Assembly: GCA_013286575.1 (NCBI GenBank)
Contig: JABDFL010000001.1
Coordinates: 9,905-73,904 of the forward strand
Length of the DNA: 64,000 nt
Reading direction: 5' to 3'
Source of the DNA: Candidatus Omnitrophota bacterium
GTDB taxonomy: Bacteria > Omnitrophota > Gorgyraeia > Zapsychrales > Fredricksoniimonadaceae
Shown: piece by piece, positions 1 through 64,000 of the stretch
Layout of the letters: each line of letters begins with the position of its first letter
How positions within the stretch are numbered: position 1 is the first letter of the stretch
Program-made: the position numbers and the translations under genes
Notes under the pieces: generated by a model
The model's database searches: none
Seen by the model: the letters and a program-made list of their open reading frames with translations, nothing else
Told to the model about the DNA's origin: nothing

Positions 1-228
1 GACAAGGATTTTAATGTTGTTAAACAGGTGGATATAGCATCGTCAACTCCGCCGGCAGCAACCCCAGCAGCACCGGCAGATCCTGCGCCGGCAGCTGCTT
101 CAGCAGCCCCTGCAACACCTGCCACCCCTGCAACTCCTGCAACCCCATCCCAGGACCAATCCCCTTCAGATCCACCCACATTAAAGGCATTTTTAGGCTC
201 ATTCATTTCAGACCTGAAAAAATCATAA
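1..228 (+). CDS. Partial CDS: C-terminal fragment of an upstream gene with a Pro/Ala/Thr-rich low-complexity tail; the 5' end lies outside the window.
   Basis: Frame 1 is open from base 1 to the stop at 226-228 (ORF track 28..228 is the same frame). Product unknown. Confidence 0.4.
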   Translation, partial: DKDFNVVKQVDIASSTPPAATPAAPADPAPAAASAAPATPATPATPATPSQDQSPSDPPTLKAFLGSFISDLKKS

Positions 229-276
229 ATACTAATACATAGACCGCAGCGTGCTTTTGATGTATACTAGCTTATC

Positions 277-1284
277 TTGAAAATCAAAGAGCTGGCCCTT
301 CTTATAGAAGGCACTATCGAAGGTGACGACAATGTCGATATCACGGATTTAAGCGGCATTGAGTCGGCGCGGCAAGGTGACCTGACCTTTGCCATGGATG
401 AAGATAAGTTGGGGCAGGCAGAAGGCAGCCAAACCGTCTGTGTGTTGACGACGAGAAATTCGAGAAAATCCACCAAGACCCTCATCAGGGTCACCAATCC
501 CAAGCTCGCTTTTTTAATCGCTTATAACGCCTTTCATGAAAGTGTATCGGGTGAGTCTTTCATCCATCCGACGGCCGCCATCGCGGACTCCGTCATTTTG
601 GGAAAAAGCGTGCACATAGACGCGCATGTATCCATTGAAGCCAATGTGGTGATCGGCGACCATACAACGGTCGAAAGCGGTGCCGTGATCAGGAAGAATT
701 GCCAGTTAGGCGTGCATTGCCATATACACCCTAATGTGGTGCTCCATGAAAATACGATCTTAAAAAATAAAGTCGTTTTGCACAGCGGTGTGATCGTCGG
801 TTCAGACGGGTTTGGTTATATCAGGGACCGGGAGGAAATTTATAAATTCCCCCAATTAGGCACGGTGGTCATTGAAGACGCTGTGGAAATAGGGGCCAAC
901 ACCACCATTGACAGGGGTTCTTTAGGCTGCACGATGATCGGGGCGGGGACTAAAATAGATAATCTTTGCCATATCGCGCATAATGTGAAAATAGGTAAAA
1001 ATGTGATCATGGCCGCCCAATGCGGCATTGCCGGAAGCACGGTCATTGGGGACAACGTGACGATGAGCGGACAGGTTGCGGTCATTGATAATGTTACTAT
1101 CGGTCAAAATGTGCGCATCGGAGGCCAAAGCGGGATCATTGGCGATATTAAGGACAATGCCGCTATCTGGGGATCGCCTGCCAGAGAGGTCAAACAGACC
1201 AAAAAACAGATGGCTGTGCTTGCCTGGCTTTCCAAGAATTTTAATGCCCTTTCCCAAATAATAAAAGAAAAAGACCAGGGTTGA
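277..1284 (+). CDS. lpxD: UDP-3-O-acylglucosamine N-acyltransferase (left-handed beta-helix with hexapeptide repeats).
   Basis: 335 aa. The N-terminus resembles LpxD (MKIKELA...[23 protein letters not shown]), followed by many hexapeptide repeats ([29 protein letters not shown]). TTG start. Confidence 0.8.
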
Positions 1285-1304
1285 TTCCTGGATCAAGGAG
1301 CACT

Positions 1305-1589
1305 ATGAGCATTGAAACTGAAATAGACGGTTGCATCAATAAATGTGGAAAAGGTTACCGTGAGTGGTACGTGGGGGTTGCCGCTGACCCCGATGAACGG
1401 TTGTTTCAAGGGCATAATGTTTCTCAGGATGGCGGGGCATGGATATACCGCGATGCCGGATCAGAATCCATGGCCAAAATCATTGAAGCTATCTTTCATA
1501 AAAAAGGCTGTAAAGGCGGACAGGGCAGTGCTGACAGCCCGCATTATGTCTATGCCTACAGAATGACACGTACGACACGCGGCATATAA
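1305..1589 (+). CDS. Hypothetical small protein of about 94 aa.
   Basis: ORF 1281..1589. An internal ATG at 1305 is preceded by AGGAG with 8-nt spacing. No recognisable domain. Confidence 0.35.
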   Translation: MSIETEIDGCINKCGKGYREWYVGVAADPDERLFQGHNVSQDGGAWIYRDAGSESMAKIIEAIFHKKGCKGGQGSADSPHYVYAYRMTRTTRGI

Positions 1590-1617
1590 ATCCGGGATTT
1601 CCGCTAAACTGCCCGTC

Positions 1618-1646
1618 TTGACACCTGCCATAGTGGATGGTATACT
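1618..1646 (+). promoter_or_regulatory. Near-consensus sigma70 promoter: TTGACA, 17 bp, TATACT.
   Basis: TTGACA at 1618-1623, a 17-nt spacer, TATACT at 1641-1646, about 100 nt upstream of the 1744 CDS. Confidence 0.5.
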
Positions 1647-1743
1647 TTCCCCCAACATACTGAAATAGGAAAATTTAGACTTCTGTGGAAAAATTATTCT
1701 GACTTCCACTAAAGGCAGCCCTGCTTTTGGTGAACCATTAAGG

Positions 1744-4668
1744 ATGTATTTTATGATGAGAAATTTTGGTATTGGTTTTTTGGTGTTCTGTTTTGTTTTT
1801 TCCAGCGTTAATTTGGGCCTGGCGGCCCAGGTCGTAGAAGTCCCGCCCATCATTGTCGAGCCTTCCTATAATTTAAGTGAAATAAACGAGCAGATGCTTG
1901 AGCAGGACAGGATAAACCGGGACCAGGAATTAGCGATCAAAGGCCTTGCCGAGCAAAACCAGAGTCTCGCCCAGACAGCCCAACAGGACAGCACTCTTGA
2001 TCAAATCAACCAAACCATGCTTAATTACCGCAATGCGCTTTTAGAACGCGACCGCGCCCGTATCATGGCCAATGGCCTGAGGGCTTCCCGGTACGATGAT
2101 CTGATCGCCTTGACTGAAGATGTCGACGGCATGAAAGGCGTCGGCCCGACCTTACAGCTTAAAAGTGACCTGATCGAACAGAAATATAAAATCCTCATGG
2201 ACCTTAAAAATGAGATGGTCGTCCTGAATAAAAAGCTCGAAGAAGAAGCGCTGCATAAGCATTCTGAAAACATAAACCAGGAACAAGCACAAAAAATCCT
2301 GTTCCTCACCCAAAGATTGGCTGAATTGGACCAAAGGGTCTCCCGTTACGACGAGATCTTGGCCGAAAAAGACCAGCAGATCGCCCAATTGAAATTTAGT
2401 TTAGCCGGGGCCCGAAAAGAGGCCGCGGGTAAAGATATCCAGTTAGGCCAATTGAGGCTGCAGTTGTCCCAAACACAGACCCAGGTGGGTTTATTAAAAT
2501 CAGAACTTGAGAACAGGATCGCCCGAGAGAATAATCAGGACCAGGAGAGCTCTGCCCAAAAAGCCCAAGTGGACCAATTGAAAATGCAGTTGTCCCAAAA
2601 ACAGGCCCAGGTGGATTTATTAAAATCAGAACTTGAGAATAAGATCACCGAAGAGAATAATCAAGGCCAAGAGGCTTCCGCCAAAGATGAGATGGTCAAA
2701 CAGCAGCGCGATCAGATAACTGTTTTGAAGGCACAGGCGCAGGAATTATCTTCTAAAGAAGAGCTGATGCAATCACAGGCAGACCAAATGGCCAAGGAAT
2801 TAGGATTATACAAGGACCAGGGCACGGCGTATGCCAGCCTGCAGGCCGAGTTTATGGCTTTAAAAAATAAAATCAGCAGCCAGGCCGTTGATTTAAAAAT
2901 CAAGAATGAATCCATCCGCTGGTTAAACCAGGTCCTGGCCGTTACCAAAAACAAGGCGGAATATTATAGGTTGACTGCCCAGCAGGACCGCATGACGATG
3001 CGGCAAGTCCAGGATGCAGTGCTGAAGGTCAAGGATGATTTTACCCGGCATTTTAAGGATTACGATCAATTTGAAAATGCCATTATTTCCTTAAAGGAGC
3101 AGGTGGGCCGTATGGGCGGGTTATTATCCCAAAAGCAGGAGCAGGTGGAACTGTTAACACAGTCACAGCAGGAGCTAAAGGCCCAGCTTCGGGAAAAAGA
3201 AAATCAAATAGACGATCGCATCAGCTTGGCCAAACATTTGATCGCCCTGCAGCAGCAGGAAGCATCTTTATTGCAGGAGAAAGGCAGCCTCGAGGCAAGT
3301 CAAAACGACCTTTTTGACAGGCATTTCCTTGATCTTGAGAAGAAAATCAAGGGCTTGGCTGCCAATCACCAACTTCAGGCCATGGATCTGCAAAGCCGTA
3401 TGGAAGAATTGAGAGAAGAACTTGAGCTTAAAGAGCAGCAGGGGAAGTCGCTCAGGACAGAATTAGAAAATAAGATTGCCGACGAGAAAAACCAAAGCGT
3501 GCTGGCCTCCCAGATCCAGGATTTGGAAGCCCAGCTCCAGGATAAGGAAAACCAGATCAGCGCCATGAAAACGGAAATCCAGTCAGGCCGGGAGACACAA
3601 GACCAAACAGACACCCTGAGGCAGCAATTGGCGGACCAGCAGAATAAAGCGGATGTACTAAAGCAGGAGCTAGACAGTAAGAATGCCCAATCCGACAAAA
3701 TGACCCTGATGATCTCCGATTATCAGCAAAAACTGGAGTCCAAGGACAATGCCTATAATGAAGAATTGCAGCAGGTGCTGGATTCCAAAAATGCCCAGGC
3801 CCAGATGGAAGGGCAGATCGTTGATTTAAATGCCCGGCTGCAGCAAAAAGAGGCGCAGATCGTCGAGATTAAAAAGAACTTGTACGATTTACAGCAATCA
3901 ATGGGGGCCAGGGACAGGGAGTCCCAAACCCATGATCTAAGCCTTTCCATAATGCAGCAGAAAATGCTGGATGGGAAGATCAATGAATATCAGGACAAAA
4001 TAAATGGATTGCAGGCAACCAATGACAGGCAGGCAGGGCAGGTGGCAAAACTTAAAGCTGATTTGGCACTGGCCCGCCAGCAGCTGGTCGGCGGCATGCC
4101 CAGCAGCGACGAGATTGATTTCCTGAGGGCAGGGCTTAATAAGGCCGCCCTGCAGTTAAAGCAAAAAGATGCGATGCTTTTACAAATCAAGGCCAATGCC
4201 GATGAGTATGAAAAAGAATTCAAGGAGCAGACCCAGGAATTTTTAAGCTTAAAGGAGCAGTTGCAAAATGCCCTGGATAAAATCAGCCGCAAGGATGAAG
4301 ACCTGACATACAAAAACATGGAAATAATCCGCCTCAAAGAGCGTTCCCATAATTTGGGGAATGGTGATTTGCAAAACCAGGTGAGGGTATTGACCCGGAA
4401 GCTTGAGGCTGCCGAGAAAAGACTCCGCAGTAAAACCTATGGGGGCGGGAAAGCAGGGATACTGGAAGGCCAGTTAGAGGACGCCAACGAACAGATCAAA
4501 GAGCTCCATGCCCAGTTAAATGAGTTCATCCTACCTGCCAAAAGCGATGCCCTTAGGGAAAAATTAAAACAGGCTTTGGATAAAGTTGATCAACAGGGAC
4601 ATATGATCAATGTCTTGGTCCAGAAATTGCAGGACGCCGGGAAGAGTGTCAATCTCAGCCAACTGTAG
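1744..4668 (+). CDS. Very large secreted or membrane-anchored coiled-coil protein (974 aa).
   Basis: N-terminal hydrophobic signal or TM segment (FGIGFLVFCFVFSSVNLGLAAQ). The rest is rich in Q/E/K/L heptad-like sequence with repeated LKSELENKI and QLQ motifs. No enzymatic domain recognised. Confidence 0.7.
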   Translation: MYFMMRNFGIGFLVFCFVFSSVNLGLAAQVVEVPPIIVEPSYNLSEINEQMLEQDRINRDQELAIKGLAEQNQSLAQTAQQDSTLDQINQTMLNYRNALLERDRARIMANGLRASRYDDLIALTEDVDGMKGVGPTLQLKSDLIEQKYKILMDLKNEMVVLNKKLEEEALHKHSENINQEQAQKILFLTQRLAELDQRVSRYDEILAEKDQQIAQLKFSLAGARKEAAGKDIQLGQLRLQLSQTQTQVGLLKSELENRIARENNQDQESSAQKAQVDQLKMQLSQKQAQVDLLKSELENKITEENNQGQEASAKDEMVKQQRDQITVLKAQAQELSSKEELMQSQADQMAKELGLYKDQGTAYASLQAEFMALKNKISSQAVDLKIKNESIRWLNQVLAVTKNKAEYYRLTAQQDRMTMRQVQDAVLKVKDDFTRHFKDYDQFENAIISLKEQVGRMGGLLSQKQEQVELLTQSQQELKAQLREKENQIDDRISLAKHLIALQQQEASLLQEKGSLEASQNDLFDRHFLDLEKKIKGLAANHQLQAMDLQSRMEELREELELKEQQGKSLRTELENKIADEKNQSVLASQIQDLEAQLQDKENQISAMKTEIQSGRETQDQTDTLRQQLADQQNKADVLKQELDSKNAQSDKMTLMISDYQQKLESKDNAYNEELQQVLDSKNAQAQMEGQIVDLNARLQQKEAQIVEIKKNLYDLQQSMGARDRESQTHDLSLSIMQQKMLDGKINEYQDKINGLQATNDRQAGQVAKLKADLALARQQLVGGMPSSDEIDFLRAGLNKAALQLKQKDAMLLQIKANADEYEKEFKEQTQEFLSLKEQLQNALDKISRKDEDLTYKNMEIIRLKERSHNLGNGDLQNQVRVLTRKLEAAEKRLRSKTYGGGKAGILEGQLEDANEQIKELHAQLNEFILPAKSDALREKLKQALDKVDQQGHMINVLVQKLQDAGKSVNLSQL
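2461..2706 (+). repeat. Intragenic tandem duplication of about 2 x 123 bp (about 85% identity) inside the coiled-coil gene.
   Basis: cagttgtcccaaa.acag.cccaggtgg.tttattaaaatcagaacttgagaa... occurs at 2461 and again at 2587. The protein repeats are LSQTQTQVGLLKSELENRIARENNQDQESSAQK and LSQKQAQVDLLKSELENKITEENNQGQEASAK. Confidence 0.7.
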
Positions 4669-5014
4669 CGCGGACCTTTTCTAATAAGTCCGGGGTGTTG
4701 ACAGGTTTTAAGAGGTAGGCTTTGATCCTGTGCCGTTTAAACAATGGCTCTGTCTTGCTTTCGGCAGTCAGGACAATGACGGGGATTGCGGCAATGGCAG
4801 GGTCGCTGTTTTTCTTCATGATAAAGGTATAGCCATCCATCTTGGGCATGTGCACGTCCAACAAAATCAGGTCCGGTATTTTCTTCTTCAATACTTCCAA
4901 AGCTTGCTCGCCATCTTCAGCCGAAATGACATCATACCCATTGCTTTGGAGCGTGTGTTTAATAAGATCAACATTGACACGATCGTCATCCACCACAAAA
5001 ATACATTTAGGCAT
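4655..5014 (-). CDS. Stand-alone response-regulator receiver (CheY-like REC) domain protein.
   Basis: 119 aa: VVDDDRVNVDLIKHTLQSNGYDV...LILLDVHMPKMDGYTF...VIVLTA..K. Has the phospho-acceptor Asp and conserved Lys, and no output domain. Its 3' end overlaps the end of the convergent 1744..4668 gene by 14 nt. Confidence 0.8.
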   Translation of the reverse strand: MPKCIFVVDDDRVNVDLIKHTLQSNGYDVISAEDGEQALEVLKKKIPDLILLDVHMPKMDGYTFIMKKNSDPAIAAIPVIVLTAESKTEPLFKRHRIKAYLLKPVNTPDLLEKVRATVG

Positions 5015-5122
5015 CAGTTTTTAGTCCTTATTTTATTTCCGCGTTGGCTTTGTTCCCCGGATTCTATCTTTTACTAAATTACCGGGCTTGTCAACGTTTT
5101 TAAAAACAGTTTTTGACCGGCC

Positions 5123-5191
5123 TCATCGTTCATTTTTGTCCAAAGATCTGTAACCGACAGCCTCGGCGATATGCGGGGCTTCGATGGTTCC
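5123..5191 (-). pseudogene. Orphan duplicate of the comM 3' end. It encodes ...GTIEAPHIAEAVGYRSLDKNER*, whereas comM ends ...PEHIAEAVGYRSLDRASF*.
   Basis: Translation of the minus strand gives a 12/12 aa match to the ComM C-terminus with many synonymous DNA differences. It lies just beyond the RAYT gene, on the side away from comM. Confidence 0.5.
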
Positions 5192-5216
5192 ATTATACCT
5201 CCGGGAGGTGTAATGG
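5190..5216. repeat. 27-nt near-perfect palindrome (REP-like hairpin) CCATTATACCTCC-G-GGAGGTGTAATGG. It overlaps the 3' end of the RAYT gene.
   Basis: Self-complementary with one mismatch. A second copy lies at 5513-5539. Confidence 0.7.
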
Positions 5217-5714
5217 TGTGGAAGCAGAAGAATAGGGCCACTCTTCAGGCGTTTTTATAATATTTTCTTTAACAGGATTGTAATGCACGTATTGGATCCG
5301 GTTATTCAATCCCTTTATATCCAGAATGATTCGGTTGCCAAATCGATTTTGCCATAATGGTCCCCGCCGATTGTGTCTTAAGTTGAAATAATTGGAATAA
5401 GCATTTAATGTCCTTCGCATAAAGGTTTCAATTCCCTTATTTTCCAATTGTTGAAGTATGAAATGGACGTGGGTGGGCATTAGGCAGAAAGCAATGATGT
5501 TTACTAAAGGGACCATTACACCTCCGGGTGGTGTGATGGCGGTTCTTTTTATTACGTAACTAAAAGGCCTGATATGTCCGTCATATCTGTAGTATTCCAT
5601 TAGCCCCAGCATTCTTTGGTATTCTTCTTTACAACTGAAGATCGTATACCCGTAGATGCTTTTGTTATAAATGTGATGGAATGATTTATTTTCAAAAGGA
5701 CAAAGGCGTTTCAT
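5193..5714 (-). CDS. REP-associated tyrosine transposase (RAYT), of the IS200/IS605 TnpA-like HUH Y1 family.
   Basis: 173 aa. HuH motif MPTHVHFIL. C-terminal block YVHYNPVKENIIKTPEEWPYSS matches the RAYT signature (Y...NPV...WP.SS). Both palindrome copies are translated within the ORF (ITPPGGVMV internally, TPLHLPEV at the C-terminus). Confidence 0.75.
   Translation of the reverse strand: MKRLCPFENKSFHHIYNKSIYGYTIFSCKEEYQRMLGLMEYYRYDGHIRPFSYVIKRTAITPPGGVMVPLVNIIAFCLMPTHVHFILQQLENKGIETFMRRTLNAYSNYFNLRHNRRGPLWQNRFGNRIILDIKGLNNRIQYVHYNPVKENIIKTPEEWPYSSASTPLHLPEV
5513..5539. repeat. Second copy of the REP-like palindrome (CCATTACACCTCC-G-GGTGGTGTGATGG, 2 mismatches), inside the RAYT coding sequence.
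   Basis: Same orientation as the copy at 5190-5216. It encodes an in-frame extra segment upstream of the HuH motif. Confidence 0.7.
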
Positions 5715-5720
5715 ATATTT

Positions 5721-7247
5721 TTAAAAAGAAGCCCTATCCAACGACCGGTATCCAACGGCTTCAGCAATATGTTCGGGTAAGATAACATCACTTCCAGCCA
5801 AGTCACTGATGGTGCGGGCGATTTTAAGGATTTTATCGTGCGCCCTTGCTGAGAATTTCAGTTCCTCCATGGCTGAGACCAATATCCTTTTGGCTTCTTT
5901 TGTAAGAGCACAAAAATTGCGCAAGTGCGCGCTTTCCATGTGGGCGTTGCATAAGACGGGTTGGCCCTGGAATCTCTGCCATTGCAGCTGGCGCGCCCGG
6001 GTGGTGCGCGCTTTGATGGCCAGGGACGTCTCTTCCAGGGGGACATCGATGAGTTCACGGGTTTTTAAAGGCAGGGCGTGCAAATGGATGTCGATGCGGT
6101 CGAGCAGGGGGCCGGAAATTTTTTGCCGGTAACGCTCAACCTGCAGGGAAGAGCAGCGGCAAATTTTTCCTGCCACGTCCTTCCAGCCGCACGGGCACGG
6201 GTTCATCGCCGCAAGGAGCATAAAGCGGGTGGGAAATCGTAAACTCCCCCTGGAGCGCGCGATGGTGACATACCCGTCTTCTAAGGGCTGTCTCAAAACT
6301 TCCAGCACATGGCGGTTGAATTCCAGGAATTCATCCAGGAATAAAACGCCGTTATGCGCCAGGGTCACTTCACCCGGGCGGGGCCCGCTGCCGCCGCCGA
6401 TAATGGCCGTGTCCGAGGCCGTGTGATGAGGTGCCCTAAAGGGGCGCTGGGTGATAATACCGTCGGTGTTTCTAAGCAGGCCGGCCACCGAATGGATCTG
6501 GGTGGTTTGCAGCACTTCGGCCGGCGTCATGTCCGGTAAAATGGTGGGCAGGCGTTTGGCCAGCATGGTCTTGCCGCTGCCGGGAGCGCCGATGAGCAGG
6601 ACATTATGCCCGCCGGCAGCTGCTACCTCAAGGCCCCGTTTAAGGGATTGCTGGGCCTTGACTTCGCTAAAATCCAAACGGCTGGGACGGGAATTCTTAA
6701 GCAGGAAATCAAAATCTGTTTTTACAGGCGTCAGCGTTTGCGGGTCCATTAAAAAAGCCACCACTTCGTTTAAATGCCGCGCAGGGAAAACCGGACAGCC
6801 GGCCAGGGCCGCTTCTTTGGCATTTTCAAAAGGAACTATAAGGCCCCGGCAATTACTGGAGGCCGCAGCCAGCGCAACAGACAAAGCACCCTGCACAGGC
6901 TGTACGCGTCCGTCCAAAGAAAGTTCACCTAAAAAAGCATACGGGTCTAAAGCCTCCTGAGATATTAAGCCCTGTGCTGCCAAAACACCCAGGGCAATGG
7001 CCAGATCATAACAGGCCCCTTGCTTTTTGGTGTCCGCAGGCGATAAATTGATGGTGATCCTTTGGGTGGGAAATTCAAAGTCGCTGTTTTTGATGGCCGC
7101 GCGGATGCGCTCACGGCTTTCTTTAACAGCATTGTCCGGCAAGCCGACAACGATGGTGTTGGGTAATCCAGCGCTTATATCCGTTTCAATGGCAACAGGA
7201 TAGGCTTCCAGGCCGCAAAGGCCAAACGAAGAGATTCGGGCTAGCAT
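5721..7247 (-). CDS. comM: Mg-chelatase-like AAA+ ATPase of the YifB/ComM family.
   Basis: ORF track 5721..7307. The conserved N-terminus MLARISSFGL...GLPNTIVVGLPDNAVKESRERI begins at the Met at 7247. Walker A GAPGSGKT, sensor motifs and a C-terminal helix-turn-helix-like tail are present. Confidence 0.85.
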   Translation of the reverse strand: MLARISSFGLCGLEAYPVAIETDISAGLPNTIVVGLPDNAVKESRERIRAAIKNSDFEFPTQRITINLSPADTKKQGACYDLAIALGVLAAQGLISQEALDPYAFLGELSLDGRVQPVQGALSVALAAASSNCRGLIVPFENAKEAALAGCPVFPARHLNEVVAFLMDPQTLTPVKTDFDFLLKNSRPSRLDFSEVKAQQSLKRGLEVAAAGGHNVLLIGAPGSGKTMLAKRLPTILPDMTPAEVLQTTQIHSVAGLLRNTDGIITQRPFRAPHHTASDTAIIGGGSGPRPGEVTLAHNGVLFLDEFLEFNRHVLEVLRQPLEDGYVTIARSRGSLRFPTRFMLLAAMNPCPCGWKDVAGKICRCSSLQVERYRQKISGPLLDRIDIHLHALPLKTRELIDVPLEETSLAIKARTTRARQLQWQRFQGQPVLCNAHMESAHLRNFCALTKEAKRILVSAMEELKFSARAHDKILKIARTISDLAGSDVILPEHIAEAVGYRSLDRASF

Positions 7248-7381
7248 ATGAAGTCCACTATGGTAGGGGGAATTAACGGTCACACAACGCTTGCTTGGGG
7301 GAAGCAAGCATCACTTGCTTTTTTGAAGAGCAAGGATATAATGTAAGCCTAACATAAACAGGATTATCCGTCAAATTTTTC

Positions 7382-7843
7382 ATGCTAGGCCTATACCCAC
7401 ATTCGTTTTTTCCGGAGATATTTGATAACCGGATCCTTTTGATCACCTTGCTCGTTTGGGTCCTGGCCCAGATGATCAAGGTCCTTTTGGGGATTTTGAA
7501 GGAGAAACGGTTTAATTTCCGTTGGTTTATCGGCACCGGCGGCATGCCTTCCAGCCACGCGGCCGGAGCGTCGGCGTTGGCGACCTCGGTAGGGTTGGAA
7601 TACGGTTTTAACAGCCCTTTGTTTGCAGTAGCCGCTTCTTTTGCCATCGTAACGATGTTTGATGCCCAGGGGGTGCGCCGCGCCACAGGTTATCAGGCCA
7701 CCATCCTTAATAAAATGATGGATGATATTTATTCCAAAGGCCAGGTTGAAGAGCAAAGGCTTAAAGAATTAGTGGGGCATACGCCCAGGGAAGTGTTGGC
7801 AGGGTTTATTTTTGGCGTTATTTGCGCCATGATTTTATACTAG
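7382..7843 (+). CDS. Divergent PAP2 / acid phosphatase-vanadium haloperoxidase-related membrane protein (DUF212, YuiD-like).
   Basis: 153 aa, with motifs GGMPSSHAAGASALATSVG and TMFDAQGVRR. Confidence 0.7.
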   Translation: MLGLYPHSFFPEIFDNRILLITLLVWVLAQMIKVLLGILKEKRFNFRWFIGTGGMPSSHAAGASALATSVGLEYGFNSPLFAVAASFAIVTMFDAQGVRRATGYQATILNKMMDDIYSKGQVEEQRLKELVGHTPREVLAGFIFGVICAMILY

Positions 7844-7851
7844 GAGGACCC

Positions 7852-8676
7852 ATGAACCAGAAGATTTTAGTCGGTATTGTAGCAGCCATTGTATTAGTCG
7901 TTGGCACCGTCGTCGTGCTTCATCAACACAAAGCAGCAGCTGCTGCCCAGGATTCCGAGGAAACAAACGTCCCAGTTAACCAGCTCTTAGACCAGGCATC
8001 CAAGTACGAGGCCGATGGGGACAAACTTAAAGCCAAGGAAGCTTATGACCAAATCATCAGTAATTATCCGGATTATGAAAAGATCGAAGACGTGCAGGAC
8101 AAACTTGGCGCATTGAACATCGACCTTATTTTTTCTCCCGCCCAAATGCCCCAAACTATTTCTTATGAAATCGTCCCCGGGGATTCTTTAGGGAAATTGG
8201 CGCGGAAATTCGGCACCACGACCCAGCTTATCAAAAGGGCCAACGGGCTCAAGAGTGATGTGATCCGCACAGGCGAGACGCTGCGGATATGGACGGCACC
8301 CTTTAATATCCTGATCAACAAATCACAGAATGTCCTGTTCCTCAAGTCCGGCGAAGAGGTGCTTAAAATTTATCATGTGTCGACGGGAAAGGACAATATT
8401 ACGCCGGTGGGTTCCTTTAAGATCGCCAGCAAAATAGAAAATCCGGTATGGTATAGAAATGGAGGGGCGCCCATTCCCTCTGAAAGCCCTGAGAATGAAT
8501 TAGGCAGCCGTTGGATGGGTTTTGATAAAGACCCGCATTACGGCATCCACGGCACCCTTCATCCCGAATCCATCGGGCAGCAGGTGACGGCCGGCTGTGT
8601 CCGCCTGAAGAACGAGGATGTCGAGGAGCTTTTTGACATCGTACCCGTCGGGACTGAAGTGACCATCCAAAATTAA
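7852..8676 (+). CDS. L,D-transpeptidase (YkuD domain) with an N-terminal TM segment and a LysM domain.
   Basis: ATG at 7852 is preceded by AGGAGG. LysM: YEIVPGDSLGKLARKFGTTTQLIKRANGL. Catalytic region HGTLHPESIGQQVTAGCVRL contains Cys. Confidence 0.8.
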   Translation: MNQKILVGIVAAIVLVVGTVVVLHQHKAAAAAQDSEETNVPVNQLLDQASKYEADGDKLKAKEAYDQIISNYPDYEKIEDVQDKLGALNIDLIFSPAQMPQTISYEIVPGDSLGKLARKFGTTTQLIKRANGLKSDVIRTGETLRIWTAPFNILINKSQNVLFLKSGEEVLKIYHVSTGKDNITPVGSFKIASKIENPVWYRNGGAPIPSESPENELGSRWMGFDKDPHYGIHGTLHPESIGQQVTAGCVRLKNEDVEELFDIVPVGTEVTIQN

Positions 8677-8690
8677 TTTTAAGGACATTT

Positions 8691-9644
8691 ATGGCAACAC
8701 TGGATTTTGAAAAACCGATCCTTGAGCTGGAACATAAAATCAATGACTTGCGCCAAATGGGCTCCAAGCGGGTGACCCTTGAGCCTGAGATCAAGCGCCT
8801 GGAGTCTAAGCTCGAGAAGCTTAAAAACGACGTCTATAACAACATGACCTCCTGGCAGCGTGTGCAGATCGCGCGCCACCCCAAACGCCCCTATACGCTT
8901 GATTATATCCGTATGATGACCGATGAATTCCTGGAATTGCACGGCGACAGGCTTTTTGCCGACGATATGGCCATGATCGGCGGCTTTGCCAAGATCGACG
9001 GGCAGAAGGTGATGGTCATAGGCCACCAGAAGGGCCGTGACGTTAAAGAAAATGTTTTACGTAATTTCGGCTGCGCGCATCCGGAAGGTTACCGCAAGGC
9101 CATGCGATTGATGCGCCTGGCTGCCAAGTTCCAGGTGCCGGTCGTTTGCCTGATCGATACGCCGGGCGCCTACCCGGGCATCGGCGCGGAAGAGCGCGGG
9201 CAGGCCCAGGCCATTGCTGAAAATTTGCGCGACATGGCCGGCGTCAGGACGCCTATCGCCGCGGTCATCATCGGTGAGGGTGGCAGCGGCGGGGCCTTGG
9301 GGATAGGGGTGGCAGACCACATTTTTATTTTGCAGCACGCCTATTATTCTGTCATCTCTCCTGAAGGCTGCGCCTCCATCCTTTGGCGCAGTTCTTTAAA
9401 AGCCCCGCAGGCCGCGGAAGCCCTGAAGCTTCACGGGGAAGATTTGATCAAATTCAATATTGTGGATGAAATCATCCCTGAGCCCTTGGGCGGCGCCCAC
9501 CGTGAGCCGCAGGAAGTGGCCCTTTTGTTAAAGACGGCGCTCATTAAGTATTTTAAGAAAGCATCCTCTTTAAGTCCTCAAGAACTTCTCAACGCCCGTT
9601 ACAAAAAATACCGTAATATCGGTGAATTCATCGAGAAAAAATGA
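8691..9644 (+). CDS. accA: Acetyl-CoA carboxylase carboxyltransferase alpha subunit.
   Basis: 317 aa: RHPKRPYTLDYI...IDTPGAYPGIGAEERGQA...IIGEGGSGGALGIGV. Confidence 0.9.
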   Translation: MATLDFEKPILELEHKINDLRQMGSKRVTLEPEIKRLESKLEKLKNDVYNNMTSWQRVQIARHPKRPYTLDYIRMMTDEFLELHGDRLFADDMAMIGGFAKIDGQKVMVIGHQKGRDVKENVLRNFGCAHPEGYRKAMRLMRLAAKFQVPVVCLIDTPGAYPGIGAEERGQAQAIAENLRDMAGVRTPIAAVIIGEGGSGGALGIGVADHIFILQHAYYSVISPEGCASILWRSSLKAPQAAEALKLHGEDLIKFNIVDEIIPEPLGGAHREPQEVALLLKTALIKYFKKASSLSPQELLNARYKKYRNIGEFIEKK

Positions 9645-10681
9645 TTTCCCTGATTGATATCCGTGATTTATCCTTGGAAGAATTAGCGGCATATTTAAAA
9701 TCCGTCGCTGCGGAGCCTTTTCGTGCTGAGCAGATTTTTCAGTGGATTTACCAAAAAGGGGCCTGGGGTTTTGACGCGATGACCAATGTCCCTAAAGCGC
9801 TAAGGGACCGTCTGGAAAATGATTTTATCCTCAAGCCCAATGAGATCGCCCAAAAGGTCGTCTCTGAGGACGGCACCACTAAATTTCTTTTTGATTTGCA
9901 TGATCGTGAAAAAATTGAAAGCGTGTTGATCCCGACACCGACAAGGACAACGGCCTGTATTTCCACCCAGGCCGGTTGCAAGTTTGGCTGTAAATTTTGC
10001 GCCAGCGGTATCGGCGGCTGGAAGAGAAATTTAAGCTGTGCCGAGATCATTGCCCAGGTTTTGCATATTAAGGAAGAGGCTTTGAAACATAAAAGGCCTT
10101 TGACGAATATCGTGTTTATGGGGACCGGCGAGCCGCTTGACAATTTTGTCAATTTGATGAAAGCGGTCCGGACCATTAATTCAGCTAAAGGCATCAATAT
10201 CGGCGCCAGGCATATCACGATTTCCACCGTCGGGGTTGTTCCGAAGATCAAAGAACTGGCCCAAGAGGGCTTACAGGTGGAGTTGGCTATTTCCCTGCAT
10301 GGGTATGATAATCCCTCCCGCAATGTGCTCATGCCGGTCAATAAGAAATACCCTTTTGATGAATTGATCGCGGCCTGCCGTGAATATGTCCGGTTAACAA
10401 AGCGCCAGATTACCTTCGAATACATCCTTATCAAAGATGTCACTTGCACGCCTCATGCCGTGGCGAGCTTGAAAAAAGCTTTTAAAGGGATCATTTGCAA
10501 AATGAATCTCATTCCCTATAATCCCGTCTCAGAATTTGGCCATCAAACACCTTCGCCTGACGAAATGCTTAAATTCAGGGACAGCCTTGAAGACAGCGGT
10601 GTTCATGCCACTATCCGAAGACCGCGCGGCAAAGATGTAAATGCCGCCTGCGGGCAGTTGAGGCATTTGGCAAAATTATAG
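9641..10681 (+). CDS. rlmN: 23S rRNA / tRNA adenine-C2 methyltransferase (radical SAM).
   Basis: 346 aa. CxxxCxxC radical-SAM motif (ISTQAGCKFGCKFCASG) and an RlmN-like N-terminus (LEELAAYLKSVAAEPFRAEQIFQWIY). Confidence 0.85.
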   Translation: MISLIDIRDLSLEELAAYLKSVAAEPFRAEQIFQWIYQKGAWGFDAMTNVPKALRDRLENDFILKPNEIAQKVVSEDGTTKFLFDLHDREKIESVLIPTPTRTTACISTQAGCKFGCKFCASGIGGWKRNLSCAEIIAQVLHIKEEALKHKRPLTNIVFMGTGEPLDNFVNLMKAVRTINSAKGINIGARHITISTVGVVPKIKELAQEGLQVELAISLHGYDNPSRNVLMPVNKKYPFDELIAACREYVRLTKRQITFEYILIKDVTCTPHAVASLKKAFKGIICKMNLIPYNPVSEFGHQTPSPDEMLKFRDSLEDSGVHATIRRPRGKDVNAACGQLRHLAKL

Positions 10682-10686
10682 GTGCG

Positions 10687-11226
10687 TTATTGTGAAGAGG
10701 AATTTTGCTGCTGTTCGGCTGCTATTTTTTGTAGAAACGCCTGCATGCGGGGGTTGCTCATTAAGGCCTGGACTTGGGGATTACTTTGTACGGCCTGGTA
10801 ATTGTGTGAAGTGACAGCCTGTACCAAGGCAGGATCTTGGAGTGCCTGCATAATTTCCGGGTCTTGGGCCATTTCCTGCAGCTCAGCCATGGCTTGAGGA
10901 TTAGACATCAGTTTTTGTTGACTGGCCGCGATTTGCGCATCCATATTGTTGGATGGAGCGCCTGAGGCCTGTGCAGGCATAGCAGCAACAGGGGCGGCAG
11001 TACCATCAGCGGCACCGTTGGTGATGCTGGCTACATCGCTGGCAGCCACATGCACATCGCCAATGATAGGTGTTTTAACGGTGTAAACGCCGTTATTGAT
11101 ACCAGCGAGTTGGCCTTTGATTTGCGAGCCGTCCTTGAGGGTGATCACCTGTTCGGCATCATCGGCAAAAGCAGTAATGTTTGCGGACAGAAATAAAAGG
11201 GTAAGGGTAAAAATAAATTTGTACAT
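10687..11226 (-). CDS. Secreted protein with a Q/M/A-rich C-terminal region of STI1-like repeats.
   Basis: Has a signal peptide (MYKFIFTLTLLFLSANITAFA). Repeated P.(A/V)MQALQDP motifs. Its N-terminal module (ITLKDGSQIKGQL...) is shared with the 26820..27479 protein. Confidence 0.5.
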   Translation of the reverse strand: MYKFIFTLTLLFLSANITAFADDAEQVITLKDGSQIKGQLAGINNGVYTVKTPIIGDVHVAASDVASITNGAADGTAAPVAAMPAQASGAPSNNMDAQIAASQQKLMSNPQAMAELQEMAQDPEIMQALQDPALVQAVTSHNYQAVQSNPQVQALMSNPRMQAFLQKIAAEQQQNSSSQ

Positions 11227-11416
11227 AAGGCAAGTCTAACATCTAATCGTGCTCTTGGCAAGTTTGACAAAAAGGTTTGTCGATGTTATATTGGCTACTT
11301 CTTATTAGACGAAGCACGGGGGTTGGCCGTTTCTCTAAATAAAGACATTGAGGAAACGGCACATTCACCCCAAATTCTTTCTGGACATATTTGCATAGTA
11401 ATTTTTGGGTAAATTT

Positions 11417-11490
11417 GGGGTTGTAGCTCAGTTTGGGAGAGCGCCTGCATGGCATGCAGGAGGTCAGGGGTTCAATCCCCCTCAACTCCA
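11417..11490 (+). tRNA. tRNA-Ala (anticodon GGC).
   Basis: Cloverleaf by eye: acceptor GGGGTTG/CAACTCC with the G3:U70 Ala identity pair, anticodon loop ATGGCAT, T-loop TTCAATC. CCA is not encoded. Confidence 0.85.
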
Positions 11491-11499
11491 CTTATTTTT

Positions 11500-11586
11500 G
11501 CCAAGGTGGCGGAACTGGTATACGCGCTGGTCTCAAAAACCAGTGGTCTCACGGCCGTGAGGGTTCAACTCCCTCCCTTGGCACCA
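11500..11586 (+). tRNA. tRNA-Leu (anticodon CAA), class II with a long variable arm.
   Basis: Acceptor GCCAAGG/CCTTGGC, anticodon loop CTCAAAA, long variable arm, T-loop TTCAACT, 3' CCA encoded. Confidence 0.85.
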
Positions 11587-11597
11587 TAAAATAAAAA

Positions 11598-11625
11598 GGG
11601 GACACTTTTGAGTGTCCCCTTTTTA
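11598..11625 (+). terminator. Rho-independent terminator after the tRNA pair.
   Basis: GGGGACAC-ttttga-GTGTCCCC followed by TTTTTAT. Confidence 0.6.
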
Positions 11626-11635
11626 TGCCTTTCAC

Positions 11636-11669
11636 ATTGTAAACTAGGATTACCATCATAGTTGACAAT
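11636..11669. promoter_or_regulatory. Candidate BirA operator (bioO-like inverted repeat): ATTGTAAACTA, 12 bp, TAGTTGACAAT.
   Basis: 11-bp half-sites with one mismatch that resemble E. coli bioO half-sites (TTGTAAACC). The right half overlaps the -35 of the iscS-birA-bio promoter. BirA here carries an N-terminal HTH. Confidence 0.45.
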
Positions 11670-11690
11670 CCTCCCGGCGTTGGCTATCAT
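11662..11690 (+). promoter_or_regulatory. Sigma70-like promoter: TTGACA, 17 bp, TATCAT, directly upstream of iscS.
   Basis: The -10 ends 9 nt before the iscS ATG at 11700, implying a leaderless or near-leaderless transcript. Confidence 0.5.
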
Positions 11691-11699
11691 AATCCTCTT

Positions 11700-12845
11700 A
11701 TGCGCTCCATTTATCTAGATCATGCGGCAACTACAGCTTGTGACCCTCGTGTGCTTGAGGCCATGCGGCCTTTCTTTTTCGAGCAAAGCGGAAATGCTTC
11801 AAGCCCACACAGGCAAGGCCGCCAGGCCCGCCGCGCCGTTGAGGAGGCCCGTGAAATATTAGCCGCTTTTATAGGTACCGCACCGGTGGAAATTATTTTT
11901 ACCAGCGGTGCCAGTGAGTCCAATAATCACGCTATTTTTTCGACAGCCAGGGCTTTAAAGACCAAGGGCAAGCATATTATTGCCTCTGCGATCGAGCATC
12001 ATTCAGTATTGGAACCCCTGCATCAACTGGAGCAGGATGGTTTTCAGGTAAGCTATGTTAAGCCCAAGGCGGACGGTATCGTTGCCTTTGAAGATATAAA
12101 GTCTCTGCGGCGGCCAGACACCATCCTTGTCTGCCTTCAGCATGCCAACAATGAAATCGGAACTTTGCAGCCCGTTGAAGAAGCGGGACGCCTATGCCGC
12201 GAGCAAGGCATTTACTTTTTAGTGGATGCTACCCAGACCATCGGGCATATACCTGTGAATGTTAAAGATATCCCCTGTGATTTCCTTTCCCTCTCCGCAC
12301 ATAAATTTTATGGACCCCAGGGAGTAGGTGCTTTATATGTCCGTCAAGGCATTAAATGTCCTGCCTTTATATTAGGCGGCGACCAGGAACGCGGACGCAG
12401 GGCAGGCACACATAATACCACGGGGATCGTCGGTTTGGGAGAGGCCATCAAACTTTGCCGCGCCCAAATGCCGGAAGAAACACAGCAAGAAGTTAAGTTC
12501 CGGGATGAGATCATCGATTTTGTTTTAAAAGAAATTCCCGGCGGCGTTCTTAATGGCCATCCTCAAAAGCGCCTGCCTAACAATGCCCATTTTTCTTTTC
12601 CCGGTATTAATGGTGAGGAACTCGTGAGTGCTTTGGATTTAGCGGGTGTGGCAGTGTCCATGGGTTCCGCCTGCACATGGGGGAAGCTGGAGCCCTCCCA
12701 TGTACTTAAAGCTATGGGGCTGGCAGATCAAATGGCCTTAGGTTCTTTGCGCGTCACCGTCGGCCGTTGGACTGCAAGTCAGGACGTTACATATTTTCTG
12801 GAGCAGTTGAAAATAAAATGCAAGAACGCATCATCCAATTCTTAA
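11700..12845 (+). CDS. iscS: Cysteine desulfurase (class V aminotransferase, IscS/NifS family).
   Basis: 381 aa: IYLDHAATTACDPRVLEAM, SAHKFYGPQGVGALYV (PLP lysine), GSAC active-site Cys. First gene of an operon with birA and bio genes. Confidence 0.8.
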   Translation: MRSIYLDHAATTACDPRVLEAMRPFFFEQSGNASSPHRQGRQARRAVEEAREILAAFIGTAPVEIIFTSGASESNNHAIFSTARALKTKGKHIIASAIEHHSVLEPLHQLEQDGFQVSYVKPKADGIVAFEDIKSLRRPDTILVCLQHANNEIGTLQPVEEAGRLCREQGIYFLVDATQTIGHIPVNVKDIPCDFLSLSAHKFYGPQGVGALYVRQGIKCPAFILGGDQERGRRAGTHNTTGIVGLGEAIKLCRAQMPEETQQEVKFRDEIIDFVLKEIPGGVLNGHPQKRLPNNAHFSFPGINGEELVSALDLAGVAVSMGSACTWGKLEPSHVLKAMGLADQMALGSLRVTVGRWTASQDVTYFLEQLKIKCKNASSNS

Positions 12846-13774
12846 AAGAAAGCGACGGATATATTTCCGGTGAGGAGATCAGTCACCGGCTGAAGATGTC
12901 GCGGGCGGCCATCTGGAAGCACATGCAGGAATTACGCGCCCAGGGCTATGAGATTGCCGCTGTCCCGCATTTAGGTTACCAATTGGTGGCCTCTCCCGAC
13001 AAACTTTTGGGTTTTGAAATTCAATCCGATCTCAACACTAAGATCATAGGCAAAAAGATAATCGTCCTGGAGACAGTCACATCCACCATGGATGAAGCTT
13101 TTCGTTTGGGGATGGAAAACTGCCCCGAGGGCACGGTGGTCTGCGCGGAGGCCCAGTCCAAAGGCCGCGGCCGTCTTGGGAGGGTGTGGAGTTCGCCTAA
13201 ATCCAGAGGATTATATTTTTCTTTTGTGTTACGCCCAAGCCTGCCGCTCAATCAGTTGGCACAATTGACATTAATGTCGGCAGTGGCTTTGGCGGAAGCT
13301 ATTGAAAATATCAGTGATCTTAAGCCTCTGATTAAATGGCCTAACGATATTCTTTTGGGAAATCACAAGCTGGCAGGTATTTTGACGGAATTACGCGCGG
13401 AATCCGACCAGGTTAAATTCGTCGTTGTTGGCATCGGCCTTAATGTTAATGCATCGGCGCATCAATTGCCTTCGGGGTCAAGTTCTTTAAAAATTGGCGC
13501 AGGGCATAGCTTTGATCGCGCGAAAGTTTTTCAGGCTATTTTGCGTTCCCTCGAGAAATGGTACGTAAAGCTTTTACACGATGAGTTTGATTTAGTCATG
13601 GACGAATGGAAAAGGCGCAGCGCAACACTTAAAAAACGGGTGAGGATAACAGACCCTGCCGGTATCATCGAGGGAGAAGCTATTGACCTGGATGAAGATG
13701 GCGCCCTGCTGATCCGTAAAGACAATGGCATCGTCATCAAGAAAACCGCGGGAGATGTTTTTTTATTGCGATGA
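12818..13774 (+). CDS. birA: Bifunctional biotin--[acetyl-CoA-carboxylase] ligase and bio operon repressor (class II BirA with N-terminal HTH).
   Basis: ATG at 12818 (MQERIIQFLKESDGYISGEEISHRLKMSRAAIWKHMQELRAQGYEI is the HTH). Ligase core GRGRLGRVW...KWPNDILLGNHKLAGIL. Overlaps the iscS end. Confidence 0.85.
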   Translation: MQERIIQFLKESDGYISGEEISHRLKMSRAAIWKHMQELRAQGYEIAAVPHLGYQLVASPDKLLGFEIQSDLNTKIIGKKIIVLETVTSTMDEAFRLGMENCPEGTVVCAEAQSKGRGRLGRVWSSPKSRGLYFSFVLRPSLPLNQLAQLTLMSAVALAEAIENISDLKPLIKWPNDILLGNHKLAGILTELRAESDQVKFVVVGIGLNVNASAHQLPSGSSSLKIGAGHSFDRAKVFQAILRSLEKWYVKLLHDEFDLVMDEWKRRSATLKKRVRITDPAGIIEGEAIDLDEDGALLIRKDNGIVIKKTAGDVFLLR

Positions 13775-14922
13775 ACACCGATATTTTACAAAAAGATTTG
13801 CAGGATTTGGAAAATTCGGGAATATACCGTTCCCTCAAGGCCCTTGATTCACCTCAAGGCAGGGAAATCATCCTGGAAGGCAAACGCGTATTAAATTTTT
13901 GTTCCAATGATTATCTGGGGCTGGCCAATGATGCCCGTATCAAGAAAGCAGCGATCGAAGGGATAAAAGAATATGGATTGGGTTCCGGGGCATCAAGATT
14001 GGTTTGCGGCAATATGGGGCCGCACGAAAAACTGGAAGCAGATTTGGCGTTGTTTAAACATACCGAAAGCGCTCTAGTTTATTCCAGCGGGTATATGGCC
14101 AATACAGGCATTATCCCGGCGCTGATGGACCGTCACGGCGTTGTGCTCAGTGATAAATTAAATCATGCTTCTATTATTGACGGGATTGTTTTAAGCCGTG
14201 CCAGGCTTCTGCGCTACCCTCACGCGGACATGCAGGCTTTGCAGGACATTTTAAAAGACATCCCTGCCGCGCAACCTAAACTGATTGTGACGGACACTGT
14301 TTTTAGTATGGATGGAGACAGGGCACCGCTTAAAGAGATTATAGATTTGGCCCGTTGCTATGATGCCATCGTCATGGTGGATGAGGCGCATGCCTTTGGC
14401 GTGCTGGGCGCTCACGGCAGCGGATTGGTCGAAGAGCTCTCCCTTGAGGGGCAGGTGGCGATCCAAATGGGGACCCTGTCCAAGGCCGCAGGATCTTTTG
14501 GGGCCTATGCCTGCGGGACGAAGGTTTTGCGCGAGTATTTGATCAATAAAAGCCGCAGTTTTATTTACACGACGGCAATGCCGCCGGCATTGGCCCAAGC
14601 TTCAAGGGCTGCTTTAAAGATCATTATTGAGGGCGGCCCGTTGCGCCGTAAGTTACAGGAGAACGCGGATTATCTGCGCGCGGGCCTTAAAGGCATGGGA
14701 TTTGATACGATGAATTCAAGCACGGCCATCATTCCTATTTTAGTCAAAGGTTCCCTGCAGGCGAAAGCCATGTCCCGGCGATTATTGGAGCGCGGTATTT
14801 TTGTACAAGCCATACGACCTCCGACGGTGCCGATAGGCACGGCAAGGCTCAGGCTTACAGTGACAGCCACGCACGCTCAGGAAGATTTGGACAATTTATT
14901 AAATGCTTTAAGGACACTGTAA
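13771..14922 (+). CDS. bioF: 8-amino-7-oxononanoate synthase.
   Basis: 383 aa PLP-dependent acyltransferase: SNDYLGLA, GSGASRLVCGN, TLSKAAGSFGA (PLP Lys). Confidence 0.85.
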   Translation: MNTDILQKDLQDLENSGIYRSLKALDSPQGREIILEGKRVLNFCSNDYLGLANDARIKKAAIEGIKEYGLGSGASRLVCGNMGPHEKLEADLALFKHTESALVYSSGYMANTGIIPALMDRHGVVLSDKLNHASIIDGIVLSRARLLRYPHADMQALQDILKDIPAAQPKLIVTDTVFSMDGDRAPLKEIIDLARCYDAIVMVDEAHAFGVLGAHGSGLVEELSLEGQVAIQMGTLSKAAGSFGAYACGTKVLREYLINKSRSFIYTTAMPPALAQASRAALKIIIEGGPLRRKLQENADYLRAGLKGMGFDTMNSSTAIIPILVKGSLQAKAMSRRLLERGIFVQAIRPPTVPIGTARLRLTVTATHAQEDLDNLLNALRTL

Positions 14923-14924
14923 AC

Positions 14925-15725
14925 ATGCCTTTTTTTAAAACACACCGAGGCCTTAGTTGGCATTATGAAGCTTCCGGCACAGGCGATGCCGTTGTTATGA
15001 TCCATGGACTGGGAGCTTCAGGCCATATTTGGCAGGCGCAAAAAGATTTTTTACAGACGGATTTTCAGGTGATTACTGTAGATTTGCCGGGCCATGGCAA
15101 AAGTGCCTGGATGCCCGTGACCCTGATCGATATGGCCATGGATATCCGTCAAATTCTAAGCAGCCTCGGGATTGCGCAGTTTTCTTTGGTTGCTTCATCC
15201 ATGGGCGGTCTGGTCGCGCTGGAGCTTTACCGCATGATCCCTCAAGACGTCATGCGCATGTCAATGGTCGGATCTATCCCCAAATTTGCAAAAGGCCCCC
15301 ATTATCCTGCGGGATTGGACATTGCAAAAATCCGTATACTCAGCGGGCAGTTAAACGGGGATTATGGCTTGATCATGGATATTTTTTTCCGTTCTTTATT
15401 TACGATGAAAGAGCGTGCAAGCGAGCGGTTCAAATGGGTCAAAGAATTTCGCCAAAACGAACCATTGCCGAGCAGGGAAGCGTTGAAACATTTTTTGGAT
15501 ATTTTAGAAAAGGCAGATCTGCGCGACCGCATCGCCTCGGTGATTTGTCCCTTACAATTCATCACCGGGACAGAGGATTATATTTGCCCGCGCGCGATCA
15601 TGGATTGGGTGGCAAGCCACACCTATAACGCCAGGTTTGATTTTATCGAGGGATGCGGGCATTTGCCGTTTTTAGTTGAAGTCAAAGAATACAACCGTCT
15701 GTTGGAAGATTTTTTGCTTAATTGA
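14925..15725 (+). CDS. Alpha/beta-hydrolase, a probable pimeloyl-ACP methyl ester esterase (BioH-like).
   Basis: 266 aa: MIHGLGASGHIWQ, nucleophile elbow ASSMGG, C-terminal GCGHLPF. Positioned between bioF and bioC. Confidence 0.6.
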   Translation: MPFFKTHRGLSWHYEASGTGDAVVMIHGLGASGHIWQAQKDFLQTDFQVITVDLPGHGKSAWMPVTLIDMAMDIRQILSSLGIAQFSLVASSMGGLVALELYRMIPQDVMRMSMVGSIPKFAKGPHYPAGLDIAKIRILSGQLNGDYGLIMDIFFRSLFTMKERASERFKWVKEFRQNEPLPSREALKHFLDILEKADLRDRIASVICPLQFITGTEDYICPRAIMDWVASHTYNARFDFIEGCGHLPFLVEVKEYNRLLEDFLLN

Positions 15726-15728
15726 CCT

Positions 15729-16493
15729 ATGAATGCCACCAAAATACAACAAGGATTTAGCAAGTCAGCCAATACCTATGACCGCTTTACCGGTTTGCAC
15801 CGGGAAATAGCGGATAAGTTATTTGCTCAAGTGATCAATGAAAACACGCCTTCTGCGCTATTGGATGTAGGCTGCGGTACAGGGTATTTGACGGTCAGGT
15901 TTAAAGAGCATTGGCCCCAAGGTAGGATCGTCGGCCTTGATTTTTCTCCGGGGATGCTTGAGGTGGCGCGTTGCAAGCATGGCGGTATTGACTGGGTCTT
16001 AGGGGACAGTAATAATCTGCCTTTTTCCGATGGGTGTTTCGATGCTTTGATTTCCAATTTAGCTTATCAATGGGCAGGGGATTTATCATGCGCCTTTACT
16101 GAAGCAAGGCGTGTGCTGGCCCCCGACGGGATTTTGGCTTGCACCCTTTTTGGTTACCATACCTGCCGGGAGCTATTTCAATCACTGGATGAAGCTAAGA
16201 CAAAAGCATTACAGTTCACCCGCCTGCCTGATGAGGCCCAAGTCCGCCAGGCGCTGGCGGCAAGCGGATTCGAGGGTCCTATAGTTGATGTTGAGAAGAA
16301 TAAAATTGGGTTTAACAGCATGCGTGAATTGCTTACATGGCTTAAAAGTATTGGCGCTAATAACCTTTCTCAGGAAGGTTTCCTGGGGCCTGAGGCCATG
16401 TCCCGTGCCGCTTCCATTTATCACAGGAAATTTCCTTATCTCCAGGGCGTTGGGGCCACATTTGAGGTGATCCGGGTTTATGTCAGAAAGTAA
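15729..16493 (+). CDS. bioC: Malonyl-ACP O-methyltransferase (SAM-dependent).
   Basis: 254 aa with SAM-binding motif LLDVGCGTGYLT. Located in the bio operon. Confidence 0.7.
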   Translation: MNATKIQQGFSKSANTYDRFTGLHREIADKLFAQVINENTPSALLDVGCGTGYLTVRFKEHWPQGRIVGLDFSPGMLEVARCKHGGIDWVLGDSNNLPFSDGCFDALISNLAYQWAGDLSCAFTEARRVLAPDGILACTLFGYHTCRELFQSLDEAKTKALQFTRLPDEAQVRQALAASGFEGPIVDVEKNKIGFNSMRELLTWLKSIGANNLSQEGFLGPEAMSRAASIYHRKFPYLQGVGATFEVIRVYVRK

Positions 16494-17136
16494 AGCCATC
16501 TTTATTACAGGGACGGACACGGCCGTGGGCAAGACAGTCGCGGTTTTTTGTTTAGGCGTCCTGCTTAAAGCCCAAGGGTTTAATCTCGGCGTGATGAAGC
16601 CTGTTCAATGCGCCGGGGAAGATGCGCAATTTTTAAAGAAAGCCTTGGCGCTTCAGGATGAATTAAAAGAGATCAATCCATTTTATGCGCCGGAGCCGTT
16701 ATCGCCTCATCTGGCTTTTCGCCGGGCGAAAATCAAATTTAATAAGAAGCGGGTGCAGGACGGATTGAAAAAGTTGCGGGCGCGTTATGATATTGTTTTA
16801 GTGGAAGGCGCCGGTGGCCTTATGGTGCCGTTAACGGACGGTTATTATAACGCGGACTTGATCGCTGATCTAAAGGCGGAAGTGATCATCATCGCCCGTC
16901 CGGGTTTAGGGACCATCAATCATACCTTATTGACGATCAATGAGGCCCAACGGCGGGGATTGACGGTCAAGGGGATTATCTTTTGCCAGGCTAAACCTGG
17001 GCGCAAAAGCCTGCCGGAACGTACCAACCCCCAGGAAATTAAAAAGTTATCAGGTGTTAAAGTGTTGGGAGTCATCCCTTATTTAAAACCATTAAACCAA
17101 AAGAATATTTTACGCCAATGCAGGCTCGACGTTTAA
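16480..17136 (+). CDS. bioD: Dethiobiotin synthetase.
   Basis: 218 aa: IFITGTDTAVGKT P-loop, VLVEGAGGLMVPL. Confidence 0.85.
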   Translation: MSESKAIFITGTDTAVGKTVAVFCLGVLLKAQGFNLGVMKPVQCAGEDAQFLKKALALQDELKEINPFYAPEPLSPHLAFRRAKIKFNKKRVQDGLKKLRARYDIVLVEGAGGLMVPLTDGYYNADLIADLKAEVIIIARPGLGTINHTLLTINEAQRRGLTVKGIIFCQAKPGRKSLPERTNPQEIKKLSGVKVLGVIPYLKPLNQKNILRQCRLDV

Positions 17137-18410
17137 AACAATGGGACCGTGAATATATCTGGCATCCTTTTACCCAGATGAAGGATTGGGATCAGGTTGA
17201 GCCGTTGATCATTGATTCCGCCGATGGTATTTATCTCAAAGATATCGATGGAAAAATCTACATGGACGGGGTTTCATCCCTGTGGGTCAATGTCCACGGC
17301 CACGCCCAGGCGCATATCGATGCGGCGCTCAAGAAACAAATCGATAAGCTAAGCCATTCAACATTGCTGGGTTTGGCCAATACTCCGGCGATAGAATTGG
17401 CCAAACGTTTGATCGGGATTGCGCCTAAAGGATTGAAAAAAGTATTTTATTCGGACAATGGTTCGACTGCCGTTGAGATCGCCATCAAGATGGCGTATCA
17501 ATATTGGCAAAATATCGGGCAGAAAAAGAAAATCCGTCTTGTTCATTTAAGCCATTCGTATCATGGGGACACCTTGGGCTCGGTAAGTGTGGGCGGCATT
17601 GATTTATTCCATAAAGTTTATCGCAAATTAATTTTCAAAACAATCACTCTCAAAGGGCACGGATGGCAAGCCGTGGAAGAGCTGGAAGCATTGCTTAAAG
17701 CCAAAGGCGAGAGCATCGCTGCCCTGGTTGTTGAGCCATTGGTCCAGGGTGCGGCCGGCATGCGGGTATGGCCTGAAGGTGTTTTGAAGAAAATGCGTGC
17801 TTTGACCCAAAAATACAATGTCTTTCTCATCGCGGATGAAGTGGCAACAGGTTTTGGCCGTACGGGCAAGATGTTTGCCTGTGAGCATGAAGGAGTGACC
17901 CCTGATTTTTTGTGCCTGGCCAAAGGGATTACCGGCGGGTATCTGCCTTTGGCGGCGACCTTGACCACTCAAAAAGTTTTCGATGGTTTTCTTTTTGATT
18001 ACAAAGAGCAGAAAACATTTTTTCACGGGCACACCTATACCGGCAATCCATTAGCCTGTGCCGCGGCCCTGGCCAATCTTGATGTTTTTCAAAAAGAGCG
18101 TACTTTGGCCAAACTTAGCCCCAAGATAAAATTCTTGGCGAAATCGCTTAAAATGTTTTATAATCTCCCTTCTGTCGCCGAGACGCGCCAGAGGGGATTT
18201 ATGGCAGGCATAGAGCTCAAAGGCCGCCCGGAAGACCGTATAGGAGCAAAGGTCTGTCAGCAAGTACGCCGATACGGCGTCATCCTAAGGCCCTTGGGGA
18301 ATGTCATCGTCCTCATGCCGCCGCTAAGTATATCTATCGAAGAATTAGATTACTTGCTGATGGCGACGTATAGATCAATAGAAGACTGCGTGAACAAGAC
18401 GCAAGAATAA
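17118..18410 (+). CDS. bioA: Adenosylmethionine--8-amino-7-oxononanoate aminotransferase.
   Basis: 430 aa class-III aminotransferase: IWHPFTQM, DEVATGFGRTGKMFACEH, CLAKGITGGYLPL (PLP Lys). Confidence 0.85.
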   Translation: MQARRLKQWDREYIWHPFTQMKDWDQVEPLIIDSADGIYLKDIDGKIYMDGVSSLWVNVHGHAQAHIDAALKKQIDKLSHSTLLGLANTPAIELAKRLIGIAPKGLKKVFYSDNGSTAVEIAIKMAYQYWQNIGQKKKIRLVHLSHSYHGDTLGSVSVGGIDLFHKVYRKLIFKTITLKGHGWQAVEELEALLKAKGESIAALVVEPLVQGAAGMRVWPEGVLKKMRALTQKYNVFLIADEVATGFGRTGKMFACEHEGVTPDFLCLAKGITGGYLPLAATLTTQKVFDGFLFDYKEQKTFFHGHTYTGNPLACAAALANLDVFQKERTLAKLSPKIKFLAKSLKMFYNLPSVAETRQRGFMAGIELKGRPEDRIGAKVCQQVRRYGVILRPLGNVIVLMPPLSISIEELDYLLMATYRSIEDCVNKTQE

Positions 18411-18491
18411 TTTCTTCCACCCAAATGCGTGTTTTTGCTCCTAACTTATCCAGGAATCAGTAAGTAGCAATTAGCATTTGGGTGGAAGAAA
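18411..18491. repeat. 18-bp perfect inverted repeat (TTTCTTCCACCCAAATGC ... GCATTTGGGTGGAAGAAA) separated by 45 nt, between bioA and mnmA.
   Basis: Arms at 18411-18428 and 18474-18491. There is no clear T-tract. Either a long-stem terminator/attenuator or a small inverted-repeat element. Confidence 0.5.
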
Positions 18492-18521
18492 ATATTCTTG
18501 TGGCTTGTTCCGGACTATCAT

Positions 18522-19649
18522 ATGAGAAATAACAAGGACATCACAGTGTACGTCGCCATGAGCGGCGGGGTGGACTCCTCGGTGGTGGCCGGGCTTATCA
18601 AAGAGGCCGGCTATAATACTATCGGGGTGACCATGTGCTTTAACATCACGCACAATGACGGCAAGGCCTCCTGCTGCGGCATTGACGGCATTGCCGATGC
18701 CAAGCGCGCGGCAGACATCCTTGACATCCCTCATTATGTGTTTAATTTCGCCCACGATATCAACGCCTACATCATTGATAATTTTACCGACGAGTATTTA
18801 AACGGCCGGACGCCCAATCCCTGTGTGCGCTGCAACCAGCATTTGAAATTCGGCACCCTTTATCAAAAAGTCAAGGCTTTGGGTGCCGGGTATTTAGCCA
18901 CAGGCCATTACGGTAAAATAGAATTTAACGTTGAAAGAAATTGCCATGAATTAAAGAAAGCCATTGATCCCAGGAAAGACCAGTCTTATTTTTTATACAG
19001 CATGAATAAGGAAACATTGCCGTCGGTGATGTTCCCGCTGGGCGGCCTGACCAAGCCGGAGGTGCGCGCGCTTGCCCGTAAATTCGCCCTTAACACCGCC
19101 GAGAAACCCGAAAGCCAGGACATTTGTTTTGTCCCTGCCAGCGGGTATAAGAAATTTATCGAAAACCGGGTAGGGGCTGAGGCGATGACCCCGGGGCCTT
19201 TCATCGATGAAAACGGGAAGGTCATAGGTCAACATAAGGGTTTGGCAAATTACACCATCGGCCAGCGCGATAAATTGGGTTTGGCGCTGGGTTATCCGGT
19301 TTATGTTTACAAGATGGACCGCGCGGCGAATTCCGTCCATATCGGGAACCTGAGACGGCTGTATTCCGGCGGTTTGAAGGCCAGTGGCATGAATTGGGTG
19401 AGCATTGAAATTCCTCAAGAAACCATAGAAGTTAGCGCCAGAATCCGTTATAATTCTCCTGAAGTCAAAGCGTATTTAACATCGACAGATAAGGGCTCGG
19501 TCCGTGTTGAGTTTGCAGAGCCGCAGAAGTCTGTCACTCCCGGCCAATCGGTGGTTTTTTACGATGGTGAGGTGGTCCTGGGAGGCGCTGTTATCGACGA
19601 GGCCATTGCCTGTGCCGATGAAGAGTTAGCTTTGGCTGATATAAAATAA
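18522..19649 (+). CDS. mnmA: tRNA-specific 2-thiouridylase.
   Basis: ATG at 18522 (ORF track starts at the TTG at 18498). PP-loop VAMSGGVDSSV. Catalytic cysteines CVRCN and DICF. Confidence 0.85.
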   Translation: MRNNKDITVYVAMSGGVDSSVVAGLIKEAGYNTIGVTMCFNITHNDGKASCCGIDGIADAKRAADILDIPHYVFNFAHDINAYIIDNFTDEYLNGRTPNPCVRCNQHLKFGTLYQKVKALGAGYLATGHYGKIEFNVERNCHELKKAIDPRKDQSYFLYSMNKETLPSVMFPLGGLTKPEVRALARKFALNTAEKPESQDICFVPASGYKKFIENRVGAEAMTPGPFIDENGKVIGQHKGLANYTIGQRDKLGLALGYPVYVYKMDRAANSVHIGNLRRLYSGGLKASGMNWVSIEIPQETIEVSARIRYNSPEVKAYLTSTDKGSVRVEFAEPQKSVTPGQSVVFYDGEVVLGGAVIDEAIACADEELALADIK

Positions 19650-19663
19650 CAGGAGAACCATAC

Positions 19664-20335
19664 ATGAAAATTTTCTTCGGCCTGCTGGCATTATTGTTTA
19701 TTACAGCACCTTTTTCTTCCGCCCAAAATGTCAATCCCGCCCGTATCTATGAAGAGTCAAGAGGCACAGAGCCTCCGGTTGAAGGGGTGTGGCATGTCTA
19801 TGACCGCAACGGGAACTTACTGAGAGAAGAAAATTACCATAACTACAGGCTCGATGGCGAGATGAGGATTTTTTATCCTTCCGGCGCCCTAAAGGAGTTG
19901 TTATATTATTCAGATGGCTTGCGCGAGGGGGATGACAAGGCTTATTATGAGAGCGGCGGCCTGGACCACGAAGATGCTTATGAGAACAATGATCTCGAGG
20001 GGCCGAGCGTGCATTATTATGATACCGGTGAAGTTAAAAGCCGCGAGCATTATACCAATGGCAAGTTAGACGGAGAAAGAACAGTCCTTTTCAAGAGCGG
20101 GATTTTGAAACAAAGCATGTATTACGTCAATGGCTTGCTTGACGGCGTTGTTGCGACCTATACGGAAGACGGGCAGATAGTCATGGATGAACATTATATC
20201 CACGGGGTTTTAATCAGCCATAATGAATATGGCGATAAATCGGTTTATGAGTCCAAGAATGATTCTTCCAGCGGTACCGGTGCGCCTACCCCCAATAATG
20301 CGCCGGCGCCTGCAGATATGCCCACCAAATTATGA
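19664..20335 (+). CDS. Secreted MORN-repeat-variant protein (YwqK-like).
   Basis: 223 aa with a signal peptide. Repeated Y.NG.L.G......G motifs (YYDTGEVKSREHYTNGKLDGER, MYYVNGLLDGVVATYTEDG). Confidence 0.6.
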   Translation: MKIFFGLLALLFITAPFSSAQNVNPARIYEESRGTEPPVEGVWHVYDRNGNLLREENYHNYRLDGEMRIFYPSGALKELLYYSDGLREGDDKAYYESGGLDHEDAYENNDLEGPSVHYYDTGEVKSREHYTNGKLDGERTVLFKSGILKQSMYYVNGLLDGVVATYTEDGQIVMDEHYIHGVLISHNEYGDKSVYESKNDSSSGTGAPTPNNAPAPADMPTKL

Positions 20336-20370
20336 AGACCCCCTATTACTTGCTAGGCAAAGGTTGAGGA

Positions 20371-21642
20371 ATGATTACCCTTAATTCAGATTATCTTAAG
20401 GGCTTTGTATCAGCCCATGAACTTGCGGGCATTTTCCCCTCGGTGCGCCTCGCCCATGACAATTTGCATGATCATAAGGGTGCCGGATCAGAATTTACCG
20501 GCTGGCTTGATTTACCTTCCCGCATTCCGGACACATTGATCAAAGAAATTTCATCTTTAGCCGGCGAAGTGCACAAAAATTCCGACTGCATTGTCTCCAT
20601 CGGTATCGGCGGATCTTATCTGGGCATCCGAGCCACCGTTGATTTTCTGGGCGGGGGGAAATTACCGGTTTATTACGCGGGACATACCATCAGCAGTGAT
20701 TATCTGCACCAGCTTTTAGCCACCCTAAAAGACAAACGCATCACGGTGGTTGTTATTTCCAAATCCGGCACCACCACCGAGCCTGCCATTGCCTTCCGGG
20801 TGATCAAAAAGCTTTTGGAAAGCAAATACCAGGGCGAAGAATTAAAAAAGCGCATCATCTGCGTTACCGACGAGAAAAAAGGGGCCCTACGCAAGATCGC
20901 GGACAAGGAAGGATACCGCTCTTATATTATTCCCGATGATGTGGGCGGGCGTTATTCAATATTGACGCCGGTGGGCTTGGTCCCTTTGGCATTGGCGGGG
21001 ATAGATATTCAAAGTTTGGTGGACGGCGCCAGAAAAGCCCAGGCGGAATATGCCGTTTGTGATCTGGATAAAAATACCTGTTACCGTTACGCGGCCTTGC
21101 GCAATATCCTTTATGCCAAGGGCAAGAAAATTGAAGTCCTTTCTTCTTTTTATCCTAATGTTTTTTATGTGGCGGAGTGGTTCAAGCAGCTTTTTGGTGA
21201 AAGCGAAGGCAAGCAGGGCAAAGGCATTTTTCCGGCTTCCCTTATCATGTCAACAGACCTTCATTCGATGGGGCAATGGATGCAGGAGGCGGAGCGTACG
21301 GTGTTTGAGACTTTTCTTCAGATCGAAAAGCCCCATCACGATGTCATCATCCCTAAGACTGAGGAAGATTTAGACGGTTTCAATTATGTCGCGGGAAAAG
21401 GTTTTGATTTTGTGAATAAAAAAGCGTATGAGGGCACTTCTGCGGCGCATTTTGAGGGTGGAGTGCCGAACATGACCATCACTTTATGCAAAGCTGATAC
21501 CATGCATCTGGGGCATCTGTATTATTTTCTTGAAAAAGCCTGCGGCATTTCCGGGTATATCTTAGGCGTGAATCCTTTTGACCAGCCCGGGGTGGAAGCG
21601 TATAAGAAGAAGATGTTCGCGTTGCTGGGTAAAAACCAGTAG
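20371..21642 (+). CDS. pgi: Glucose-6-phosphate isomerase (short bacterial/archaeal type).
   Basis: 423 aa: VSIGIGGSYLG, VISKSGTTTE, GGRYS, GESEGK active-site block. Confidence 0.8.
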   Translation: MITLNSDYLKGFVSAHELAGIFPSVRLAHDNLHDHKGAGSEFTGWLDLPSRIPDTLIKEISSLAGEVHKNSDCIVSIGIGGSYLGIRATVDFLGGGKLPVYYAGHTISSDYLHQLLATLKDKRITVVVISKSGTTTEPAIAFRVIKKLLESKYQGEELKKRIICVTDEKKGALRKIADKEGYRSYIIPDDVGGRYSILTPVGLVPLALAGIDIQSLVDGARKAQAEYAVCDLDKNTCYRYAALRNILYAKGKKIEVLSSFYPNVFYVAEWFKQLFGESEGKQGKGIFPASLIMSTDLHSMGQWMQEAERTVFETFLQIEKPHHDVIIPKTEEDLDGFNYVAGKGFDFVNKKAYEGTSAAHFEGGVPNMTITLCKADTMHLGHLYYFLEKACGISGYILGVNPFDQPGVEAYKKKMFALLGKNQ

Positions 21643-21836
21643 CAAAATATATCGGGGCTTAAGGGCCCATAAAACGCAAAACCCACGGTCAACGCCGTAG
21701 GTTTTGTAAGGGGATAGGCCTTAGACTTGCTTTCGCTATCCGCGGGATCCTCCGTTACTTCACTTTCAGTATACTACTAATTATTTTAAAATGCAAATTT
21801 GTAAAAGTGATGCAGGTATTTATTCCACAATAGTTT

Positions 21837-23465
21837 ATGAATGAGACAAAAAATAGTTTTGAAATAGTTCTTGCCGCGCGCGGGCTTTGCAAGACCTATC
21901 CTGATTCGCAAAGCAAGGGGGTTGTCAAAGCCCTGGATCAGTTGGATTTGACTGTCCGTGAAGGAGAGATTTTAGGCATTTTAGGCCCCAATGGCGCAGG
22001 TAAGACCACATGTTTAAATACGCTGGCAACCTTATTATTGCCTGATACGGGTGAAATTGAGATTTTTGGACTGAAATCTGTCCCCAAGAATTTCAATGCC
22101 GTACGTTCCTGGATCAATATGTCTTCAGGCTATCCTAATTATGCCTTTAGCCTGACCGTTGAAGAGAATCTTAAATTTTACGGCCGGCTTTATGGATTAC
22201 GGGGAGATCCTTTACAGCGTAAGGTTGATGAGGTCACAAGCCTTTTTGAACTGCAGTCCTATGCCAAACGCCGCTTTGATGAGTTATCGTCGGGCACCAA
22301 GCAGCGTTTGTCCCTGGCTAAATCGCTCATCAATGATCCGAAGATTTTGTTTTTAGACGAGCCCACCATCGGCCTTGACCCTGATGTGTCTTTGAAAACC
22401 CGTGAAATAATCCTGGATATTTTGCGCCGGCGCCGGATGACCGTGCTTTTGACCAGCCATAACATGGCGGAAGTCGAGGCCATGTGCGAGCGGGTCGCCT
22501 TTATCCAAAAAGGACGGATCATCAAATTAGCCGCCGTGGATGAACTCAAACGCCTGCACCATACCGATGATCTGGAAAAAATATTCATCCAATTGGCACA
22601 TCAAACTAATGCGGTATCAGTGCCGGAAGAAAAATTGAGGAGGGGAACGACCAAAATCTTGCCGGTCCCCCCCAGCGGCGGTTTGCAGGCATGGCTCAAC
22701 CGCGCCCTTGCCTTTACAACCCGCAGCGGCATTTTTGCCCGGCGTAATTTATTTGTGATGACGGATGTCTTTTTCTGGCCGATGATTTCTTTGCTTTCCA
22801 TCGGGTTTATGGCCAAATTCGTCAAATTAGGCCCTCAAACGTTAGGCTTTGTGATGTCAGGGACCCTGGCCGCGGGTGTTTTGCAGATCGCCCAGCTGGA
22901 TGTCGGCTATACCGTGCTTTATGAATTATGGTCGAAAAGCTTAAAACACACCTTATTAACACCCGTCGGTGTTTCCGAAGGGGTGGCAGGGACATGGATG
23001 ATCGGCATGGTCAGGGGTTTTATCGCCTTTGTACTTTTGACATCTGCCGCCGCATGGGGTTTTGGTTTTTACCTGCCGGGGCTTTTGACCACCGCATTAT
23101 TTTTATTCGGCCTTTTTGCCTGTGCTTTTATTTTAGGCATCCTGGTTAATATCCTTATTTTGTCCTTCGGCCAAAAAGTAGAGATCACCGCCTGGATGTT
23201 TGCCCAGTTATTCATGATCCTCTGCGGCATTTATTATCCGGTGGATATGCTGCCCAAATTCTTTCAATACCTGGCATTAGGGGTCCCTATCACACATTTC
23301 CTGGAATTTTTCCGCCAGTCCTACGGCTTTAAAGCCCACACACCGTATCCGCTGCTCACCGGCTTGGCCCTGACCCTTCTCTATATAATACTTTCCCTGC
23401 GCCTTTTGGGCCACGCCTACACAAGGGCCCGTAAAAAAGGCATCATCATCCGGTTATCGGAATAG
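21837..23465 (+). CDS. ABC transporter with a fused N-terminal ATPase and C-terminal ABC-2-type permease.
   Basis: 542 aa. Walker A GPNGAGKTT, signature LSSGTKQRLSLA, Walker B ILFLDEPTIGLD. The C-terminal half has about 6 hydrophobic TM segments. Confidence 0.7.
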   Translation: MNETKNSFEIVLAARGLCKTYPDSQSKGVVKALDQLDLTVREGEILGILGPNGAGKTTCLNTLATLLLPDTGEIEIFGLKSVPKNFNAVRSWINMSSGYPNYAFSLTVEENLKFYGRLYGLRGDPLQRKVDEVTSLFELQSYAKRRFDELSSGTKQRLSLAKSLINDPKILFLDEPTIGLDPDVSLKTREIILDILRRRRMTVLLTSHNMAEVEAMCERVAFIQKGRIIKLAAVDELKRLHHTDDLEKIFIQLAHQTNAVSVPEEKLRRGTTKILPVPPSGGLQAWLNRALAFTTRSGIFARRNLFVMTDVFFWPMISLLSIGFMAKFVKLGPQTLGFVMSGTLAAGVLQIAQLDVGYTVLYELWSKSLKHTLLTPVGVSEGVAGTWMIGMVRGFIAFVLLTSAAAWGFGFYLPGLLTTALFLFGLFACAFILGILVNILILSFGQKVEITAWMFAQLFMILCGIYYPVDMLPKFFQYLALGVPITHFLEFFRQSYGFKAHTPYPLLTGLALTLLYIILSLRLLGHAYTRARKKGIIIRLSE

Positions 23466-23540
23466 ATTTCCCTTGTCGCTTTCCCTCATCCCTTATACAA
23501 TAAAGGTAATTGTTAACCCTGAATTTTTAAGGAGTCCTTT

Positions 23541-23720
23541 ATGGGTCGTTTGCCCGAAATGATTTTAATTGTATCCGTGTTCATATTGCTTTTTGGCGCG
23601 CAGAAATTGCCTGAGGTTGGTGCTGCCCTGGGGCGCGCTATCCGTGAATTCAAGAAGAACATGCGCGAGACTGAAGAAGAAATCAAAAAGCCCATCGAAT
23701 CTGAAGCAAGCCCCAAGTGA
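23541..23720 (+). CDS. tatA: Twin-arginine translocase subunit TatA/E.
   Basis: 59-aa ORF not in the track (below the 60-aa cutoff): MGRLPEMILIVSVFILLFGAQKLPEVGAALGRAIREFKK.... AGGAG RBS 6 nt upstream. Its stop overlaps the tatC GTG start. Confidence 0.75.
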   Translation: MGRLPEMILIVSVFILLFGAQKLPEVGAALGRAIREFKKNMRETEEEIKKPIESEASPK

Positions 23721-24427
23721 TCCTGGAATCTTTTTTTAAATCTTTTTTCAAGCACATCGAAGAATTGCGCTCGCGGATCATCAAATCCGCGGGCGCTTTT
23801 GTTCTGGCTTTCTGCCTTTGTTATGGTTTCATAGGCAAACTCATCCCGTATCTCATCGCCCCTGCCGGCCATTTGGTTTTTACGGCACCTGCTGATGCAT
23901 TTTCAGCCTACATGATGGTCGGGGCACTCATGGCGTTGATCATTGCCTCACCCTACATTTTTTATCAGATATGGGCTTTTATCGGCGGCGCGCTCAAACC
24001 ATCAGAGAAGAAATTCGTTCTTATTTTTGCCCCACTGTCGTTATTATTTTTTTTATCGGGAGGGGCCTTCGCGTATTTCCTGGCCGTGCCCAGGGCTTAT
24101 AAATTCCTGATGAGTTTTTCTTCGGATTATTTAGTGCCGATGGTCACGGTCAAAAATTATTTGGGATTTTTAGGCCACATGATCGTGGCTTTTGGCGTGG
24201 CTTTCGAACTTCCGCTGGTCCTGGCTTTTTTGGCAAAGATCGGCATTGCCTCACCGGAGTATTTGCGCCAAATGAGGCGCCATGCCTATATGATTATTTT
24301 GATCATCGCGGCATTATTGGCGCCGCCGGACATCATGTCCATGCTTCTCTTGGCTGTTCCGTTGATTGTGTTGTATGAGGTGGGGATTGTTTTTGTGAAG
24401 TTCTTCTACAAACATAAAACCCTCTGA
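23717..24427 (+). CDS. tatC: Twin-arginine translocase subunit TatC.
   Basis: 236 aa with 6 TM segments. N-terminal conserved FFKHIEELRSRIIKS. Confidence 0.85.
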   Translation: MILESFFKSFFKHIEELRSRIIKSAGAFVLAFCLCYGFIGKLIPYLIAPAGHLVFTAPADAFSAYMMVGALMALIIASPYIFYQIWAFIGGALKPSEKKFVLIFAPLSLLFFLSGGAFAYFLAVPRAYKFLMSFSSDYLVPMVTVKNYLGFLGHMIVAFGVAFELPLVLAFLAKIGIASPEYLRQMRRHAYMIILIIAALLAPPDIMSMLLLAVPLIVLYEVGIVFVKFFYKHKTL

Positions 24428-24473
24428 GAACATCAATCAAAGGGTTTTATGAAAATGCATGAACAAACAGCAG

Positions 24474-24521
24474 TTATTTCTTCTTAGCTGTTTTCTTTTT
24501 TGCTTTTTTCTTGGTAGCCAT
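24474..24521 (-). CDS. Candidate tiny ORF encoding the 15-aa lysine-rich peptide MATKKKAKKKTAKKK.
   Basis: ATG preceded by AAGGAG at 6-nt spacing on the minus strand, in the tatC-hemW intergenic region. Could be coincidental in an A/T-rich spacer. Confidence 0.2.
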   Translation of the reverse strand: MATKKKAKKKTAKKK

Positions 24522-24608
24522 GTGTAGCTCCTTTCTTAAAGATTGATTTGTTAATAAGATATTACCATTAAATTCTTTATATGCAAAAATTTTTTTTATA
24601 AATTTTTT

Positions 24609-25694
24609 ATGGGACCTTCATCATTATATATCCATATTCCATTCTGCATCCGCAAATGCCTGTTCTGTTCATTCGTCATTGCCGTGGGGCAGGAACACCG
24701 ACGGGAAGAATATGTAAATGCCCTCGTTAATGAAATGAAGGGCCATGAGGGCAAGCGCATCAAAACAATTTATTTTGGCGGCGGCACGCCCAGCATGTTG
24801 GATGAAAGCCACCTTGATGTTTTAATGAAGGCCATCAGGAATAATTTTACATTTCCAAACGGCATTGAGATCACCCTTGAAGCAAATCCTGAAAGCATCA
24901 ACCGCGCGAAAGCGGAATTTTTGAAGGCCCGGGGATTCAATCGCATCAGCCTTGGCGTGCAATCCCTTAATGACCGGTATTTAAAATTTTTAGGAAGAGG
25001 ACACAGCGCCTCCATGGCCCGGGATGCTTATCGCATTTTGCGCGAAGCGGGTTTTACCAACATCAACCTGGATCTGATGTACGCATTTGCGGGCCAGACA
25101 AAAGAGGAATTGGAACAAGACGTGCGCGCCATTTCGGCTATGGGCAGTGAGCATTTGTCTTTGTACACCCTGACCATTGAGCCCAACAGCCGTTTTCATG
25201 CCGTACAGATGAAATTGGATGATGATGAAAAACTGGCAGGGCAGTACCTGTTGACCGCGCGTATTTTAAACGGGGCAGGTTTTAAGCAATATGAGGTCAG
25301 TAATTTTGCCAAGCCGGGATTTGAATCTGTACACAACAGGAATTACTGGCAGGGAAACCCCTACATCGGTTTGGGGGTGGGCGCTCACGGGTTTAGCGGC
25401 CAGCGGCGTTACTGGAACACTTCCAATTTACAGGACTATATAAAAAGGGCTGGCCGCGGGGATTTGGTCATGGAGGGCCTGGAAGAGCTCACAAATTCTC
25501 AGCTGACGATGGAAAAAATATTGTTTGGTTTAAGGATGAACGAAGGTGTCCCCTGGAATATAGTGCCTTCGTTCAAGCATGCGAAGATCCGGGCCTGGAT
25601 CAGGGATGGTTTTTTATTGCTTGAGGATGGGTATTTAAAAACCACTGATCGCGGCCGCCTGGTCCTGGATGAATTATCCAGCCGTTTGATATGA
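24609..25694 (+). CDS. hemW: Radical SAM heme chaperone HemW (coproporphyrinogen-III-oxidase-like).
   Basis: 361 aa: CxxxCxFC cluster (PFCIRKCLFCSFV), IYFGGGTPS. Confidence 0.8.
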   Translation: MGPSSLYIHIPFCIRKCLFCSFVIAVGQEHRREEYVNALVNEMKGHEGKRIKTIYFGGGTPSMLDESHLDVLMKAIRNNFTFPNGIEITLEANPESINRAKAEFLKARGFNRISLGVQSLNDRYLKFLGRGHSASMARDAYRILREAGFTNINLDLMYAFAGQTKEELEQDVRAISAMGSEHLSLYTLTIEPNSRFHAVQMKLDDDEKLAGQYLLTARILNGAGFKQYEVSNFAKPGFESVHNRNYWQGNPYIGLGVGAHGFSGQRRYWNTSNLQDYIKRAGRGDLVMEGLEELTNSQLTMEKILFGLRMNEGVPWNIVPSFKHAKIRAWIRDGFLLLEDGYLKTTDRGRLVLDELSSRLI

Positions 25695-26756
25695 TGCGGA
25701 TATACGTTCTGAATGGCTGAAGAGTTTTAACAGGGAAGCTTCCAGCAGGCCGCGGTATTCATCATTCATGTCCAAAACATTCAGGATTTTTTGTGCTTCC
25801 TTGAGGCGTGTATGGATGGCGGCAAGCGCATAGTCCAGGCTTTTGGTTTTTACAAAAATCTTTTTAACGGTTTCCAGGTCTTTGAGGGTCTTGGTTTTTT
25901 TAGTGAAGATGTTCAGGAACTCTTTCTTAGCTTCCCCCCTCAGCACGCTGAAGGCGTGGGTCACCAGAAGCGTTTTTTTACCTTCCGCTAAATCACTAAG
26001 GATGGATTTTCCGATATTCGCTTCCGTTTCAAATATCCCTATAATATCATCCTGCACCTGAAACGCCTGGCCGATGAGAATGCCGAAGCGTGAGATCCTT
26101 TTGATTTCTTTATTTCCGGCACCGGCCAGGATGGCCCCCGTGACCATGGGGCAGTCAAAGGTGTAGCGCGCGGTTTTAAGCGTGTAATTAAGGAAGACTT
26201 CTTTTTCATCAACGTCTTCAACGGTCTTGACCCCGCTGACAGTGTCGATGAATTCCCCCATGGCGGTAAAGGCCGCGGTTTGGATAAAGTATTTCAGGGC
26301 CCGTTCTTTACGCTCGGAAGGTTCATCGATGGATAAAAACGCGTCGATGGCCAGTGCATAAACAATGTCACCGGCGATAATGCCTAAGTCAATGCCTAAT
26401 TTGCCGGGGTCCTTGGTCTTGACCGTGTGTTCCAGGATCTTGTGCATGGTAGGCTTGCCGCGGCGCAGGTCTGAACGGTCGATGATATCATCATGGATGA
26501 GCATGAAGTTATGCAAGAATTCCATGCAGGTGGACGCATTGTACAATTTGCGGGAAATTTTTTTAGAAGCGGGCGCATAGCCTTTATAGGTCAGGATTAA
26601 AAGCAGCGGCCGCAGGCGCTTGCCTTCCCGCAGGGTGAATTCGCGGATGCTTTCAAACAATAAAGGAGAGACCAGGTGCAGCTTGTAGTCTTTCTTGACA
26701 GTGTCGAGAAATTCGCCAAGGCTTCTATCGATATTTTTTCGTATTTGCTCAATCAC
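25674..26756 (-). CDS. trans-Polyprenyl diphosphate synthase (hepta/octaprenyl type).
   Basis: 360 aa: FARM LIHDDIIDRSDLRRGKPT, SARM FQVQDDIIG. Convergent with hemW; the two 3' ends overlap by about 21 nt. Confidence 0.8.
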   Translation of the reverse strand: MIEQIRKNIDRSLGEFLDTVKKDYKLHLVSPLLFESIREFTLREGKRLRPLLLILTYKGYAPASKKISRKLYNASTCMEFLHNFMLIHDDIIDRSDLRRGKPTMHKILEHTVKTKDPGKLGIDLGIIAGDIVYALAIDAFLSIDEPSERKERALKYFIQTAAFTAMGEFIDTVSGVKTVEDVDEKEVFLNYTLKTARYTFDCPMVTGAILAGAGNKEIKRISRFGILIGQAFQVQDDIIGIFETEANIGKSILSDLAEGKKTLLVTHAFSVLRGEAKKEFLNIFTKKTKTLKDLETVKKIFVKTKSLDYALAAIHTRLKEAQKILNVLDMNDEYRGLLEASLLKLFSHSERISASYQTAG

Positions 26757-26819
26757 GGCCGATAGTGTATCATATCAACGGATTTATCTCAAATATTCCT
26801 TTATAAGAAAGAGGGGCTT

Positions 26820-27479
26820 ATGCGCGTTTTGGGAATGATGGTGGCGGCAACGTTTTTGTCCTTAGCGGCGGCTTCTGCGGCAACGATCGACCTTTCCGAC
26901 GGGAGTTCAGTGCAGGGCGATATCATCAAGCAGGACAAGAAGAGCGTTCAAATTAACGTGGACGGCGTGACCATGACCTATTACTCTGATGAAATTAAGG
27001 ACATCGACGGACAGCCATTCGCGTCATCAGCACAGGCCGCACCTGCAGCTGTTGCCCAGCCGGAGATGGCCCCCCAACCTGAGCCTGCCGCCCCCGTTGC
27101 CCAATCTGAAACTCCCGATGAGCAAGGAACGGGGGATACGGATAAAAGGGCCCTGATTTTAAAATTCATTGATGTCTTTGGGACCCGTCAGGCCTTGACC
27201 AATAATTTCAATTTAATGATCCAGCAAATCGAAAAAGAAAAACCGGATGAAGCCCAAAAAATCCGCCAGCGTGTCAAGGTTGATGAGATCATTGATCGCC
27301 TTCTCCCCATATATGATCGTAATTTCACGTCTGATGATTTGAGGGCGTTCATTGCTTTTTATGGTTCACCTGAAGGCCGGAAATTAATAAACACCATCCC
27401 CGAGCTGATGAAAGAAAGCGTCCAGGAGAGTGTAAAATATATGGAAGAAAAATTTCCTGAGGTCAAGCAAGGGAACTAA
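26820..27479 (+). CDS. Secreted protein with a DUF2059-like C-terminal domain and a P/A/E-rich linker.
   Basis: 219 aa with a signal peptide. Its N-terminal module (IDLSDGSSVQGDIIKQD...) is paralogous to that of the 10687..11226 protein. Confidence 0.5.
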   Translation: MRVLGMMVAATFLSLAAASAATIDLSDGSSVQGDIIKQDKKSVQINVDGVTMTYYSDEIKDIDGQPFASSAQAAPAAVAQPEMAPQPEPAAPVAQSETPDEQGTGDTDKRALILKFIDVFGTRQALTNNFNLMIQQIEKEKPDEAQKIRQRVKVDEIIDRLLPIYDRNFTSDDLRAFIAFYGSPEGRKLINTIPELMKESVQESVKYMEEKFPEVKQGN

Positions 27480-27536
27480 TAAATATTTATAAGTATATAT
27501 ATTGCAATATGTTGCACTCTTAATGGCTTTTTTAAG

Positions 27537-27565
27537 TTGACCGCATAATTTTTCTCTGCTAAGAT
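27537..27565 (+). promoter_or_regulatory. Candidate sigma70 promoter for the pur operon: TTGACC, 17 bp, TAAGAT.
   Basis: Found by motif spacing only. It lies about 85 nt upstream of purB. Confidence 0.3.
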
Positions 27566-27648
27566 TCCCTATTGCTTCGCTTGGCGGACCCGGGTTTAGG
27601 GCCAAATAATAAGCAAAACACTACTAATATCAAGTTTAAGGAGAGTCC

Positions 27649-28944
27649 ATGATTGACCGTTATTCCCTTTCAAAGATGAGCCGTATTTGGTCTGATGAGC
27701 ATAAGATGGAAATTATGCTTAAAATCGAAGTGTTATCCTGTGAATCCATGACCAAGTTAGGTGTTATCCCCAAAGCTGCTATGGATAAGATCCGCAAGAA
27801 TGCCAAATTTGATTTGGAAGAAGTGCGCCGCCTTGAAGAACGCACCAAACATGATGTGGTGGCATTTATCCAAAGCGTTGGGCAAAGTTTAGGGCCGGAA
27901 GCCCAGTATTTGCATATGGGAATGACCTCATCGGACCTGTTAGATACGTCGCTGTCTTTGCAATGTGTGGAAGCGGGTGAAATTTTAGTCGCTGATTGTA
28001 AGAAACTTTTGGCCGCGCTTAAAGATAAGGCCAAAAAATATAAGGACGCGGTGTGCATCGCCCGCACCCACGGCGTGCATGCGGAGCCTACGACCTTTGG
28101 CCTGAAGATGGCCATCTGGTTTGACGAGATGAACCGTAATTTAGAGCGCCTGCAAGGGGCTGTTGAAGGCATGCGTTATGGTAAATTGTCCGGCGCGGTC
28201 GGCACCTATGCGAATATTGACCCGTCGGTGGAAGAGTATGTTTGCCAGCAATTGAATTTAAAGCCGGCGAATGTGGCCACCCAGGTCATTTCCCGCGACC
28301 CGCATGCCCATTTTATCATGGTCCTGGCCATCGTCGGTTCTTCCCTGGAAAAGTTTGCGACGGAGATCAGGGCCCTGCAGAAAACCGAGCTTTTGGAAGT
28401 GGAAGAGCCTTTTTTCAAAGGCCAGATCGGTTCATCGGCCATGCCGCATAAACGCAATCCCGTGACCTGCGAGCGTATCTGCGGGTTGTCGCGCATTTTG
28501 CGCGCCAATTCCATCGTTGCCATGGAAAATATCAATCTTTGGCACGAGCGTGATATCAGCCATTCCTCGGCGGAGCGCGTTATCCTCCCTGATTCAACCA
28601 TCGCGCTTAATTACATGCTTAATAAATTCATCCCCATCATCGAGGGGCTTTTGGTCTATCCTAAAAACATGATCGCGAACCTTTCCAAGACCCGCGGGCT
28701 GATCTATTCCCAGCGCATCCTTTTGGAATTGATGAAAAAAGGCCTCACGCGCGACGCCGCTTATGAGATCATCCAGGCAGCTGCCATGCAGGTCTGGCAG
28801 GAGAGCACGGAATTCAAAGATGTGCTCTTTAGAGATCGCCGTGTACGCAAGTACCTGTCTCAAAACGAGATTAACGCCTGCTTTGACATCAAATATTACA
28901 TCCGTCATCGTGACAAGATCTTTAAACAGGCGGGGATCAAATAA
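27649..28944 (+). CDS. purB: Adenylosuccinate lyase.
   Basis: 431 aa: GMTSSDLLDT, SSAMPHKRNP fumarate-lyase signature. Confidence 0.9.
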   Translation: MIDRYSLSKMSRIWSDEHKMEIMLKIEVLSCESMTKLGVIPKAAMDKIRKNAKFDLEEVRRLEERTKHDVVAFIQSVGQSLGPEAQYLHMGMTSSDLLDTSLSLQCVEAGEILVADCKKLLAALKDKAKKYKDAVCIARTHGVHAEPTTFGLKMAIWFDEMNRNLERLQGAVEGMRYGKLSGAVGTYANIDPSVEEYVCQQLNLKPANVATQVISRDPHAHFIMVLAIVGSSLEKFATEIRALQKTELLEVEEPFFKGQIGSSAMPHKRNPVTCERICGLSRILRANSIVAMENINLWHERDISHSSAERVILPDSTIALNYMLNKFIPIIEGLLVYPKNMIANLSKTRGLIYSQRILLELMKKGLTRDAAYEIIQAAAMQVWQESTEFKDVLFRDRRVRKYLSQNEINACFDIKYYIRHRDKIFKQAGIK

Positions 28945-28950
28945 GGTTCC

Positions 28951-29655
28951 ATGCAGAAATTAGAGAAAATATACGAAGGCAAGGCGAAGATCCTTTATAC
29001 GACCGGGGACCCTGACTTGCTCATCCAGTATTTCAAGGATGATGCAACGGCCTTCAATGCCCAGAAGCGAGGTACCATTGTTGAAAAGGGCATCATGAAC
29101 AATGGCATCGCCTCCAAGATCTTTGAGCACCTCAAAGCCAAAGGCATTGAGACCCATTTCGTTGAAAGGTTAAACGACCGCGAGATGTTGGTCAAGCGTG
29201 TCCAAATCGTCCCGCTTGAGATCATTGTCCGCAATCGCGCGGCAGGTTCTTTATGCCGCCTGCTGGGACTGGCTGAAGGGGCCAATTTAGCCTGCCCGAC
29301 GCTGGAATTTTGCTATAAGAATGACGCCTTGGGCGATCCGCAGGTCAATGAATACCATATCCGGGCGTTGAATTTTGCCACTGATGATGAGGTGAAGAAG
29401 ATCACCGCCTTGGCCTTCAAGATCAATGAGGTATTAAAGAAATTCTTTCTGGGTTTAAAGATTGAATTGATCGATTTCAAAATAGAATTCGGCCGCATCA
29501 ACAATCATATTATCCTGGCTGATGAAATCTCTCCTGACACCTGCCGTTTATGGGAAGTCGGTACGGGCAATAAGCTGGACAAAGACCGTTTCCGTCGGGA
29601 TCTGGGTAATATCGAAGAGGCCTATCAGGAAGTATTACGCAGAGTTTCCGCATGA
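28951..29655 (+). CDS. purC: Phosphoribosylaminoimidazole-succinocarboxamide (SAICAR) synthase.
   Basis: 234 aa: YEGKAKILY, LIDFKIEFG. Confidence 0.9.
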   Translation: MQKLEKIYEGKAKILYTTGDPDLLIQYFKDDATAFNAQKRGTIVEKGIMNNGIASKIFEHLKAKGIETHFVERLNDREMLVKRVQIVPLEIIVRNRAAGSLCRLLGLAEGANLACPTLEFCYKNDALGDPQVNEYHIRALNFATDDEVKKITALAFKINEVLKKFFLGLKIELIDFKIEFGRINNHIILADEISPDTCRLWEVGTGNKLDKDRFRRDLGNIEEAYQEVLRRVSA

Positions 29656-32561
29656 TCTGGCGCGTTGAAGTTAAACAAAAAGATGGGATGCTGGATCCCA
29701 TTGGACAATCCATTGCCCGAGACATCATTGATATGGGCTTTGGCATCTCCCAGGTGCGTGTCGTCTCGGTTTTTCTGCTGGAAGGCACCATCAGCCGCGA
29801 GGAAGTCAAGCGCATCGGCGATGAACTCCTGGTTGATCCTATCGTTGAGCAATACAGTTTTGATTTAAAACTCCCCCTGCAGTCAGTTGACCATCATGTC
29901 GTTGAAATAGCTTATAATCCCGGTGTCATGGACCCTGTGGAAGCCTCCACGATCAAGGGCATCCGCGATTTGGGTGTCGCAGGCATCAGTGCTGTGCGCA
30001 CCGCCCGGCAATACCATATTTACGGCAGACTGACAGCCAAAGAATTGGAATCCATCACTGCCCGCGTCTTGATGAATAAACTCATCCAGCACGTGGTAGC
30101 TGACCCTTCCCATGTCCCGACCACACTCAGTATCACGGGTGCATCCGCGTCCAAATTTGATGTGATGATCGTGGATTTGATCGGTGCCAATGATAAAAAA
30201 CTTCTCGAAATTTCCAAGAGCGGCCAGCTCTATTTAAATATTGATGAGATGAAGGCCATCCAGGCCCATTTTAAAAAAGAAAAACGTGATCCGACGGACG
30301 TTGAATTAGAAACCATTGCCCAGACCTGGAGCGAGCATTGCCGCCATAAGACTTTCAGGGGTGTTATCCGTTACCGGGAAGGCAAAAGCGGACGGCCCCA
30401 AATTATCCGCAGCCTTTTTAAAACCACCATTGCTGCCGTTACGTTGAAATTAAAGAAAAAATGGTGCATTTCAGTTTTTCATGACAATGCCGGGGTCATC
30501 GCTTTTGATAAAGATTATCATGTGTGTTTTAAAGTGGAGACCCATAATCATCCCTCAGCCCTGGAGCCTTTTGGCGGGGCCAACACGGGAGTGGGTGGCG
30601 TTATCCGTGATACTTTGGGGACCGGGCTTGCTGCCAAGCCTTTGTGCAATACCGACATATTTTGTTTTGCGCCGCCGGACACACCGGCAGCAGACTTGCC
30701 GCCCGGCACCCTGCATCCCAAGCGGGTCATGAAAGGCGTTGTTTCAGGGGTGCGTGATTACGGCAACAAGATGGGCATCCCGACGGTCAATGGGGCCATT
30801 GTTTTTGATAAACATTTTGCAGGCAATCCGCTGGTTTTTTGCGGCAATATCGGGCTCATCCCCAAAGGTAAAGAAATTAAACGTGTCAGCAGGGGGGATT
30901 TGATCGTGGCTGTGGGCGGACGCACCGGGCGCGACGGCATTCACGGCGCCACGTTTTCTTCGGGAGAGCTGACCAGTGAATCGGAAACAGTTTCTTCAGG
31001 CGCCGTGCAGATCGGCAATCCCATTGAAGAGAAAAAAGTACAGGATGCCCTGCTTAAAGCGCGCGAGGCCAATTTGTATTCTGCCATCACTGATTGCGGC
31101 GCCGGCGGGTTTTCTTCTGCCGTCGGAGAAATGGGCGAAAAGACAGGGGCACGGGTTGATTTGGATAAGGCCCCTCTTAAATATCAGGGCCTTAAATACC
31201 ACGAGATTTGGATTTCAGAATCACAGGAGCGGATGGTGATGTCTGTCCCTCCTCAAAACATCGAAGCCCTTCTTAAGATTTTTGAGGCAGAGAATGTGGA
31301 GGCGAGTGTTTTAGGTGAATTCGACGGCTCCGGCCGCCTGCAACTGTTTTTCCACGGCCAGCAAGTTGCTGACATGGACATGTCCTTTCTCCATGATGGC
31401 CTGCCTCAAATAACCAAGGAAGCTGTTTATCAAAAGCCCAAACTCCGTGTCATTCCCGCGAAAGCAGGAATCCATACAAGATACCGCCCTGGACAGGATT
31501 TAACCGAAAGCTTATGCATGGCCTTAAGCCATTTTAATGTGGCTTCCAAGGAAAGTATTATTCGCATTTATGATCACGAGGTGCAGGGAACAAGCGTTGT
31601 CAAGCCACTGGTAGGGGTTGCCACCGACGGACCATCAGATGCGGCGGTGATCCGCGGGCGTTTGGATTCCAAGCGCGGCATCGCGGTTTCCAACGGCATT
31701 AATGTGCGCTACGGCATGATCGATCCTTTTGGGATGGCTGCTTCCTGCATTGATGAAGCGATCCGTCAAATCATCGCGGTGGGAGGTTCGCTGGATCGCA
31801 TCGCCCTTCTTGATAATTTTTGCTGGGGAAACCCTGATAAGCCCGATCGTCTGGGGTCTTTGGTGCGCTGTGCCCAAGGCTGTTATAAAGCGGCCGTGGC
31901 TTTCGGCACTCCGTTTATTTCGGGGAAAGATAGTTTATATAATGAGTATACCCAAAAAGGTAAAAGCCTCGCGATACCGGGGACCATATTGATCTCCGCC
32001 ATCGGCATCATCGATGATGTGGGAAAAAGCGTCACCATGGATTTTAAAAAGGCGGGGAACAGTATTTATGCGATCGGCACAACCTTTGACGAACTGGGCG
32101 GGTCTGTCTATTTGGAAAATTTAGGGCAGTTGGGGCTTCATGCACCGCAGGTCAATTTTAAGATGGCAGTTAAAACATATAAGGCTGTAGAACGCGCAAC
32201 CAAGGCGGGTTTGATCGCCTCGTTACACGATTGCTCGGAAGGCGGTGCCGCGGTCGCTCTGGCGGAAATGGCCTTTGCCGGCGGATTGGGCGCCACGGTT
32301 TTATCAAAGAAATTGCCCTATAAGGGAAAGCAGGGACGGGAAGATATTTTGCTTTTTTCGGAAAGCAATTCACGCTTCATTGCTGAAGTCTCAGCTGGTC
32401 ATGAAAAAGCGCTGGCAAAGATTTTCAAAGGCGTTCCCATGGCCCGGATCGGCACGGTTGAGGCAAGCCCGGAATTTGTCGTCTACGGTCTTCATGACCA
32501 GCCGGTCATCAATGCCCGTATCGATGAATTAAAAGAAATCTGGAAGGCACCGTTGAGATAA
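29652..32561 (+). CDS. purL: Phosphoribosylformylglycinamidine synthase subunit PurL with an N-terminal PurS-like extension (probable PurS-PurL fusion).
   Basis: 969 aa, against about 740 for a small PurL. The first ~80 aa resemble PurS (VEVKQKDGMLDPIGQSIARDI...). The PurL core starts near WSEHCRHKTF. No separate purS gene is seen between purC and purQ. Confidence 0.8.
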   Translation: MIWRVEVKQKDGMLDPIGQSIARDIIDMGFGISQVRVVSVFLLEGTISREEVKRIGDELLVDPIVEQYSFDLKLPLQSVDHHVVEIAYNPGVMDPVEASTIKGIRDLGVAGISAVRTARQYHIYGRLTAKELESITARVLMNKLIQHVVADPSHVPTTLSITGASASKFDVMIVDLIGANDKKLLEISKSGQLYLNIDEMKAIQAHFKKEKRDPTDVELETIAQTWSEHCRHKTFRGVIRYREGKSGRPQIIRSLFKTTIAAVTLKLKKKWCISVFHDNAGVIAFDKDYHVCFKVETHNHPSALEPFGGANTGVGGVIRDTLGTGLAAKPLCNTDIFCFAPPDTPAADLPPGTLHPKRVMKGVVSGVRDYGNKMGIPTVNGAIVFDKHFAGNPLVFCGNIGLIPKGKEIKRVSRGDLIVAVGGRTGRDGIHGATFSSGELTSESETVSSGAVQIGNPIEEKKVQDALLKAREANLYSAITDCGAGGFSSAVGEMGEKTGARVDLDKAPLKYQGLKYHEIWISESQERMVMSVPPQNIEALLKIFEAENVEASVLGEFDGSGRLQLFFHGQQVADMDMSFLHDGLPQITKEAVYQKPKLRVIPAKAGIHTRYRPGQDLTESLCMALSHFNVASKESIIRIYDHEVQGTSVVKPLVGVATDGPSDAAVIRGRLDSKRGIAVSNGINVRYGMIDPFGMAASCIDEAIRQIIAVGGSLDRIALLDNFCWGNPDKPDRLGSLVRCAQGCYKAAVAFGTPFISGKDSLYNEYTQKGKSLAIPGTILISAIGIIDDVGKSVTMDFKKAGNSIYAIGTTFDELGGSVYLENLGQLGLHAPQVNFKMAVKTYKAVERATKAGLIASLHDCSEGGAAVALAEMAFAGGLGATVLSKKLPYKGKQGREDILLFSESNSRFIAEVSAGHEKALAKIFKGVPMARIGTVEASPEFVVYGLHDQPVINARIDELKEIWKAPLR

Positions 32562-32570
32562 AAATAGAAT

Positions 32571-32600
32571 GTCATCCCCGAATGTTTCTGTCGGGGATCT
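32571..32600. repeat. Hairpin repeat family B (GTCATCCCCGAATGTTTCTGTCGGGGATCT).
   Basis: 8-bp stem TCCCCGA/TCGGGGA. A second copy is at 34147-34177. Confidence 0.6.
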
Positions 32601-32614
32601 AATAAGAGGAGCAT

Positions 32615-33289
32615 ATGACAAAAATAAAAAAACTCGTCACAGTCCCTGATTTGGAAATGATGGAAGACCCCTGGCGCATTTTCCGCATCATGGCGGAATT
32701 TGTCGACGGATTTGAAGAGCTCAAAGACATTGGGCCCGCCGTGAGTATTTTCGGGTCTTCCCGCATCCATACCCTGCATTCCTATTATGACGCGGCAGAG
32801 AAGACCGCGGAATTATTAGTTAAGGCAGGTTATGCGGTGATCACCGGCGGCGGCCCCAGCATCATGGAAGCAGGCAATAAAGGGGCATCCAAGGCAGGCG
32901 GCAAATCCATCGGGCTTAACATTGACCTGCCTTTCGAACAAAAACCAAATGATTATATTAATCATCTGATCAATTTTCATTATTTTTTCTGCCGCAAGGT
33001 CTGTTTTGTCAAATACGCCAAGGCCTTTGTGATTTTTCCCGGCGGCTACGGGACCCTGGATGAATTATCAGAAAGCATCACGCTTATACAGACCCAGCGC
33101 ATGCAGCAATTCCCGGTCATCCTTTACGGAAGCAAGTACTGGAAAGGGCTTTTGGATTGGTTTAAAGGGCCTGTACTCCATGAAGGCTGCATTGATGTCA
33201 AGGATTTGGACATTGTGCAGACAGCGGATAAGCCCGAAGATGTTGTTAAGATCATCAAAAAGTTTTACAGCAAGAAAAAGAAAAAATGA
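32615..33289 (+). CDS. LOG-family protein (TIGR00730; cytokinin riboside 5'-monophosphate phosphoribohydrolase / nucleotide N-glycosidase-like).
   Basis: 224 aa: GGGPSIMEAGNKGA, PGGYGTLDEL. It sits inside the purine operon between purL and purQ. Confidence 0.8.
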   Translation: MTKIKKLVTVPDLEMMEDPWRIFRIMAEFVDGFEELKDIGPAVSIFGSSRIHTLHSYYDAAEKTAELLVKAGYAVITGGGPSIMEAGNKGASKAGGKSIGLNIDLPFEQKPNDYINHLINFHYFFCRKVCFVKYAKAFVIFPGGYGTLDELSESITLIQTQRMQQFPVILYGSKYWKGLLDWFKGPVLHEGCIDVKDLDIVQTADKPEDVVKIIKKFYSKKKKK

Positions 33290-34074
33290 CCCCCAATGTC
33301 AAAGTCATAGTCATTCGCACCGCAGGCACCAATTGCAACGAGGAGACAGCGTTTGCCTTCAGCCGTTTGGGTGCGCATGTGGATCAGGTGCATATCAATG
33401 CTCTGATCGCCGGCACTTTTAAATTAAGCGATTATCATATCCTGGCTTTGCCCGGCGGGTTTAGCTATGGTGATGATATTGCTTCGGGGCGTATTTTGGC
33501 CAATGAATTACGTTTGAAATTGGCAGAGGAGATCAAACAATTTATCCGTGACGGCAAATTAATTATCGGTATATGCAATGGATTCCAGATCCTGGCTAAA
33601 GCCGGTATTTTGCCCGGCCTCGGATGGAAGATTGGACAAGAAACAACGTTGTTCTATAATGATTCTGCCAAATTCGAGGCCCGTTGGGTGCATTTGAAGG
33701 TGGAAAGCCGTTGCGTGTGGACAAAAGGCATGCCCGGCCAGATTTATCTGCCCGTGGCCCACGGCGAGGGAAAATTCATCCCGCGCGAGAAGAAAGTCCT
33801 GGACGCGCTGACAAGTAACGGCCAAATCGTCCTGCGTTATTGCGCTCCTGATGGAAGCAAGCCTGCGTATCCGGAGAATCCCAACGGATCAACCGATGAT
33901 ATCGCCGGCATCTGCGACACCACCGGACGCGTCTTTGGCCTAATGCCGCATCCGGAACGTCATTTTTTATTCGAGCAACACCCATACTGGACACGCTTAA
34001 AGAAAACAAGCGATTTCGGCGACGGAGCCAAGATATTCGAAAACGGCATTAATTACGTGAAGGAAAATTTGTAG
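33286..34074 (+). CDS. purQ: Phosphoribosylformylglycinamidine synthase glutaminase subunit.
   Basis: 262 aa class-I glutamine amidotransferase. GICNGFQ nucleophile Cys and HPE catalytic His/Glu. Confidence 0.85.
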   Translation: MTPNVKVIVIRTAGTNCNEETAFAFSRLGAHVDQVHINALIAGTFKLSDYHILALPGGFSYGDDIASGRILANELRLKLAEEIKQFIRDGKLIIGICNGFQILAKAGILPGLGWKIGQETTLFYNDSAKFEARWVHLKVESRCVWTKGMPGQIYLPVAHGEGKFIPREKKVLDALTSNGQIVLRYCAPDGSKPAYPENPNGSTDDIAGICDTTGRVFGLMPHPERHFLFEQHPYWTRLKKTSDFGDGAKIFENGINYVKENL

Positions 34075-34079
34075 CGCCC

Positions 34080-34120
34080 GTGTCATTGCGAGGAGCCGGA
34101 GGCGACGAAGCAATCTTTTA
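34080..34120. repeat. Hairpin repeat family A (GTGTCATTGCGAGGAGC..GGCGACGAAGCAATCTTTT), copy 1.
   Basis: Begins 6 nt after the purQ stop. There are 5 copies in the window (34080, 34188, 43783, 61928, 63181). Confidence 0.7.
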
Positions 34121-34146
34121 ACACTGTCATTCCTTGGATTTTACAT

Positions 34147-34177
34147 TGTCATTCCCGAATGTTTTTGTCGGGAATCT
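34147..34177. repeat. Hairpin repeat family B copy (GTCATTCCCGAATGTTTTTGTCGGGAATCT).
   Basis: Stem ATTCCCGA/TCGGGAAT. Confidence 0.6.
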
Positions 34178-34187
34178 AGAACAAGTT

Positions 34188-34228
34188 GTGTCATTGCGAG
34201 GAGCTGAAGGCGACGAAGCAATCTTTTT
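34188..34228. repeat. Hairpin repeat family A, copy 2.
   Basis: GTGTCATTGCGAGGAGCTGAAGGCGACGAAGCAATCTTTTT. Confidence 0.7.
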
Positions 34229-34233
34229 AGAAT

Positions 34234-34261
34234 CGTCATCCTGAGCGTAGCGAAGGATCTC
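34234..34261. repeat. Hairpin repeat family C (CGTCATCCTGAGCGTAGCGAAGGATCTC).
   Basis: Only one copy in the window. It shares the GTCAT head with families A and B. Confidence 0.5.
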
Positions 34262-34285
34262 TAAAAGAATGACCTTGTAGCATGA

Positions 34286-34457
34286 ATATGGTTAAACGGT
34301 GTTGTTCCCGAAACGGGATATTTTTGCCGTCTGCTTCGGTTTACATCAAAAATGTTCTAAAGATTCTCTTCATTTGGAACATTTTTGACGTAAATCCTCG
34401 CAGACATTTGGCAAAAAATCCCTGAATGTTTCGTCCACAACACCATTTAACCATATA
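34286..34457. mobile_element. 172-bp imperfect palindrome, a MITE-like element or structured RNA, with 20-bp terminal inverted repeats (ATATGGTTAAACGGTGTTGT / ACAACACCATTTAACCATAT).
   Basis: Terminal arms match 19/20. The internal halves are also mutually complementary (e.g. TTTACATCAAAAATGTTC vs GAACATTTTTGACGTAAA). It lies immediately upstream of the AT-rich defence gene. Confidence 0.5.
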
Positions 34458-34515
34458 CGAGTGATTGCAAGTTAGAAAAGGTCGTTACTTTTAATATCGA
34501 ATTAAGAGGTGCTGT

Positions 34516-36222
34516 ATGAGGGTCACAACTTTTGATAAGGAAGTAAAGGATATTTTTAGCGGTAGTTTTTATCTAATCCCTAGGTTTCAAAGACCATATT
34601 CTTGGGATAGGGAAAATATTGAGGAATTTTGGTGCGATACAATTGCTGAAAGTGAAGGAGATTATTTTATTGGTTCAATCGTCGTTTTTAAAGATTCAAA
34701 AACAGATACATATGGCATTGTCGATGGACAGCAACGCCTAACGACAATAACTATGATTCTATGTGCATTGCGTAATGCTTTTAATGATCAGAATATGCAA
34801 TCTTTAGGGGATGGATTACATAATTTTGTAGAACGTCCTGATATAAATAATAAAAAAAGGTATGTTTTGAAACCAGAAACATCCTACCCATATTTTCAAG
34901 AATATATTCAAAAGAAAACAAAGCCCGACATTGTTCTTACTCCAGGAGTAGAAGAAGAGCTTCTTGAGAAAGCTTTTATGGCTATTTCTAGAAATATTCA
35001 ATCTACTGTCACATCAATTGTAAGTAACCGTTCTTTAAGCGAGAAAAATAAAAAAATTGAAATTGAGAAGAGTTTAATTGGCATTAGAGATAAAATCCTC
35101 AAGCTAAAGTTGATCTTTATCGAGTTGGACAGTGAAGATGATGCGTATATTATTTTTGAAACACTCAACACTCGAGGGAAAGATCTAAAAGTTTCAGATC
35201 TAGTGAAAAATCATATTACTAAACTCTTCAAACCCAAGAATGCGGATGTGGATTTACCAAAAGAACGTTGGAATAAAATAGTGGAATTGATTGACGAATC
35301 TGGGGCACAGCTAGAAGTTGACAACTTTATTCATTATTACTGGTTGTCACGCTATGAATTTGTTACTTTAAAGAAAATATTTAAACAAATAAGAAGGAAA
35401 ATAGATCAAAAAAATGCTGAAGGTTTTTTGAGATCTCTTGAGGAAGATGTCAAGACGTATCGTGAAATAAACGAAACGGTTTATAGGCCTTGGCAGAAAC
35501 AAGATTTAAGAATAAAAGAGTCATTAGATGCTATCAATTTATTTAAAGTAAAACAAGCTATGCCAATGTTGCTATCTGTAATGAGAGAATACAAAAGCGG
35601 AGGAATTCGACTTCCTAACGCAATTGAAACATTTACAAGTATTGAGAACTTTCATTTTGTGTTTACTGCTGTTACATCTCAAAGATCATCTGGAGGCATT
35701 TCATTTATGTATGCAAAAGCTGCTCGTGATCTTTGCGATGCGCCCAACATGAATGAAAAAATTAAGACCCTTAAAGAGTTACAAAGAAAACTTAAAAAAG
35801 GAAGACCGAGCAAAGATGAATTTGTTGCCAGTTTTCAGAATATTTTATATTCTAAGGAATTGTCGAAACAAAAAAAGCTCGTCCAATATATTTTGGCAAG
35901 AATAGCAGAGAAGCAATTTGGCGTGCCTATAGATTATGAAAAGATGACCATTGAACATCTAGCTTCAGAGAATCCTATAGAAGGCACTACAAAAATTCCA
36001 CCACAGTTCATTGCCCAGGTGGGTAATTTAATACTTGTCAATGACGAAACAAATGGAAAATTAAAGAATAAACTTTTTGATCAAAAAAAGAAAATACTTA
36101 TAGATTCGAAGTTGCCTTTGGATAAATGGATAAGTGGAAGTCGCGAATGGAATGTTAAAGAGATTATAAATCGTACTCGTGGCCTGGCTGAATTCGCTTA
36201 TACCAAAGTTTGGGATCTCTAA
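34516..36222 (+). CDS. GmrSD-like type IV (modification-dependent) restriction endonuclease: N-terminal DUF262 (ParB-like NTPase) plus C-terminal DUF1524 (His-Me finger).
   Basis: 568 aa. DUF262 motifs FQRPYSW and DGQQRLTT. DUF1524 motifs IEHLASENP and GNLILVNDETNGKLKNKLFDQKK. The gene is visibly AT-rich compared with the flanking pur genes. Confidence 0.75.
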   Translation: MRVTTFDKEVKDIFSGSFYLIPRFQRPYSWDRENIEEFWCDTIAESEGDYFIGSIVVFKDSKTDTYGIVDGQQRLTTITMILCALRNAFNDQNMQSLGDGLHNFVERPDINNKKRYVLKPETSYPYFQEYIQKKTKPDIVLTPGVEEELLEKAFMAISRNIQSTVTSIVSNRSLSEKNKKIEIEKSLIGIRDKILKLKLIFIELDSEDDAYIIFETLNTRGKDLKVSDLVKNHITKLFKPKNADVDLPKERWNKIVELIDESGAQLEVDNFIHYYWLSRYEFVTLKKIFKQIRRKIDQKNAEGFLRSLEEDVKTYREINETVYRPWQKQDLRIKESLDAINLFKVKQAMPMLLSVMREYKSGGIRLPNAIETFTSIENFHFVFTAVTSQRSSGGISFMYAKAARDLCDAPNMNEKIKTLKELQRKLKKGRPSKDEFVASFQNILYSKELSKQKKLVQYILARIAEKQFGVPIDYEKMTIEHLASENPIEGTTKIPPQFIAQVGNLILVNDETNGKLKNKLFDQKKKILIDSKLPLDKWISGSREWNVKEIINRTRGLAEFAYTKVWDL

Positions 36223-36352
36223 TGTCTATAATTGAGAATTGGGTTCTCATTGAAATTTGTAAAAATAGAGAAATAGCGTCTCATTAGTTTCGACGGGTGG
36301 ATCGGGATTGCGGTAAGGGGTAAATTCATCACTTACAATAGGTGAAACAATT

Positions 36353-37357
36353 ATGACACAAAAGTTGACATATAAAAAAGCAGGCGTGGATATTGCTAAG
36401 GCCAACCGGTTTGTGGATGCGATTAAGCAGATGTCTTCTATTACGATGAATAAAGGTGTGGTTGATCGGCCGGGGTCGTTTGGGGCTTTGTTTGATTTTG
36501 GTTTTTTGAAATATAAGAATCCTGTATTGGTTTCTTCGACTGATGGTGTCGGCACAAAGTTGTTGGTGGCCAATCTGGCGGGGAAGCACGATACGGTGGG
36601 TATTGATCTGGTGGCGATGAATGTTAACGATGTACTGTGCACCGGTGCCAGGCCTTTGTTCTTTTTGGATTACATAGCCACCGGCAAACTTAACCCCCGG
36701 ATCATGAAGGATGTGATGAAAGGCATTGTGGCCGGATGCAAGATGGCCGGATGCGCCCTGATCGGCGGGGAAACCGCGGAAATGCCTGATATGTACAAGG
36801 GCGAGGACTATGATTTAGCGGGCTTTACAGTCGGGGTGGTGGAGAAAGACGGCATTATTGACGGGTCAGGGATTAGATGCGATGATGTGCTCATCGGCCT
36901 GCCGTCTTCGGGGCTGCATTCCAACGGCTATTCGCTGGCCCGTAAGGCTTTAAGTACAAAGGAACAAAAACTTTACGCGCAAATTTTGCTCAAGCCCACC
37001 TGCATTTATGTTAAGCCGGTCTTGGGCCTGCTTGAGAAATTTAAAATCAAAGGCATGGCGCATATGACAGGCGGCGCCTGGTACGAAAAATTGACCAAGG
37101 TCCTGCCTAAAGGATTGTGCTTTTCTGTCAACAAGGGAAGCTGGCCTGTTCCCCGAATATTTGAATTGATCCGGGACAAAGGACACATTCCGGAACATGA
37201 GATGTACCGCACCTTTAATATGGGCATTGGCTTTTGCCTGGTGGTAGAGCCCAAGGATGTTGTCGGGGTCCATGCTTTTTTACGTTCGCAAAAAATAGAG
37301 TCATTTGTCATCGGTGAGGTGACGCAGGATTCGAAGCATAAGGTGATATTTAGATAA
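36353..37357 (+). CDS. purM: Phosphoribosylformylglycinamidine cyclo-ligase (AIR synthase).
   Basis: 334 aa: STDGVGTKL, DLVAMNVNDV. Confidence 0.9.
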   Translation: MTQKLTYKKAGVDIAKANRFVDAIKQMSSITMNKGVVDRPGSFGALFDFGFLKYKNPVLVSSTDGVGTKLLVANLAGKHDTVGIDLVAMNVNDVLCTGARPLFFLDYIATGKLNPRIMKDVMKGIVAGCKMAGCALIGGETAEMPDMYKGEDYDLAGFTVGVVEKDGIIDGSGIRCDDVLIGLPSSGLHSNGYSLARKALSTKEQKLYAQILLKPTCIYVKPVLGLLEKFKIKGMAHMTGGAWYEKLTKVLPKGLCFSVNKGSWPVPRIFELIRDKGHIPEHEMYRTFNMGIGFCLVVEPKDVVGVHAFLRSQKIESFVIGEVTQDSKHKVIFR

Positions 37358-37408
37358 TGATGTGCGTCTAAACAGGCGTTGGAATGATTTTAGTGGCTAG
37401 GAGCAGTA

Positions 37409-38698
37409 ATGAATATTTTAGTGATAGGCTCCGGCGGGCGGGAACATGCGCTGTGCTGGAAAATCAAACAGTCTCCTCAGGTCAAGCGGCTTTATTGCGC
37501 GCCGGGAAACGGCGGCATTGCCCAAATTGCCGAATGCGTGGATATTAAGGTTGATGATGTCCCATTGCTTTTGCAATTTGCCTTGCGCAAACAAATTGAC
37601 CTGACCATTGTCGGCCCTGAAGCCTCTCTGGTTGCCGGTGTGGTGGATGCCTTTGCAGCCAAAGGGTTAAAAATTTTCGGTCCTTCTAAAGCCGCATCCG
37701 CACTTGAAGGCAGCAAGGTTTTCGCCAAAGAATTTATGCACCGCCGCAATATCCCGACAGCTGTATATAAGGTTTTTGATGATGCGCCCAAAGCTCTGGT
37801 TTTTTTAGAAAAAGCCCAGTTTCCTTTGGTCATTAAGGCCGACGGCATTGCTGCCGGCAAAGGCGTTTATGTTTGCGCGGACCTAAAAGAGGCAAAATTG
37901 GCCATCGATGAGATCATGGTCCAAAAAATATTCGGCGCGGCAGGGGACAGGATAGTCATTGAAGAATGCCTGCAAGGCCCGGAAGTATCGGTCCTGGCTG
38001 TCTGCGACGGCAGGCATTTTCTGGTTTTGCCTACAGCGCAGGACTATAAACGTATTTTTGATGATGATCTGGGCCCCAACACCGGCGGCATGGGAACGTT
38101 TTCTCCGAGCCCTTTGGTCACTGCTGAAGTTTTAGACCAGATCATCACCCGGGTCATTGAACCAACCATCCGCGGCATGTATCAGGAAGGGAACCCTTTT
38201 AAGGGCGTTCTTTTTGCGGGATTGATGTTGACTTCCGACGGCCCCAAAGCCCTGGAATTCAATGTGCGCTTCGGCGACCCTGAAACCCAATGCATCCTGC
38301 CGCGCTTGAATGGTGATATTGTGGACATATTCCAGGCGGCCTGCGATGGAGAGCTTAATGCCATAGAAGTCAAATGGGATGAATATTCCTGCGTATGCGT
38401 TGTGATCGCCTCAGGCGGTTACCCGGGAAAATATCAAAATGGATTTCCCATCAACGGCCTGGATAAGATCAAGGATGAAGAAACGGTTGTTTTTCATGCA
38501 GGCACTAAGAACGACGGCGGGGTCTTGGTCACCAATGGCGGCCGTGTCATGGGGATTGCCGCCCTGGGGGAAGGCCTTGAAGCCGCCCGTACAAAAGCGT
38601 ATAATGGCGTCAGTAAATTATCGTTTGACCACATGTTCTTTCGCCGGGACATCGCCAGCAAGATCCTGAAAGAAAAACCTGCTTATGGGCACAACTAA
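37409..38698 (+). CDS. purD: Phosphoribosylamine--glycine ligase.
   Basis: 429 aa ATP-grasp: MNILVIGSGGREHAL, VIKADGIAAGKGV. Confidence 0.9.
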   Translation: MNILVIGSGGREHALCWKIKQSPQVKRLYCAPGNGGIAQIAECVDIKVDDVPLLLQFALRKQIDLTIVGPEASLVAGVVDAFAAKGLKIFGPSKAASALEGSKVFAKEFMHRRNIPTAVYKVFDDAPKALVFLEKAQFPLVIKADGIAAGKGVYVCADLKEAKLAIDEIMVQKIFGAAGDRIVIEECLQGPEVSVLAVCDGRHFLVLPTAQDYKRIFDDDLGPNTGGMGTFSPSPLVTAEVLDQIITRVIEPTIRGMYQEGNPFKGVLFAGLMLTSDGPKALEFNVRFGDPETQCILPRLNGDIVDIFQAACDGELNAIEVKWDEYSCVCVVIASGGYPGKYQNGFPINGLDKIKDEETVVFHAGTKNDGGVLVTNGGRVMGIAALGEGLEAARTKAYNGVSKLSFDHMFFRRDIASKILKEKPAYGHN

Positions 38699-39752
38699 GG
38701 TCCTCAAAGTCAACTCAGCTTTGCCTGAACCGGAAAAAATCGCCGAGGCGGCCCGCATCGTGCGCCAGGGTGGTTTGGTTGTTTTTCCGACGGAGACCGT
38801 CTATGGCATTGCCGCGGATTCCAATAATCCCAAGGCCATGGACCGCCTGCGCGCGGTCAAGAAACGCACGGACGGCAAGCTTTTTTCCATTTTGGTGGCC
38901 CAGCGGGGGATCATTGAGAATTATTCGACCTACACGCACCCGAATTTATACAAGGTGATCGATAAATATTGGCCCGGGCCTTTGACGGTGATCGTGCCGG
39001 CCCGGCACGAAGGGGAAACGATCGGCATACGCATGCCGGACCATACCGTGGCCCTGCGCCTGGTGGAAGAAAGCGGCTGCACCATTGCCGCCCCGTCGGC
39101 AAATTTGGAGGGCAAAAAGCCCCCGAACAATTGCCATGAGGCCCTGGAAGACCTGGATGGCTTGGTCGATTTGGCTTTGGACGGCGGCCCGGTGGATTTC
39201 GGGATTTCTTCAACGATCCTTGATTTCACCCAGACGCACCCGACGGTCACCCGTGACGGCGTCATCACCCAGCCGGACGTGGACCGCACCATCAACAAGA
39301 AATGTGTCTTGTTTGTGTGTACGGGAAACAGCTGCCGCTCGGTCATGGCGGAGTATTTGCTTAAAGCCAAGCTGATCGCCCGTGAAGATGTGGAAGTCCA
39401 CTCGGCGGGCACATCCGTCTATTTTAAGTCGGCAGCAAGCCAGGAGACCATCGCGGTCCTAAGGGAGCGCGGGATCAATGCCGCGGCGCATATTTCCAGG
39501 CCATTGGGCAGCATCATGCTTAAAAAATCAGACCTGATTTTTGCCATGACCCGCGCGCACCGCGCCCAGATCCTGGAGCGTGTTCCGTCGGTGGAAAAAA
39601 GGGTCTATCTCTTAAAGGAATTCGGCAATACCCAGCGGGGCTACGAGGCGGATTTGGATGTGCCAGACCCCATCGGCCAGCCGCATGCGGCCTACCAGGA
39701 ATGCCTGTTGACGATTGATGAAGCCATTGAAAAGATTGAAAGATTGCTTTGA
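38685..39752 (+). CDS. Fusion protein: YrdC/TsaC L-threonylcarbamoyladenylate synthase domain plus a low-molecular-weight protein phosphatase (LMW-PTP / YwlE-like) domain.
   Basis: N-terminal part: VVFPTETVYGIAAD...SANLEG (YrdC fold). C-terminal part: VLFVCTGNSCRSVMAEY (CX5R P-loop) ... DPIG. The neighbourhood mirrors B. subtilis ywlC-ywlE-ywlF(rpiB)-glyA. Confidence 0.75.
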   Translation: MGTTKVLKVNSALPEPEKIAEAARIVRQGGLVVFPTETVYGIAADSNNPKAMDRLRAVKKRTDGKLFSILVAQRGIIENYSTYTHPNLYKVIDKYWPGPLTVIVPARHEGETIGIRMPDHTVALRLVEESGCTIAAPSANLEGKKPPNNCHEALEDLDGLVDLALDGGPVDFGISSTILDFTQTHPTVTRDGVITQPDVDRTINKKCVLFVCTGNSCRSVMAEYLLKAKLIAREDVEVHSAGTSVYFKSAASQETIAVLRERGINAAAHISRPLGSIMLKKSDLIFAMTRAHRAQILERVPSVEKRVYLLKEFGNTQRGYEADLDVPDPIGQPHAAYQECLLTIDEAIEKIERLL

Positions 39753-40228
39753 TGAAAATATTTATCGGTTCAGACCACCGCGGTTTTCAATTAAAGAAAA
39801 AAGTGCATGATGCGCTAAAGGGCCTGGGGCATGAGGTCAAGGACATGGGCACGCATACGGAAAGCACTTCCTGTGATTATCCCGAGATAGCTTTACAGGT
39901 GGCCCGGGAAGTGGTGCGCCATCCCGGCAGCCGCGGGATCCTTTTGTGCATGACCGGCATCGGGCATTCCATCGCCGCGAACAAGGTGCCGGGCGTGTAC
40001 GCGGCCCTTGTTTATAATAAGGAAGCCGCGGCGCTTTCCCGTCAGCACAATGACAGCAATGTTTTGGTCTTGGGGTCCAAATTTGTGGATGAAACCGGGA
40101 TGTTGGAGATCATTAAGATCTGGCTATCAACTGAATTCGAAGGCGGAAGGCATTTGCGCCGCAAAGAACAAATTCAAAATATAGAAAAGGAATTTTCAAA
40201 AAAAGGCCCAATTGCTTCGGAATCGTAA
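39749..40228 (+). CDS. rpiB: Ribose-5-phosphate isomerase B.
   Basis: 159 aa: MKIFIGSDHRGF, CMTGIGHSIAANK. Confidence 0.85.
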   Translation: MMKIFIGSDHRGFQLKKKVHDALKGLGHEVKDMGTHTESTSCDYPEIALQVAREVVRHPGSRGILLCMTGIGHSIAANKVPGVYAALVYNKEAAALSRQHNDSNVLVLGSKFVDETGMLEIIKIWLSTEFEGGRHLRRKEQIQNIEKEFSKKGPIASES

Positions 40229-40240
40229 AGTGGAGATAAT

Positions 40241-41482
40241 ATGAAAGCTTATTTGCAGACAGTTGATCCTCAAATTTATCAGTCCATCCAGCATGAGCTT
40301 AAGCGTCAGAAAAACAATCTTGAATTGATTGCCTCAGAGAACATTGTTTCCCCTGCGGTCCTGGAAGCGGCCGGCAGTGTGCTGACCAATAAGTACGCCG
40401 AAGGTTATCCGGCGGCCCGCTGGTATAATGGCTGTGAATTTGTCGACGAGGTTGAAAGCCTGGCTATTGCCCGCGCCAAAGAGCTTTTCGGCGGGGACCA
40501 TGTCAATGTGCAGGCCCATTCCGGTTCACAGGCGAACACGGCCGTGTACCTTTCTGTGTTGACGCCGGGGGATGTGGTCATGGGTCTGGATTTGGCCTGC
40601 GGCGGGCATTTGACCCACGGCCTGAAGATCAATATTTCCGGACGCCTGTATCGTTTTGTTTCATATAAGGTCGACCCAAAAACAGAGCTTATCGATATGA
40701 ACGAGGTCGAGCGCCTAGCTTTGGAACATAAGCCCAAAATGATCGTGGCCGGTTATTCGGCGTATTCACGGTTTTTGGATTTCAAGCGTTTCCGTGAGAT
40801 CGCGGACAAGGTAGGCGCCTATTTATTTGTGGACATGGCCCATTTCGCAGGATTAGTCGCGGCAGAGTTGTATCCCAATCCCGTGCCGCATGCCCATTTT
40901 GTGACCACGACGACACATAAGACCCTGCGCGGTCCCCGTGGAGGGATGATCATATGCAAGGCGGAGTTTGCCAAGAAAATTGACAGTGCTATTTTTCCCG
41001 GCATCCAGGGCGGCCCTTTGATGCACATTATCGCGGCCAAGGCCGTGGCGTTTAAAGAAGCCTTGACCCCGCAGTTTAAACAATATCAAGCCCAAGTGAT
41101 CGCCAATTCTAAAACCCTGGCTAACGCCTTGGCCTCAAAAGGTTTTCGCATTGTGGCCGGAGGGACTGATAATCATTTGTTTATGGTGGATTTACGGCCT
41201 AAAAAGATCACCGGCAAAGACGCAGCCGCCGTACTCGACCGCGTGCAGATAACCGTCAATAAGAATCTGGTCCCCTTTGATACAGAATCTCCGGTGGTCA
41301 CCAGCGGCATCCGTATCGGAACACCGGCCGTCACCACCCGCGGCATGAAGGAAGCCCAGATGCTTAAAATCGCTGATCTGATCGACCGCTGTGTCATTAA
41401 CCGTGACATAGGAACAGAATTAGAAAAAGTCCGTCAAGAAGTAGAGCATTTAGCTCACGAATTCCCGATCTATACGGATTAA
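40241..41482 (+). CDS. glyA: Serine hydroxymethyltransferase.
   Basis: 413 aa: [24 protein letters not shown] (PLP Lys). Confidence 0.9.
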
Positions 41483-41485
41483 AAT

Positions 41486-41980
41486 ATGCGTTGCCCGTCC
41501 TGCGGCTATAAAGGTACCAATGTGATGGATTCGCGCCTCAACAGCGACGGGACATCCATCCGCCGCCGGCGCCAGTGCTCCAAGTGTGAAGAGCGCTTCA
41601 CCACCTACGAGCATATTGAAGAAGTGCCCTTGATGGTCGTCAAGCGCGACGGCCGCCGCCAGCCTTTTGACCGCACGCGCGTGCTCAATGGCCTGATCAA
41701 GGCCTGCGAGAAGCGGCCCATCAGCGTTGAGCAGATTGAAAGCATGGTGGATGATATTGAACATACCATCCGCAAGAAATACGACCGGGAAATTTATTCC
41801 AAAGACATCGGGGAGATGATCATGACCCGTTTGTCCGTTTTAGACGAAGTGGCGTATGTGCGTTTTGCCTCTGTCTACCGCCAGTTCCGCGACGTTAACC
41901 AGTTCATGAGTGAATTACAGACGATCCTGACAAAAAATAAGATCAAAAAGCTTAAAAAGCAGAAAGTTAAAATCAGATGA
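41486..41980 (+). CDS. nrdR: Transcriptional repressor NrdR (zinc ribbon plus ATP-cone).
   Basis: 164 aa: MRCPSCGYKGTNVMDSR...CSKCEERFTTYE. Confidence 0.85.
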   Translation: MRCPSCGYKGTNVMDSRLNSDGTSIRRRRQCSKCEERFTTYEHIEEVPLMVVKRDGRRQPFDRTRVLNGLIKACEKRPISVEQIESMVDDIEHTIRKKYDREIYSKDIGEMIMTRLSVLDEVAYVRFASVYRQFRDVNQFMSELQTILTKNKIKKLKKQKVKIR

Positions 41981-42381
41981 TCCAAGTCGAATTATCCAGA
42001 ATTATCATTGATGAAAAGCGCCAGGACCAGGTGATCGTGCTTAAGGAAAAAGACGGTGAGCGCCAGATCCCCATCGTCATCGGTTTTATGGAAGCCTCCA
42101 GCATCAAGATCAAGATCTCCGGCGTCGACGTTCCGCGTCCCATGACCCATGACCTTTTGGTCGCGGTGATGCAGGTCTTGGGGGCGGGCCTTGAGCGGGT
42201 GATTATTGATAAGCTCGTCAACAACACCTTCCATGCCAAATTGGAAATTAAATCCAAAGACGGCCAGATCAAAACGATCGATTCCCGTCCTTCGGACAGC
42301 ATCGCCCTGGCCGTGCGTTTCAAGGCGCCGATTTTCGTTGCCGATGAAGTCCTGCAAAAATCATCATTGCCCCAATCATGA
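41977..42381 (+). CDS. Bifunctional nuclease family protein (DUF151).
   Basis: 134 aa: PIVIGFMEASSIKI...RPMTHDLL...IDSRPSDSIALAVRFKAPIFV. Confidence 0.7.
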   Translation: MIQVELSRIIIDEKRQDQVIVLKEKDGERQIPIVIGFMEASSIKIKISGVDVPRPMTHDLLVAVMQVLGAGLERVIIDKLVNNTFHAKLEIKSKDGQIKTIDSRPSDSIALAVRFKAPIFVADEVLQKSSLPQS

Positions 42382-43805
42382 TACCGTTGTTTATTTATTA
42401 TCCTCAACTCTCCCTGGTCCGCGACGCGCTTAAGGGCAGCAAGCGCCGTGTGTTCCTGGTCGGAGGCGCCTTGCGCGATTATTATTTAAACCGCCGCGGG
42501 ACTGATTTTGATTTCGCTGTTGACCAGGGGGCCGTTGCCTTGTCCCGCCGATTAGCCCATCAGCTTAAAGCTGCTTTTGTCCTGCTTGACCGCGAGCATG
42601 GCAGTGCCCGTGTCGTCAAAAAGATAGATGGGGTGGTCTGTACTTTTGATTTCACCGATTGGCGGGGCAGGAGCATTCAAAAAGATTTAAATTTGCGCGA
42701 TTTTACCATTAACGCGTTGGCCGTGGATATTTTTGATAAAGACGCTGGCATCCTGGAGGTCAAAGGGTCCCGGCGGGACCTAAAAGCAGGTGTGGTGCGC
42801 ATGGTTTCCCCCCAGGTCTTTAGAGACGATCCTTTAAGGCTTTTACGCGCCTTTACCCTGCAGGCCACCCTTGGTTTTAAGATGGATGCCGGGACAGGCG
42901 TGCAAATCAAAAAAGACGCGCATTTAATTTCCCTGTCAGCTGCGGAAAGGATACGCGAAGAGATTTTTAAGGTATTGGCTTCACCCCGTGCGGCCGCAAC
43001 ATTATCCGCTATGGATAAGATCGGGCTTTTGCCTCAGGTTATCCCGCAGATCACTGTCATGTACGGTGTCCATCAGGGCGGTTATCATCATTTGGATGTT
43101 TGGCGGCATACGCTTGAAGTGCTTGCAAAGGTTGAAAAATTCATCGAAGAGCCGGGCGCTGATGAGCGCATGAAGGCGTATTGGCACCAGCCTATCGGCG
43201 GAGGGCACACGCGCTATGCGCTTTTGAAAATGGCCGCGCTTTTGCATGACGTAGGAAAACCGGAAACCCGGAAGCTTGAGGCGAAGCGCATGACTTTTCA
43301 CGGCCATGAGCATGCGGGCGAAAGGATAACCCGTCAGGTCGCCAAGCATTTGAAATTATCCGTTAAGGAACGTTTTTTTCTGGAAGATGCGGTAAGGATG
43401 CACCTGAGGCCGGGCTATCTGTCAAATTTCAAACGCCCCAGTGAAAAAGCGATATTCCGGTATCTGCGCGACACGAAAGATGAAGCCGTCAGTTTGGCAG
43501 TTCTGGGTCTGGCAGACCAGGCCGCGACATGCGGCCCCTTGACCACCAAAGCCAAGCATAGGCATCATGCTAAAATCTGCCACATGCTCATCGAACGTTA
43601 TTTTGAACTCAAAGACCGGAAGCCCCGGCAACGCCTGCTCACAGGCCATGATTTGATCAAGGTCCTGAAATTAAAACCTTCAGAGCTGTTTGGAAAAATC
43701 CTCTCCGGCATCGAAGAAGCCGCAGCTTTGGGTAAAATAAAAACAAAAGCCGAGGCACTGAATTTGGCTCGACAAATGAATGTGTCATTGCGAGGAACGA
43801 AGTGA
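42378..43805 (+). CDS. cca: tRNA nucleotidyltransferase (CCA-adding enzyme / poly(A) polymerase family) with an HD domain.
   Basis: 475 aa: FLVGGALRDYYLNRRGTDFDFAV. HD motif HDVGK. Its last 8 codons and stop lie inside a family-A repeat. Confidence 0.8.
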   Translation: MIPLFIYYPQLSLVRDALKGSKRRVFLVGGALRDYYLNRRGTDFDFAVDQGAVALSRRLAHQLKAAFVLLDREHGSARVVKKIDGVVCTFDFTDWRGRSIQKDLNLRDFTINALAVDIFDKDAGILEVKGSRRDLKAGVVRMVSPQVFRDDPLRLLRAFTLQATLGFKMDAGTGVQIKKDAHLISLSAAERIREEIFKVLASPRAAATLSAMDKIGLLPQVIPQITVMYGVHQGGYHHLDVWRHTLEVLAKVEKFIEEPGADERMKAYWHQPIGGGHTRYALLKMAALLHDVGKPETRKLEAKRMTFHGHEHAGERITRQVAKHLKLSVKERFFLEDAVRMHLRPGYLSNFKRPSEKAIFRYLRDTKDEAVSLAVLGLADQAATCGPLTTKAKHRHHAKICHMLIERYFELKDRKPRQRLLTGHDLIKVLKLKPSELFGKILSGIEEAAALGKIKTKAEALNLARQMNVSLRGTK

Positions 43806-43821
43806 CGAAGCAATCTTTTTA
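43783..43821. repeat. Hairpin repeat family A, copy 3, spanning the cca stop and the ygfZ-like start.
   Basis: GTGTCATTGCGAGGAACGAAGTGACGAAGCAATCTTTTT supplies the cca C-terminus ...SLRGTK* and the GTG start plus MTKQSF of the next gene. Confidence 0.7.
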
Positions 43822-44443
43822 CAGGCTCCCCGACACCGTTTTTAGCATTAAAGGCAATGCTTCTCAATTCTTAAATGGGATCACTTCCAATACATTGGAC
43901 GCATTGCTCAATGCCTTTTTAAACCAGCATGGCCGCATCATCGCCACCTTTCGCCAGCAAAAAATCAGCGACGATGAATTCCTGATCAGTGTGCCTGTCA
44001 TCGCCGTGGATAATCTATTAAAACACCTGGATCGTTATGCCCGGCTGAGCCACACCCGGATAGAGCAGTCCACTCAGGGTTCTTATATGGATTTGGACAC
44101 CGCCAAAACCGTATGGTCATCACAGCCCCAGACTAACAGTATCAGCGATGAGGAGTTTACACTTTTTCGTCTTGACCATAATATCCCGTTGATGGGTGTT
44201 GATTATCAGGCCGATGAATTTATACTCAACGTGCATGAGTTTGATTATGTTTCTTATACCAAAGGCTGTTTTTTAGGCCAGGAGCCTGTGGCCAAGGTGC
44301 ATAACCGCGCCCAACCCGTTCGCCGTCTGATCACCCAATTTGCCGATCAATGCTCCCCGGAAGATGCCGCCAAAATGACTTCCAAGATCCAGGACCCCGC
44401 AACCGGCCGTCTAAAAGGCTTTGTATTTGTAAGCAATAAATGA
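43802..44443 (+). CDS. Folate-binding YgfZ/GcvT-like protein.
   Basis: 213 aa. KGCFLGQE matches the YgfZ K-G-C-(Y/F)-x-G-Q-E signature. The GTG start is provided by the repeat. Confidence 0.65.
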   Translation: MTKQSFYRLPDTVFSIKGNASQFLNGITSNTLDALLNAFLNQHGRIIATFRQQKISDDEFLISVPVIAVDNLLKHLDRYARLSHTRIEQSTQGSYMDLDTAKTVWSSQPQTNSISDEEFTLFRLDHNIPLMGVDYQADEFILNVHEFDYVSYTKGCFLGQEPVAKVHNRAQPVRRLITQFADQCSPEDAAKMTSKIQDPATGRLKGFVFVSNK

Positions 44444-44502
44444 CCGTAAAATTTATTTCCTCACCCTTGCCCCCTATGGGATAACCAGGTATAATTTAAA
44501 AT

Positions 44503-45603
44503 ATGAGGGAAATAACATCTCCGAGGCCGAAGCAATTGGGCCTTTTAATTAATGCCATGCGGCTGTGCTTATCTATCTTTATATTATCTTTTTTATGCTG
44601 GAGTTTTGATGCCGGGGCCCAGGACCAGGTCCCTGGGCAGCAATTTTCATCATCCGTTCCCTCGCAATGGCAAATGACCCTGGATGAGATCAAATCTAAA
44701 GCACAGAACCTGGTCATTCAAAACAACGGGTTACAGGATGAATACCAGGAGTTAATGGAGTTGGCGCAGAAATTACAGCAGGCGATCGCGGACCAGCAAA
44801 GCAAAAATGAACAGATGGCCCGTTTTATACAAGAGCGGCACGGCCAGACAGACCAGCAGCTGCGTATCGGGGAATTGACCAAGAATATCCGGACAAAAAG
44901 CCAGCGAGTCAGCGTTTATGTTCAGCAATTGGAAAATTTAAACAGGAAACAGGCGGGCCTGGAACATAATATCCAGATGATGAAAGACACGATTTCAAAT
45001 ATAGAATTTCATCAGCAGGCAGAAAAGCATGAAGTCCAACCCTCTCAAAATACAGCGCAGCCCCGGGTTGATGATCAGCTGGTCCCATTGCGCAAGCAGC
45101 TTGAAGATAATATTAAGCAGGAAGTCCTTTTGGGGAATGAACTGGGGGCTTTAAAAGCCGGTGATAAAACAAAGAATTTGAATGCAGGCACCGTCGATTC
45201 GGAAAATAAACAGCTTCAGGCCCGTCTGGATGTTTTGCAGTCACAAATGGTACAGCACGAAAAAGAATCTTCGGACGCGCAAATAGCACAGGCCACGGCC
45301 CGTATGTATGATCACCTTAAAAAACGCAAGGATGAGCTTGAGGCCGACATTTATTCTTATGAGTTGCGCATGGACCAGTTAAGGCAATCTTCCTTGCTGG
45401 CAATATCCTGGCAGTTCAAGAAAAAGAAAATCGTCCACGAAATGGTACAGGCAGATGCCCGCAATAATCAGTTACGCTACAAGATCAAAGTATTGCGTGA
45501 GGACATTGGTGTTTTAAAAGACCAGGTGGCCCAATTAGAGCGCCAGGTGAATGCTGCCGGCCAAAGTAAAGATAACTTCGTCACTTTCAAGACTTCTGAG
45601 TAA
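44503..45603 (+). CDS. Secreted coiled-coil protein (Q-rich).
   Basis: 366 aa with a hydrophobic N-terminal segment (MRLCLSIFILSFLCWSF) and long heptad-like Q/E/L repeats. No catalytic domain. Confidence 0.5.
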   Translation: MREITSPRPKQLGLLINAMRLCLSIFILSFLCWSFDAGAQDQVPGQQFSSSVPSQWQMTLDEIKSKAQNLVIQNNGLQDEYQELMELAQKLQQAIADQQSKNEQMARFIQERHGQTDQQLRIGELTKNIRTKSQRVSVYVQQLENLNRKQAGLEHNIQMMKDTISNIEFHQQAEKHEVQPSQNTAQPRVDDQLVPLRKQLEDNIKQEVLLGNELGALKAGDKTKNLNAGTVDSENKQLQARLDVLQSQMVQHEKESSDAQIAQATARMYDHLKKRKDELEADIYSYELRMDQLRQSSLLAISWQFKKKKIVHEMVQADARNNQLRYKIKVLREDIGVLKDQVAQLERQVNAAGQSKDNFVTFKTSE

Positions 45604-45616
45604 TAGGAGGGTTGTT

Positions 45617-45952
45617 ATGTCCAAAGTCCGTCCAAGCCCGTCGACAACAGTGCGCGCCCTGATCGAAGTGTCGATCACGCCCCAAAAAGATGTCGGTTTT
45701 GACAGCATCGCCGAGCGGATCTACAGTTATCCCGAGGTCAAAAGCTGTTATTTGCTCTCCGGCGGTTATGATTTACTGGTGATCGTCGAGGGGGAAAACA
45801 TTCATACCGTGGCGGATTTTGTGGCCGCGAAACTTTCATCCATGGCCAATGTGCGCCAGACAGCCACGCATTTCTTGCTGCGTAAGTACAAAGAAGAAGG
45901 CCAGGTTTTTAAACATCCTAAAAATGAGCGCAGGCAGAACATATCGTATTAA
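45617..45952 (+). CDS. Stand-alone Lrp/AsnC-type ligand-binding (RAM) domain protein.
   Basis: ATG at 45617 follows AGGAGG. ...EVKSCYLLSGGYDLLVIVEGENIHTVADFVAAKLSSMANVRQTAT is a RAM-domain pattern. No HTH. Confidence 0.55.
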   Translation: MSKVRPSPSTTVRALIEVSITPQKDVGFDSIAERIYSYPEVKSCYLLSGGYDLLVIVEGENIHTVADFVAAKLSSMANVRQTATHFLLRKYKEEGQVFKHPKNERRQNISY

Positions 45953-45964
45953 GGGATTTATATA

Positions 45965-47116
45965 ATGAGAATTTCCAAACGTGTTGATCAATTGGCCCCC
46001 TCAGGCATCAGGGCTTTTTTTGATTTAGTACTGGGCATGAAGGACGTCATCTCCTTAGGTGTCGGAGAGCCGGACTTTGTTACCCCCTGGCATGTGCGGG
46101 CGCGTGCCATCGAATCCCTCGAACAAGGCTACACCTCGTATACTTCCAACAAAGGCATGATTGAGCTGCGGCGGGACATTGCGGCATTCCTGAAAAAACG
46201 CCACCAGATTGACTATGACCCTGAAGAGGAAATTTTAATTACTGTCGGCGTCAGTGAGGCCCTGGATTTGGCGATGCGGGCCATCCTTAATCCCGGCGAA
46301 AAAATATTGGTTCCCGAGCCCTGCTATGTGGCATATGGCCCGGTGGTGGAATTGGCCGGCGGGGTACCGGTATTCTTAAAGACTTCCGTTGAAACCGGTT
46401 TTAAAGTCACCCCGCAACAGATCGATGAAGCCGCGGGCCGCGGGGTGCGCGGTATCCTGCTTGGTTATCCGTCTAACCCGACAGGCACTTCGTATAACAA
46501 AAAAGAACTGGAAGCGATCAGCCGCGTCGTTAAGAAACACGATATGCTGGTCATTAGCGACGAGCTTTATGATGAGTTAACGTATGATTTTGAACACACC
46601 CCGATGGCCACACTGCCCCAGATGCGGGACCGTGTCATCTATCTTAACGGTTTTTCCAAGAGTTACGCCATGACAGGGTTTAGGATCGGCTATGTTTGCG
46701 GGCCCGCGGACCTGGTAGGCGCCATGACCAAGATCCATCAGTACACCATGTTATGCGCGTCGATCACCGGCCAGATGGCGGCCATTGAGGCTTTAAAGAA
46801 TTCCGCCGCGGACGTGCAGGCCATGAAAAAGGAATATGACCGCCGCCGCCGTTTTATCGTCGGTGCTTTAAATGACATCGGGATGGCCTGCCATATGCCG
46901 CAGGGTGCTTTCTATGCATTCCCGTCGGTAAAAGTGTCAGGGGAGAGCTCGATGGATTTTGCCAAGAATTTATTATTGAAGCAAAAAGTGGCCCTGGTGC
47001 CGGGGGTTGCCTTTGGCCGGTGCTGTGAGCAGTTTGTGCGGATCTCGTATGCGTCAAGCTATGACAATTTGAAAGAAGCTGTCGCCCGCATTGAAAAATA
47101 TTTGAAAAAGAAATAA
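45965..47116 (+). CDS. PLP-dependent class I/II aminotransferase (aspartate-aminotransferase-like).
   Basis: 383 aa: SLGVGEPDF, YPSNPTG, NGFSKSYAMTGFRIGY (PLP Lys). Confidence 0.8.
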   Translation: MRISKRVDQLAPSGIRAFFDLVLGMKDVISLGVGEPDFVTPWHVRARAIESLEQGYTSYTSNKGMIELRRDIAAFLKKRHQIDYDPEEEILITVGVSEALDLAMRAILNPGEKILVPEPCYVAYGPVVELAGGVPVFLKTSVETGFKVTPQQIDEAAGRGVRGILLGYPSNPTGTSYNKKELEAISRVVKKHDMLVISDELYDELTYDFEHTPMATLPQMRDRVIYLNGFSKSYAMTGFRIGYVCGPADLVGAMTKIHQYTMLCASITGQMAAIEALKNSAADVQAMKKEYDRRRRFIVGALNDIGMACHMPQGAFYAFPSVKVSGESSMDFAKNLLLKQKVALVPGVAFGRCCEQFVRISYASSYDNLKEAVARIEKYLKKK

Positions 47117-47145
47117 TACATTTGTAACCTAAGAAAGGACCATCC

Positions 47146-47559
47146 ATGCGCAAAGATCACGCGCCCAAGATTTCGCGTAAAAAGGAAGACATCGATTTTG
47201 AAATCGCTTTTTATGAAAACATCCTGAAAGACACCCCCCAATTTATAGAGGCCTTGAGCGCCATCGGGGACCTGTATACCAGGGCAGGCCTTTGGCAAAA
47301 GGGCCTGGAAGTGGACATCAGGCTTTCACACCTTCGCCCGGAGGATGCGATCGTTTTTTATAATTTAGCCTGTTCTTATGCCTTGCTCAACCAGACCCGC
47401 GCGGCCCTGGGGGCCTTGACTAAGGCCATTGATTTCGGTTACGATGATTTTGAGCACTTAAAGGGCGATACGGACCTGGATAATCTTCTCAAAGATGAGC
47501 ATTTCCAGCAATACATCAAACAGCTGGAAAAAAAGAAAAAGCCAACCAAGCACCACTGA
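47146..47559 (+). CDS. Small TPR-repeat protein.
   Basis: 137 aa: [20 protein letters not shown]...[24 protein letters not shown]. Confidence 0.55.
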
Positions 47560-47560
47560 G

Positions 47561-47980
47561 ATGAAACATTATCGTCAAGAGCTGTGGTTCCATACTAAAA
47601 CCCGTCGGGAGTATATCAATATCACAGGCCAGGTCCAGGCGGCCATTGATAAGAGCGGCATCCGGGAAGGCCTCTGCCTGGTCAATGCCATGCATATTTC
47701 CGCCAGTGTTTATATCAACGACGATGAGGGCGGGCTTTTGCAGGATTATGACGCGTGGCTCGAAAAATTGGCACCCCATGCGCCGGTCACCCAGTACAGG
47801 CATAACGATACCGGCGAGGACAACGCGGACGCGCATTTAAAACGCCAGGTGATGGGCCGTGAGGTGGTGGTTGCCGTGACCCGCGGTAAACTGGATTTTG
47901 GCCCCTGGGAGCAGATTTTTTACGGCGAATTCGACGGCCGGCGGAATAAAAGGGTATTGGTCAAGATCATCGGAGAATAA
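47561..47980 (+). CDS. YjbQ family (UPF0047) secondary thiamine-phosphate synthase-like protein.
   Basis: ATG at 47561, 1 nt after the TPR gene stop. Conserved YjbQ segments [22 protein letters not shown] and DFGPWEQIF. Confidence 0.75.
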
Positions 47981-47982
47981 AT

Positions 47983-48888
47983 ATGAGTTTAGTTGTCTTG
48001 GGTACCGTCGCGCTGGACCATGTTAAAACACCTTCAGGGGTCAAAAAGGACATGCTGGGCGGGTCTGCCGCGCATTTTGCCATGTCCGCCCGGCATTTTA
48101 CCGACGTGCACCTGGTGGCGGTGGTCGGCCGTGATTTTCCCTCCAAGCACCTGGATTTTTTAAAACGCAAAGGCATCGATCTTTCGTCGCTCAAGATCGA
48201 CAGCGGGAAAACTTTCCGGTGGCGGGGGGAGTATAAAAAAGGGGATTTGAACACGGCCCTGACCCTGGCCACGGAATTGGGTGTCCTGCAGAGTTATGTT
48301 CCTGAATTAAAGGACCACCAAAAAAACCTTCCTAATATTTTCCTGGCCAATTTTGATCCGGATTTACAGATACAGCTTTTAAAACATTTGAAATCCCCCC
48401 GGTTGATCGGTTTAGACAGCATGAATTTATGGATCACCCACAAACAAAAATCGTTGCGCCGTTTGATGAAGATGGTGCATTTGTTCGTCGCTAATGACGG
48501 TGAGGCCAGGGCCTTGTCAGGAGAAAATAACCTGATCATGGCTGCCCGGCGCCTGAGGGCCATGGGGCCCCGCATGATCGTCATTAAAAAAGGCGAGCAC
48601 GGCGTGCTTTTCTATAGCGATCAGGTGATGTTTTCCTTCCCGGCCTATCCCGTCGATCATGTCGTTGACCCCACCGGCGCCGGAGACACCTTTGCCGGCG
48701 GCCTCATGGGCTATTTAAGCCGTGCCAACAAGCTCGACGATAAAACTTTGCGCCGTGCCTTGCTGTATGCCACGACCGTGGCTTCTTTTAATGTGCAGGG
48801 CTTTGGCATGGCCCGTACAGCGTCCCTGACGATGCGTGAGATCGATGAACGCATGAAGGTATTGGTCAAATTCTTTGCCCTGGCATAA
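47983..48888 (+). CDS. PfkB-family carbohydrate/nucleoside kinase (ribokinase-like).
   Basis: 301 aa: VDPTGAGDTFAGGLMGYL (DTxGAGD anion-hole motif), VANDGEA. Confidence 0.75.
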   Translation: MSLVVLGTVALDHVKTPSGVKKDMLGGSAAHFAMSARHFTDVHLVAVVGRDFPSKHLDFLKRKGIDLSSLKIDSGKTFRWRGEYKKGDLNTALTLATELGVLQSYVPELKDHQKNLPNIFLANFDPDLQIQLLKHLKSPRLIGLDSMNLWITHKQKSLRRLMKMVHLFVANDGEARALSGENNLIMAARRLRAMGPRMIVIKKGEHGVLFYSDQVMFSFPAYPVDHVVDPTGAGDTFAGGLMGYLSRANKLDDKTLRRALLYATTVASFNVQGFGMARTASLTMREIDERMKVLVKFFALA

Positions 48889-48900
48889 CTGGAGAGGTTT

Positions 48901-49149
48901 GTGAAAATAATCGGCCTTGCGGCGGCAATCATCCTGCCTTTTTTTAATATTCCTTTGATCGTCAAGATCGTCAAGCTGCGCTCGTCGCATGAGATCTCAT
49001 TGATCTGGTTATGGGGGGTATGGATATGCACGCTTTTGATGGCCCCTTTGGGATTTACCTCCACGGACATGGTCTGGCGCTGTTATAATATCGTTAATTT
49101 GATTTCATTTACCGGAGTGGTCATCGCTGTTTGGAGGTATCGAAAATGA
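48901..49149 (+). CDS. Small hydrophobic membrane protein (82 aa).
   Basis: GTG start after GGAGAGG. Two to three TM helices. No homology recognised. Confidence 0.35.
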   Translation: MKIIGLAAAIILPFFNIPLIVKIVKLRSSHEISLIWLWGVWICTLLMAPLGFTSTDMVWRCYNIVNLISFTGVVIAVWRYRK

Positions 49150-50063
49150 CTTTAAAAAGCGGCATGGTGGCCATTGTGGGCCGTCCCAATGTAGGCAAAT
49201 CCACCTTGCTTAATGCCATCTTGGGCGAAAAAGTCTCCATTGTTTCCGACGTGCCGCAAACCACGCGCCATCAGATCAGGGGCATCCACACCGATGAGCG
49301 CGGGCAGATCGTTTTTATCGACACGCCGGGGATACATGCGGGCAAGGATAAGCTCGATAAATACATGAACCGCGCTTCTTTAGGCAGCATTGATTCTGTT
49401 GATGCCGTCATTCACATGGTTGATGCCAGTGAAAAAACAGGCCTGGAAGAAAAACATGTGATCAGCCGCCTCAATAAATGCGGCAAACCCATCATCGTGG
49501 GCTTAAACAAGATAGACATCACCAAGGGGAAATTTGTCCCGGAGTATATCAAGCTTTGGGAAGAGATCCGCGGCGTGCCCATGACCGAGATGAAAGATTT
49601 GATCCTTTTCCCGCTTTCGGCGCTGAAAGGCACCAATGTCAAAAAACTGGTCGACCTTTTATTTGAACAGATGCCTGAAGGCCCGCTATTATACGACAAG
49701 GACACGATTACAGATTTCCCCAAGCGCATGGCCATGGCAGATTTGATCCGGGAAAAATTATTCCTCCTGATGCGGGAAGAAATACCTCATTCCATTGCCG
49801 TGATCATCGAGGGCGTCCAGCCCAAGAAGGGGAAGGTCCTGCATATCCGGGCCGCCATTTTAGTGGAGCGTGAATCCCAGAAAGAGATCGTCATCGGCAA
49901 AGCAGGGGCTATTTTAAAGCAGGTGGGTAGCGAAGCCCGCAAGGATTTGGAAGAATTAGTCGACAGCAAGGTTTTCCTCGAGCTTTTTGTAAAAGCCACG
50001 TCCAACTGGCGCGAAGACTATTCCACCCTGGAAGAAATGGGATTCATTTTCAGCGATTTATAA
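49146..50063 (+). CDS. era: GTPase Era.
   Basis: ATG at 49146 after GGAGG. G1 GRPNVGKST, DTPG, NKID, and a C-terminal KH domain (VIGKAGAILK). Confidence 0.9.
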   Translation: MTLKSGMVAIVGRPNVGKSTLLNAILGEKVSIVSDVPQTTRHQIRGIHTDERGQIVFIDTPGIHAGKDKLDKYMNRASLGSIDSVDAVIHMVDASEKTGLEEKHVISRLNKCGKPIIVGLNKIDITKGKFVPEYIKLWEEIRGVPMTEMKDLILFPLSALKGTNVKKLVDLLFEQMPEGPLLYDKDTITDFPKRMAMADLIREKLFLLMREEIPHSIAVIIEGVQPKKGKVLHIRAAILVERESQKEIVIGKAGAILKQVGSEARKDLEELVDSKVFLELFVKATSNWREDYSTLEEMGFIFSDL

Positions 50064-50065
50064 AA

Positions 50066-50740
50066 ATGGCCGATAGAAAACTTTTAGATAATGGGCAGAT
50101 CGCGCAGGTGATTAAACGGCTGAAGGTCGCGATGCGGGATTTACCGGACCCTTCGGTGACCCTGGTCGGCAAGAAATTCAAAAGCCCGTTTTTGGTGCTG
50201 ATTTCCTGTTTGTTGAGCCTGCGCACCCGTGATGAGACGACCTTGCCGGCCAGCGAACGCCTGTTTGCCCGCGCGGCTACGATGCAGGGGATGCTGGATA
50301 TTCCCGTTGCTGATATTCAAAAATTGATTTATCCGGTAGGTTTCTATAAAACCAAGGCCTTGCGTATCCATGATATTTGTACGGATTTGATCCATCGTTT
50401 CGGGGGAAAGGTCCCGGACGATTTGGAACAGCTTTTAACGCTCAAAGGGGTAGGGCGCAAAACCGCGAACCTGGTATTGACCGAAGGTTTCGGCAAGCCG
50501 GGCATCTGTGTCGATACCCATGTGCACCGGATTTCCAATCGCCTGGGGTATGTCAAAACCAGGACACCTGATGAGACGGAATTCGCTTTAAGGGAAAAAT
50601 TGCCCCGCAGGTATTGGATTGAATACAATGCCCTGCTGGTGACCTGGGGCCAGAATGTTTGTAAACCCATTTCACCGGTCTGTTCCGCTTGCCCGGTGGA
50701 AAGAATTTGCCGACGCGTCAAGGTCGGCATCAGCCGCTAA
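50066..50740 (+). CDS. nth: Endonuclease III-like HhH-GPD DNA glycosylase with a 4Fe-4S cluster.
   Basis: 224 aa: LKGVGRKTANLVL, C-terminal CKPISPVCSACPVERIC. Confidence 0.8.
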   Translation: MADRKLLDNGQIAQVIKRLKVAMRDLPDPSVTLVGKKFKSPFLVLISCLLSLRTRDETTLPASERLFARAATMQGMLDIPVADIQKLIYPVGFYKTKALRIHDICTDLIHRFGGKVPDDLEQLLTLKGVGRKTANLVLTEGFGKPGICVDTHVHRISNRLGYVKTRTPDETEFALREKLPRRYWIEYNALLVTWGQNVCKPISPVCSACPVERICRRVKVGISR

Positions 50741-50742
50741 AT

Positions 50743-52032
50743 ATGAAACTATTTCTTTATTTTTCACAAGTCATCGGTTTGGACATCATGGATGCCCAAG
50801 GGCAGTGGATCGGCCGTTTGCACGATATCGCCATGAACCCTTACGCGGACATTTATCCCAAAGCCAGCGACTTGATCATTCGACGGGGATCATCCTCCAA
50901 GGAATATGCCCGGGTCAATTGGGAAGATATTGTCTATATTGAAAATAATATCCGCCTTAAGATCATGGGTGACCGGCTTAAATTTTCCAAAGAAATACCT
51001 AGATCTGATTTTACCCTGCGCCGCGACATCTTTGACCAGCAGGTGGTGGATATCGATGACCAGCGTGTGGTGCGGGTCAATGATATCCATTTGCTGCGGG
51101 TGGAAAACCAGCTTTATGCCGCGCATGTGGATGTGGGTTTAAGGGGCATTTTCCGGCGTTTGGGATGGACGGGGATGGTTGACCTTATCGTGTTTCTTAT
51201 CAATTCCAAATCACCCTATTTGACCAATGAAGAATTGATCCCCTGGAAAGCCACCCAGGTCCTGCCGAAACTGGGGCGCATGAAAAGCGTCTTAAAGCTG
51301 GAAGTTGCCAAAAATAAATTGGGCAGCATCCCGCCGGCTGCCTTGGCGGACATCATCCAGGGCCTGGACATTTTTGTCCGGGTGTCCATGTTTAAATCAA
51401 TGGAAAGCGCATTGCAAAATAAAGTTTTTACGGACATGACCCTGACCTGTAAAGCAGAGCTGGTGGAACAGCTGAGCGAGGCAGAGTCAGCCAACTTGAT
51501 CACCAATATCCCGGCGGATGAGGCCACCGACCTGCTGATGAAATTGCCGCGTGAAAAAGCCCATCATCTGATGGGGCTGCTGGGCTCGGAAACCAATAAA
51601 AAATTACGCAAACTTTTGGGCTACGCCAAAGATTCCGCCGGTGGGCTGATGACCACGGAGTACCTTTATTTAAAGGCCGATGCGACGGTGGCTGACGCGT
51701 TTAATAAAATAAGGGAAAATATCAATTTCCCCGGCACCATTTTCTTTTTTTATATCGTTGATGACGATCACAAATACCTGGGCACGACGTCCCTGCGGCG
51801 TTTTTTCAATGAAAATCCCCAGACTCTTTTGATCGACATCTGTTATCCGGAAAATATCCATGTGTATACGGATGACAGCGTTGAGCAGGTCGCCCTGCTT
51901 TTGGAGCGTTACAAATCTTCTTCCATCCCCGTTCTCAACCACCAGGACATTTTGCAGGGCATTATCACCATCGACGACGTTATGGAAGAATTGATTTCTT
52001 TGGTATGGCATAAATATAAAGAGAAATTATGA
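50743..52032 (+). CDS. Soluble MgtE-N plus tandem-CBS domain protein with N-terminal PRC-barrel-like repeats and no transmembrane domain.
   Basis: ATG at 50743. MgtE_N-like region ADEATDLLMKLPREKAHHLMGLLGSETNKKL. The CBS pair ends IITIDDVMEEL. There are no hydrophobic helices. Its stop overlaps the NRAMP start. Confidence 0.7.
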   Translation: MKLFLYFSQVIGLDIMDAQGQWIGRLHDIAMNPYADIYPKASDLIIRRGSSSKEYARVNWEDIVYIENNIRLKIMGDRLKFSKEIPRSDFTLRRDIFDQQVVDIDDQRVVRVNDIHLLRVENQLYAAHVDVGLRGIFRRLGWTGMVDLIVFLINSKSPYLTNEELIPWKATQVLPKLGRMKSVLKLEVAKNKLGSIPPAALADIIQGLDIFVRVSMFKSMESALQNKVFTDMTLTCKAELVEQLSEAESANLITNIPADEATDLLMKLPREKAHHLMGLLGSETNKKLRKLLGYAKDSAGGLMTTEYLYLKADATVADAFNKIRENINFPGTIFFFYIVDDDHKYLGTTSLRRFFNENPQTLLIDICYPENIHVYTDDSVEQVALLLERYKSSSIPVLNHQDILQGIITIDDVMEELISLVWHKYKEKL

Positions 52033-53297
52033 GTTTCTGGGAAAAAGCAAAAAAAAATAAGGTTTTGAAAAACACCCTGTTCTTTTTGGCCATGCTTGGG
52101 CCGGGCGTTATTACCGGCAGCGTGGATAATGACGCCGGCGGCATCACCACGTATTCGGTGGCCGCAGCCACCTACGGCTATCCTATTCTCTGGACACTTT
52201 TGCCCTCATTCATTGTTTTGCTGGTGGTGCAGGAAATGAACATGAGGATGGGGGCCTGCACCGGCAAGGGCCTGGCAGACCTGATCCGGGAGAACTTTGG
52301 CGTTAAAGTCACTTTTTGGATATTTTTAGGCTTGCTTGTAGCAGACATCGGCAATACAGCCACGGAATTTGCCGGGGTGGCGGGCAGTATGAATATTTTC
52401 GGCATCAGCAAATATATTTCCGTGCCCGTGACAGCAGGGGCTGTTTGGATTTTGGTGACCAAGGGCAATTATAAGATTTCCGAGCGCATTTTCTTAATGT
52501 TTAGCGTGGCCCTTTTGTCCTATATCGTTTCCGCCCTGGCGGCCAAGCCGGACTGGCACCAGGTGGGCCTCGCCTTTATCCATCCGCAGATACAATACGA
52601 TAAAGACTATCTGATCATGGTGCTGGGCATCGTCGGTACGACCATTGCCCCCTGGATGCAGTTTTATATGCAGTCCGCGGTCATTGAAAAAGGGACGACC
52701 ATGGAAGATTATAAACTGGCCCTGGCGGATGTCGTCATCGGATGTGTGGCGACGGTGGCCGTGGCTATTTTTATCATGGTCGCCTGTGCTGCCACCCTGC
52801 ATGTGAATAATATTACGATCAATGAAGCCAAGGACGCGGCCTTGGCACTCAAGCCTTTTGCCGGGGCTTTGGCCTCCGCGGTTTTTGCTTTCGGACTTTT
52901 TGTTGCCTCCATATTTTCCGCGACCATCCTGCCTTTGGCCACGGCCTTTTATATTTGCGAAGCCTTTGGCTTTAATGCCGGCATTGATAAACGTGTCGAG
53001 GAGGCCCCGCAATTTTACACGCTTTTTGCCGCCATCCTCATCATCGCCTGCGTCATTATTTTGATCCCTAATGCGCCTTTGATCGCCATCACCTTATGGA
53101 CCCAGGACATCAATGCCATGCTTCTGCCGGTGGTCCTGATTTCCATGCAGTTGATGGTCAATAATCCGGAAATTATGGGGGAACATGTTAACAATAAATT
53201 CCAAAATGCCGTCGGCTGGTCCACGACGGTCATTTTAATCACCCTCACCCTTTTACTGATGGTTTTACCTGCCTTTGATCTTTTCAAAGCCCACTAA
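52029..53297 (+). CDS. mntH: NRAMP-family divalent metal (Mn2+/Fe2+) transporter.
   Basis: 422 aa, about 11 TM segments. NRAMP signature LGPGVITGSVDNDAGGITTYS and MNM motif. Confidence 0.85.
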   Translation: MSFWEKAKKNKVLKNTLFFLAMLGPGVITGSVDNDAGGITTYSVAAATYGYPILWTLLPSFIVLLVVQEMNMRMGACTGKGLADLIRENFGVKVTFWIFLGLLVADIGNTATEFAGVAGSMNIFGISKYISVPVTAGAVWILVTKGNYKISERIFLMFSVALLSYIVSALAAKPDWHQVGLAFIHPQIQYDKDYLIMVLGIVGTTIAPWMQFYMQSAVIEKGTTMEDYKLALADVVIGCVATVAVAIFIMVACAATLHVNNITINEAKDAALALKPFAGALASAVFAFGLFVASIFSATILPLATAFYICEAFGFNAGIDKRVEEAPQFYTLFAAILIIACVIILIPNAPLIAITLWTQDINAMLLPVVLISMQLMVNNPEIMGEHVNNKFQNAVGWSTTVILITLTLLLMVLPAFDLFKAH

Positions 53298-53411
53298 AAA
53301 TTTTTATGGCATTTTGGCGGATTTTTGGTAAATTGTAGGCTTAATTCTTTATATAGATACTTTGGGAAGCTATGTAATTATTTTGAAACTAATGTTTATT
53401 AAACCTGAAAT

Positions 53412-54428
53412 ATGAGTAAAATAATAGGGATTACATATGATTTAAAGGGCGATTGGCAGGGGGCTTCGGATGACCCTGTTGACGCGGCGGCTGAGCTCGA
53501 CGGGCATAAGACGATCGAATGCCTTAAAGCTGCCCTGGAATCGGCCGGGCATAAGGTGGTTTTAATCGGCGGTGCGCGCCAATTGATCAGCCGCGTGACG
53601 GGCGGAGATTTAAAGGTCGATATTGTCTTTAATATTTCCGAAGGCTTTAAAGGCCGCAACCGCGAATCCCAGGTGCCTGCTATTTTGGATTTATACAATA
53701 TTCCTTTTGTCGGTGCTGATGCGTTGACCTTAGGCGTTACTTTAGATAAGGTAGTGGCTAAAAAATGTTTCATCGCTGAAGGGATACCGACAGCACGTTA
53801 TTTTAAGGCCACGCTTGAAGATAATTTGTTTGCATTGAACACGATCGGTTTTCCTTTGTTCGTCAAGACCCTGCACGAGGGCACGTCCAAAGGGATCACC
53901 CAGGCATCAAGGGTCGCGGATTTTGAACAGCTTAAGGCCCAGGTTGAGCATATCAACCGTAATTATAAGCAGCCGGCGCTGGTCGAGGAGTTTATTAAGG
54001 GCACTGAGTTTACCGTCGGCGTTATCGGTAATAATCCGCCGGTCGCCATGCCGGTGGTGCAGTATGCGATTGCGGGCAAGACGGCTTTAGGCAATGAATT
54101 TTATTCGTACCGCCACGTGGCTGAAAAGCTGGTGGAGCATATTTGCCCGGCGCCTATTGATGAGAAATTAGCGAAGAACCTTCAAGAATTAGCGGTGCGC
54201 GCATACAAATCTGTTGATTGCCGTGATTTCGGGCGTGTGGATTTTCGCGTGGATGAAGCGGGCAAGCCTTATGTCCTGGAAATCAACCCGTTGCCGAATT
54301 TAAGTCCGGACGATGTGTTCGTTCTCTTTGGTAAAGTTTTAAAGATGTCGTACAATCAGATCATTAATAAAATCATGGATGAAGCCCTCTTGCGTTTGGG
54401 GCTTATGGAAGGAAGTTTGCAAAAATGA
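53412..54428 (+). CDS. ATP-grasp ligase of the D-alanine--D-alanine ligase family.
   Basis: 338 aa: HKVVLIGGA, ILDLYNIPFVGADALTLGVTLDKVVAKK, FVKTLHEGTSKGI, RVDFRVDEAGKPYVLEINPLP. Confidence 0.7.
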   Translation: MSKIIGITYDLKGDWQGASDDPVDAAAELDGHKTIECLKAALESAGHKVVLIGGARQLISRVTGGDLKVDIVFNISEGFKGRNRESQVPAILDLYNIPFVGADALTLGVTLDKVVAKKCFIAEGIPTARYFKATLEDNLFALNTIGFPLFVKTLHEGTSKGITQASRVADFEQLKAQVEHINRNYKQPALVEEFIKGTEFTVGVIGNNPPVAMPVVQYAIAGKTALGNEFYSYRHVAEKLVEHICPAPIDEKLAKNLQELAVRAYKSVDCRDFGRVDFRVDEAGKPYVLEINPLPNLSPDDVFVLFGKVLKMSYNQIINKIMDEALLRLGLMEGSLQK

Positions 54429-55612
54429 GCCCTGTGACCACAGTGATCAAAGAAGAGACAGCCTCATCTTCCGGCGGGCCCAACATTCCGTTGTCACCTG
54501 CGGAACAACGCGTCATCAAACTTTTTCCGGGCGCGACATTAGCGGATTGGGAAGATTGGCGCTGGCAGATCAGAAACCGTATCCGCACGCTTGACCAGAT
54601 CACCAAGCTGATGAAACTGACCCCGCACGAAGAGCGCGGGGTCAAAGGGGCAGGGGACAAACTGACCATGTCCATCCCGCCGTATTTTGCCGCCTTGATC
54701 GATGAGAATGATCCCGGATGCCCTATCCGTTTGCAATCAGTCCCGTTGGATTATGAATTTGAGACGACCCCTGAAGAAATGCTCGACCCTTGCGGTGAAG
54801 ACAAGAATTCCGCCGTGCATGGCCTGGTGCACCGCTATCCTGACCGCGTGCTTTTTTTAGTCAATGAGATGTGTGCCATGTACTGCCGTTATTGCACGCG
54901 CTCACGCATGGTGGGTGACGGCAACCACACGCTTAATACCTCCACCTATGACGCGGCGCTCAATTATATCCGTGAGCATAAAGAGATCCGCGATGTGCTG
55001 ATTTCCGGCGGGGACCCTTTGACCCTGGGCGACCGTATGCTGGAATATTTGATTTCTTCCGTCAAAGCCATCCCGCATGTGGAATTTGTGCGTATCGGCA
55101 CACGCATCCCCGTGACCCTGCCCCAGCGGATCACGCCGGAGCTGATCGCCATGTTTAAGAAATATTCGCCCCTTTGGATGAGCGTTCATTTTAACCATGC
55201 CAGGGAAGTGACCCCGCGCGTCAAGCATGCCTGCAACATGCTCGCTGATGCCGGCATTCCCATGGGCAGCCAGACGGTGCTCTTGCGCGGCGTTAATGAT
55301 TCGCCGGAAGTCATGAAAAAACTTTTCCATGAACTTTTGAAGATCAGGGTCAGGCCTTATTACATTTATCAATGTGACCCCATCGTCGGCTCCAGGCATT
55401 TTCGCACCAGTGTTGAGACGGGTATTAATATCATCCAGAACCTGCGGGGGCATACCACCGGCTACGCGGTGCCGACCTATGTGATCGACGGGCCCGGCGG
55501 CGGCGGTAAAATCCCCGTTAATCCGGATTATTTGGTTTCCAAAGAAAATGGCCGTTATACGTTGCGTAATTACGCGGGAGAATTATATACCTACGTCGAC
55601 CCAACCTATTAA
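54425..55612 (+). CDS. Lysine 2,3-aminomutase family radical SAM enzyme (KamA/EpmB-like).
   Basis: 395 aa: CAMYCRYCTRS cluster motif, ISGGDPL, and a KamA-like C-terminal region. Its start overlaps the ATP-grasp stop by 4 nt. Confidence 0.8.
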   Translation: MSPVTTVIKEETASSSGGPNIPLSPAEQRVIKLFPGATLADWEDWRWQIRNRIRTLDQITKLMKLTPHEERGVKGAGDKLTMSIPPYFAALIDENDPGCPIRLQSVPLDYEFETTPEEMLDPCGEDKNSAVHGLVHRYPDRVLFLVNEMCAMYCRYCTRSRMVGDGNHTLNTSTYDAALNYIREHKEIRDVLISGGDPLTLGDRMLEYLISSVKAIPHVEFVRIGTRIPVTLPQRITPELIAMFKKYSPLWMSVHFNHAREVTPRVKHACNMLADAGIPMGSQTVLLRGVNDSPEVMKKLFHELLKIRVRPYYIYQCDPIVGSRHFRTSVETGINIIQNLRGHTTGYAVPTYVIDGPGGGGKIPVNPDYLVSKENGRYTLRNYAGELYTYVDPTY

Positions 55613-55675
55613 AATGCACGATCGGATGACGTCTGTCCCTAAAAATGGCCAGGAATCCCTTTTGGGAATTAATCA

Positions 55676-58561
55676 TTGGGGAGAAATATCGTGAACGGAC
55701 ATCCGTTTAAAGCCTCTATTTTTGTTTTTTTTATGTGTCTGGCAATTCTCACGGGTGGTATTAAGTCCTTTGCCCAAGACGATAATTCTGATGAGAATAC
55801 CCAGGAGACATTAAACCAGATCCATGATTTGGAAGTAAAGTTACAGCAAGCCAATAAGTCGCTGGATGCAGCCCAACAGTCTGGGAATCAATCGGATACA
55901 GAAACAGCAGTTACACAGGCCCCTGTAGCACAAGCATCCCCTCAACAAGCAGCTCCTGAGCAGGCAGACGACTCTGCGCCGTCTTCTTCAGACCAGACTA
56001 CTTCGACTTCTCCGGCCCAAACAGCGCCGGATAGGACCGTATCCATTAACACAACTTTAAATTCGCTCGAGGTAAACTCAGCTCAAACTGCGTCCACTAC
56101 TTCGGTTCCAACTACTACGCCCACCCCGACACAGACTGTTCCGTCTGCTCCAGTACAAACTGTTCCGCCTGCTCCGGCTTCTTCAAACCAAACTGCCTCA
56201 TCTACCGGCAATACTCTAAAAATCAGCGGGGAAGTGCGTGCTTCCATGGGAGTTTACTCTAGCGGAAATGCGGTGTTTACCCGGGCCAACGCGGACCTTA
56301 ATGAAAAGAATTACCGGTTGGTATCGGATAATGCTTTAAACAATGACATCAATACCTATGACCCTGCTCTCTATTCCCGTTTGAAGGTCGTGATGGATGC
56401 ATCTGTCGCATCTGCGGTGGTATCTGTGCACTTGAATGTGAGCGTGGACCCATGGAGTTTTACGGGAAAAACCAAGACCCAGCTAGTCACCACCCCATAC
56501 GGAGATACCGTTAAGGTCCAATATTTGACTTGGGGAAATACGGGGTATACTGTTAACTCTACTTTTAATACCATGAGGTTTGCTAATGGGATTGAAGTGC
56601 CTGAAATAAAAACAAACGGTAATATGGTGCCGGCGACAACAGTACCTAATGTTGACACGTATTATCAAGACGGCGACACATTCAATCTCCCTGCCGCGAA
56701 AATAGACTATTCTTTTTTTCCTTTTAGGGAAGCGTGGGTCGATGTCAAACCTACCGATGAATTAAAGTTACGCATTTTTCCGATGGGCTTTGAAGACCAG
56801 GCTTTAAGTACGGACGACCCTTTAAAACTTTCCAATAGCACAGAGTGGTGGGCGGAAAGCCCATGGCTTGATGGCTGGCAGCAGGGTAATCTTAACACCG
56901 GGCTCACACCGGTGAGTTTTACAAAAGGTCAATGGGACAAGAGTTTGTCGTTCTTTACTAAGGACAGCGACGGGGTGCGTTTGACCGCCTTGCGCGGTGT
57001 TTCCCTGGATTGGAAGCCGGGGGATGAGACATCTTGGGATACCACCATCGCCAGCCCCAAAACCCTTTGGCAGGATTACGGGGACATTACGGCCCTGGCC
57101 GGGAGCTCGCGGTTAAAGCAGGATATCGGCGATTCTTTTTATATAGGCGCCTTGGGGAACATGCACCAGGGTTTTGACTTAGACAATCAGATAGATGCTG
57201 AAAATTATACCGGCGGTGTTGATTCCGGGGCCATGCTCCTTAAAAACCTGAAACTCAATGCTGAATACGCTGAATCCAAAAGCATCTATGATGAAACTTC
57301 CCCTGAGTATTCCACTCAATATGGCGGCAATGCCTACTTTGTATCGCTCACCACCGCTTCCAACCCTGAGGATGAGGACATCCTCAAGAAAGATTATTTC
57401 GGCTTGCTGCCTGTCGAGAAAACAGAGGATTTTTATAAGAGTACGATTTATTTTGCCAGGATGGATGAAGGCTTCGAGTCGAGCCTGTCTGATTATCACG
57501 AAACCCGCAGCGATAGTTTCTGGGCGGATAACCTGACTTTTTATCCTTCGGATTACCGTTATATGCCGGGCATCGGCCCCACCCTGTCCGAAAATGATCT
57601 GGATCCTTTTGCCATCGGTAACGGCATTGATTACGGGCGTTCGGTCATCAACTGGCGGGGAGATGTGAATTTGATGGACGGGAAACTTCAAGGGCTTGCG
57701 GCCATACGGCATGTCACGGACCATAATGGCAATAATGTGGAAACCGCCTCCCGCCTTGGAATGACATATCAGGTCACGGATAAACTTACCACCAAGGCCC
57801 TATTATTATGGGACGCCTTGCCTAATACAACGGCAGGGATAGATCCTTTTCAGGTGTATGATCCGACTGGCGTAAACTATAATAATGACGCGGTCCCGGG
57901 CGGAAAAGACCCCAGCTTGAAAACCGGCTCTTTGGGCGCCCGTTATCAGTTGACTGATTGGGCCGCCATTAATGGTGTCTGGAAATATACCAATGATTTT
58001 GTCGAAGGCACCAATGAATTCCCGCAAACGGTCATGGATAGTATTAGTACCGCGCCGAGTTTTCAAAATGGCCAGAATTACCGCCAGTATTTCCCCTTTA
58101 TATATGATCAGAGCTACTTTGAGCAGGCACCCTATCCCTATTATAATATTTTTAAAACAGGCTTGGAGTTGACCCCCAGCGAAAAATGGCATCTTTATCT
58201 GGACTATACCCGTAACCCCAACAGGTTCGCCGGGAATTTCGACGACAATATGAACCACGAAGGCATTGAAGCCAGTTATGTGCCGACCCCCAAGATAGGT
58301 TTTTTCGCGAGCACTGTATTTTCCCAGGGTTATGATGTCAACCGTTTAGTCAATGATAATGAGCTGGATTATCGGGACTATATTAATTTCTTTTTTGAAA
58401 TGCGCATGATCCTGCCCAAAGACCTGATGATGTCAATCCAGTACGGTGTGGGCCCATCCTACGATATCCAAACTTCCACCACCACTCCTAACCTGACATA
58501 TTCTTCCACTGTCCTTGAAACCCAGCACCTTGTCCGCATCGTCTTTGATAAGAAGTTCTAG
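55676..58561 (+). CDS. Large outer-membrane-type protein (961 aa) with a signal peptide, a long T/S/P/Q/A-rich linker and a probable C-terminal beta-barrel.
   Basis: ORF track start is the TTG at 55676. A GTG at 55691 preceded by GGGGAGA is the more likely start. The low-complexity region spans residues ~60-190. It ends with an aromatic-rich ...VFDKKF typical of OMP barrels. Confidence 0.55.
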   Translation: MGRNIVNGHPFKASIFVFFMCLAILTGGIKSFAQDDNSDENTQETLNQIHDLEVKLQQANKSLDAAQQSGNQSDTETAVTQAPVAQASPQQAAPEQADDSAPSSSDQTTSTSPAQTAPDRTVSINTTLNSLEVNSAQTASTTSVPTTTPTPTQTVPSAPVQTVPPAPASSNQTASSTGNTLKISGEVRASMGVYSSGNAVFTRANADLNEKNYRLVSDNALNNDINTYDPALYSRLKVVMDASVASAVVSVHLNVSVDPWSFTGKTKTQLVTTPYGDTVKVQYLTWGNTGYTVNSTFNTMRFANGIEVPEIKTNGNMVPATTVPNVDTYYQDGDTFNLPAAKIDYSFFPFREAWVDVKPTDELKLRIFPMGFEDQALSTDDPLKLSNSTEWWAESPWLDGWQQGNLNTGLTPVSFTKGQWDKSLSFFTKDSDGVRLTALRGVSLDWKPGDETSWDTTIASPKTLWQDYGDITALAGSSRLKQDIGDSFYIGALGNMHQGFDLDNQIDAENYTGGVDSGAMLLKNLKLNAEYAESKSIYDETSPEYSTQYGGNAYFVSLTTASNPEDEDILKKDYFGLLPVEKTEDFYKSTIYFARMDEGFESSLSDYHETRSDSFWADNLTFYPSDYRYMPGIGPTLSENDLDPFAIGNGIDYGRSVINWRGDVNLMDGKLQGLAAIRHVTDHNGNNVETASRLGMTYQVTDKLTTKALLLWDALPNTTAGIDPFQVYDPTGVNYNNDAVPGGKDPSLKTGSLGARYQLTDWAAINGVWKYTNDFVEGTNEFPQTVMDSISTAPSFQNGQNYRQYFPFIYDQSYFEQAPYPYYNIFKTGLELTPSEKWHLYLDYTRNPNRFAGNFDDNMNHEGIEASYVPTPKIGFFASTVFSQGYDVNRLVNDNELDYRDYINFFFEMRMILPKDLMMSIQYGVGPSYDIQTSTTTPNLTYSSTVLETQHLVRIVFDKKF

Positions 58562-58562
58562 T

Positions 58563-58590
58563 TTGACAATAACCAAACATATACTATAAT
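58563..58590 (+). promoter_or_regulatory. Sigma70-like promoter: TTGACA, 16 bp, TATAAT, upstream of rpsU.
   Basis: Immediately after the OMP gene stop, about 50 nt upstream of the rpsU ATG. Confidence 0.45.
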
Positions 58591-58638
58591 ACAACCCTTC
58601 AAACCAATATAACCAGTACTAAGGAGCAGTGATCCATA

Positions 58639-58800
58639 ATGTTAGAAGTTAAAGTCAATGACAAGAACAGTTTCGAGAAAGCAATGCGCTTATTCAAGAA
58701 GCAGTGCCAAAAAGACGGTTTTTTAGTCGAACTTAAAGAACGCCGTTTTTACTGCAAGCCTTCCGAACGCAAACGTAAAAAAGGCACCGGCAAGAGATAA
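58639..58800 (+). CDS. rpsU: 30S ribosomal protein S21.
   Basis: 53-aa ORF absent from the track: MLEVKVNDKNSFEKAMRLFKKQCQKDGFLVELKERRFYCKPSERKRKKG, which matches the S21 pattern. AAGGAG lies 12 nt upstream. Confidence 0.8.
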   Translation: MLEVKVNDKNSFEKAMRLFKKQCQKDGFLVELKERRFYCKPSERKRKKGTGKR

Positions 58801-58873
58801 ATTGTTTTTAGTTTCTCCTTTAGGATGACAGGGGTACTTAAAGACACCGCCAAGGGTGTCTTCTTTAATTATT

Positions 58874-60433
58874 ATGATTAAAGTCAAACGCGCATTAATT
58901 TCCGTTTCCGACAAGACCGGTTTGGTGGATTTTGCCAAAGGCTTGGCCAAGCTGGGTGTTGAGATCATCTCCACCGGCGGCACGGCGGCGCTTCTGCGGT
59001 CCGCTGATCTTAAGATCCGGGAAGTTTCTGAATATACCGGTTTCCCTGAAATGCTTGACGGCCGCGTCAAGACCCTGCACCCCAAGATCCACGGCGGCCT
59101 TCTGGCAGTACGCGATAATCCCGAGCACATGAAGCAAATCAAAGCCCACGATATCGGCCTTATTGATATGGTGGTGGTGAATCTTTATCCCTTCGAAAAA
59201 ACGATCCAGAAAAAGAATATATCCCTGGAAGATGCCATCGAGAACATCGATATCGGCGGGCCTTCCATGCTGCGTTCAGCTGCCAAGAATTATAAAAGTG
59301 TGGCGGTGATATGCAATGCTGACCGTTATGCGGAAGTTTTGCAGGAACTCAACAATAACGGCGGCATTTTATCAGATAAGGTGCTGACCAACCTGGCCAT
59401 TGAAGTTTTCGAGCGCACCTGCCGCTATGATGCGGCCATTTACGGGTTTCTCAATAATCGCTTTAAGGCAGACAATTCTTTTTCTTCTTTCCCTAAAGAT
59501 TTTACTTTTTCTTTCAGTAAATTGCAGGACCTGCGTTATGGTGAAAATCCGCACCAGGCCGCGGCTTTTTATAAGGACAGCGCCCAGCTTGATGGTTTGA
59601 GCAAACTTCAGCAATTGCAGGGTAAGGAGCTGTCTTTTAACAATATCCTTGATTTGAACGCGGCAGTGGATATCGTCCGCGAATTCGACGCTCCGGCCGC
59701 GGTCATTATCAAACATAATAATCCCTGCGGCGTCGCCCAGGACAAGACGCTTGATAAAGCATACCTCAAAGCCTACAAATGTGATTCACTTTCTGCTTTC
59801 GGGGGCATCATCGGTTTTAACCGCCCTGTTGACGCAAAAACCGCTGCGGCCGTCATCAAAAGCGGTTTTATGGAATGCATCATTGCCCCTGAATTTGGCG
59901 AGGAGGCCAAGAAGCTTTTTTCAGCCAAAAAGAATTTGCGTTTGCTGGTCTTGGATGTCTACGGCATCAATCAGGAGCGCTATGATTTCAAGAAAGTCTC
60001 CGGCGGGCTTTTGCTGCAGGAGAAGGACAACCGCGTTCTTAAAGCGGAAGAATTAAAAATAGTCAGCAAAGTCAAACCTACCAAATCACAGATGGATGCC
60101 ATGATCTTTGGCTGGAAATTGATCAAGCATGTCAAAAGCAATGCCATTGTCCTGATCAAGGGCACACAGACCATTGGTATCGGCGGCGGCCAAACCAGCC
60201 GCGTGGATTCCGCGATCCATGCCATCCATCGGGCAGGAAAGGCAGCCAAGGGGAGTGTTCTAATATCCGACGCGTTTTTGCCTAAGCCTGATACTGTCAC
60301 TATTGCCGCCAAGGCCGGGGTCAAGGCCATTATCCAGACCGGTGGTTCCATCATGGATGAGGCCGTGATCAAAGAAGCTGATAAAAAAAAGATAGCCATG
60401 GTTTTTACCGCCATCCGCCACTTTAAACATTGA
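58874..60433 (+). CDS. purH: Bifunctional AICAR transformylase / IMP cyclohydrolase.
   Basis: ATG at 58874 (MIKVKRALISVSDKTGLVDF matches the PurH N-terminus). GGGQTSRVDS and the AICARFT domain are present. Confidence 0.9.
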   Translation: MIKVKRALISVSDKTGLVDFAKGLAKLGVEIISTGGTAALLRSADLKIREVSEYTGFPEMLDGRVKTLHPKIHGGLLAVRDNPEHMKQIKAHDIGLIDMVVVNLYPFEKTIQKKNISLEDAIENIDIGGPSMLRSAAKNYKSVAVICNADRYAEVLQELNNNGGILSDKVLTNLAIEVFERTCRYDAAIYGFLNNRFKADNSFSSFPKDFTFSFSKLQDLRYGENPHQAAAFYKDSAQLDGLSKLQQLQGKELSFNNILDLNAAVDIVREFDAPAAVIIKHNNPCGVAQDKTLDKAYLKAYKCDSLSAFGGIIGFNRPVDAKTAAAVIKSGFMECIIAPEFGEEAKKLFSAKKNLRLLVLDVYGINQERYDFKKVSGGLLLQEKDNRVLKAEELKIVSKVKPTKSQMDAMIFGWKLIKHVKSNAIVLIKGTQTIGIGGGQTSRVDSAIHAIHRAGKAAKGSVLISDAFLPKPDTVTIAAKAGVKAIIQTGGSIMDEAVIKEADKKKIAMVFTAIRHFKH

Positions 60434-61713
60434 ATGCCCTCACTTATCTAAACTCCTTTGTTAATTTTGAATCCCAGCTCCATAAACTGGGCCCTGAAGA
60501 TTTTAGCCTCAACCGCATTGAAAAGTTTTTGGATTTGGCCGGAAACCCGGCCAAGAATTTAAAGATCATCCATGTCGCAGGCACTAAGGGCAAGGGATCA
60601 ACCTGTGCGTTTTTAGCCGGTATTTTGCAGGAGGCCGGCTACAAGGTAGGGTTATATACCTCGCCGCACTTGCACAAGGTCAATGAACGTATCCGTATTT
60701 TAAATGCGGAGAATATCCGCTCCAAAGATGATTTTTGCGGCTCAATCAGCGACGATGAATTAGCTTCGGTGCTGGCCCAAATACGCCCTTTTGCCGCTGC
60801 CATCCAGAATGAGGGTAATATCCTTACCTATTTCGAAGTCCTGACAGTGGCGGCCTTGTGTTATTTTGCCAGGGCATGCGTGGACGTGGTCATTTTAGAA
60901 ACCGGTTTGGGCGGCCGTCTGGATGCGACCAATGCGGTTGATTCCTTAATTGCTGTGATCACACCGGTCAGTCTGGACCATGTCCGTATACTAGGCAATA
61001 CTTTAGGTAAAATAGCGGCAGAGAAGGCGGGCATTATAAAAGATTCCCGCCAGCAGGCCGTGATTGCTCCTCAAGAAAAAGAAGCCATGGATATTTTACT
61101 TCAACGTTGCCGGGAGTTTGGTGTCCATCCGGTCCTGGTCAATTTGGAAAAGTATAAAAATTTGAAAATCGGCCTTAAGGGCACGCATCAAAAGATCAAT
61201 GCCGCGACCGGCCTGGAAACGGTGGGGATTTTAAAGAAAATGGGGTTTCACATCAGTGATAAAGCGATCAGTGACGGATTAATTAATGTCCGTTGGCCCG
61301 GCCGTTTTGAATTATTGCATCAGGCGCCGGATGTGATCGTTGATTGCGCGCATAATGAAGCTTCTGCCCGGGCCTTGGCCCAGACCTTGAAGGGGGAATA
61401 TCATCAGCGACGGGTGATTTTAGTGCTGGGAGTCTCCCAAGACAAAGACGTGAAGGCCATTTGTTATTCTTTAAAGAATAGTGTAGCGCATATTATCCTG
61501 ACCAGGGCCGGCCATCCCCGGGCCCACTCTTTTAAGGAAGCAGAAGGTAAGGACTATTTTGGGGGGAAATCTTTTGAGATCATGGAAAGCCTGCCTCAAG
61601 CGCTGGAAAAGGCCCTGCAGCAGGCAGGCCCGCAAGATGTGATTTTAGTAACAGGTTCTGTTTTCGTAGTGGCAGAAGCAACGGAGTTCTTATGTACCAA
61701 TATAAAGGCCTAG
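60430..61713 (+). CDS. folC: Folylpolyglutamate synthase / dihydrofolate synthase.
   Basis: 427 aa: HVAGTKGKGST, ILETGLGGRLDATN. Confidence 0.8.
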   Translation: MNALTYLNSFVNFESQLHKLGPEDFSLNRIEKFLDLAGNPAKNLKIIHVAGTKGKGSTCAFLAGILQEAGYKVGLYTSPHLHKVNERIRILNAENIRSKDDFCGSISDDELASVLAQIRPFAAAIQNEGNILTYFEVLTVAALCYFARACVDVVILETGLGGRLDATNAVDSLIAVITPVSLDHVRILGNTLGKIAAEKAGIIKDSRQQAVIAPQEKEAMDILLQRCREFGVHPVLVNLEKYKNLKIGLKGTHQKINAATGLETVGILKKMGFHISDKAISDGLINVRWPGRFELLHQAPDVIVDCAHNEASARALAQTLKGEYHQRRVILVLGVSQDKDVKAICYSLKNSVAHIILTRAGHPRAHSFKEAEGKDYFGGKSFEIMESLPQALEKALQQAGPQDVILVTGSVFVVAEATEFLCTNIKA

Positions 61714-63176
61714 AAGACACGATTGCCGCCATTGCGACTCCTGCCGGACAAGGCGGGATCGGCATTGTGCGTATCAGCGGTAAGGATGCGATTACGGTCG
61801 CGGATGCGGTGCTTCGTCTTCAAGGGGACAAATCATTAGCGCAGTGCAAGAGCCATACGGTCCATTATGCCCGTGTCATTAGTCCCAATAGTGTCAAAAG
61901 GCCCAATAGCATCGACGTCGCAGAGTTGTGTCATTGCGAGGAGCGTTTTCCAGCGACGAAGCAATCTTTTTTGAAAAATGAAAATATCATTGATGAAGTT
62001 TTAGTAACATTGATGAAAGCACCAAAAAGTTACACCGCCGAAGACGTGGTCGAAATCAATTGCCACGGCGGCATGACTGTCCTGCGTGCGGTGCTTGAAG
62101 AAGTCTTGTCCGCAGGAGCGCGCCCGGCAACTCCGGGAGAATTCACCAAACGGGCCTTTCTTCATGGCCGTATGGATTTGGCCCAGGCCGAGGCAGTGAT
62201 TGATATCATCCAGGCACGGACTTCAAACTTTTTACGCCAGAGCCAGCATCAATTAAAAGGGGAATTATCGATCCAGCTTAATGCCATACGCGCAGAGTTG
62301 ATCAAGCTTTATACGATGGTAGAGGCATTGATTAATTTTCCCGAGGATGGCATTGACGCCCAAGGCCGTCAGCAAATTTTAGACCGCATCAGTATTCAAG
62401 AGAAGGGTATCGCTAAACTGTTGAAATCCTCCGAGAGCGGCCGTATCCTTAAAGAAGGCATACGCATCGTCTTATGCGGCAAGCCCAATGTAGGCAAATC
62501 TTCTTTACTGAACGCTCTTCTCAAAGAACAGCGCGCCATTGTCACCAATATCGCCGGCACCACCCGCGATGTCCTGGAAGAATCAGCGCAAATCAAAGGC
62601 ATTCCCATTTCATTAGTCGACACCGCCGGTATTTTGGAACCAAGGGATCTCATTGAAAAGGAAGCCATATCACGCAGCCATCTTTACATCAAAGGCGCTG
62701 ATCTGGTATTTTTGGTGCTGGACCATAGTCACCCGTTAGAAGAGCAGGACAGGCTGCTGATGCAGCAATTAAAAACCGCCAGGGTTTTGGTCGTAGTTAA
62801 TAAAATAGATTTAGAGGGCAAGATAGACCTGTCAGTGCCCAAAGGAATATTCGGCCCGGAGCATGTGATAGAAGTTTCAGCGCTTGAACCTCAATCCATG
62901 CAGGGCCTGGAAGCAAAGATCGTTGATTTGATCCTCAAGGACAAAGATCTCGATACCCACGGCATTCTGGTCAGCAATGTCCGTCATGTTAAGGCATTGG
63001 AAGAAGCGCAAAGAAACCTGCAAGACGCCGTCCGCCTGATGGACCAAAACACTTCCCTGGAATTTATCTCCGAAGAACTAAAAAGCGCCGTCAACCAGTT
63101 GGACGCCATCACCGGCCGCAACATCGACGAAGACCTCCTGGACCGCATCTTTTCCGAATTCTGTATTGGAAAATAA
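61692..63176 (+). CDS. mnmE: tRNA modification GTPase MnmE (TrmE), with a repeat-derived in-frame insertion in its N-terminal domain.
   Basis: 494 aa: IAAIATPAGQGGIGIVRISG, G-domain GKPNVGKSSLLN, DTAG, NKID, C-terminal CIGK. The N-terminal domain carries an extra segment (...ELCHCEERFPATKQSFL...) encoded by a family-A repeat. Confidence 0.85.
   Translation: MYQYKGLEDTIAAIATPAGQGGIGIVRISGKDAITVADAVLRLQGDKSLAQCKSHTVHYARVISPNSVKRPNSIDVAELCHCEERFPATKQSFLKNENIIDEVLVTLMKAPKSYTAEDVVEINCHGGMTVLRAVLEEVLSAGARPATPGEFTKRAFLHGRMDLAQAEAVIDIIQARTSNFLRQSQHQLKGELSIQLNAIRAELIKLYTMVEALINFPEDGIDAQGRQQILDRISIQEKGIAKLLKSSESGRILKEGIRIVLCGKPNVGKSSLLNALLKEQRAIVTNIAGTTRDVLEESAQIKGIPISLVDTAGILEPRDLIEKEAISRSHLYIKGADLVFLVLDHSHPLEEQDRLLMQQLKTARVLVVVNKIDLEGKIDLSVPKGIFGPEHVIEVSALEPQSMQGLEAKIVDLILKDKDLDTHGILVSNVRHVKALEEAQRNLQDAVRLMDQNTSLEFISEELKSAVNQLDAITGRNIDEDLLDRIFSEFCIGK
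61928..61972. repeat. Hairpin repeat family A, copy 4, in-frame inside mnmE.
   Basis: GTGTCATTGCGAGGAGCGTTTTCCAGCGACGAAGCAATCTTTTTT translates as (E)LCHCEERFPATKQSFL. Confidence 0.7.
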
Positions 63177-63180
63177 GTGT

Positions 63181-63223
63181 GTGTCATTGCGAGGAGGCGT
63201 AGCCGACGAAGCAATCTTTTTAC
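63181..63223. repeat. Hairpin repeat family A, copy 5 (GTGTCATTGCGAGGAGGCGTAGCCGACGAAGCAATCTTTTTAC), just after the mnmE stop.
   Basis: Same head and tail as the other copies; the central segment is variable. Confidence 0.7.
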
Positions 63224-63257
63224 GCTCCACGCCATCTAGGGCTGACGCTGATATATT

Positions 63258-63286
63258 TTGACAACCTCACTCAATGCGAGTAGACT
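63258..63286 (+). promoter_or_regulatory. Candidate sigma70 promoter: TTGACA, 17 bp, TAGACT. It would give a ~160-nt structured leader ahead of the radical SAM gene.
   Basis: The predicted leader contains the hairpins CCCCGAAC-gttta-GTTCGGGG (63332-63352) and GCCGCACC-gcag-GGTGCGGC (63376-63396). Confidence 0.35.
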
Positions 63287-63453
63287 TGCGTTTATTCGGG
63301 TGTTGTGTTTTCTTCGAAGGTAGTAGAAGGCGGTCCCCGAACGTTTAGTTCGGGGAAAAGCAGCCTGGTGACTAGCGATGCCGCACCGCAGGGTGCGGCG
63401 AGCGTGCCTGAGAAGAAAATACAATGCCTGAATATATGCGTGAGTAGGTGAGT

Positions 63454-64000
63454 ATGTCTGACAAGATTTTACACAACCGCGGGGCCTTGGTCAATCCGGC
63501 CAACCGGTTTGAGAAGATATCATTCCAGCGGGACGAGGAGATTTCTGATGAGGAATACCCTTCACCCCAAACGGTATTCTATAAAGATACTTCCAAATCC
63601 ATTATCAGTTACAACGACAGCCCGGACATTGGTTATGAAACGAGTTTAAATCCCTACCGCGGCTGTGAGCATGGCTGTGTTTATTGCTATGCCAGGCCAA
63701 CGCATGAATATTTCGGCCTTTCTTCAGGCAGTGATTTTGAAGCCATTATTTTTGTCAAAACACAAGCGTCTCTGTTATTGCGCAAAGAATTGGCCCATCC
63801 TAAATGGAAGCCGCAGGTCGTTGTGATGAGCGGCGTGACGGATTGCTACCAGCCTTTTGAACGCAAATTCCAAATCACCCGCCAATGCCTGCAAGTGCTT
63901 CTGGATTTTAAGAATCCCGTCGGTATCATCACCAAGAATAAACTGGTCACGCGCGACATTGATATTTTTAAATCAATGGCCGCGTATCACGGCATTGGTG
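63454..64000 (+). CDS. Partial CDS (3' end outside the window): PA0069/SplB-like radical SAM protein.
   Basis: Open frame from the ATG at 63454 to the window end: ...NPYRGCEHGCVYCYARPTHEYFG... (radical-SAM CxxxCxxC). Absent from the track because no stop lies in the window. Confidence 0.6.
   Translation, partial: MSDKILHNRGALVNPANRFEKISFQRDEEISDEEYPSPQTVFYKDTSKSIISYNDSPDIGYETSLNPYRGCEHGCVYCYARPTHEYFGLSSGSDFEAIIFVKTQASLLLRKELAHPKWKPQVVVMSGVTDCYQPFERKFQITRQCLQVLLDFKNPVGIITKNKLVTRDIDIFKSMAAYHGIG

Follow-up and report, generated by a model that had tools for sequence, protein, structure and literature searches.

The 64-kb stretch of DNA analysed here (the window) carries an unusual variant of the REP-RAYT system, and represents neither a decaying gene nor a new kind of element. 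A REP-RAYT system usually consists of a gene and extragenic flanking hairpins, whereas in this case the gene itself incorporates the hairpins: one gives the stop codon and appears to have replaced an accessory domain, and another is translated as a surface loop. The explanation that we judge probable is that of a domesticated, vertically inherited RAYT of an Omnitrophota-type family, whose own REP hairpins colonised the gene and were tolerated in its permissive parts.

The RAYT gene and the palindromes within its reading frame

Homology and structure prediction concur in placing the product of the gene (Table 1), present in one copy in the window, among the RAYT-type Y1 transposases. Its 173-aa reading frame is intact, and is a minimal version within a family whose usual size is 205-235 aa. 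The protein scores 26.4 bits against Pfam PF01797 (Y1_Tnp; cutoff 23) and 71.8 bits against NCBIfam REP_Tyr_transpos, short of the curated cutoff of 80 and aligning over residues 71-162 only. In the PDB, TnpA_REP (4ER8) is the top match to the sequence (E 1.8e-11) as well as to the fold of an AF2 model with a pLDDT of 88.8 (E 1.2e-7, TM about 0.6). The AF2 model also matches IS608 and ISDra2 TnpA, but the similarity to these is weaker (sequence E about 4e-3, fold E about 1e-4). Among 26 family members, H82 and H84 of the HuH motif and P147 are invariant, and Y142, H144 and N146 nearly so. The catalytic tyrosine motif aligns with YIYINPVKHG of 4ER8, and the catalytic residues, together with all invariant family residues, are intact in the window. 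The RAYT hallmarks recognised in the initial annotation are thereby borne out. Given its homology to E. coli TnpA_REP, the predicted activity of the enzyme is to bind REP hairpins in single-stranded DNA and to cut or rejoin them.

Table 1. Features of the RAYT locus, in window coordinates
Feature	Position	Strand	Basis
Orphan second copy of the yifB C-terminus, TIEAPHIAEAVGYRSLDKNER*	5123..5188	(-)	tblastn, translation
3' REP, 27-nt palindrome, 13-bp stem, CCATTATACCTCCGGGAGGTGTAATGG	5190..5216	(.)	sequence, mismatch search
RAYT-type Y1/HUH transposase gene	5193..5714	(-)	ORF, 173 aa, intact
Catalytic tyrosine motif, Y142-V-H-Y-N-P-V	5271..5291	(-)	sequence
HuH motif, H82-V83-H84 in MPTHVHFIL	5463..5471	(-)	sequence
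Internal REP copy, CCATTACACCTCCGGGTGGTGTGATGG	5513..5539	(.)	sequence, mismatch search
Empty site of the upstream REP, 6-nt spacer between yifB stop and RAYT ATG	5715..5720	(-)	orthologue comparison
yifB/comM-type Mg-chelatase-like ATPase gene, upstream neighbour	5721..7307	(-)	ORF; Pfam

The initial annotation had raised the possibility that the transposase is decaying, and a pseudogene overrun by repeats would be in keeping with the loss of an upstream REP and the eroding internal hairpin in the window genome, with a protein shorter than most of its relatives, and with an orthologue (L106) split by indels. This reading is very improbable. Comparison of the window, L002 and L003 gives a dN/dS of 0.064-0.079 at dS 0.64-0.83, and such strong purifying selection (0.06-0.08) indicates that the gene is not decaying; the intact frame, the full set of invariant residues and the confident fold model argue likewise. 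In L106 the neighbouring yifB is fragmented too, suggesting assembly indels.

Two copies of the palindrome (ACCATTACACCTCC-S-GGAGGTGTAATGGT) lie within the reading frame, as had been reported. A search allowing up to 3 mismatches found no further sites in the 64-kb window, a 17-nt core search of the window returned the same two sites and no others, solo copies of the 27-mer were found neither in the window nor in an extra 4.8 kb of locus L001, and 100 shuffles gave 0 matches. The 3' copy (coding strand CCA TTA CAC CTC CCG GAG GTA TAA) supplies the TAA stop and codons 167-173 (PLHLPEV), and forms the right boundary of the RAYT cassette. The internal copy (coding strand (G)CC ATC ACA CCA CCC GGA GGT GTA ATG G) encodes AITPPGGVM(V), residues 59-68, in a loop just N-terminal of the beta hairpin bearing HuH; its palindrome-encoded part thus amounts to about 9-10 codons, and not to the ~16-aa segment first described. 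Both REP-encoded peptides are modelled by AF2 as low-confidence coil. The two copies are read in different frames, and their likeness therefore lies at the DNA and not the protein level. The 'same orientation' originally ascribed to them is set by the central base only and carries little meaning. That base occupies a synonymous third codon position, and on the coding strand it is C in the window but G in all orthologues.

Elsewhere, the window's 27-mer is dispersed in about 15 distinct intergenic contexts on peat metagenome contigs, and thus behaves as a REP; no RAYT was found in the DNA fetched around 16 metagenome loci carrying it. Judged from these other contigs, the palindrome is a genuine dispersed REP-like element, as had been proposed. 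The presence of two copies in one gene might otherwise be put down to coincidence, or to a protein-level preference for Pro/Gly-rich linkers, the apex CCSGG encoding Pro-Gly in some frames and so suiting loops. This reading is refuted by the frame difference together with the dispersed intergenic copies, and hardly any weight can be given to it in view of the shuffled controls and the recurrence of the pattern with unrelated palindromes (described below).

The predicted DNA hairpin of the 3' REP has a dG of -8.6 and -7.5 kcal/mol and folding z-scores of -4.5 and -4.3. Folding of the 27-mer, which the initial annotation had put forward as a check, is thus well supported for the 3' copy but weak for the internal copy (z-scores of -1.2 to -1.9), whose hairpin is eroded in the window to 11/13 pairs. 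The mismatches differ between the strands (sense C.A, antisense G.T), an asymmetry that was dropped as evidence because the events are too few and are ordinary transitions. A role of the 3' REP as an intrinsic terminator on the coding strand was rejected, there being no T-run after it. The sole terminator-like prediction concerned the internal copy on the + strand, which runs antisense to the gene, and was not built upon because the A-run that gives rise to it is missing in the L027 clade. Positions 4500-6500 gave nothing meaningful when searched for known RNA families, with one chance-level match (E 0.43).

Orthologous loci and the conservation of the palindrome copies

The upstream neighbour of the RAYT gene is yifB, with Pfam ChlI, Mg_chelatase and Mg_chelatase_C found on the L001 gene identical to window yifB. 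This neighbour is common to L002, L003, L106, L107 and L108, so that the chromosomal location of the RAYT is constant among its orthologues, six including the window. These five distinct orthologues combine yifB synteny with a three-copy layout, in which one palindrome recurs at the upstream, internal and 3' positions, and the internal copy stands at the same position in each of them and in L004. The upstream REP, 26-27 nt in length and just before the ATG, is present in 5/5 of them and is missing only in the window, as a clean loss (TTTTTAA[CCATTACACCTCCCGGAGGTATAACGA]AATATG in L002, TTTTTAAAAATATATG in the window). The orphan copy of the yifB C-terminus directly follows the 3' REP, so that the REP-RAYT-REP cassette is flanked by two yifB 3' ends; L106 has a longer yifB remnant at the same place.

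A cassette bounded exactly by palindromes and lying between two yifB 3' ends could be taken for an autonomous IS200/IS605-type insertion sequence. The palindromes would then be the hairpins of its left and right ends, and the internal copy the scar of a nested or recombinant element. The Y1_Tnp fold is in keeping with this, as are the differing genomic contexts of the RAYT gene in L004, L102, L103, L104 and L023. Such an origin is nevertheless improbable. The yifB-adjacent position is the same in six orthologues, at the dS given above for the window, L002 and L003, which indicates vertical descent and not recent transposition. The 64-kb window holds a single copy rather than several near-identical ones, the palindromes occur solo and without a transposase in the metagenome contexts described above rather than as distinct end hairpins confined to an element, and the protein matches TnpA_REP better, by sequence and by fold, than IS608 or ISDra2 TnpA. 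The N- and C-terminal halves of the gene are similarly diverged, with no sign of a chimera, and a chimeric gene joined at the internal REP was rejected on this ground.

The two copies in the reading frame differ in their conservation. The 3' copy is conserved at the DNA level beyond coding needs: across the six orthologues, 26/27 of its columns are invariant, compared with 69.8% in the core CDS (P=8e-4), as are 8/9 of its third codon positions, compared with 45% (P=0.009). By contrast, the internal copy drifts neutrally in the window's lineage, with 19/27 columns invariant across the same orthologues, which is the background rate, and with synonymous changes having disrupted two of its pairs in the window and L107.

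Recurrent internal copies in the RAYT family

The canonical REP-RAYT-REP arrangement is seen at most of 80 family loci, where matching palindromes specific to the lineage lie before the gene and at or beyond its stop. Several RAYT paralogues coexist in the MAGs CAYSSM01, DATEAX01 and DAOSLF01, and each is paired with a REP type of its own. An internal copy is absent from about 90% of ~85 family loci. Three lineages whose REP sequences are unrelated have an internal copy of their own REP, and in each it occupies the same loop, namely the window clade (including L004), the L025/L027/L110 clade (LHP.G.GG in P0040-P0042 and P0044, LYPGGGGG in P0045, decayed in P0043), and L087. Matches of at least 75% between a locus's own REP and the interior of its own gene occur at 7/70 loci (including L031, where an upstream copy was counted as interior through a miscalled start), compared with 2/350 in a cross-locus control.

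The loop concerned is variable and family-specific, and measures 14 aa here compared with 21 aa in the nearest REP-less relatives; loop shortening goes with the internal REP in two lineages. The initial view of the internal segment as an insertion holds insofar as the Pfam and NCBIfam alignments start only at residue 71, breaking exactly at the internal copy, but not in the sense of an extra segment, since the loop is shorter than in those relatives. The 3' copy, for its part, stands in place of a ~50-aa C-terminal extension present in most of the family.

Sequence comparison points to concerted evolution, as internal copies in several lineages fit their own flanking REPs better than the orthologous internal copy. 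For example, the internal copy of L004 has 27/31 identity to its own 3' REP compared with 19-22/31 to the orthologous internal copies, those of L025 and L027 score 30 and 31, respectively, to their own copy compared with 27 in each case, and that of L110 is a perfect 14-bp palindrome, a variant of that genome's own REP. L025 and L027 have their upstream and 3' copies mutually inverted, as is classical for the two REPs flanking a RAYT gene; for the window, whose palindrome is near-perfect, no orientation can be defined. The suggestion that the palindrome is being written into a coding sequence fits well with this recurrence and concerted evolution in the relatives.

The same observations bear on a doubtful but possible alternative, in which the internal and flanking REPs form a cis-acting operator under selection. 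The hairpin in the rayt gene, as extruded DNA or mRNA, would be bound by RAYT, which would limit its own expression in this way, or translation would be modulated by the hairpin, the GGAGG and the in-frame ATG, for example through pausing or through initiation inside the gene, at M67, that yields a truncated inhibitor. Selection of this kind could explain the occurrence of own-REP copies at one and the same loop across three lineages, the co-variation of internal copies with flanking REPs, two paired stem changes in L003 (CCA..TGG to CCG..CGG and CA..TG to CC..GG), and the perfect internal palindromes of L108 and L110. The REP's right arm, GGAGGTGTAATGG, resembles an SD sequence and includes an ATG, which in the window, L107 and L108 falls in frame as M67. 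There are also parallels elsewhere: IS200 hairpins occlude the ribosome-binding site of the element, restraining its own expression, and in E. coli expression is reportedly lowered by REPs situated no more than about 15 nt from a stop codon. An operator sits poorly, however, with an internal copy no more conserved than the rest of the gene across six orthologues, with pairs broken by synonymous substitutions in the window and L107, with a window hairpin that folds barely better than shuffled sequence, and with the lack of an internal copy in the great majority of family loci. The in-frame ATG is missing in L002, L003, L106 and L004, and internal initiation at M67 was rejected as a conserved feature, the ATG being missing in half of the orthologues. 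One family protein (P0012) is a 107-aa product beginning after the internal REP, and its contig has a fragmented yifB too, which suggests assembly indels.

It is also conceivable, if unlikely, that the internal REP is a maintained self-target, acquired in one loop by several lineages independently, through which the enzyme senses or limits its own gene or drives its concerted evolution, with the REPs actively sculpting the protein through loop shortening and trimming of the C-terminal domain. Possible routes include autoregulation, self-nicking, and internal initiation from the GGAGG-ATG of the REP.

Proposed explanation and comparison with known systems

REPs flank the genes for RAYTs, often directly behind the stop codon, and the vicinity of rayt is a favoured site for the origin of new REPs (PMC2817692). 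Under the explanation favoured here, of a domesticated RAYT colonised by its own hairpins, REP copies would have spread to intergenic sites and preferentially to the rayt neighbourhood, and three copies would have become fixed at the gene in the window's lineage (before the ATG, at the 3' end, and in the loop), the upstream copy later being cleanly lost from the window genome. The 3' copy would have taken over the last seven codons and the stop, displacing the ~50-aa accessory C-terminal extension, and would be held by DNA-level constraint as a working REP, serving as cassette end, putative RAYT binding site and possibly also transcript-end hairpin. The internal copy would have inserted in frame into the flexible, family-specific surface loop ahead of the HuH strand and persisted as a tolerated passenger; the same loop would be struck repeatedly because only insertions in a permissive loop survive selection on the protein. 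This passenger may be re-homogenised intermittently to the genome's current REP variant, by re-insertion, gene conversion or palindrome-correcting template switching, with neutral drift between events. Left unexplained by the passive model alone are the two paired, compensatory changes in the internal copy of L003, the perfect internal palindromes in L108 and L110, and the tracking of own flanking REPs by internal copies across deep divergence, all of which would also fit selection on the internal hairpin.

The locus provides a natural read-out of where RAYT enzymes act in cis, and an example of mobile hairpins remodelling a protein-coding gene. One gene and three sites, with natural variants showing gain, loss and decay, make a compact system for the study of REP-RAYT matching, and REP-RAYT biology is extended to Omnitrophota-type uncultivated bacteria. 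Should the internal copy be regulatory, it would represent a new mode of transposase self-control.

Among known systems, E. coli TnpA_REP (YafM; 4ER8) with its REP/BIME elements shares with the window's family the HUH and Tyr Y1 fold, and the association with short GC-rich palindromes that are also dispersed between genes. The identity is only about 16%, and two features set the window's family apart, namely an additional ~25 aa inserted between helix 1 and the HuH hairpin and the C-terminal extension of ~50 aa that most members carry. The 27 nt of the window REP form a near-perfect palindrome, whose loop is 1-3 nt long and which lacks an unpaired GTAG head, unlike the E. coli REP, and its copies lie inside the ORF and not merely beside the gene.

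The REPIN-RAYT systems of Pseudomonas and Enterobacteria (Nunvar 2010, PMC2817692; Bertels and Rainey 2011; Bertels 2017, PMC5581495) have in common with the window's family the usual single copy of a given gene per genome (one copy in the 64-kb window), vertical inheritance and purifying selection, flanking REPs co-evolving with the RAYT, paralogous RAYTs with their own REP types in one genome, and REPs directly after the stop codon. By contrast, the REPs of the window's family appear as single hairpins and not as doublets (REPINs), the window REP overlaps and supplies the stop codon, and a further REP lies in frame in the CDS, whereas PMC2817692 and PMC5581495 describe REPs in extragenic flanks only. 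The hosts differ too, being Omnitrophota-type uncultivated bacteria here.

In the IS200/IS605 family (IS608, ISDra2, IS200), a Y1 transposase likewise acts on subterminal single-stranded DNA hairpins near the tnpA ends. Unlike these elements, the window RAYT is not multi-copy (in the 64-kb window) and holds a fixed position across orthologues, and its solo hairpins are dispersed without the gene. Finally, the REPs near E. coli stop codons, which reportedly lower translation, resemble the 3' copy of the window in placing a stable hairpin at or within a few nt of the stop, with the difference that in the window the stop lies inside the hairpin, and belongs to the very transposase that presumably acts on it.

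Transposase identity and the palindrome as a dispersed element

The initial annotation of the gene as a REP-associated tyrosine transposase (RAYT) is supported by both profile and structural model. The window protein scores 26.4 bits against Pfam Y1_Tnp (above the cutoff of 23) and 71.8 bits against NCBIfam REP_Tyr_transpos (slightly below the cutoff of 80), and retains every position conserved in the family, H82, H84, Y142, N146 and P147 among them. Compared with solved structures, a profile built from 26 homologues hit 4ER8, the E. coli TnpA_REP, at E 1.8e-11 but ISDra2 TnpA at only ~4e-3, and the AlphaFold model (pLDDT 88.8) gave 4ER8 as best fold match (E 1.2e-7, TM ~0.6), followed by IS608 and ISDra2 (E ~1e-4). 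The alternative of an autonomous IS200/IS605 element is poorly supported; the 64-kb window yielded no second Y1 transposase gene. The dN/dS of 0.064-0.079 (against orthologues at dS 0.64-0.83) shows that the gene is functional rather than decaying, contradicting the decay initially entertained, and a pseudogene is poorly supported. Scanning a single genome for each species turned up 401 relatives, the majority from Omnitrophota MAGs; in some cases several paralogues share a MAG. Sets of two to three divergent paralogues occur in MAGs CAYSSM01 (loci L032, L036, L079), DATEAX01 (L041, L066, L078) and DAOSLF01 (L051, L075), with a different flanking palindrome for each paralogue within one MAG.

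The 27-nt palindrome does occur twice within the RAYT gene, as first noticed, and at these two sites only in 64 kb (search with up to 3 mismatches), compared with no match in 100 shuffles of the window; coincidence of the two copies is poorly supported. A separate search with the 17-nt core returned the same sites, and no solo copy away from the RAYT gene was found within the 64-kb window. The two copies are read in different frames, which marks the repeat as an element of the DNA rather than a motif of the protein. The folding check proposed for the 27-mer gave a divided result, with a strong ssDNA hairpin for the 3' copy (-8.6 and -7.5 kcal/mol, z -4.5 and -4.3) but a weak one for the internal copy (z -1.9 and -1.2), in which 2 of 13 pairs are broken. 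In metagenomes, the 22-nt palindrome core matched 16 loci, nearly all with the full 27 nt, in ~15 distinct contexts, typically intergenic and directly after stop codons, including three copies in 1.3 kb in locus L019. The palindrome is thus a genuine dispersed REP-like hairpin. No RAYT homologue was found in the fetched DNA of these 16 loci. Across 80 related loci, lineage-specific palindromes flank most genes, both upstream and either at the stop or beyond it.

The REP right arm GGAGGTGTAATGG contains a Shine-Dalgarno-like GGAGG followed by ATG (both window copies; L002 161-190; L007 3066-3092; L015 3214-3240). In the orthologues the upstream REP places GGAGG, within the hairpin stem, 10-11 nt ahead of the RAYT start; in two solo REP contexts a downstream ORF could begin at the REP's own ATG; and the ATG of the internal copy is in frame as M67 in the window, L107 and L108.

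REP copies in the loop and at the C-terminus

The Pfam and NCBIfam profiles both align from residue 71 onward only, so that the alignment break falls exactly at the internal palindrome. The extra ~16-aa segment proposed in the note was not borne out: the loop is 14 aa in the window clade (yifB-linked orthologues plus L004) versus 21 aa in the nearest REP-less relatives (proteins P0005-P0010, including those of L102, L103, L104 and L023), and the REP accompanies a net shortening. Compared with TnpA_REP, the family adds residues ~43-68, which separate helix 1 from the HuH hairpin; both the length and the sequence of this loop vary across the family. Most family members also extend ~50 aa past the WxYSS motif, while proteins of the window and L025/L027 clades end at WxYSS, the REP giving the stop via GTAA, TTAG or GTAG. 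Both REP-encoded peptides are modeled as low-confidence coil.

This one apparently permissive loop has been occupied recurrently, and several internal copies match the REPs of their own genome better than they match the orthologous internal copy. Own-REP copies are present there in three lineages with different palindromes (the window clade, the L025/L027/L110 clade and L087). For example, in L004 (72% identity, different genomic locus; REP CCTTCCTAACACC-G-GGTGTTAGGAAGG), the internal copy matches the own REP at 27/31 positions versus only 19-22/31 for orthologous internal copies. The L025 and L027 copies match their own upstream REPs at 30/31 and 31/31, and each other at only 27, and L110 has yet another REP variant, internally a perfect 14-bp palindrome. 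In the distant L087 clade, 22/23 positions agree between the internal copy and the downstream REP, and here too the loop is shortened. The internal-copy frame differs between the window and L025/L027/L110 clades, which argues for independent events. In the L025/L027/L110 clade the REP-encoded loop peptide is LHP.G.GG in four proteins (P0040-P0042, P0044) and LYPGGGGG in P0045; it has decayed in P0043, and proteins from P0046 on lack it. In P0044, LHPRGGGG stands at the C-terminus as well as in the loop. In a per-locus scan of flanking hairpins against the interior of their own gene (at least 75% identity), matches occurred in 7/70 loci versus 2/350 cross-locus controls, one of the seven (L031) being really an upstream copy counted as interior through a miscalled start.

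Five more orthologues, all distinct, immediately follow the same yifB/comM-type gene: L107, L108 (to which L109 is identical), L002, L106 and L003. In 5/5 a third REP separates the yifB stop from the RAYT ATG; the window alone lacks it, and the gap there is near-exact (TTTTTAA followed by AAATATATG, versus TTTTTAA, 26-27 nt and AATATG). Since L107 is the closest relative of the window, the window has lost this REP recently and cleanly. In the 3' REP, no variation is seen at 26/27 columns versus 69.8% in the rest of the CDS (P=8e-4), and at 8/9 third codon positions versus 45% (P=0.009); this invariance beyond the CDS rate shows constraint as DNA. The internal copy, with 19/27 invariant columns, evolves at the background rate in the window clade. 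A selected autoregulatory role for the internal hairpin, the main rival explanation, is favored by co-variation, compensated stems and perfect copies: in L108 the internal copy equals the consensus REP exactly, and in L003 it has two paired stem changes. However, the background substitution rate speaks against it, as do the synonymous changes ATT to ATC and CCT to CCA, which disrupted two pairs in the window and L107 and point to neutral drift in that lineage, and such a role is considered rather unlikely.

In L106 (2354-4035), yifB (108 + 161 aa) and RAYT (52 + 107 aa) are both fragmented, the RAYT break lying just 5' of the internal REP, with a DDE IS240-type transposase nearby. Judging by its name, the contig probably comes from a long-read assembly, and the splits may be indel errors instead of true pseudogenes.

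Neighboring sequences in the window

Features of the window (positions in the window)
Feature	Position	Strand	Description
RAYT ORF	5193-5714	-	173 aa (ORF call)
3' palindrome copy	5190-5216		Coding strand CCA TTA CAC CTC CCG GAG GTA TAA; residues 167-173 (PLHLPEV) + stop
Internal palindrome copy	5513-5539		Coding strand (G)CC ATC ACA CCA CCC GGA GGT GTA ATG G; residues 59-68 (AITPPGGVMV)
Terminator-like site	5513-5549	+	Antisense to RAYT; internal copy, then CGGTTCTTTTT
Orphan yifB C-terminus	5123-5188	-	TIEAPHIAEAVGYRSLDKNER*; directly after 3' REP
Compared yifB end	5724-5765	-
Neighbor ORF	1744-4668	+	974 aa, convergent; Gln/Glu/Lys-rich, coiled-coil-looking
Tandem duplication in neighbor ORF	2439-2559, 2565-2685		126 nt, 81% identity
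Hairpin repeat GTGTCATTGCGAGGAGC...GACGAAGCAATC	34080-34125, 34188-34233, 43780-43825, 61924-61975, 63181-63226		5 copies; unrelated to the REP; mostly then T-run; mostly intergenic
Hairpin repeat TGTCATCCCCGAATGTTTCTGTCGGGGATCTA and variants	32565-32601, 34142-34178, 63324-63360		Third repeat; intergenic

The orphan yifB end differs from the real one in 9/12 codons, all synonymously, so that both must have been ends of functional genes while they diverged. This would fit a cassette that brought along a foreign yifB 3' end via homology-facilitated recombination. The remnant is notably well preserved in the window and longer in L106 (32 aa), and none was found in L107, L002 or L003. The antisense site scores as intrinsic-terminator-like; its T-run, which comes from Lys/Arg codons that precede the REP, is shared by the yifB-linked orthologues but absent in the L027 clade. 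The fourth GTGTCATTGCGAGGAGC...GACGAAGCAATC copy lies within a mechanical ORF (61692-63176), probably upstream of the true gene start, and the family also occurs in four distinct REP-bearing metagenome loci (L007, L013/L020, L014, L017). The TGTCATCCCCGAATGTTTCTGTCGGGGATCTA repeats adjoin GTCATTGCGAGG family copies in two places. The 974-aa ORF gave no Pfam match (checked in L001, which carries the identical yifB gene).

Proposed mechanism and comparison with known systems

The system comprises a functional RAYT-type gene, a dispersed REP family, and REP copies at the 5' end, loop and 3' end of the gene. The enzyme would bind and cut REP hairpins in ssDNA, seeding copies preferentially in cis, and protein-level selection would spare an insertion only if it is in frame and falls in the flexible loop or past the catalytic core, which would account for the hot spot as well as for the pruned C-terminal extension. 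Internal copies may occasionally be refreshed, by re-insertion, gene conversion or palindrome-correcting template switching, a process known for quasipalindromes, and would decay between refreshments. Taken as a whole, this account of cis-seeded REPs tolerated in permissive sites is held with moderate confidence.

By most of the membership tests run, the locus appears to work like a REP-RAYT system, the curated NCBIfam cutoff being narrowly missed. Most of the 80 related loci match the canonical REP-RAYT-REP layout (Nunvar et al., PMC2817692), in which REPs often immediately follow the rayt stop codon and REP production is preferential near rayt. The multi-paralogue MAGs, each paralogue with its own palindrome, resemble Pseudomonas with several RAYT-REPIN pairs, and the host group, Omnitrophota-type MAGs, lies outside the classic RAYT literature. 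By contrast, the literature compared places REPs in extragenic flanks only, or leaves intragenic copies unmentioned, whereas here copies also lie inside the ORF; thus, two things look like new features of these systems, namely a REP that is translated within the rayt ORF and recurs at one loop, and a REP giving the stop codon while replacing a domain.

Follow-up and report, generated by a model that had tools for sequence, protein, structure and literature searches.

The comM gene in this stretch of Omnitrophota DNA is accompanied by two versions of its 3′ end, one that completes the working gene and one that lies on the far side of a small RAYT-like transposase gene. Set beside the closest relative (contig L089), the locus appears to form one half of a before-and-after pair, in which the window (the whole 64-kb stretch of DNA that was analyzed) carries what reads as the scar of the lateral acquisition of a RAYT-like cassette, joined exactly at the foot of a palindrome. 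The fragment on the far side appears to be the native comM end, and the working end seems to have come with the RAYT gene, since the fragment is orthologous to the tail of L089 and the sites within comM shift from L089-like to carrier-like. The most likely mechanism is recombinational import rather than site-specific integration. The features are collected in Table 1.

Table 1. Features of the comM locus in the window (positions are those of the whole stretch)
Feature	Position	Strand	Basis or remark
Response-regulator receiver gene, probable native downstream neighbor of comM	4655..5014	-	PF00072; directly after comM in RAYT-less L002 and L089
Probable native comM-to-response-regulator intergenic region, conserved blocks GTTGACAA...ATTTnnTAAAAGATA	5015..5122	-	Aligns with the sequence after the comM stop codon of L089 and L002
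Putative displaced native comM 3′ end (pseudogene fragment), encodes (T)IEAPHIAEAVGYRSLDKNER, then stop	5123..5189	-	Shares 53/63 nt and 19/21 aa with the comM tail of L089
3′ palindrome (REP-like), 27 nt, overlaps RAYT stop codon	5190..5216	.	Outer foot is the right-hand junction of the putatively imported DNA
RAYT-like Y1 (HUH) transposase gene, 173 aa	5193..5714	-	PF01797 26.4 bits (cut-off 23); NF047646 REP_Tyr_transpos 71.8 bits (cut-off 80)
Internal copy of the cognate palindrome, in frame in the RAYT reading frame, encodes ITPPGGVMV	5513..5539	.	Equivalent copy in L082, L084, L087, L088, L090
Putative imported donor-type comM 3′ end, encodes ...ISDLAGSDVILPEHIAEAVGYRSLDRASF, then stop	5721..5810; left boundary ~5810 to ~5915	-	Informative-site shift and tail identities
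comM/yifB (Mg-chelatase-like AAA+ ATPase), intact, 509 aa	5721..7250	-	Pfam ChlI, Mg_chelatase, Mg_chelatase_C; TIGR00368 593 bits

Two comM ends around a RAYT-like gene

The working comM gene ends in ILPEHIAEAVGYRSLDRASF (in a longer view ...SDVILPEHIAEAVGYRSLDRASF; the protein end reads ...DVILPEHIAEAVGYRSLDRASF), with its stop codon at 5721–5723 of the minus strand, and the ATG of the RAYT gene lies 6 nt past this stop codon. Directly past the palindrome that closes the RAYT gene, the same strand reads NGTIEAPHIAEAVGYRSLDKNER up to a stop codon at 5123–5125 (minus strand), and positions 5187 to 5123 of this stretch encode (S)IEAPHIAEAVGYRSLDKNER and the stop. The frame of this far-side fragment has no start codon. 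The original prediction, made from the sequence alone, was that fragment and comM tail match at 12 of 12 amino acids but differ at many synonymous DNA positions, and this is confirmed: the core HIAEAVGYRSLD is identical at all 12 residues, and its DNA differs at 10/36 positions, spread over 9/12 codons, with every difference synonymous. The coordinates then given for the fragment were also right to within a few bases, as its comM homology begins at ~5187–5191. Over 63 nt, the working tail and the fragment are identical at 36 positions, and their longest identical run is 5–6 nt.

The protein encoded between the two tails appears to be RAYT-like in its working, yet it falls below the curated NCBIfam equivalog threshold for NF047646, with residues 71–162 only being aligned. 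It is a Y1 HUH protein with an HxH motif and a catalytic Tyr, and it is closer to TnpA_REP than to IS200 TnpA. Its sole PDB match is E. coli TnpA_REP (4ER8, E=2e-6), which covers the HUH and Tyr motifs (MPTHVH and YVHYNPVK), and no solved IS200/IS608 TnpA structure was matched at E<=1. Among the genomes that carry it, pN/pS is ~0.12–0.17 (dN/dS ~0.085–0.13), so that the RAYT gene is under purifying selection. There is one copy in the 64-kb window. A promoter and terminator scan of positions 4900–5800 found nothing that exceeded the expectation from shuffled sequence. A metagenome DNA scan with the back-translated tail EAxGYRSLDKNE, in a collection that leaves out the source contig itself, gave no match.

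The empty site of L089 and the mosaic comM gene

Two related genomes, L002 (78% identical in ComM) and L089, lack the RAYT gene, and in both of them comM is followed by the response-regulator gene and a coiled-coil gene as in the window. The closest relative of the window is L089, which, like L084 below, is an error-prone long-read contig; it is 86.4% identical in DNA over 4990 nt (the upstream region and through comM) and 87.6% identical in the comM body. The L089 locus contains neither a RAYT gene nor a palindrome, and its comM runs straight into the response regulator. This comM ends in IEAPHIAEAVGYRSLDRKER (longer view ...SIEAPHIAEAVGYRSLDRKER), and the 85-nt spacer that follows aligns block by block with the sequence past the fragment in the window (shared blocks TGAGG...TCAAAAACTGTTT...GTTGACAAG...AATTTAnTAAAAGATAGAA).

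The fragment is orthologous to this L089 tail, with which it shares 53/63 nt and 19/21 aa, compared to 40/63 nt for the working tail. The divergence between the fragment and the L089 tail is almost only synonymous (pN 0.04, pS 0.58), which suggests that the fragment was a functional tail until recently. Intact comM proteins from other samples share its unusual ending in ER before the stop codon (P0051, DRKER; P0055, DRNER). The sequence to the right of the fragment is L089-like as well, through the intergenic region, the response regulator, and the end of the coiled-coil gene. In the intergenic region (5015..5122), the window agrees with L089 at 14 informative sites and with L002 at 2. The second half of the response-regulator gene gives no clear L089 grouping (19/16/32 sites) and is uninformative.

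The comM gene itself is a mosaic, and by sequence comparison its body is native (L089-like) and its 3′ end appears to be imported. Informative sites upstream of ~5900 favor L089 by ~5:1, while those in the last ~90–190 nt are divided ~1:1 or reversed. With L084 as the third sequence, the window agrees with L089 rather than the other genome at 193:42 sites upstream of 5900 and at 26:25 sites downstream; with L088 as the third sequence, the counts are 64:16 and 18:27 (Fisher p ~1e-5 in each case). From ~5808 on (ATCAGTGAC...), the window is L087-like rather than L089-like. The affinity of the working tail is with the tails of RAYT carriers (L087 50/63 nt, L090 49/63, L084 46/63), and it is identical at 21/21 aa to that of L087, which also has the closest RAYT (88% aa identity). 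The last ~60 codons of comM are variable and near synonymous saturation in all pairs of genomes, including the RAYT-less pairs. This means that the left breakpoint and the tail phylogeny rest on few sites, and since the tail region is saturated in every pair, dS values of RAYT versus tails give no usable date for the event.

Since the left and right flanks are both L089-like (apart from the uninformative second half of the response-regulator gene), both flanks appear to be native and the region from ~5810/5915 to 5190 appears to be imported. No donor closer than ~80–87% identity was found, so that the import is deduced from affinities and not from a near-identical source. The comparison with a RAYT-less relative, by which the original prediction was to be judged, points to the fragment as the ancestral copy. 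The orthology of the fragment to the L089 tail and the carrier affinity of the working tail likewise support its view of the far-side fragment as the original comM end, now displaced, and of the working end as belonging to the RAYT unit.

The cassette and its palindromes in related genomes

The gene is associated with cognate REP palindromes, the 3′ copy in the window and a 5′ copy in relatives. RAYT homologues of 58–88% identity are bracketed in their contigs by lineage-specific cognate palindromes, with the 3′ copy running over the stop codon. L084, L087, L088, L082, L085, and L086 have the 5′ palindrome, and the window and L090 have lost it; the window copy is therefore not a complete element. 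Loci from four unrelated contexts (moaA/murB, a GGDEF gene, TPR genes, and L092) are homologous exactly up to the outer palindromes, and the discrete mobile unit appears to be palindrome-RAYT-palindrome, ~650 nt in length. Because homology stops there, the comM tail would not be part of the mobile unit. Neither the 64-kb window nor the flanks of the related loci contained further dispersed palindrome or REP copies.

Six cassettes with 84–89% identical RAYTs lie directly after the comM stop codon (window, L084, L087, L088/L091, and L090). The identities among their RAYTs are uniform and star-like (84.5–88.9%) and do not track the identities of the comM bodies (74.6–87.6%). For this reason, and because the closest relative L089 lacks the gene, lateral spread of RAYT fits better than strict vertical descent. 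The comM tails of the carriers are more diverged than the RAYTs that accompany them.

In six loci, conservation stops exactly where the 3′ palindrome has its foot, with differing flanks past this point. In the window, the comM fragment begins there from about codon -20. In L084, a long-read contig from a related genome with the same architecture, a decayed comM fragment begins ~32 codons before the stop, ~12 codons upstream of the start in the window. A possible third comM fragment (GGSET...) is found in L091, where the contig ends, and L087, L088, and L090 have unrelated genes and no comM fragment past the foot. In L085, the cassette is flanked by a 23-nt near-identical repeat of the tail of the neighboring GGDEF gene, which was the only positive in a systematic search of 31 related cassettes for direct repeats other than the palindromes. 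Long contigs (P0060, P0072, and an Isosphaeraceae set) were also searched for orphan Mg_chelatase_C reading frames as displaced tails, and the candidates L167 and L168 were rejected as intact comM genes split by long-read frameshifts.

At the right-hand junction of the window, which lies exactly at the palindrome foot, microhomology between the foot and native comM amounts to at most 2–4 nt (GG/GGAA). The RAYT gene alone sits between the two tails; there are no integrase or Tn7-like genes, and the tails share no identical att-type core. The insert is therefore not an integrase island, in keeping with the original prediction of a RAYT cassette in place of an integrase-type one.

Probable course of events, alternatives, and known systems

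It is probable that a RAYT gene and a donor comM tail were imported together by recombination and that the native tail was displaced in the process. The ancestor, of an Omnitrophota-type lineage, would have had a comM ending in ...IEAPHIAEAVGYRSLD(K/R)(N/K)ER and a stop codon, with the response-regulator gene directly next to it, as L089 still does. The incoming DNA would have come from a related lineage with palindrome-RAYT-palindrome right after the comM stop codon, as is seen in L087, L088, L090, and L084. The left join may have been a homologous crossover within the last ~90–190 nt of comM. At the right, native comM would have been joined, ~20–23 codons before its stop codon, to the outer foot of the 3′ palindrome by a non-homologous event that could have been illegitimate, hairpin-stimulated, or RAYT-catalyzed. 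This join would have duplicated the last ~20 codons of comM and left the native intergenic region and response-regulator gene intact. The outcome would be a full-length comM with a donor tail, followed by RAYT and then by the native tail, which is left behind as non-coding sequence. The palindrome foot is the constant junction in several loci, which would not be expected for ordinary illegitimate recombination and suggests a step that depends on the hairpin or on RAYT. We infer a recombination of the homology-facilitated illegitimate type, in which RAYT may have had a role in making the right-hand junction.

The original prediction of an element that carries a replacement gene end holds insofar as the end of comM seems to have been displaced and replaced. 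Site-specific integration is less likely, as the cassette boundaries are the palindromes and there is no att core. The replacement tail is most likely a co-imported donor flank and not a built-in part of a site-specific element. It is better read as co-transferred flank because the cassette ends at its palindromes, not inside comM, and because the window copy has lost one of them.

A self-contained element that targets comM is an unlikely alternative. Such a unit would carry the last ~20–35 codons of comM, and the RAYT would insert it site-specifically, so that the insertion is silent and the native end is displaced. It would account for the position of all six cassettes directly after comM and for star-like RAYT distances that suggest horizontal spread always ending at comM, with the right junction always at the palindrome foot. 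It would also fit the displaced comM fragments in the window, L084, and possibly L091, and the tail of another gene beyond the cassette in L085. However, the distant cassettes in four unrelated contexts are alike only from palindrome to palindrome, the displaced fragments of the window and L084 start at different comM codons, and no fragment is found in L087, L088, or L090. Identical runs between the two tails are no longer than 5–6 nt, the carrier tails are more diverged than the RAYTs, and the window copy is without one end. A broader form of the idea is doubtful as well, namely that in this Omnitrophota clade the cassette acts as a mobile element and enters gene 3′ ends time and again, regenerating the end and stranding the old one. 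Here the RAYT itself would make the join at the palindrome foot, with at least two to three independent events at comM and one at the GGDEF gene in L085. If true, it would be an HUH-transposase counterpart of the integrase islands that rebuild their target gene, and it would provide supposedly domesticated RAYTs with a route into new genomes.

The direction of import could also be reversed, although this is improbable. A comM(RASF)-RAYT arrangement would then be resident, and an L089-like relative would have supplied the fragment and response-regulator region, joined on at the palindrome foot. In its favor, either side of this symmetrical structure could be the foreign one, the L089 affinity of the response-regulator gene is unclear in its second half, and the right flanks of the cassettes differ among carriers. 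Against this, RAYT-less L089 is the closest match (86–88%) for the comM body and the 5 kb upstream but not for the tail, and because of this mosaic the reverse direction requires a second recombination event.

It is very improbable that insertion of the cassette doubled ~65 nt of comM locally and that the two copies then diverged in place, even though the 23-nt duplication around the cassette in L085 offers a parallel. In-place divergence predicts that the non-coding copy should have drifted. The opposite is observed: it is this copy that has been conserved, staying near the L089 tail (84%) with mostly synonymous change. The coding copy is 57–63% identical to both the fragment and the L089 tail, yet identical at 21/21 aa to L087. 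In addition, target duplication is not known for Y1 transposases, as established for IS200/IS605.

Chance similarity is excluded: a specific 12-mer match has a probability of ~20^-12 per position, and beyond this the fragment resembles a true comM end in a related genome and leads into conserved intergenic sequence. Nor is the locus likely to be an assembly artefact, because L081, an independent Logan assembly, contains the identical sequence and the L084 long-read contig has the same architecture. Together these two explanations merit almost no credence, since for a chimera only the metagenomic origin of the sequence speaks, and the junction has no shared sequence of k-mer length that could cause a chimeric join.

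The import of RAYT with a donor tail has its nearest parallel in C-terminal displacement by homology-facilitated illegitimate recombination, which has been proposed for T6SS and Rhs loci (PMC5361080, which on C-terminal displacement and illegitimate recombination at Rhs, CDI, and T6SS effector loci cites Jackson 2009, de Vries & Wackernagel 2002, and Prudhomme 2002). The window shows the corresponding pattern, with a shift in site pattern, the native 3′ part downstream, and an empty site in L089. In both cases the incoming DNA would carry the 3′ part of the resident gene, which is conserved and serves as a homology anchor, and be joined non-homologously at the opposite end, with the resident 3′ end orphaned just downstream. 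The two cases differ in that comM is a housekeeping gene for an AAA+ ATPase, that a transposase cassette is carried instead of a toxin/immunity pair, and that the non-homologous join coincides exactly with a palindrome foot. Unlike the genes at C-terminal displacement loci, comM gains nothing new, because both tails encode the same motif. With this locus, C-terminal displacement would reach beyond the toxin loci where it is known and include a housekeeping gene.

Described RAYTs are mostly vertically inherited, single-copy, and domesticated, with flanking 16-mers that are abundant in the genome (PMC5581495). The window shares with REP/RAYT systems (E. coli TnpA_REP 4ER8; Pseudomonas RAYT-REPIN; PMC5581495) a Y1 HUH transposase with HxH and YxxxNP motifs, cognate palindromes around the gene, and a single copy within the 64 kb. 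It differs from them in that REP copies are not dispersed over the 64 kb, the reading frame contains a palindrome copy, the NCBIfam score is under the cut-off, and the cassette is a discrete ~650-nt unit that is found in unrelated contexts and was apparently acquired laterally. The locus therefore appears to depart from described RAYTs in both inheritance and, within the 64-kb window, flanking 16-mer abundance (PMC5581495). The entry of RAYTs into new genomes is poorly documented (PMC5581495), and the pair formed by L089 and the window adds a case.

As a unit, the cassette appears to behave more like an IS200-type cassette. It resembles IS200/IS605 elements in its small size, in encoding only a Y1 transposase, in having hairpins at both ends, and in occurring in different genomic contexts. 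It differs in that its ends are near-identical perfect palindromes and not distinct left-end and right-end structures, its RAYT has no sequence match to the solved IS200/IS608 TnpA proteins, and a direct repeat flanks one member, L085.

Integrase-type islands that use att sites of the tRNA/tmRNA type restore the 3′ end of the gene they enter, and AbaR/Tn6022-type islands in Acinetobacter comM interrupt that gene. The window resembles these islands in having a gene end on each side of the insert and in the target being comM. It differs from them in that the insert is ~0.6 kb, and it differs from AbaR islands in that comM is restored. The role of comM as an island hotspot in other bacteria, to which the original prediction had pointed, stands as an analogy alone, since those islands interrupt comM.

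The practical consequences of the locus are modest. In annotation, the fragment should be recorded as a comM pseudogene remnant (5123..5189), and the 3′ end of comM is unreliable as a phylogenetic marker in this group.

Cassette placement at gene ends

In three loci (L082, L085 and L086), the outer palindromes of related palindrome-RAYT-palindrome cassettes either touch the stop codon of a neighbouring gene or overlap it, and these cassettes thus take up the entire intergenic space. This placement suggests that related cassettes prefer positions directly at gene 3′ ends. The L085 cassette has on both sides a direct repeat of 23 nt (22/23), which corresponds to the last six codons plus stop of the adjoining GGDEF gene. 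The cassette family thereby has a second example of a copied gene tail, with nearly identical copies in this case. The repeat is unexpected, because Y1 transposases are not known to make target duplications.

Palindromes before and within the RAYT gene

In the carriers L084, L087 and L088, the GGAGGT half of the 5′ palindrome lies ~10 nt ahead of the RAYT ATG and resembles a Shine-Dalgarno site. The 5′ palindrome is absent from the window and from the carrier L090, and in both the RAYT ATG lies 4–6 nt past the comM stop. In these two, RAYT expression may depend on transcription and translation of comM.

The RAYT ORF of the window and of five relatives holds an in-frame internal copy of the cassette's own palindrome, which encodes a peptide (...TPPGG...) in a variable loop ahead of the HUH motif. 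This copy and the flanking palindromes co-vary in sequence, lineage by lineage. The internal copy could serve self-recognition or autoregulation, or it could be a tolerated REP insertion.

Cassette and comM features in the window and related loci
Feature	Locus	Position	Strand
23-nt direct repeat	L085	1926-1948, 2616-2638	
5′ palindrome	L084	3313-3343	
5′ palindrome	L087	161-190	
5′ palindrome	L088	653-682	
comM–RAYT spacer without palindrome	window	5715-5720	
comM–RAYT spacer without palindrome	L090	2465-2468	
Outer palindromes	L082	4468-4502, 5093-5123	
Outer palindrome	L085	2585-2618	
Outer palindrome	L086	5539-5571	
Internal palindrome	window	5513-5539	
Internal palindrome	L082	4779-4799	
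Internal palindrome	L084	3516-3542	
Internal palindrome	L087	369-389	
Internal palindrome	L088	863-891	
Internal palindrome	L090	2643-2673	
Full-length comM	L169	2015-3508	-
Orphan comM 3′ fragment	L169	3944-4408	+

Divergence and apparent displacement of comM

Among window 5721-5900 and the homologous region of L001, L002, L084 and L087-L090, synonymous divergence (pS) in the last ~60 codons of comM was 0.72–1.0 in all pairs, RAYT-less pairs included, and 0.55–0.72 over the remainder of the gene. In L169, from another related genome, a full-length comM (77% amino acid identity to the window) lies inverted, ~440–490 nt from an orphan comM 3′ fragment of 155 amino acids, which is more window-like (84%). 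The same arrangement is found in L170, and comM appears to have been repeatedly replaced or displaced in this group.

The insertions around comM differ among other relatives. In L167, ~3.6 kb of extra genes (5300-8886) separate comM from the response regulator; in L084, an IS240-type DDE transposase (544-1602) lies immediately upstream of comM; and on the P0041 contig, a truncated comM adjoins an IS3-type pair.

Follow-up and report, generated by a model that had tools for sequence, protein, structure and literature searches.

Short hairpin repeats carrying a CGTC tag constitute a described group of REP sequences, in which the tag is often TGTC and can also read CCTC, the stems start with AT, the unpaired tail is short and several families occur per genome (PMC3733652). 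Members of this group lie within 20 bp of the 3' ends of ORFs, include in-frame copies inside genes and never flank RAYT genes (PMC3733652). Examples are dRS3 and the Rickettsia palindromic elements RPE-4 and RPE-6, which correspond to families CGTC-4 and CGTC-1, respectively (PMC3733652). The Neisseria NTS, CGTCATTCCCGCGMAVGCGGGAATCYRG, is an extension of dRS3 and the target of SsnA, a 94-aa GIY-YIG protein that binds and cuts the NTS as single-stranded DNA (ssDNA) only, on one strand only, and that does not act on RNA (PMC11893778). The three bases before the NTS palindrome govern cleavage by SsnA, and the C after the palindrome is most critical for binding; around homologues of ssn, hairpins like these are common on either flank, giving an arrangement reminiscent of an IS (PMC11893778).

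Hairpins of this general kind were found in an Omnitrophota genome, in a continuous stretch of 64 kb that is referred to below as the window. Immediately downstream of purQ (ORF 33286-34074, with its stop at 34074; Pfam GATase_5, E 7e-82), the segment 34080-34261 contains four complete hairpins from three families in the order A, B, A, C together with one orphan half-head, all on the + strand (Table 1). The initial annotation had reported four GTCAT-headed elements here, which are present with the sequences it described, and had overlooked the fifth head at 34126; the family A copies it placed at 43783, 61928 and 63181 and the family B copy it placed at 32571 were also recovered, the latter as a B-like copy. 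The window as a whole contains ten complete copies, six of them outside the cluster. All ten are on the + strand, which also carries nearly all genes of the window, and the GC skew is positive across its whole length.

Table 1. Hairpin elements and the orphan half-head in the 64-kb window.
Element	Positions	Strand	Description
NTS-like copy TGTCATTCCCGCGAAAGCAGGAATCCA	31448-31474	+	In frame inside purL; peptide VIPAKAGIH; one stem mismatch
Family B variant ATCCCCGA/TCGGGGAT	32570-32601	+	9 nt past purL stop; fold z -4.10
Family A, copy 1	34080-34119	+	Starts 6 nt past purQ stop; GT-GTC tag (GTC at 34082), palindrome 34085-34114 with outer stem ATTGC/GCAAT, internal loop GAGGA/GACGAA and inner stem-loop GCC-GGA-GGC; C 34115, then TTTT (T run)
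Orphan half-head GTCATTCC	34126-34133	+	22 nt (start to start) upstream of full B element
Family B	34147-34178 (core 34148-34176)	+	TGTC tag, 8-bp stem ATTCCCGA/TCGGGAAT, 9-nt loop, tail CTA
Family A, copy 2	34188-34228 (core 34190-34223)	+	Exact GTCATTGCGAGG at 34190
Family C	34234-34261 (core 34235-34259)	+	CGTC tag, stem ATCCT/AGGAT, tail CTC
Family A, copy 3	43782-43820	+	Inner stem AC/GT
Family A, copy 4	61928-61972	+	In frame inside mnmE; reads CHCEERFPATKQSF
Family A, copy 5	63181-63221	+	6 nt past mnmE stop

Exact matches to the family A sequence GTCATTGCGAGG occur five times in the window, at 34082, 34190, 43784, 61930 and 63183. With a sixth match at 44660 on the - strand, which has one mismatch, the count stands at 6 against 0.30 expected, a number that none of 100 shuffles reached. 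The family B and C 12-mers taken alone are not significant within the window, and both families were accepted as real because of the shared architecture and of exact matches in viral contigs (84 stretches for B and 92 for C). A generic search for GTC followed by any 5-bp hairpin and a C gave 31 occurrences in the window against a mean of 24.6; since this count was too noisy, GTCAT-specific finders were used instead, and the NTS-like copy at 31449 came to light when GTCA with a hairpin behind it was searched for. The Rfam scan of the window at gathering thresholds returned two tRNAs only, and an E-value scan of 34000-34560 returned only spurious miRNA-precursor matches.

All ten copies share a signature: a palindrome opening with AT is preceded by an unpaired tag, which reads TGTC in nine copies and CGTC in one, and is followed at once by a C. 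Their tails read CT plus one further base, except for CCA in the copy at 31449. The CGTC/TGTC tag, the stems starting with AT and the short unpaired tail are those of the CGTC-tagged REPs, which the window elements also resemble in the presence of several families in one genome, in positions within 20 bp of ORF 3' ends, in in-frame genic copies and in having no RAYT link. The initial reading of these sequences as short dispersed hairpin repeats of REP type, in several families with a common head, agrees with this likeness, whereas its qualification of them as BIME-like does not fit, because all copies in the window are arranged head-to-tail on one strand with no alternation of orientation. The described CGTC families have 8-9 bp stems with 4-5 nt loops and occur mostly as head-to-head dimers; in contrast, the window copies are single or head-to-tail and have a longer loop (B) or two-part stems (A and C). 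The 8-9 bp stem with a 4-5 nt loop that characterizes CGTC-1 to CGTC-4 was seen only in the copy at 31449, which is of the CGTC-1/NTS type. Omnitrophota are not among the five phyla listed for CGTC-tagged REPs (PMC3733652).

Features in common with NTS and dRS3 are the clustering of copies and a hairpin that is oriented by the GTC ahead of its palindrome and has a C behind it; in addition, the window family B and the copy at 31449 have the ATTCCC...GGGAAT arms. The elements are also inverted repeats of 20-50 nt able to form a hairpin, as expected of an Ssn-related motif. Unlike the NTS, family A has an outer stem of 5 bp, an internal loop that is rich in purines and conserved, and an inner hairpin that varies. 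Two of the ten window copies lie wholly within genes (mnmE and purL) and a third overlaps an ORF end, compared with about 2% of the NTS in N. meningitidis; further differences are the host, a member of the Omnitrophota, and the lack of an ssn gene in the window. The published SRM pattern, HGTCWYN(0-2)YYVSBRHN(0-5)WNVSBRGN(0-2)RNCYNB, has no match in the window, and families A and C fall outside it. The same script found nine matches around gonococcal ssnA and four in Azospirillum, indicating that the pattern is narrower than the family of elements.

The units of family A follow the formula GTC-ATTGC-GAGGA-[variable stem-loop]-GACGAA-GCAAT-C. Family C has a stem of 5 bp plus GC pairs that is weak by energy, and its interior contains GA/GA mismatches and an inner GC-GTA-GC. 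The hairpin that the initial annotation had attributed to each unit was borne out thermodynamically for family B, with a DNA fold of -6.7 kcal/mol (z -4.05), and not for families A and C, whose stems are weak (-2 to -4 kcal/mol) and fold no better than shuffled sequences; family B, with its variant, is the only significant one. For family A, the evidence of structure comes from covariation. Among 327 collected copies there were 166 distinct inner segments, of which 127 can form at least two Watson-Crick pairs, compared with 12.7 (maximum 23) in 1000 shuffles. The pair types vary (GC, AT; CG, TA, GC), so the inner stem covaries and it is the structure that is conserved, not the sequence alone. 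As an unbiased check of the flanks, the palindrome core was searched with no requirement on the adjoining bases, in loci picked by their protein only; of the 188 family A cores, 178 are preceded by NGTC and 185 are followed by C.

The three families are distributed widely, and the possibility that they are unique to this window does not hold. The exact core of family A was found in more than 120 IMG/VR viral contigs among the matches listed. For the flavour of family A present in the window (GTG...CTTTT), GTDB genomes gave more than 102 stretches, mostly from the Omnitrophota, with other carriers in the Bacteroidota (Olleya, Chryseobacterium, Flavobacterium), Doudnabacteria, Nitrospirota, Ignavibacteriales and Anaerolineae. 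Different families share contigs far above chance.

Family A-bracketed ORFs for GIY-YIG proteins were found in one viral contig (L117) and two Omnitrophota genomes (L201 and L149). The three proteins were aligned, and 80 metagenome loci encoding this GIY-YIG subfamily were then fetched. A GTC-hairpin-C element is present at most 200 nt from the gene in 72 of the 80 loci and on both sides of it in 53, with a density of 6.4 per kb near the gene versus 0.72 per kb further off; 148 of the 195 elements near the gene start with GTCATTGCGAG. Typically, a single + copy closely precedes the gene and a single - copy closely follows it. The partner protein of family A is about 95 aa long and consists of a single GIY-YIG domain (Pfam E 9.5e-15). 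Between its Omnitrophota representative and the gonococcal homologue of 94 aa, the identity is 45% over 89 residues (E 4e-28). The ORF of the gonococcal protein sits among NTS copies in PLSDB records, and the hairpin-ssn-hairpin layout around these homologues is a further likeness to the NTS/SsnA system. The records that provided the gonococcal ssnA locus, NZ_CP119140.1 and NZ_CP119142.1, are 2.17-Mb Neisseria gonorrhoeae chromosomes filed as plasmids in PLSDB.

Homologues of the GIY-YIG protein in Azospirillum, Sinorhizobium, Spirosoma and Planktothrix are each flanked by their own GTCAT hairpins. The flanking elements are NTS-like in Neisseria and Azospirillum, and the set in Planktothrix includes a family C-like form, ATCCTGA...GAAGGATC. 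For families B and C, the likeness to the NTS and this one Planktothrix locus suggest a link to Ssn; the viral loci selected for family B or C, 1.6 Mb in all, yielded no GIY-YIG gene. Single-protein searches of viral contigs for GIY-YIG proteins and RAYTs gave almost nothing, and the PDB yielded UPF0213 and UvrC GIY-YIG domains only, with no Ssn structure. No ORF for Ssn or another GIY-YIG protein is present in the 64-kb window (best E 0.58), and hence we infer the link to an Ssn enzyme in this genome, which presumably encodes one elsewhere. The most likely partner enzyme of the hairpins is a small GIY-YIG ssDNA nuclease of the Ssn type and not a RAYT.

A RAYT had been the candidate mobilizing enzyme of the initial annotation, by analogy with the GTAG REP/BIME elements, which are likewise short tagged hairpins with high copy numbers and positions at gene 3' ends; in their single-stranded form they are recognized by a small nuclease, and the cut falls close to the tag. 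Indeed, the ORF at 5193-5714 is RAYT-like: it carries HUH and Y motifs and matches Pfam Y1_Tnp (26.4 bits, cut-off 23) and NCBIfam REP_Tyr_transpos (71.8, cut-off 80), and RAYTs also act on ssDNA hairpins with a short 5' tag. However, GTAG is absent from all window copies, which are tagged NGTC (TGTC or CGTC), and RAYTs have the HUH/Y1 fold as opposed to the GIY-YIG fold of Ssn. GTAG REPs flank their RAYT gene, whereas no GTCAT hairpin occurs in the flanks of ORF 5193-5714. Homologues of this ORF were compared in six loci (L305-L310) that represent four other contexts; upstream of the gene they have perfect palindromes of a quite different type, ACCTTC..CCGG..GAAGGT, and no GTCAT elements. A further copy or part-copy lies downstream of the gene in two of these contexts (L307 and L308/L309), for example ACCATCACAACCCCCGGGGTTGTGATGGT, which is found on both sides of the RAYT-like gene in L307. 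Palindromes of this type are absent from the window and so also from the flanks of ORF 5193-5714. Loci rich in family A have no RAYT homologue, none being found in the 223 fetched loci, nearly all of which were chosen for family A, and the co-localizing gene is that of the GIY-YIG protein; CGTC REPs have been reported never to flank RAYTs (PMC3733652). The RAYT link is not supported, mobilization of the hairpins by the Y1 transposase of the window is highly improbable, and we consider this gene a bystander.

Within the known Ssn/NTS-type system, family A stands out by its structure and by its very wide distribution. More broadly, the hairpins of the window are most likely non-autonomous repeats of the TGTC/CGTC-tagged REP superfamily, of the same kind as dRS3/NTS and the Ssn-related motifs, that would spread by means of Ssn. 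This interpretation draws on the shared tag and tail, the covarying inner stem of family A, the tight bracketing of Ssn homologues by family A, family C-like and NTS-like hairpins, and the presence or absence of elements at orthologous sites (see below). A counter-point is that the stems of families A and C, with 5 bp and an internal loop, are unlike those of the described CGTC families. Under the proposed mechanism, each unit in the single-stranded + strand would form a hairpin with A-T as the opening of its stem. The single-domain nuclease would make its contacts with the unpaired GTC that immediately precedes this stem and with the C that immediately follows it. Ssn would bind the hairpin and nick the ssDNA a few bases upstream. 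The hairpin-ssn-hairpin units would represent the apparent autonomous form and the numerous solo hairpins the copies dispersed in trans, which would persist where they do little harm, just past stop codons and in permissive protein loops. On the strength of their sequence features, all three families are putative substrates for cleavage by Ssn, and Ssn presumably also spreads them. To our knowledge, transposition by Ssn has never been demonstrated, Neisseria included.

With hairpins in inverted orientation at its two ends, the ssn gene resembles an insertion sequence with terminal inverted repeats, so that the solo elements could be viewed as decayed terminal repeats of one larger insertion sequence. 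The proportions make such an origin very hard to credit: viral loci totalling 1.07 Mb contain 334 family A-type elements and a single ssn gene, every copy is complete and precisely bounded, and no ssn remnants adjoin the copies in the window. It is possible, but we consider it rather doubtful, that the hairpins are the ends and dispersed copies of an active ssDNA-hairpin mobile element driven by the GIY-YIG protein (Ssn) with a copying chemistry of its own. Footprints that would fit such an element are orphan half-heads upstream of full copies, repeated independent occupancy of orthologous sites by different families and orientations, and near-identical 25-nt cores across phyla; were it real, the purine-rich internal loop of family A would form a distinct recognition module.

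Orthologous sites provide evidence for the insertion of these elements into genes. The product of mnmE (61692-63176 in the window) has 494 aa versus 463-470 aa in relatives at about 80% identity. The extra residues are located in a loop of the N-terminal domain, and family A copy 4 is missing from the 80%-identical orthologues. Compared with the relative L490, the insertion is a clean, in-frame addition of 54 nt that includes about 12 nt upstream of the element and its T run. The same MnmE loop is occupied in a distant Omnitrophota orthologue (P0084, L492 699-840) by B-type hairpins in the opposite orientation, which encode the peptide GFPTKALGNDK. The site just past the mnmE stop holds family A in the window and a canonical NTS in the related Omnitrophota contig L491, and it is empty in L490. 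In the purL linker (31380-31540 in the window), the relative P0160 has the peptide SFPRKRES, which is an NTS-like element read in another frame, and purL of several close relatives is called as two ORFs that are split exactly at the site of the NTS-like element. The insertion hotspot suggested by the initial annotation finds its counterpart in the re-use of sites: orthologues are occupied repeatedly in the loop of MnmE, in the linker of purL and directly past the stop of mnmE. At an ORF end, the reading frame for the CCA-adding enzyme takes its final codons and its stop from the family A copy at 43784. A literature search for the encoded peptide motif gave no match.

Similar to the Rickettsia palindromic elements, the genic copies are palindromes inserted in frame in housekeeping genes without destroying them. 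The Rickettsia elements differ in their host lineage and in size, RPE-1 being far larger, whereas the window-type elements have struck the same mnmE loop independently, with different families and in different orientations. Two other features were noted near these genes. A LOG/lysine-decarboxylase-like ORF (32615-33289) lies between purL and purQ, and the region 63236-63420, downstream of family A copy 5, contains small GC-rich hairpins that have no GTCAT head, GGTCCCCGAACGTTTAGTTCGGGGA (63333-63357) and GCACCGCAGGGTGCGGCG.

The positions of the window elements 6-10 nt past stop codons, their co-orientation with genes and the runs of four to six T after the family A copies raise the question of a role in RNA, as terminators or 3' mRNA stabilizers for which the elements would be retained, and REPs in general are found at ORF 3' ends (PMC3733652). 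Family A copies in other genomes are co-oriented and anti-oriented to their flanking genes in equal numbers (21 vs 21 and 15 vs 15), and unrestricted viral-contig matches usually have no T run after the tail C. Within the window itself, the terminator scan flags none of the elements and reveals no enrichment, the low folding energies of A and C speak against termination, and the copies inside mnmE and purL cannot serve as terminators; a partner nuclease that is inactive on RNA, as reported for SsnA (PMC11893778), also disagrees with such a function. A terminator role is weakly supported at best, and retention of the elements mainly for an effect at the RNA level appears improbable. By GC skew, no lagging-strand bias of family A was detected in the genome loci either (78 vs 84). 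With neither a gene bias nor a GC-skew bias of family A elsewhere, a lagging-strand ssDNA model has no general support, in contrast to the window, where ten of ten copies are on the same strand.

The orphan half-heads, defined as the first 8 or more nucleotides of an element, show a marked asymmetry. In relation to 1549 full elements, 101 were located upstream and six downstream. They lie 21-25 nt from the full element on the same strand, separated from it by a pyrimidine-rich spacer; the half-head at 34126 is one of them, another example is found in L493 (1300-1406), and Planktothrix has three half-units in tandem. The orphan half-heads may be the footprint of a copying mechanism. Together with the two-part stem of family A and the repeated occupancy of the same sites in orthologues, their location upstream of full copies is a minor novelty of this analysis.

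For the window itself the outcome is mostly corrective, the RAYT being a bystander. On a larger scale, a candidate enzyme, Ssn, is assigned to a very common class of repeats in uncultured bacteria (Omnitrophota, CPR, Bacteroidota and Nitrospirota), repeats that give rise to spurious 'hypothetical proteins' and to odd insertions in housekeeping proteins. A toolbox of ssDNA-cutting enzymes has been proposed (PMC11893778), to which family A and its cognate Ssn subfamily would add a new enzyme/site pair. The presence and absence of elements at orthologous sites, along with the orphan half-heads, offer handles on how the hairpins multiply.

A structure of another type follows the cluster. Between the last GTCAT element and a GmrSD-type gene lies a near-perfect long hairpin of 173 nt (34286-34458; RNA fold -84.7 kcal/mol, z -12). 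Its only Rfam matches are spurious ones to miRNA precursors, and its core has no match in viral contigs. A second copy is present in the related Omnitrophota contig L491 (2981-3111), directly after the canonical NTS that follows mnmE, with a 131-nt core at 87% identity; both copies have self-complementary outer arms, but of different sequence. The GmrSD-type (type IV restriction) gene, at 34516-36222, follows the pur genes, the repeat cluster and the long hairpin, and the cluster may mark the junction with a variable, defence-related segment.

Follow-up and report, generated by a model that had tools for sequence, protein, structure and literature searches.

A long imperfect palindrome lies directly upstream of a gene for a GmrSD-type defence protein in the 64-kb window, by which we mean the whole stretch of DNA that was analysed. 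Is it a mobile element, a regulatory RNA, or a part of the defence island beside it? The initial annotation had proposed either a miniature inverted-repeat element that delivered or accompanied the island or a cis-regulatory RNA for the defence gene. We consider the palindrome, with a probability of about 0.7, to be a non-autonomous, REPIN/MITE-like mobile hairpin and one member of a family, not described before, of ~165-nt interspersed palindromic repeats in Omnitrophota. A literature search found no published description of such repeats in this phylum. It is well supported that the element is a dispersed, inserted, non-coding hairpin repeat, and we infer its mode of spread and any role that it may have at the RNA level.

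Sequence, fold and coding potential of the window copy

The 172-bp palindrome proved to be real, with the position and sequence first described for it. Its strict extent is a near-perfect 171 nt, and position 34457 is a single extra A. As had been noted, 19 of 20 positions agree between the terminal arms, ATATGGTTAAACGGTGTTGT and ATATGGTTAAATGGTGTTGT (reverse strand). A search with up to 3 mismatches found these terminal 20-mers at two sites only in the 64 kb, against 0.01 expected by chance, and the pair is thus unique in the window. Two nested inverted repeats were located within the element by a repeat search, with arms of 29 nt (86% complementarity) and 33 nt (82%). The conservation of the family is wider than the palindrome and covers roughly 34280-34470. 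The coordinates of all features are given in Table 1.

The whole unit was predicted to fold into a single continuous long hairpin, in agreement with the ~80-bp hairpin proposed for it. RNA folding gave -82.6 kcal/mol (z = -14.7) for the + strand and -88.8 kcal/mol (z = -15.2) for the - strand, and 0 of 200 shuffles were as good for either strand. With DNA parameters the energy was -50.1 kcal/mol (z = -12.8).

The element had been described as having no coding capacity. This is not literally correct, since a 47-aa ORF is present at 34282-34425. In most of the other copies this frame has no start or has a premature stop, and the indels of the family are not multiples of three. The coding reading was therefore rejected, and the earlier conclusion that the element is non-coding is correct. 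The Rfam 15 covariance-model search gave no family match; the only hits were sub-threshold chance matches to eukaryotic miRNA precursors and Drosophila rox2, with 17-20 bits compared with gathering scores of 48-81.

Table 1. Features of the window discussed in the text (positions within the 64-kb stretch).
Feature	Position	Strand	Remarks
RAYT-like Y1 (HUH) transposase gene	5193-5714	-	Pfam Y1_Tnp 26.4 bits; NCBIfam REP_Tyr_transpos 71.8 bits (cut-off 80)
purQ	33286-34074		upstream of the short-repeat cluster and the element
Cluster of unrelated short hairpin repeats	34080-34262	+	GTGTCATTGCGAGGAGC..GACGAAGCAATC (twice), TGTCATTCCCGAATG..TCGGGAATC, CGTCATCCTGAGCGTAGCGAAGGATC
Left flank GCATGA	34280-34285	+	partly conserved in unrelated copies, consensus cATGA-ATAT-GG (position-wise conservation, 34 copies)
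Palindromic repeat element	34286-34456	+	A-end first, same direction as flanking genes; hairpin z about -13 to -15
A-end conserved terminus GGTTAAACGGTGTTGT-TCC-CGAAACGGGATATTTT	34290-34324	+	nearly invariant in 19 aligned copies
Apical module, hypervariable stem TTTACATCAAAAATGTTC / GAACATTTTTGACGTAAA round loop TAAAGATTCTCTTCATTTG	34340-34392	+	covariation across copies
B-end conserved terminus AAAAATCCC-TGAAT-GTTTCG-TCC-ACAACACCATTTAACC	34413-34452	+	bulges and loop conserved, neighbouring stems covary
Right flank ACGAGTGATTGCAA	34457-34470	+	common to orthologous locus L031 up to ...GAT and to unrelated locus L020 (ATATACGAGTGATTGTAA)
Low-GC insertion with GmrSD gene	34471-36334	+	absent from L031; boundaries inferred from the window/L031 alignment
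GmrSD gene	34516-36222	+	GmrSD_N and GmrSD_C domains; GC 0.33 compared with about 0.50 in the flanks

A dispersed repeat family

The palindrome is not single-copy. Homologues, about 40 in all, occur at no fewer than 30 unrelated loci of Candidatus Omnitrophota MAGs and of metagenomes. PurQ homologues with 75-81% identity to that of the window bear the NCBI name Candidatus Omnitrophica/Omnitrophota, which places the source of the window in this phylum as well. A scan of one genome per species with an 18-nt terminal pattern gave 18 loci. By a rough estimate most of these are the single matches that are expected by chance for an 18-mer; four are not, as they show the full terminal architecture on both sides. 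These four belong to two Candidatus Omnitrophota MAGs, JABDCU01 with paired termini on two contigs and CAVYLG01 with two copies on one 1.29-Mb contig. A 22-nt terminal pattern gave 48 metagenome loci, of which a few are expected by chance according to our estimate. Altogether 36 complete copies were extracted, in addition to truncated and variant copies, and the copy number per genome is a lower bound. Locus L052 is the only one with two copies, which are 1.25 kb apart. The copies of L008 and L012, two unrelated loci of one MAG, are nearly identical, which suggests that they spread recently or are under constraint.

IMG/VR (pattern search), PLSDB and INPHARED contained no match, so no copy was present in the viral contigs, plasmids and phages of these collections. 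A viral, plasmid or phage origin was rejected on this basis.

Conserved ends and exchangeable interiors

Two conserved, slightly asymmetric ends of ~35 nt each surround an exchangeable interior. The word GGTTAAAYGGTRTTGT is common to both ends of all copies. Past this shared terminus the A-end reads TCC-CGAAAC-GGGAT-A-TTTT, and the B-end, read inward, GGA-CGAAAC-ATTCA-GGGAT-TTTT. A mini-hairpin, TCCCGAAACGGGA, forms locally within the A-end and precedes TATTTTT (34306-34318 plus the tail). The B-end has a conserved 5-nt bulge, TGAAT, at 34423-34427, and its TCC (34434-34436) forms one side of a 3x3 internal loop, opposite 34306-34308. In the folded element this internal loop, the 5-nt bulge and two smaller bulges are all at fixed places. 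The apical helix is the variable part, with changes on both sides in 10 of 17 pairs across copies.

The interiors belong to at least four unrelated types, plus deleted forms, and the GG...CC span, most often 163 nt, lies between 76 and 194 nt. An nhmmer search also detected a sister sub-family, which has the window-type interior and different, mutually complementary termini (GG[AC]TGA[AC]CA[CG]CTATTATGT). The copy at L020 is a chimera of the window-type family and this sister sub-family. One interior module, GGTCCTCAAGCCGGACAC.CACAGTTGTTCG (L005, L011, L033), was also seen inside a TGTCATTCCCGAATG...TCGGGAATCC hairpin repeat at about 1480-1590 of L019/L032, which indicates that modules are common to different repeat families.

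Other hairpin repeats accompany the element. Short types like those of the window cluster are often present just upstream of the A-end elsewhere, and also at the purQ-purM junction in relatives. The families GTCATTGCGAGG..GAAGCAATC, TGTCATTCCCG[N]CGGGAATCC(AGACAC) and GTCATCCTGAGCG..GAAGGATC were observed in the window (34080-34262), in L079 (3690-3850) and in the flanks of L019, L027, L038, L039 and L058. About one copy in three has a GGGAATCCAGACAC-type repeat 8-20 nt upstream of its A-end, and L079 has five near-tandem copies of this repeat between a GIY-YIG and a TIR gene. A second palindromic family of ~150 nt, with outer arms GGCTGATRCCGATAT..CTGCGTATA / TATACGCAG..ATATCGGYATCAGCC, was found at L067 (10851-11003), at L079 (3850-4000 and 4768-4920) and in the right flanks of L030, L034 and L056. 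At some loci the right arm of this second family directly adjoins the B-end of the present element, which gives nested or composite repeats.

Covariation and maintenance of pairing

The homologues show strong covariation. In an alignment of 19 window-type copies, RNAalifold predicted 62 pairs, 21 of them with changes on both sides. The share of paired cells was 96.6%, compared with 87.6% in shuffles and 40-46% in slid controls, and the covariation score of 0.268 (0.100 in shuffles) was reached by 0 of 500 shuffles. For all 34 folded copies, other interior types included, the predictions showed strong base-pairing in which one conserved end pairs with the other, and all window-type copies among them gave one long hairpin. 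Four pairs just outside GGTTAAA...TTTAACC covary too, and in individual copies the complementarity extends up to 8 bp, as in the outer flanks of L040 (ACGGTGAT/ATCACCGT). Columns 10 and 181, for instance, hold UA in 11 copies, GC in 4 and AU in 4, with none broken.

The covarying pairs almost lack G-U intermediates and include transversion swaps, UA to AU and GC to CG. Stem mismatches are mostly A-C on the A-to-B strand, which is usually the mRNA sense strand. The opposite, usually antisense, strand folds better in 32 of 34 copies; the strand preference seen in G-U versus A-C mismatches comes mostly from a few inherited positions and is hence not decisive. The rare wobble pairs, the transversion swaps and the better antisense folding argue against a simple functional RNA. 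Replication template switching is a published one-step process in which one arm is copied onto the other, creating and repairing hairpins (PMC8794818). Such arm-to-arm copying is likely to contribute to the maintained pairing. The family is a clean example of hairpin pairing kept almost without G-U intermediates, and it bears on the limits of covariation alone as evidence for a functional RNA.

Position in operons and a possible RNA-level role

Nearly all copies with both neighbours callable occupy short spacers between co-directional ORFs, usually 5-60 nt away from them. The A-end is upstream relative to the flanking genes in 28 of 34 copies, with 6 antisense (binomial p = 2e-4), and after conservative removal of orthologous duplicates the ratio was 22:6 (p = 0.004). 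This bias could follow transcription or replication, since the window genes are almost all on one strand. The immediate neighbours are mostly housekeeping genes, namely nuo, proC, hisS, an ACP gene, a Bax-inhibitor-like gene and pur genes, with HicAB at one locus, and an association with defence genes was rejected for this reason. The proposal of a cis-regulatory RNA for the defence gene is not supported as a gene-specific role, in view of these neighbours, which besides proC, hisS, nuo and the ACP gene include purM and others, and of the lack of an Rfam match.

On the A-to-B (+) strand, and only there, the 5-bp mini-hairpin of the A-end with its TATTTTT agrees with a relaxed consensus for terminators. 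No T-run follows the long hairpin on either strand, and for want of such a directly adjoining U-tract the long hairpin was rejected as an intrinsic terminator. A sigma-70 consensus scan found no promoter inside the element. As the element sits inside operons, it would be co-transcribed and would form an ~80-bp RNA hairpin in the operon mRNA. By analogy with ERIC and Correia repeats, this hairpin could stabilise the polycistronic mRNA or have it processed by RNase III or RNase E. An effect of a general kind on the transcripts of operons, at the level of RNA, is possible.

An alternative explanation is a structured RNA family, either a cis-acting element of operon mRNAs or a small RNA gene, in which a functional fold conserves the copies and dispersal accounts only for their arrival. 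The very strong covariation, the conserved asymmetric bulges and internal loop, the 28:6 orientation bias inside operon spacers, and the mini-hairpin with a U-run on the A-to-B strand only are all consistent with it, and ERIC and Correia repeats are precedents for orientation-dependent effects on mRNA (PMC2229807, PMC2649163). However, the covariation has the near-absent G-U intermediates and transversion swaps that DNA-level arm-to-arm copying would give, and it is usually the antisense strand that is the better folder (32 of 34 copies). The interiors are freely swapped or deleted (76-194 nt), the neighbours have no common function, and the orientation bias could equally reflect the direction of replication. 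The Rfam search, the sigma-70-like promoter scan and the inspection for a U-tract after the long hairpin were likewise negative. We therefore regard a structured RNA as an unlikely explanation of the family.

The purQ-purM junction

In the window, purM starts at 36353, after the GmrSD gene. In L068, L071-73 and L074, whose PurQ proteins are 87-90% identical to that of the window, the distance from purQ to purM is 2, 3 or 18 nt, and these are empty sites. Judged by comparison with them, the element is inserted DNA; the filled sites hold extra, diverged sequence and the inserted DNA is longer than the palindrome, so the insertion boundaries are not exact. L031 has the order purQ, 42 nt, element, 27 nt, purM, without the GmrSD gene and without the upstream repeat cluster. 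Since L031 has the element alone, the GmrSD gene neither brought the element nor was brought by it.

Other relatives carry different cargo at this junction. L067 has short repeats, another palindrome and a low-GC 168-aa ORF (10790-11857). L079 (3326-4962) has a GIY-YIG gene, five TGTCATTCCCGCGAAAGCGGGAATCC repeats and a TIR-domain gene, and L080 (3314 onward) has NYN, TPR and AbiEii genes. No copy of the element was detected by nhmmer in the junctions of L067, L079 and L080. The idea that the palindrome delivered the island is thus not supported, given an element without GmrSD and cargo without the element. The purQ-purM junction (window 34075-36352) is a variable insertion hotspot, in which the element is one occupant among several. 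A shared insertion-prone spacer, and not a functional partnership, is the best explanation for the position of the element beside GmrSD. This hotspot, with defence genes inside a purine-biosynthesis operon and a mosaic of hairpin repeats, is the more interesting by-product of the analysis.

Some further observations were made at these junctions. At L020 a HicA/HicB toxin-antitoxin pair (557-1337, - strand) lies directly past the B-end of the chimeric copy, and the HicAB side of L020 and the GmrSD side of the window have a common 17-nt junction, ATATACGAGTGATTG[C/T]AA. The sequence CGACGGGTGGATCGGGATTGCGG at 36290-36320 of the window, 3' of GmrSD, resembles GGCGGGTGGATCGGAATTGATG around 4940 of L080; it is probably a remnant of a further repeat family at the right edge of the insertion. 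Many relatives have PurQ calls with 8-14 additional residues (P0014, P0019, P0020, P0023 and others; 270-276 compared with 262-264 aa), and one conceivable reason for these longer calls is that repeats or cargo were inserted right behind the gene.

It is conceivable, and in our opinion a long shot, that the palindromic elements and the short GTCATTCC...GGAATCC hairpin repeats mark or create integrase-less hotspots in essential operons, which would repeatedly capture single defence or toxin genes (GmrSD, TIR, AbiEii, NYN, HicAB). If this were true, the hairpin repeats would serve as the sites of recombination in a system that exchanges cassettes and differs from integrons, and the RAYT-like or small GIY-YIG enzymes of the lineage might drive it.

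The element itself might be an attachment or landing site for gene cassettes, attC-like or a lone attC without integrase, by which GmrSD entered the window and HicAB entered L020. The boxes at the base of its imperfect palindrome are conserved, the apical part varies and there are extrahelical bulges; low-GC accessory genes with the common junction lie just past the B-end at two unrelated loci, and the defence-type cargo at purQ-purM differs among relatives. The order of the core sites is however the reverse of attC, and the copies are single and dispersed among housekeeping genes, without same-orientation arrays and without an integrase beside the copies examined. In addition, L079, L080 and L067 have cargo without the element and L031 has the element without cargo. 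These results make a cassette site very improbable.

Differences between orthologous loci

One orthologous locus was compared in three genomes (L008, L040, L042/L028). The termini are 95-100% identical there, compared with ~80% for the flanking coding DNA. Between L008 and L040, L042/L028 the element has opposite orientations, different interiors and compensatorily different outer stems. The orthologous copies of L024 and L029 also have different interior types. Such differences suggest that copies were replaced, were inserted anew, or recombined with one another by way of the conserved ends.

The opposite orientations at the first locus, between identical flanks, could also suggest an invertible DNA switch in which recombination between the inverted termini flips the asymmetric interior; but the three genomes are only ~80% identical in the flanking genes, replacement or independent insertion explains the flip equally well since interior type and outer stem also differ, no invertase is nearby and no internal promoter-like site is present, so a switch is hardly credible.

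Insertion signature and search for a mobilising enzyme

The bases outside GG...CC are reverse-complementary, for example ACGGTGAT/ATCACCGT, TTAGGAT/ATCCTAA and CGAATTT/AAATTCG. Inspection by eye and position-wise statistics of the 25-nt flanks of 34 copies revealed inverted complementarity only and no direct target-site duplication. As the outer flanks are inverted and not direct, the target-site duplication anticipated for a mobile element of the MITE type does not exist in these copies. No autonomous parent IS with the same ends was found among ~15 unpaired arms inspected; each of these arms was explained by a contig end, by a truncated half or by a junction with another palindromic repeat. 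No transposase was located next to the copies.

A RAYT-like gene was detected in the window by tblastn with approximate E. coli YafM and IS200 TnpA sequences as queries. It is 29 kb from the element and is a candidate but unlinked mobilising enzyme. A different 27-nt palindrome, CCATTAYACCTCCGGGWGGTGTRATGG, is present at 5190-5216 and 5513-5539, both inside the RAYT-like reading frame, where one copy occupies a variable loop and the other the C-terminus. In three RAYT-like homologues (L076-78), perfect REP-type palindromes flank each gene on both sides. One such REP was also seen dispersed in the purB-purC spacer of L068. No copy of the element was found by nhmmer near the window gene or the L076-78 homologues. 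As the window gene and the three homologues are bracketed by other palindromes, the RAYT was rejected as the cognate transposase. The element and the RAYT-associated palindromes share only short words, GGTGTTG/CAACACC and GTGATGGTT/AACCATCAC, in inside-out order. These shared words may be regarded as an unexplained lead.

A mobile hairpin without its own transposase could spread in trans by means of an enzyme that recognises the folded or paired ends and not the precise terminal nucleotides. Recognition of this kind would explain the lack of a direct duplication, and also why the outermost 4-8 bp vary and yet remain complementary. The interiors would then be swapped between copies by recombination through the conserved ends. 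With this family an interspersed repeat with well-defined termini, structure and variants is added for the uncultivated phylum Omnitrophota. Repeats of this kind interrupt metagenome assemblies and yield spurious small ORFs, such as the 47-aa ORF of the window copy. Given how strongly they covary, one could also take them for riboswitch-like RNAs.

Comparison with known systems

The consensus of attC sites has RYYYAAC at the 5' end (R'') and GTTRRRY at the 3' end (R'). The element resembles attC in its imperfect palindrome, a structure conserved above sequence, asymmetric unpaired bases and a variable apical region. Its order is reversed, GTTRRRY...RYYYAAC, and both strands read GTTAAAC...[G/A]TTTAAC. 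Same-orientation arrays, an integrase by the copies examined and a consistent cassette association were all lacking. The element was rejected as an attC site because of the reversed core-site order and the lack of arrays.

In comparison with classical MITEs, the element has terminal inverted repeats, is small, non-coding, multi-copy and dispersed, and has both filled and empty orthologous sites, being absent from the purQ-purM junction of close relatives. In these respects the earlier designation as MITE-like holds, including the conserved inverted termini. It does not hold for the direct target duplication, of which the flanks of 34 copies showed no trace, and a parent IS was not seen among the ~15 unpaired arms inspected.

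REPINs are REP doublets mobilised by RAYTs, for example in Pseudomonas fluorescens SBW25, with conserved inverted ends and a less conserved spacer; as ssDNA or mRNA they fold into a hairpin, and compensatory changes are frequent (PMC3116915). The element is similar in its inverted conserved ends and less conserved spacer, its long hairpin and its compensatory changes. It is likewise extragenic and dispersed without its own transposase, it has truncated half copies ("singlets"), and a RAYT-like gene is present in the genome. It differs in being about twice as long (about 165 nt compared with about 70-110). Its B-end keeps no REP-like local hairpin, the equivalent of the A-end mini-hairpin being disrupted by GGA and a 5-nt insertion. 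The RAYT-like genes that we found are flanked by other palindromes and not by the element, and copies of the element were seen in tens per genome at most, not hundreds. It was therefore rejected as the REPIN of these RAYTs, since it flanks neither the window gene nor the L076-78 homologues.

The ERIC/IRU repeats of enterobacteria (127 bp) and the Correia/CREE/NEMIS repeats of Neisseria are also imperfect palindromes of 100-170 bp (PMC2229807, PMC2649163). Like the element, they occupy intergenic operon spacers, where they are transcribed, have size variants due to internal indels and give long stem-loop transcripts, the likeness in transcription being for the element by position only. Their orientation-dependent effects on mRNA are a plausible model for the 28:6 bias. 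In contrast with the element, they have TA termini and TA or other direct target duplications, and Correia repeats have IHF sites and promoter-forming ends, which were not found here. There is no sequence similarity between the element and either group.

YPAL/RU-2 of Yersinia, with 168 bp, is near-identical in size and also lacks TA termini (PMC2229807). It differs in having variable direct target duplications of 3-26 bp and internal inverted repeats (PMC2229807), whereas the element is most conserved at its termini and shows no direct duplication. YPAL/RU-2 is recorded as inserting in or beside regions of dyad symmetry (PMC2229807), and this habit is the closest precedent for the complementary flanks of the element.
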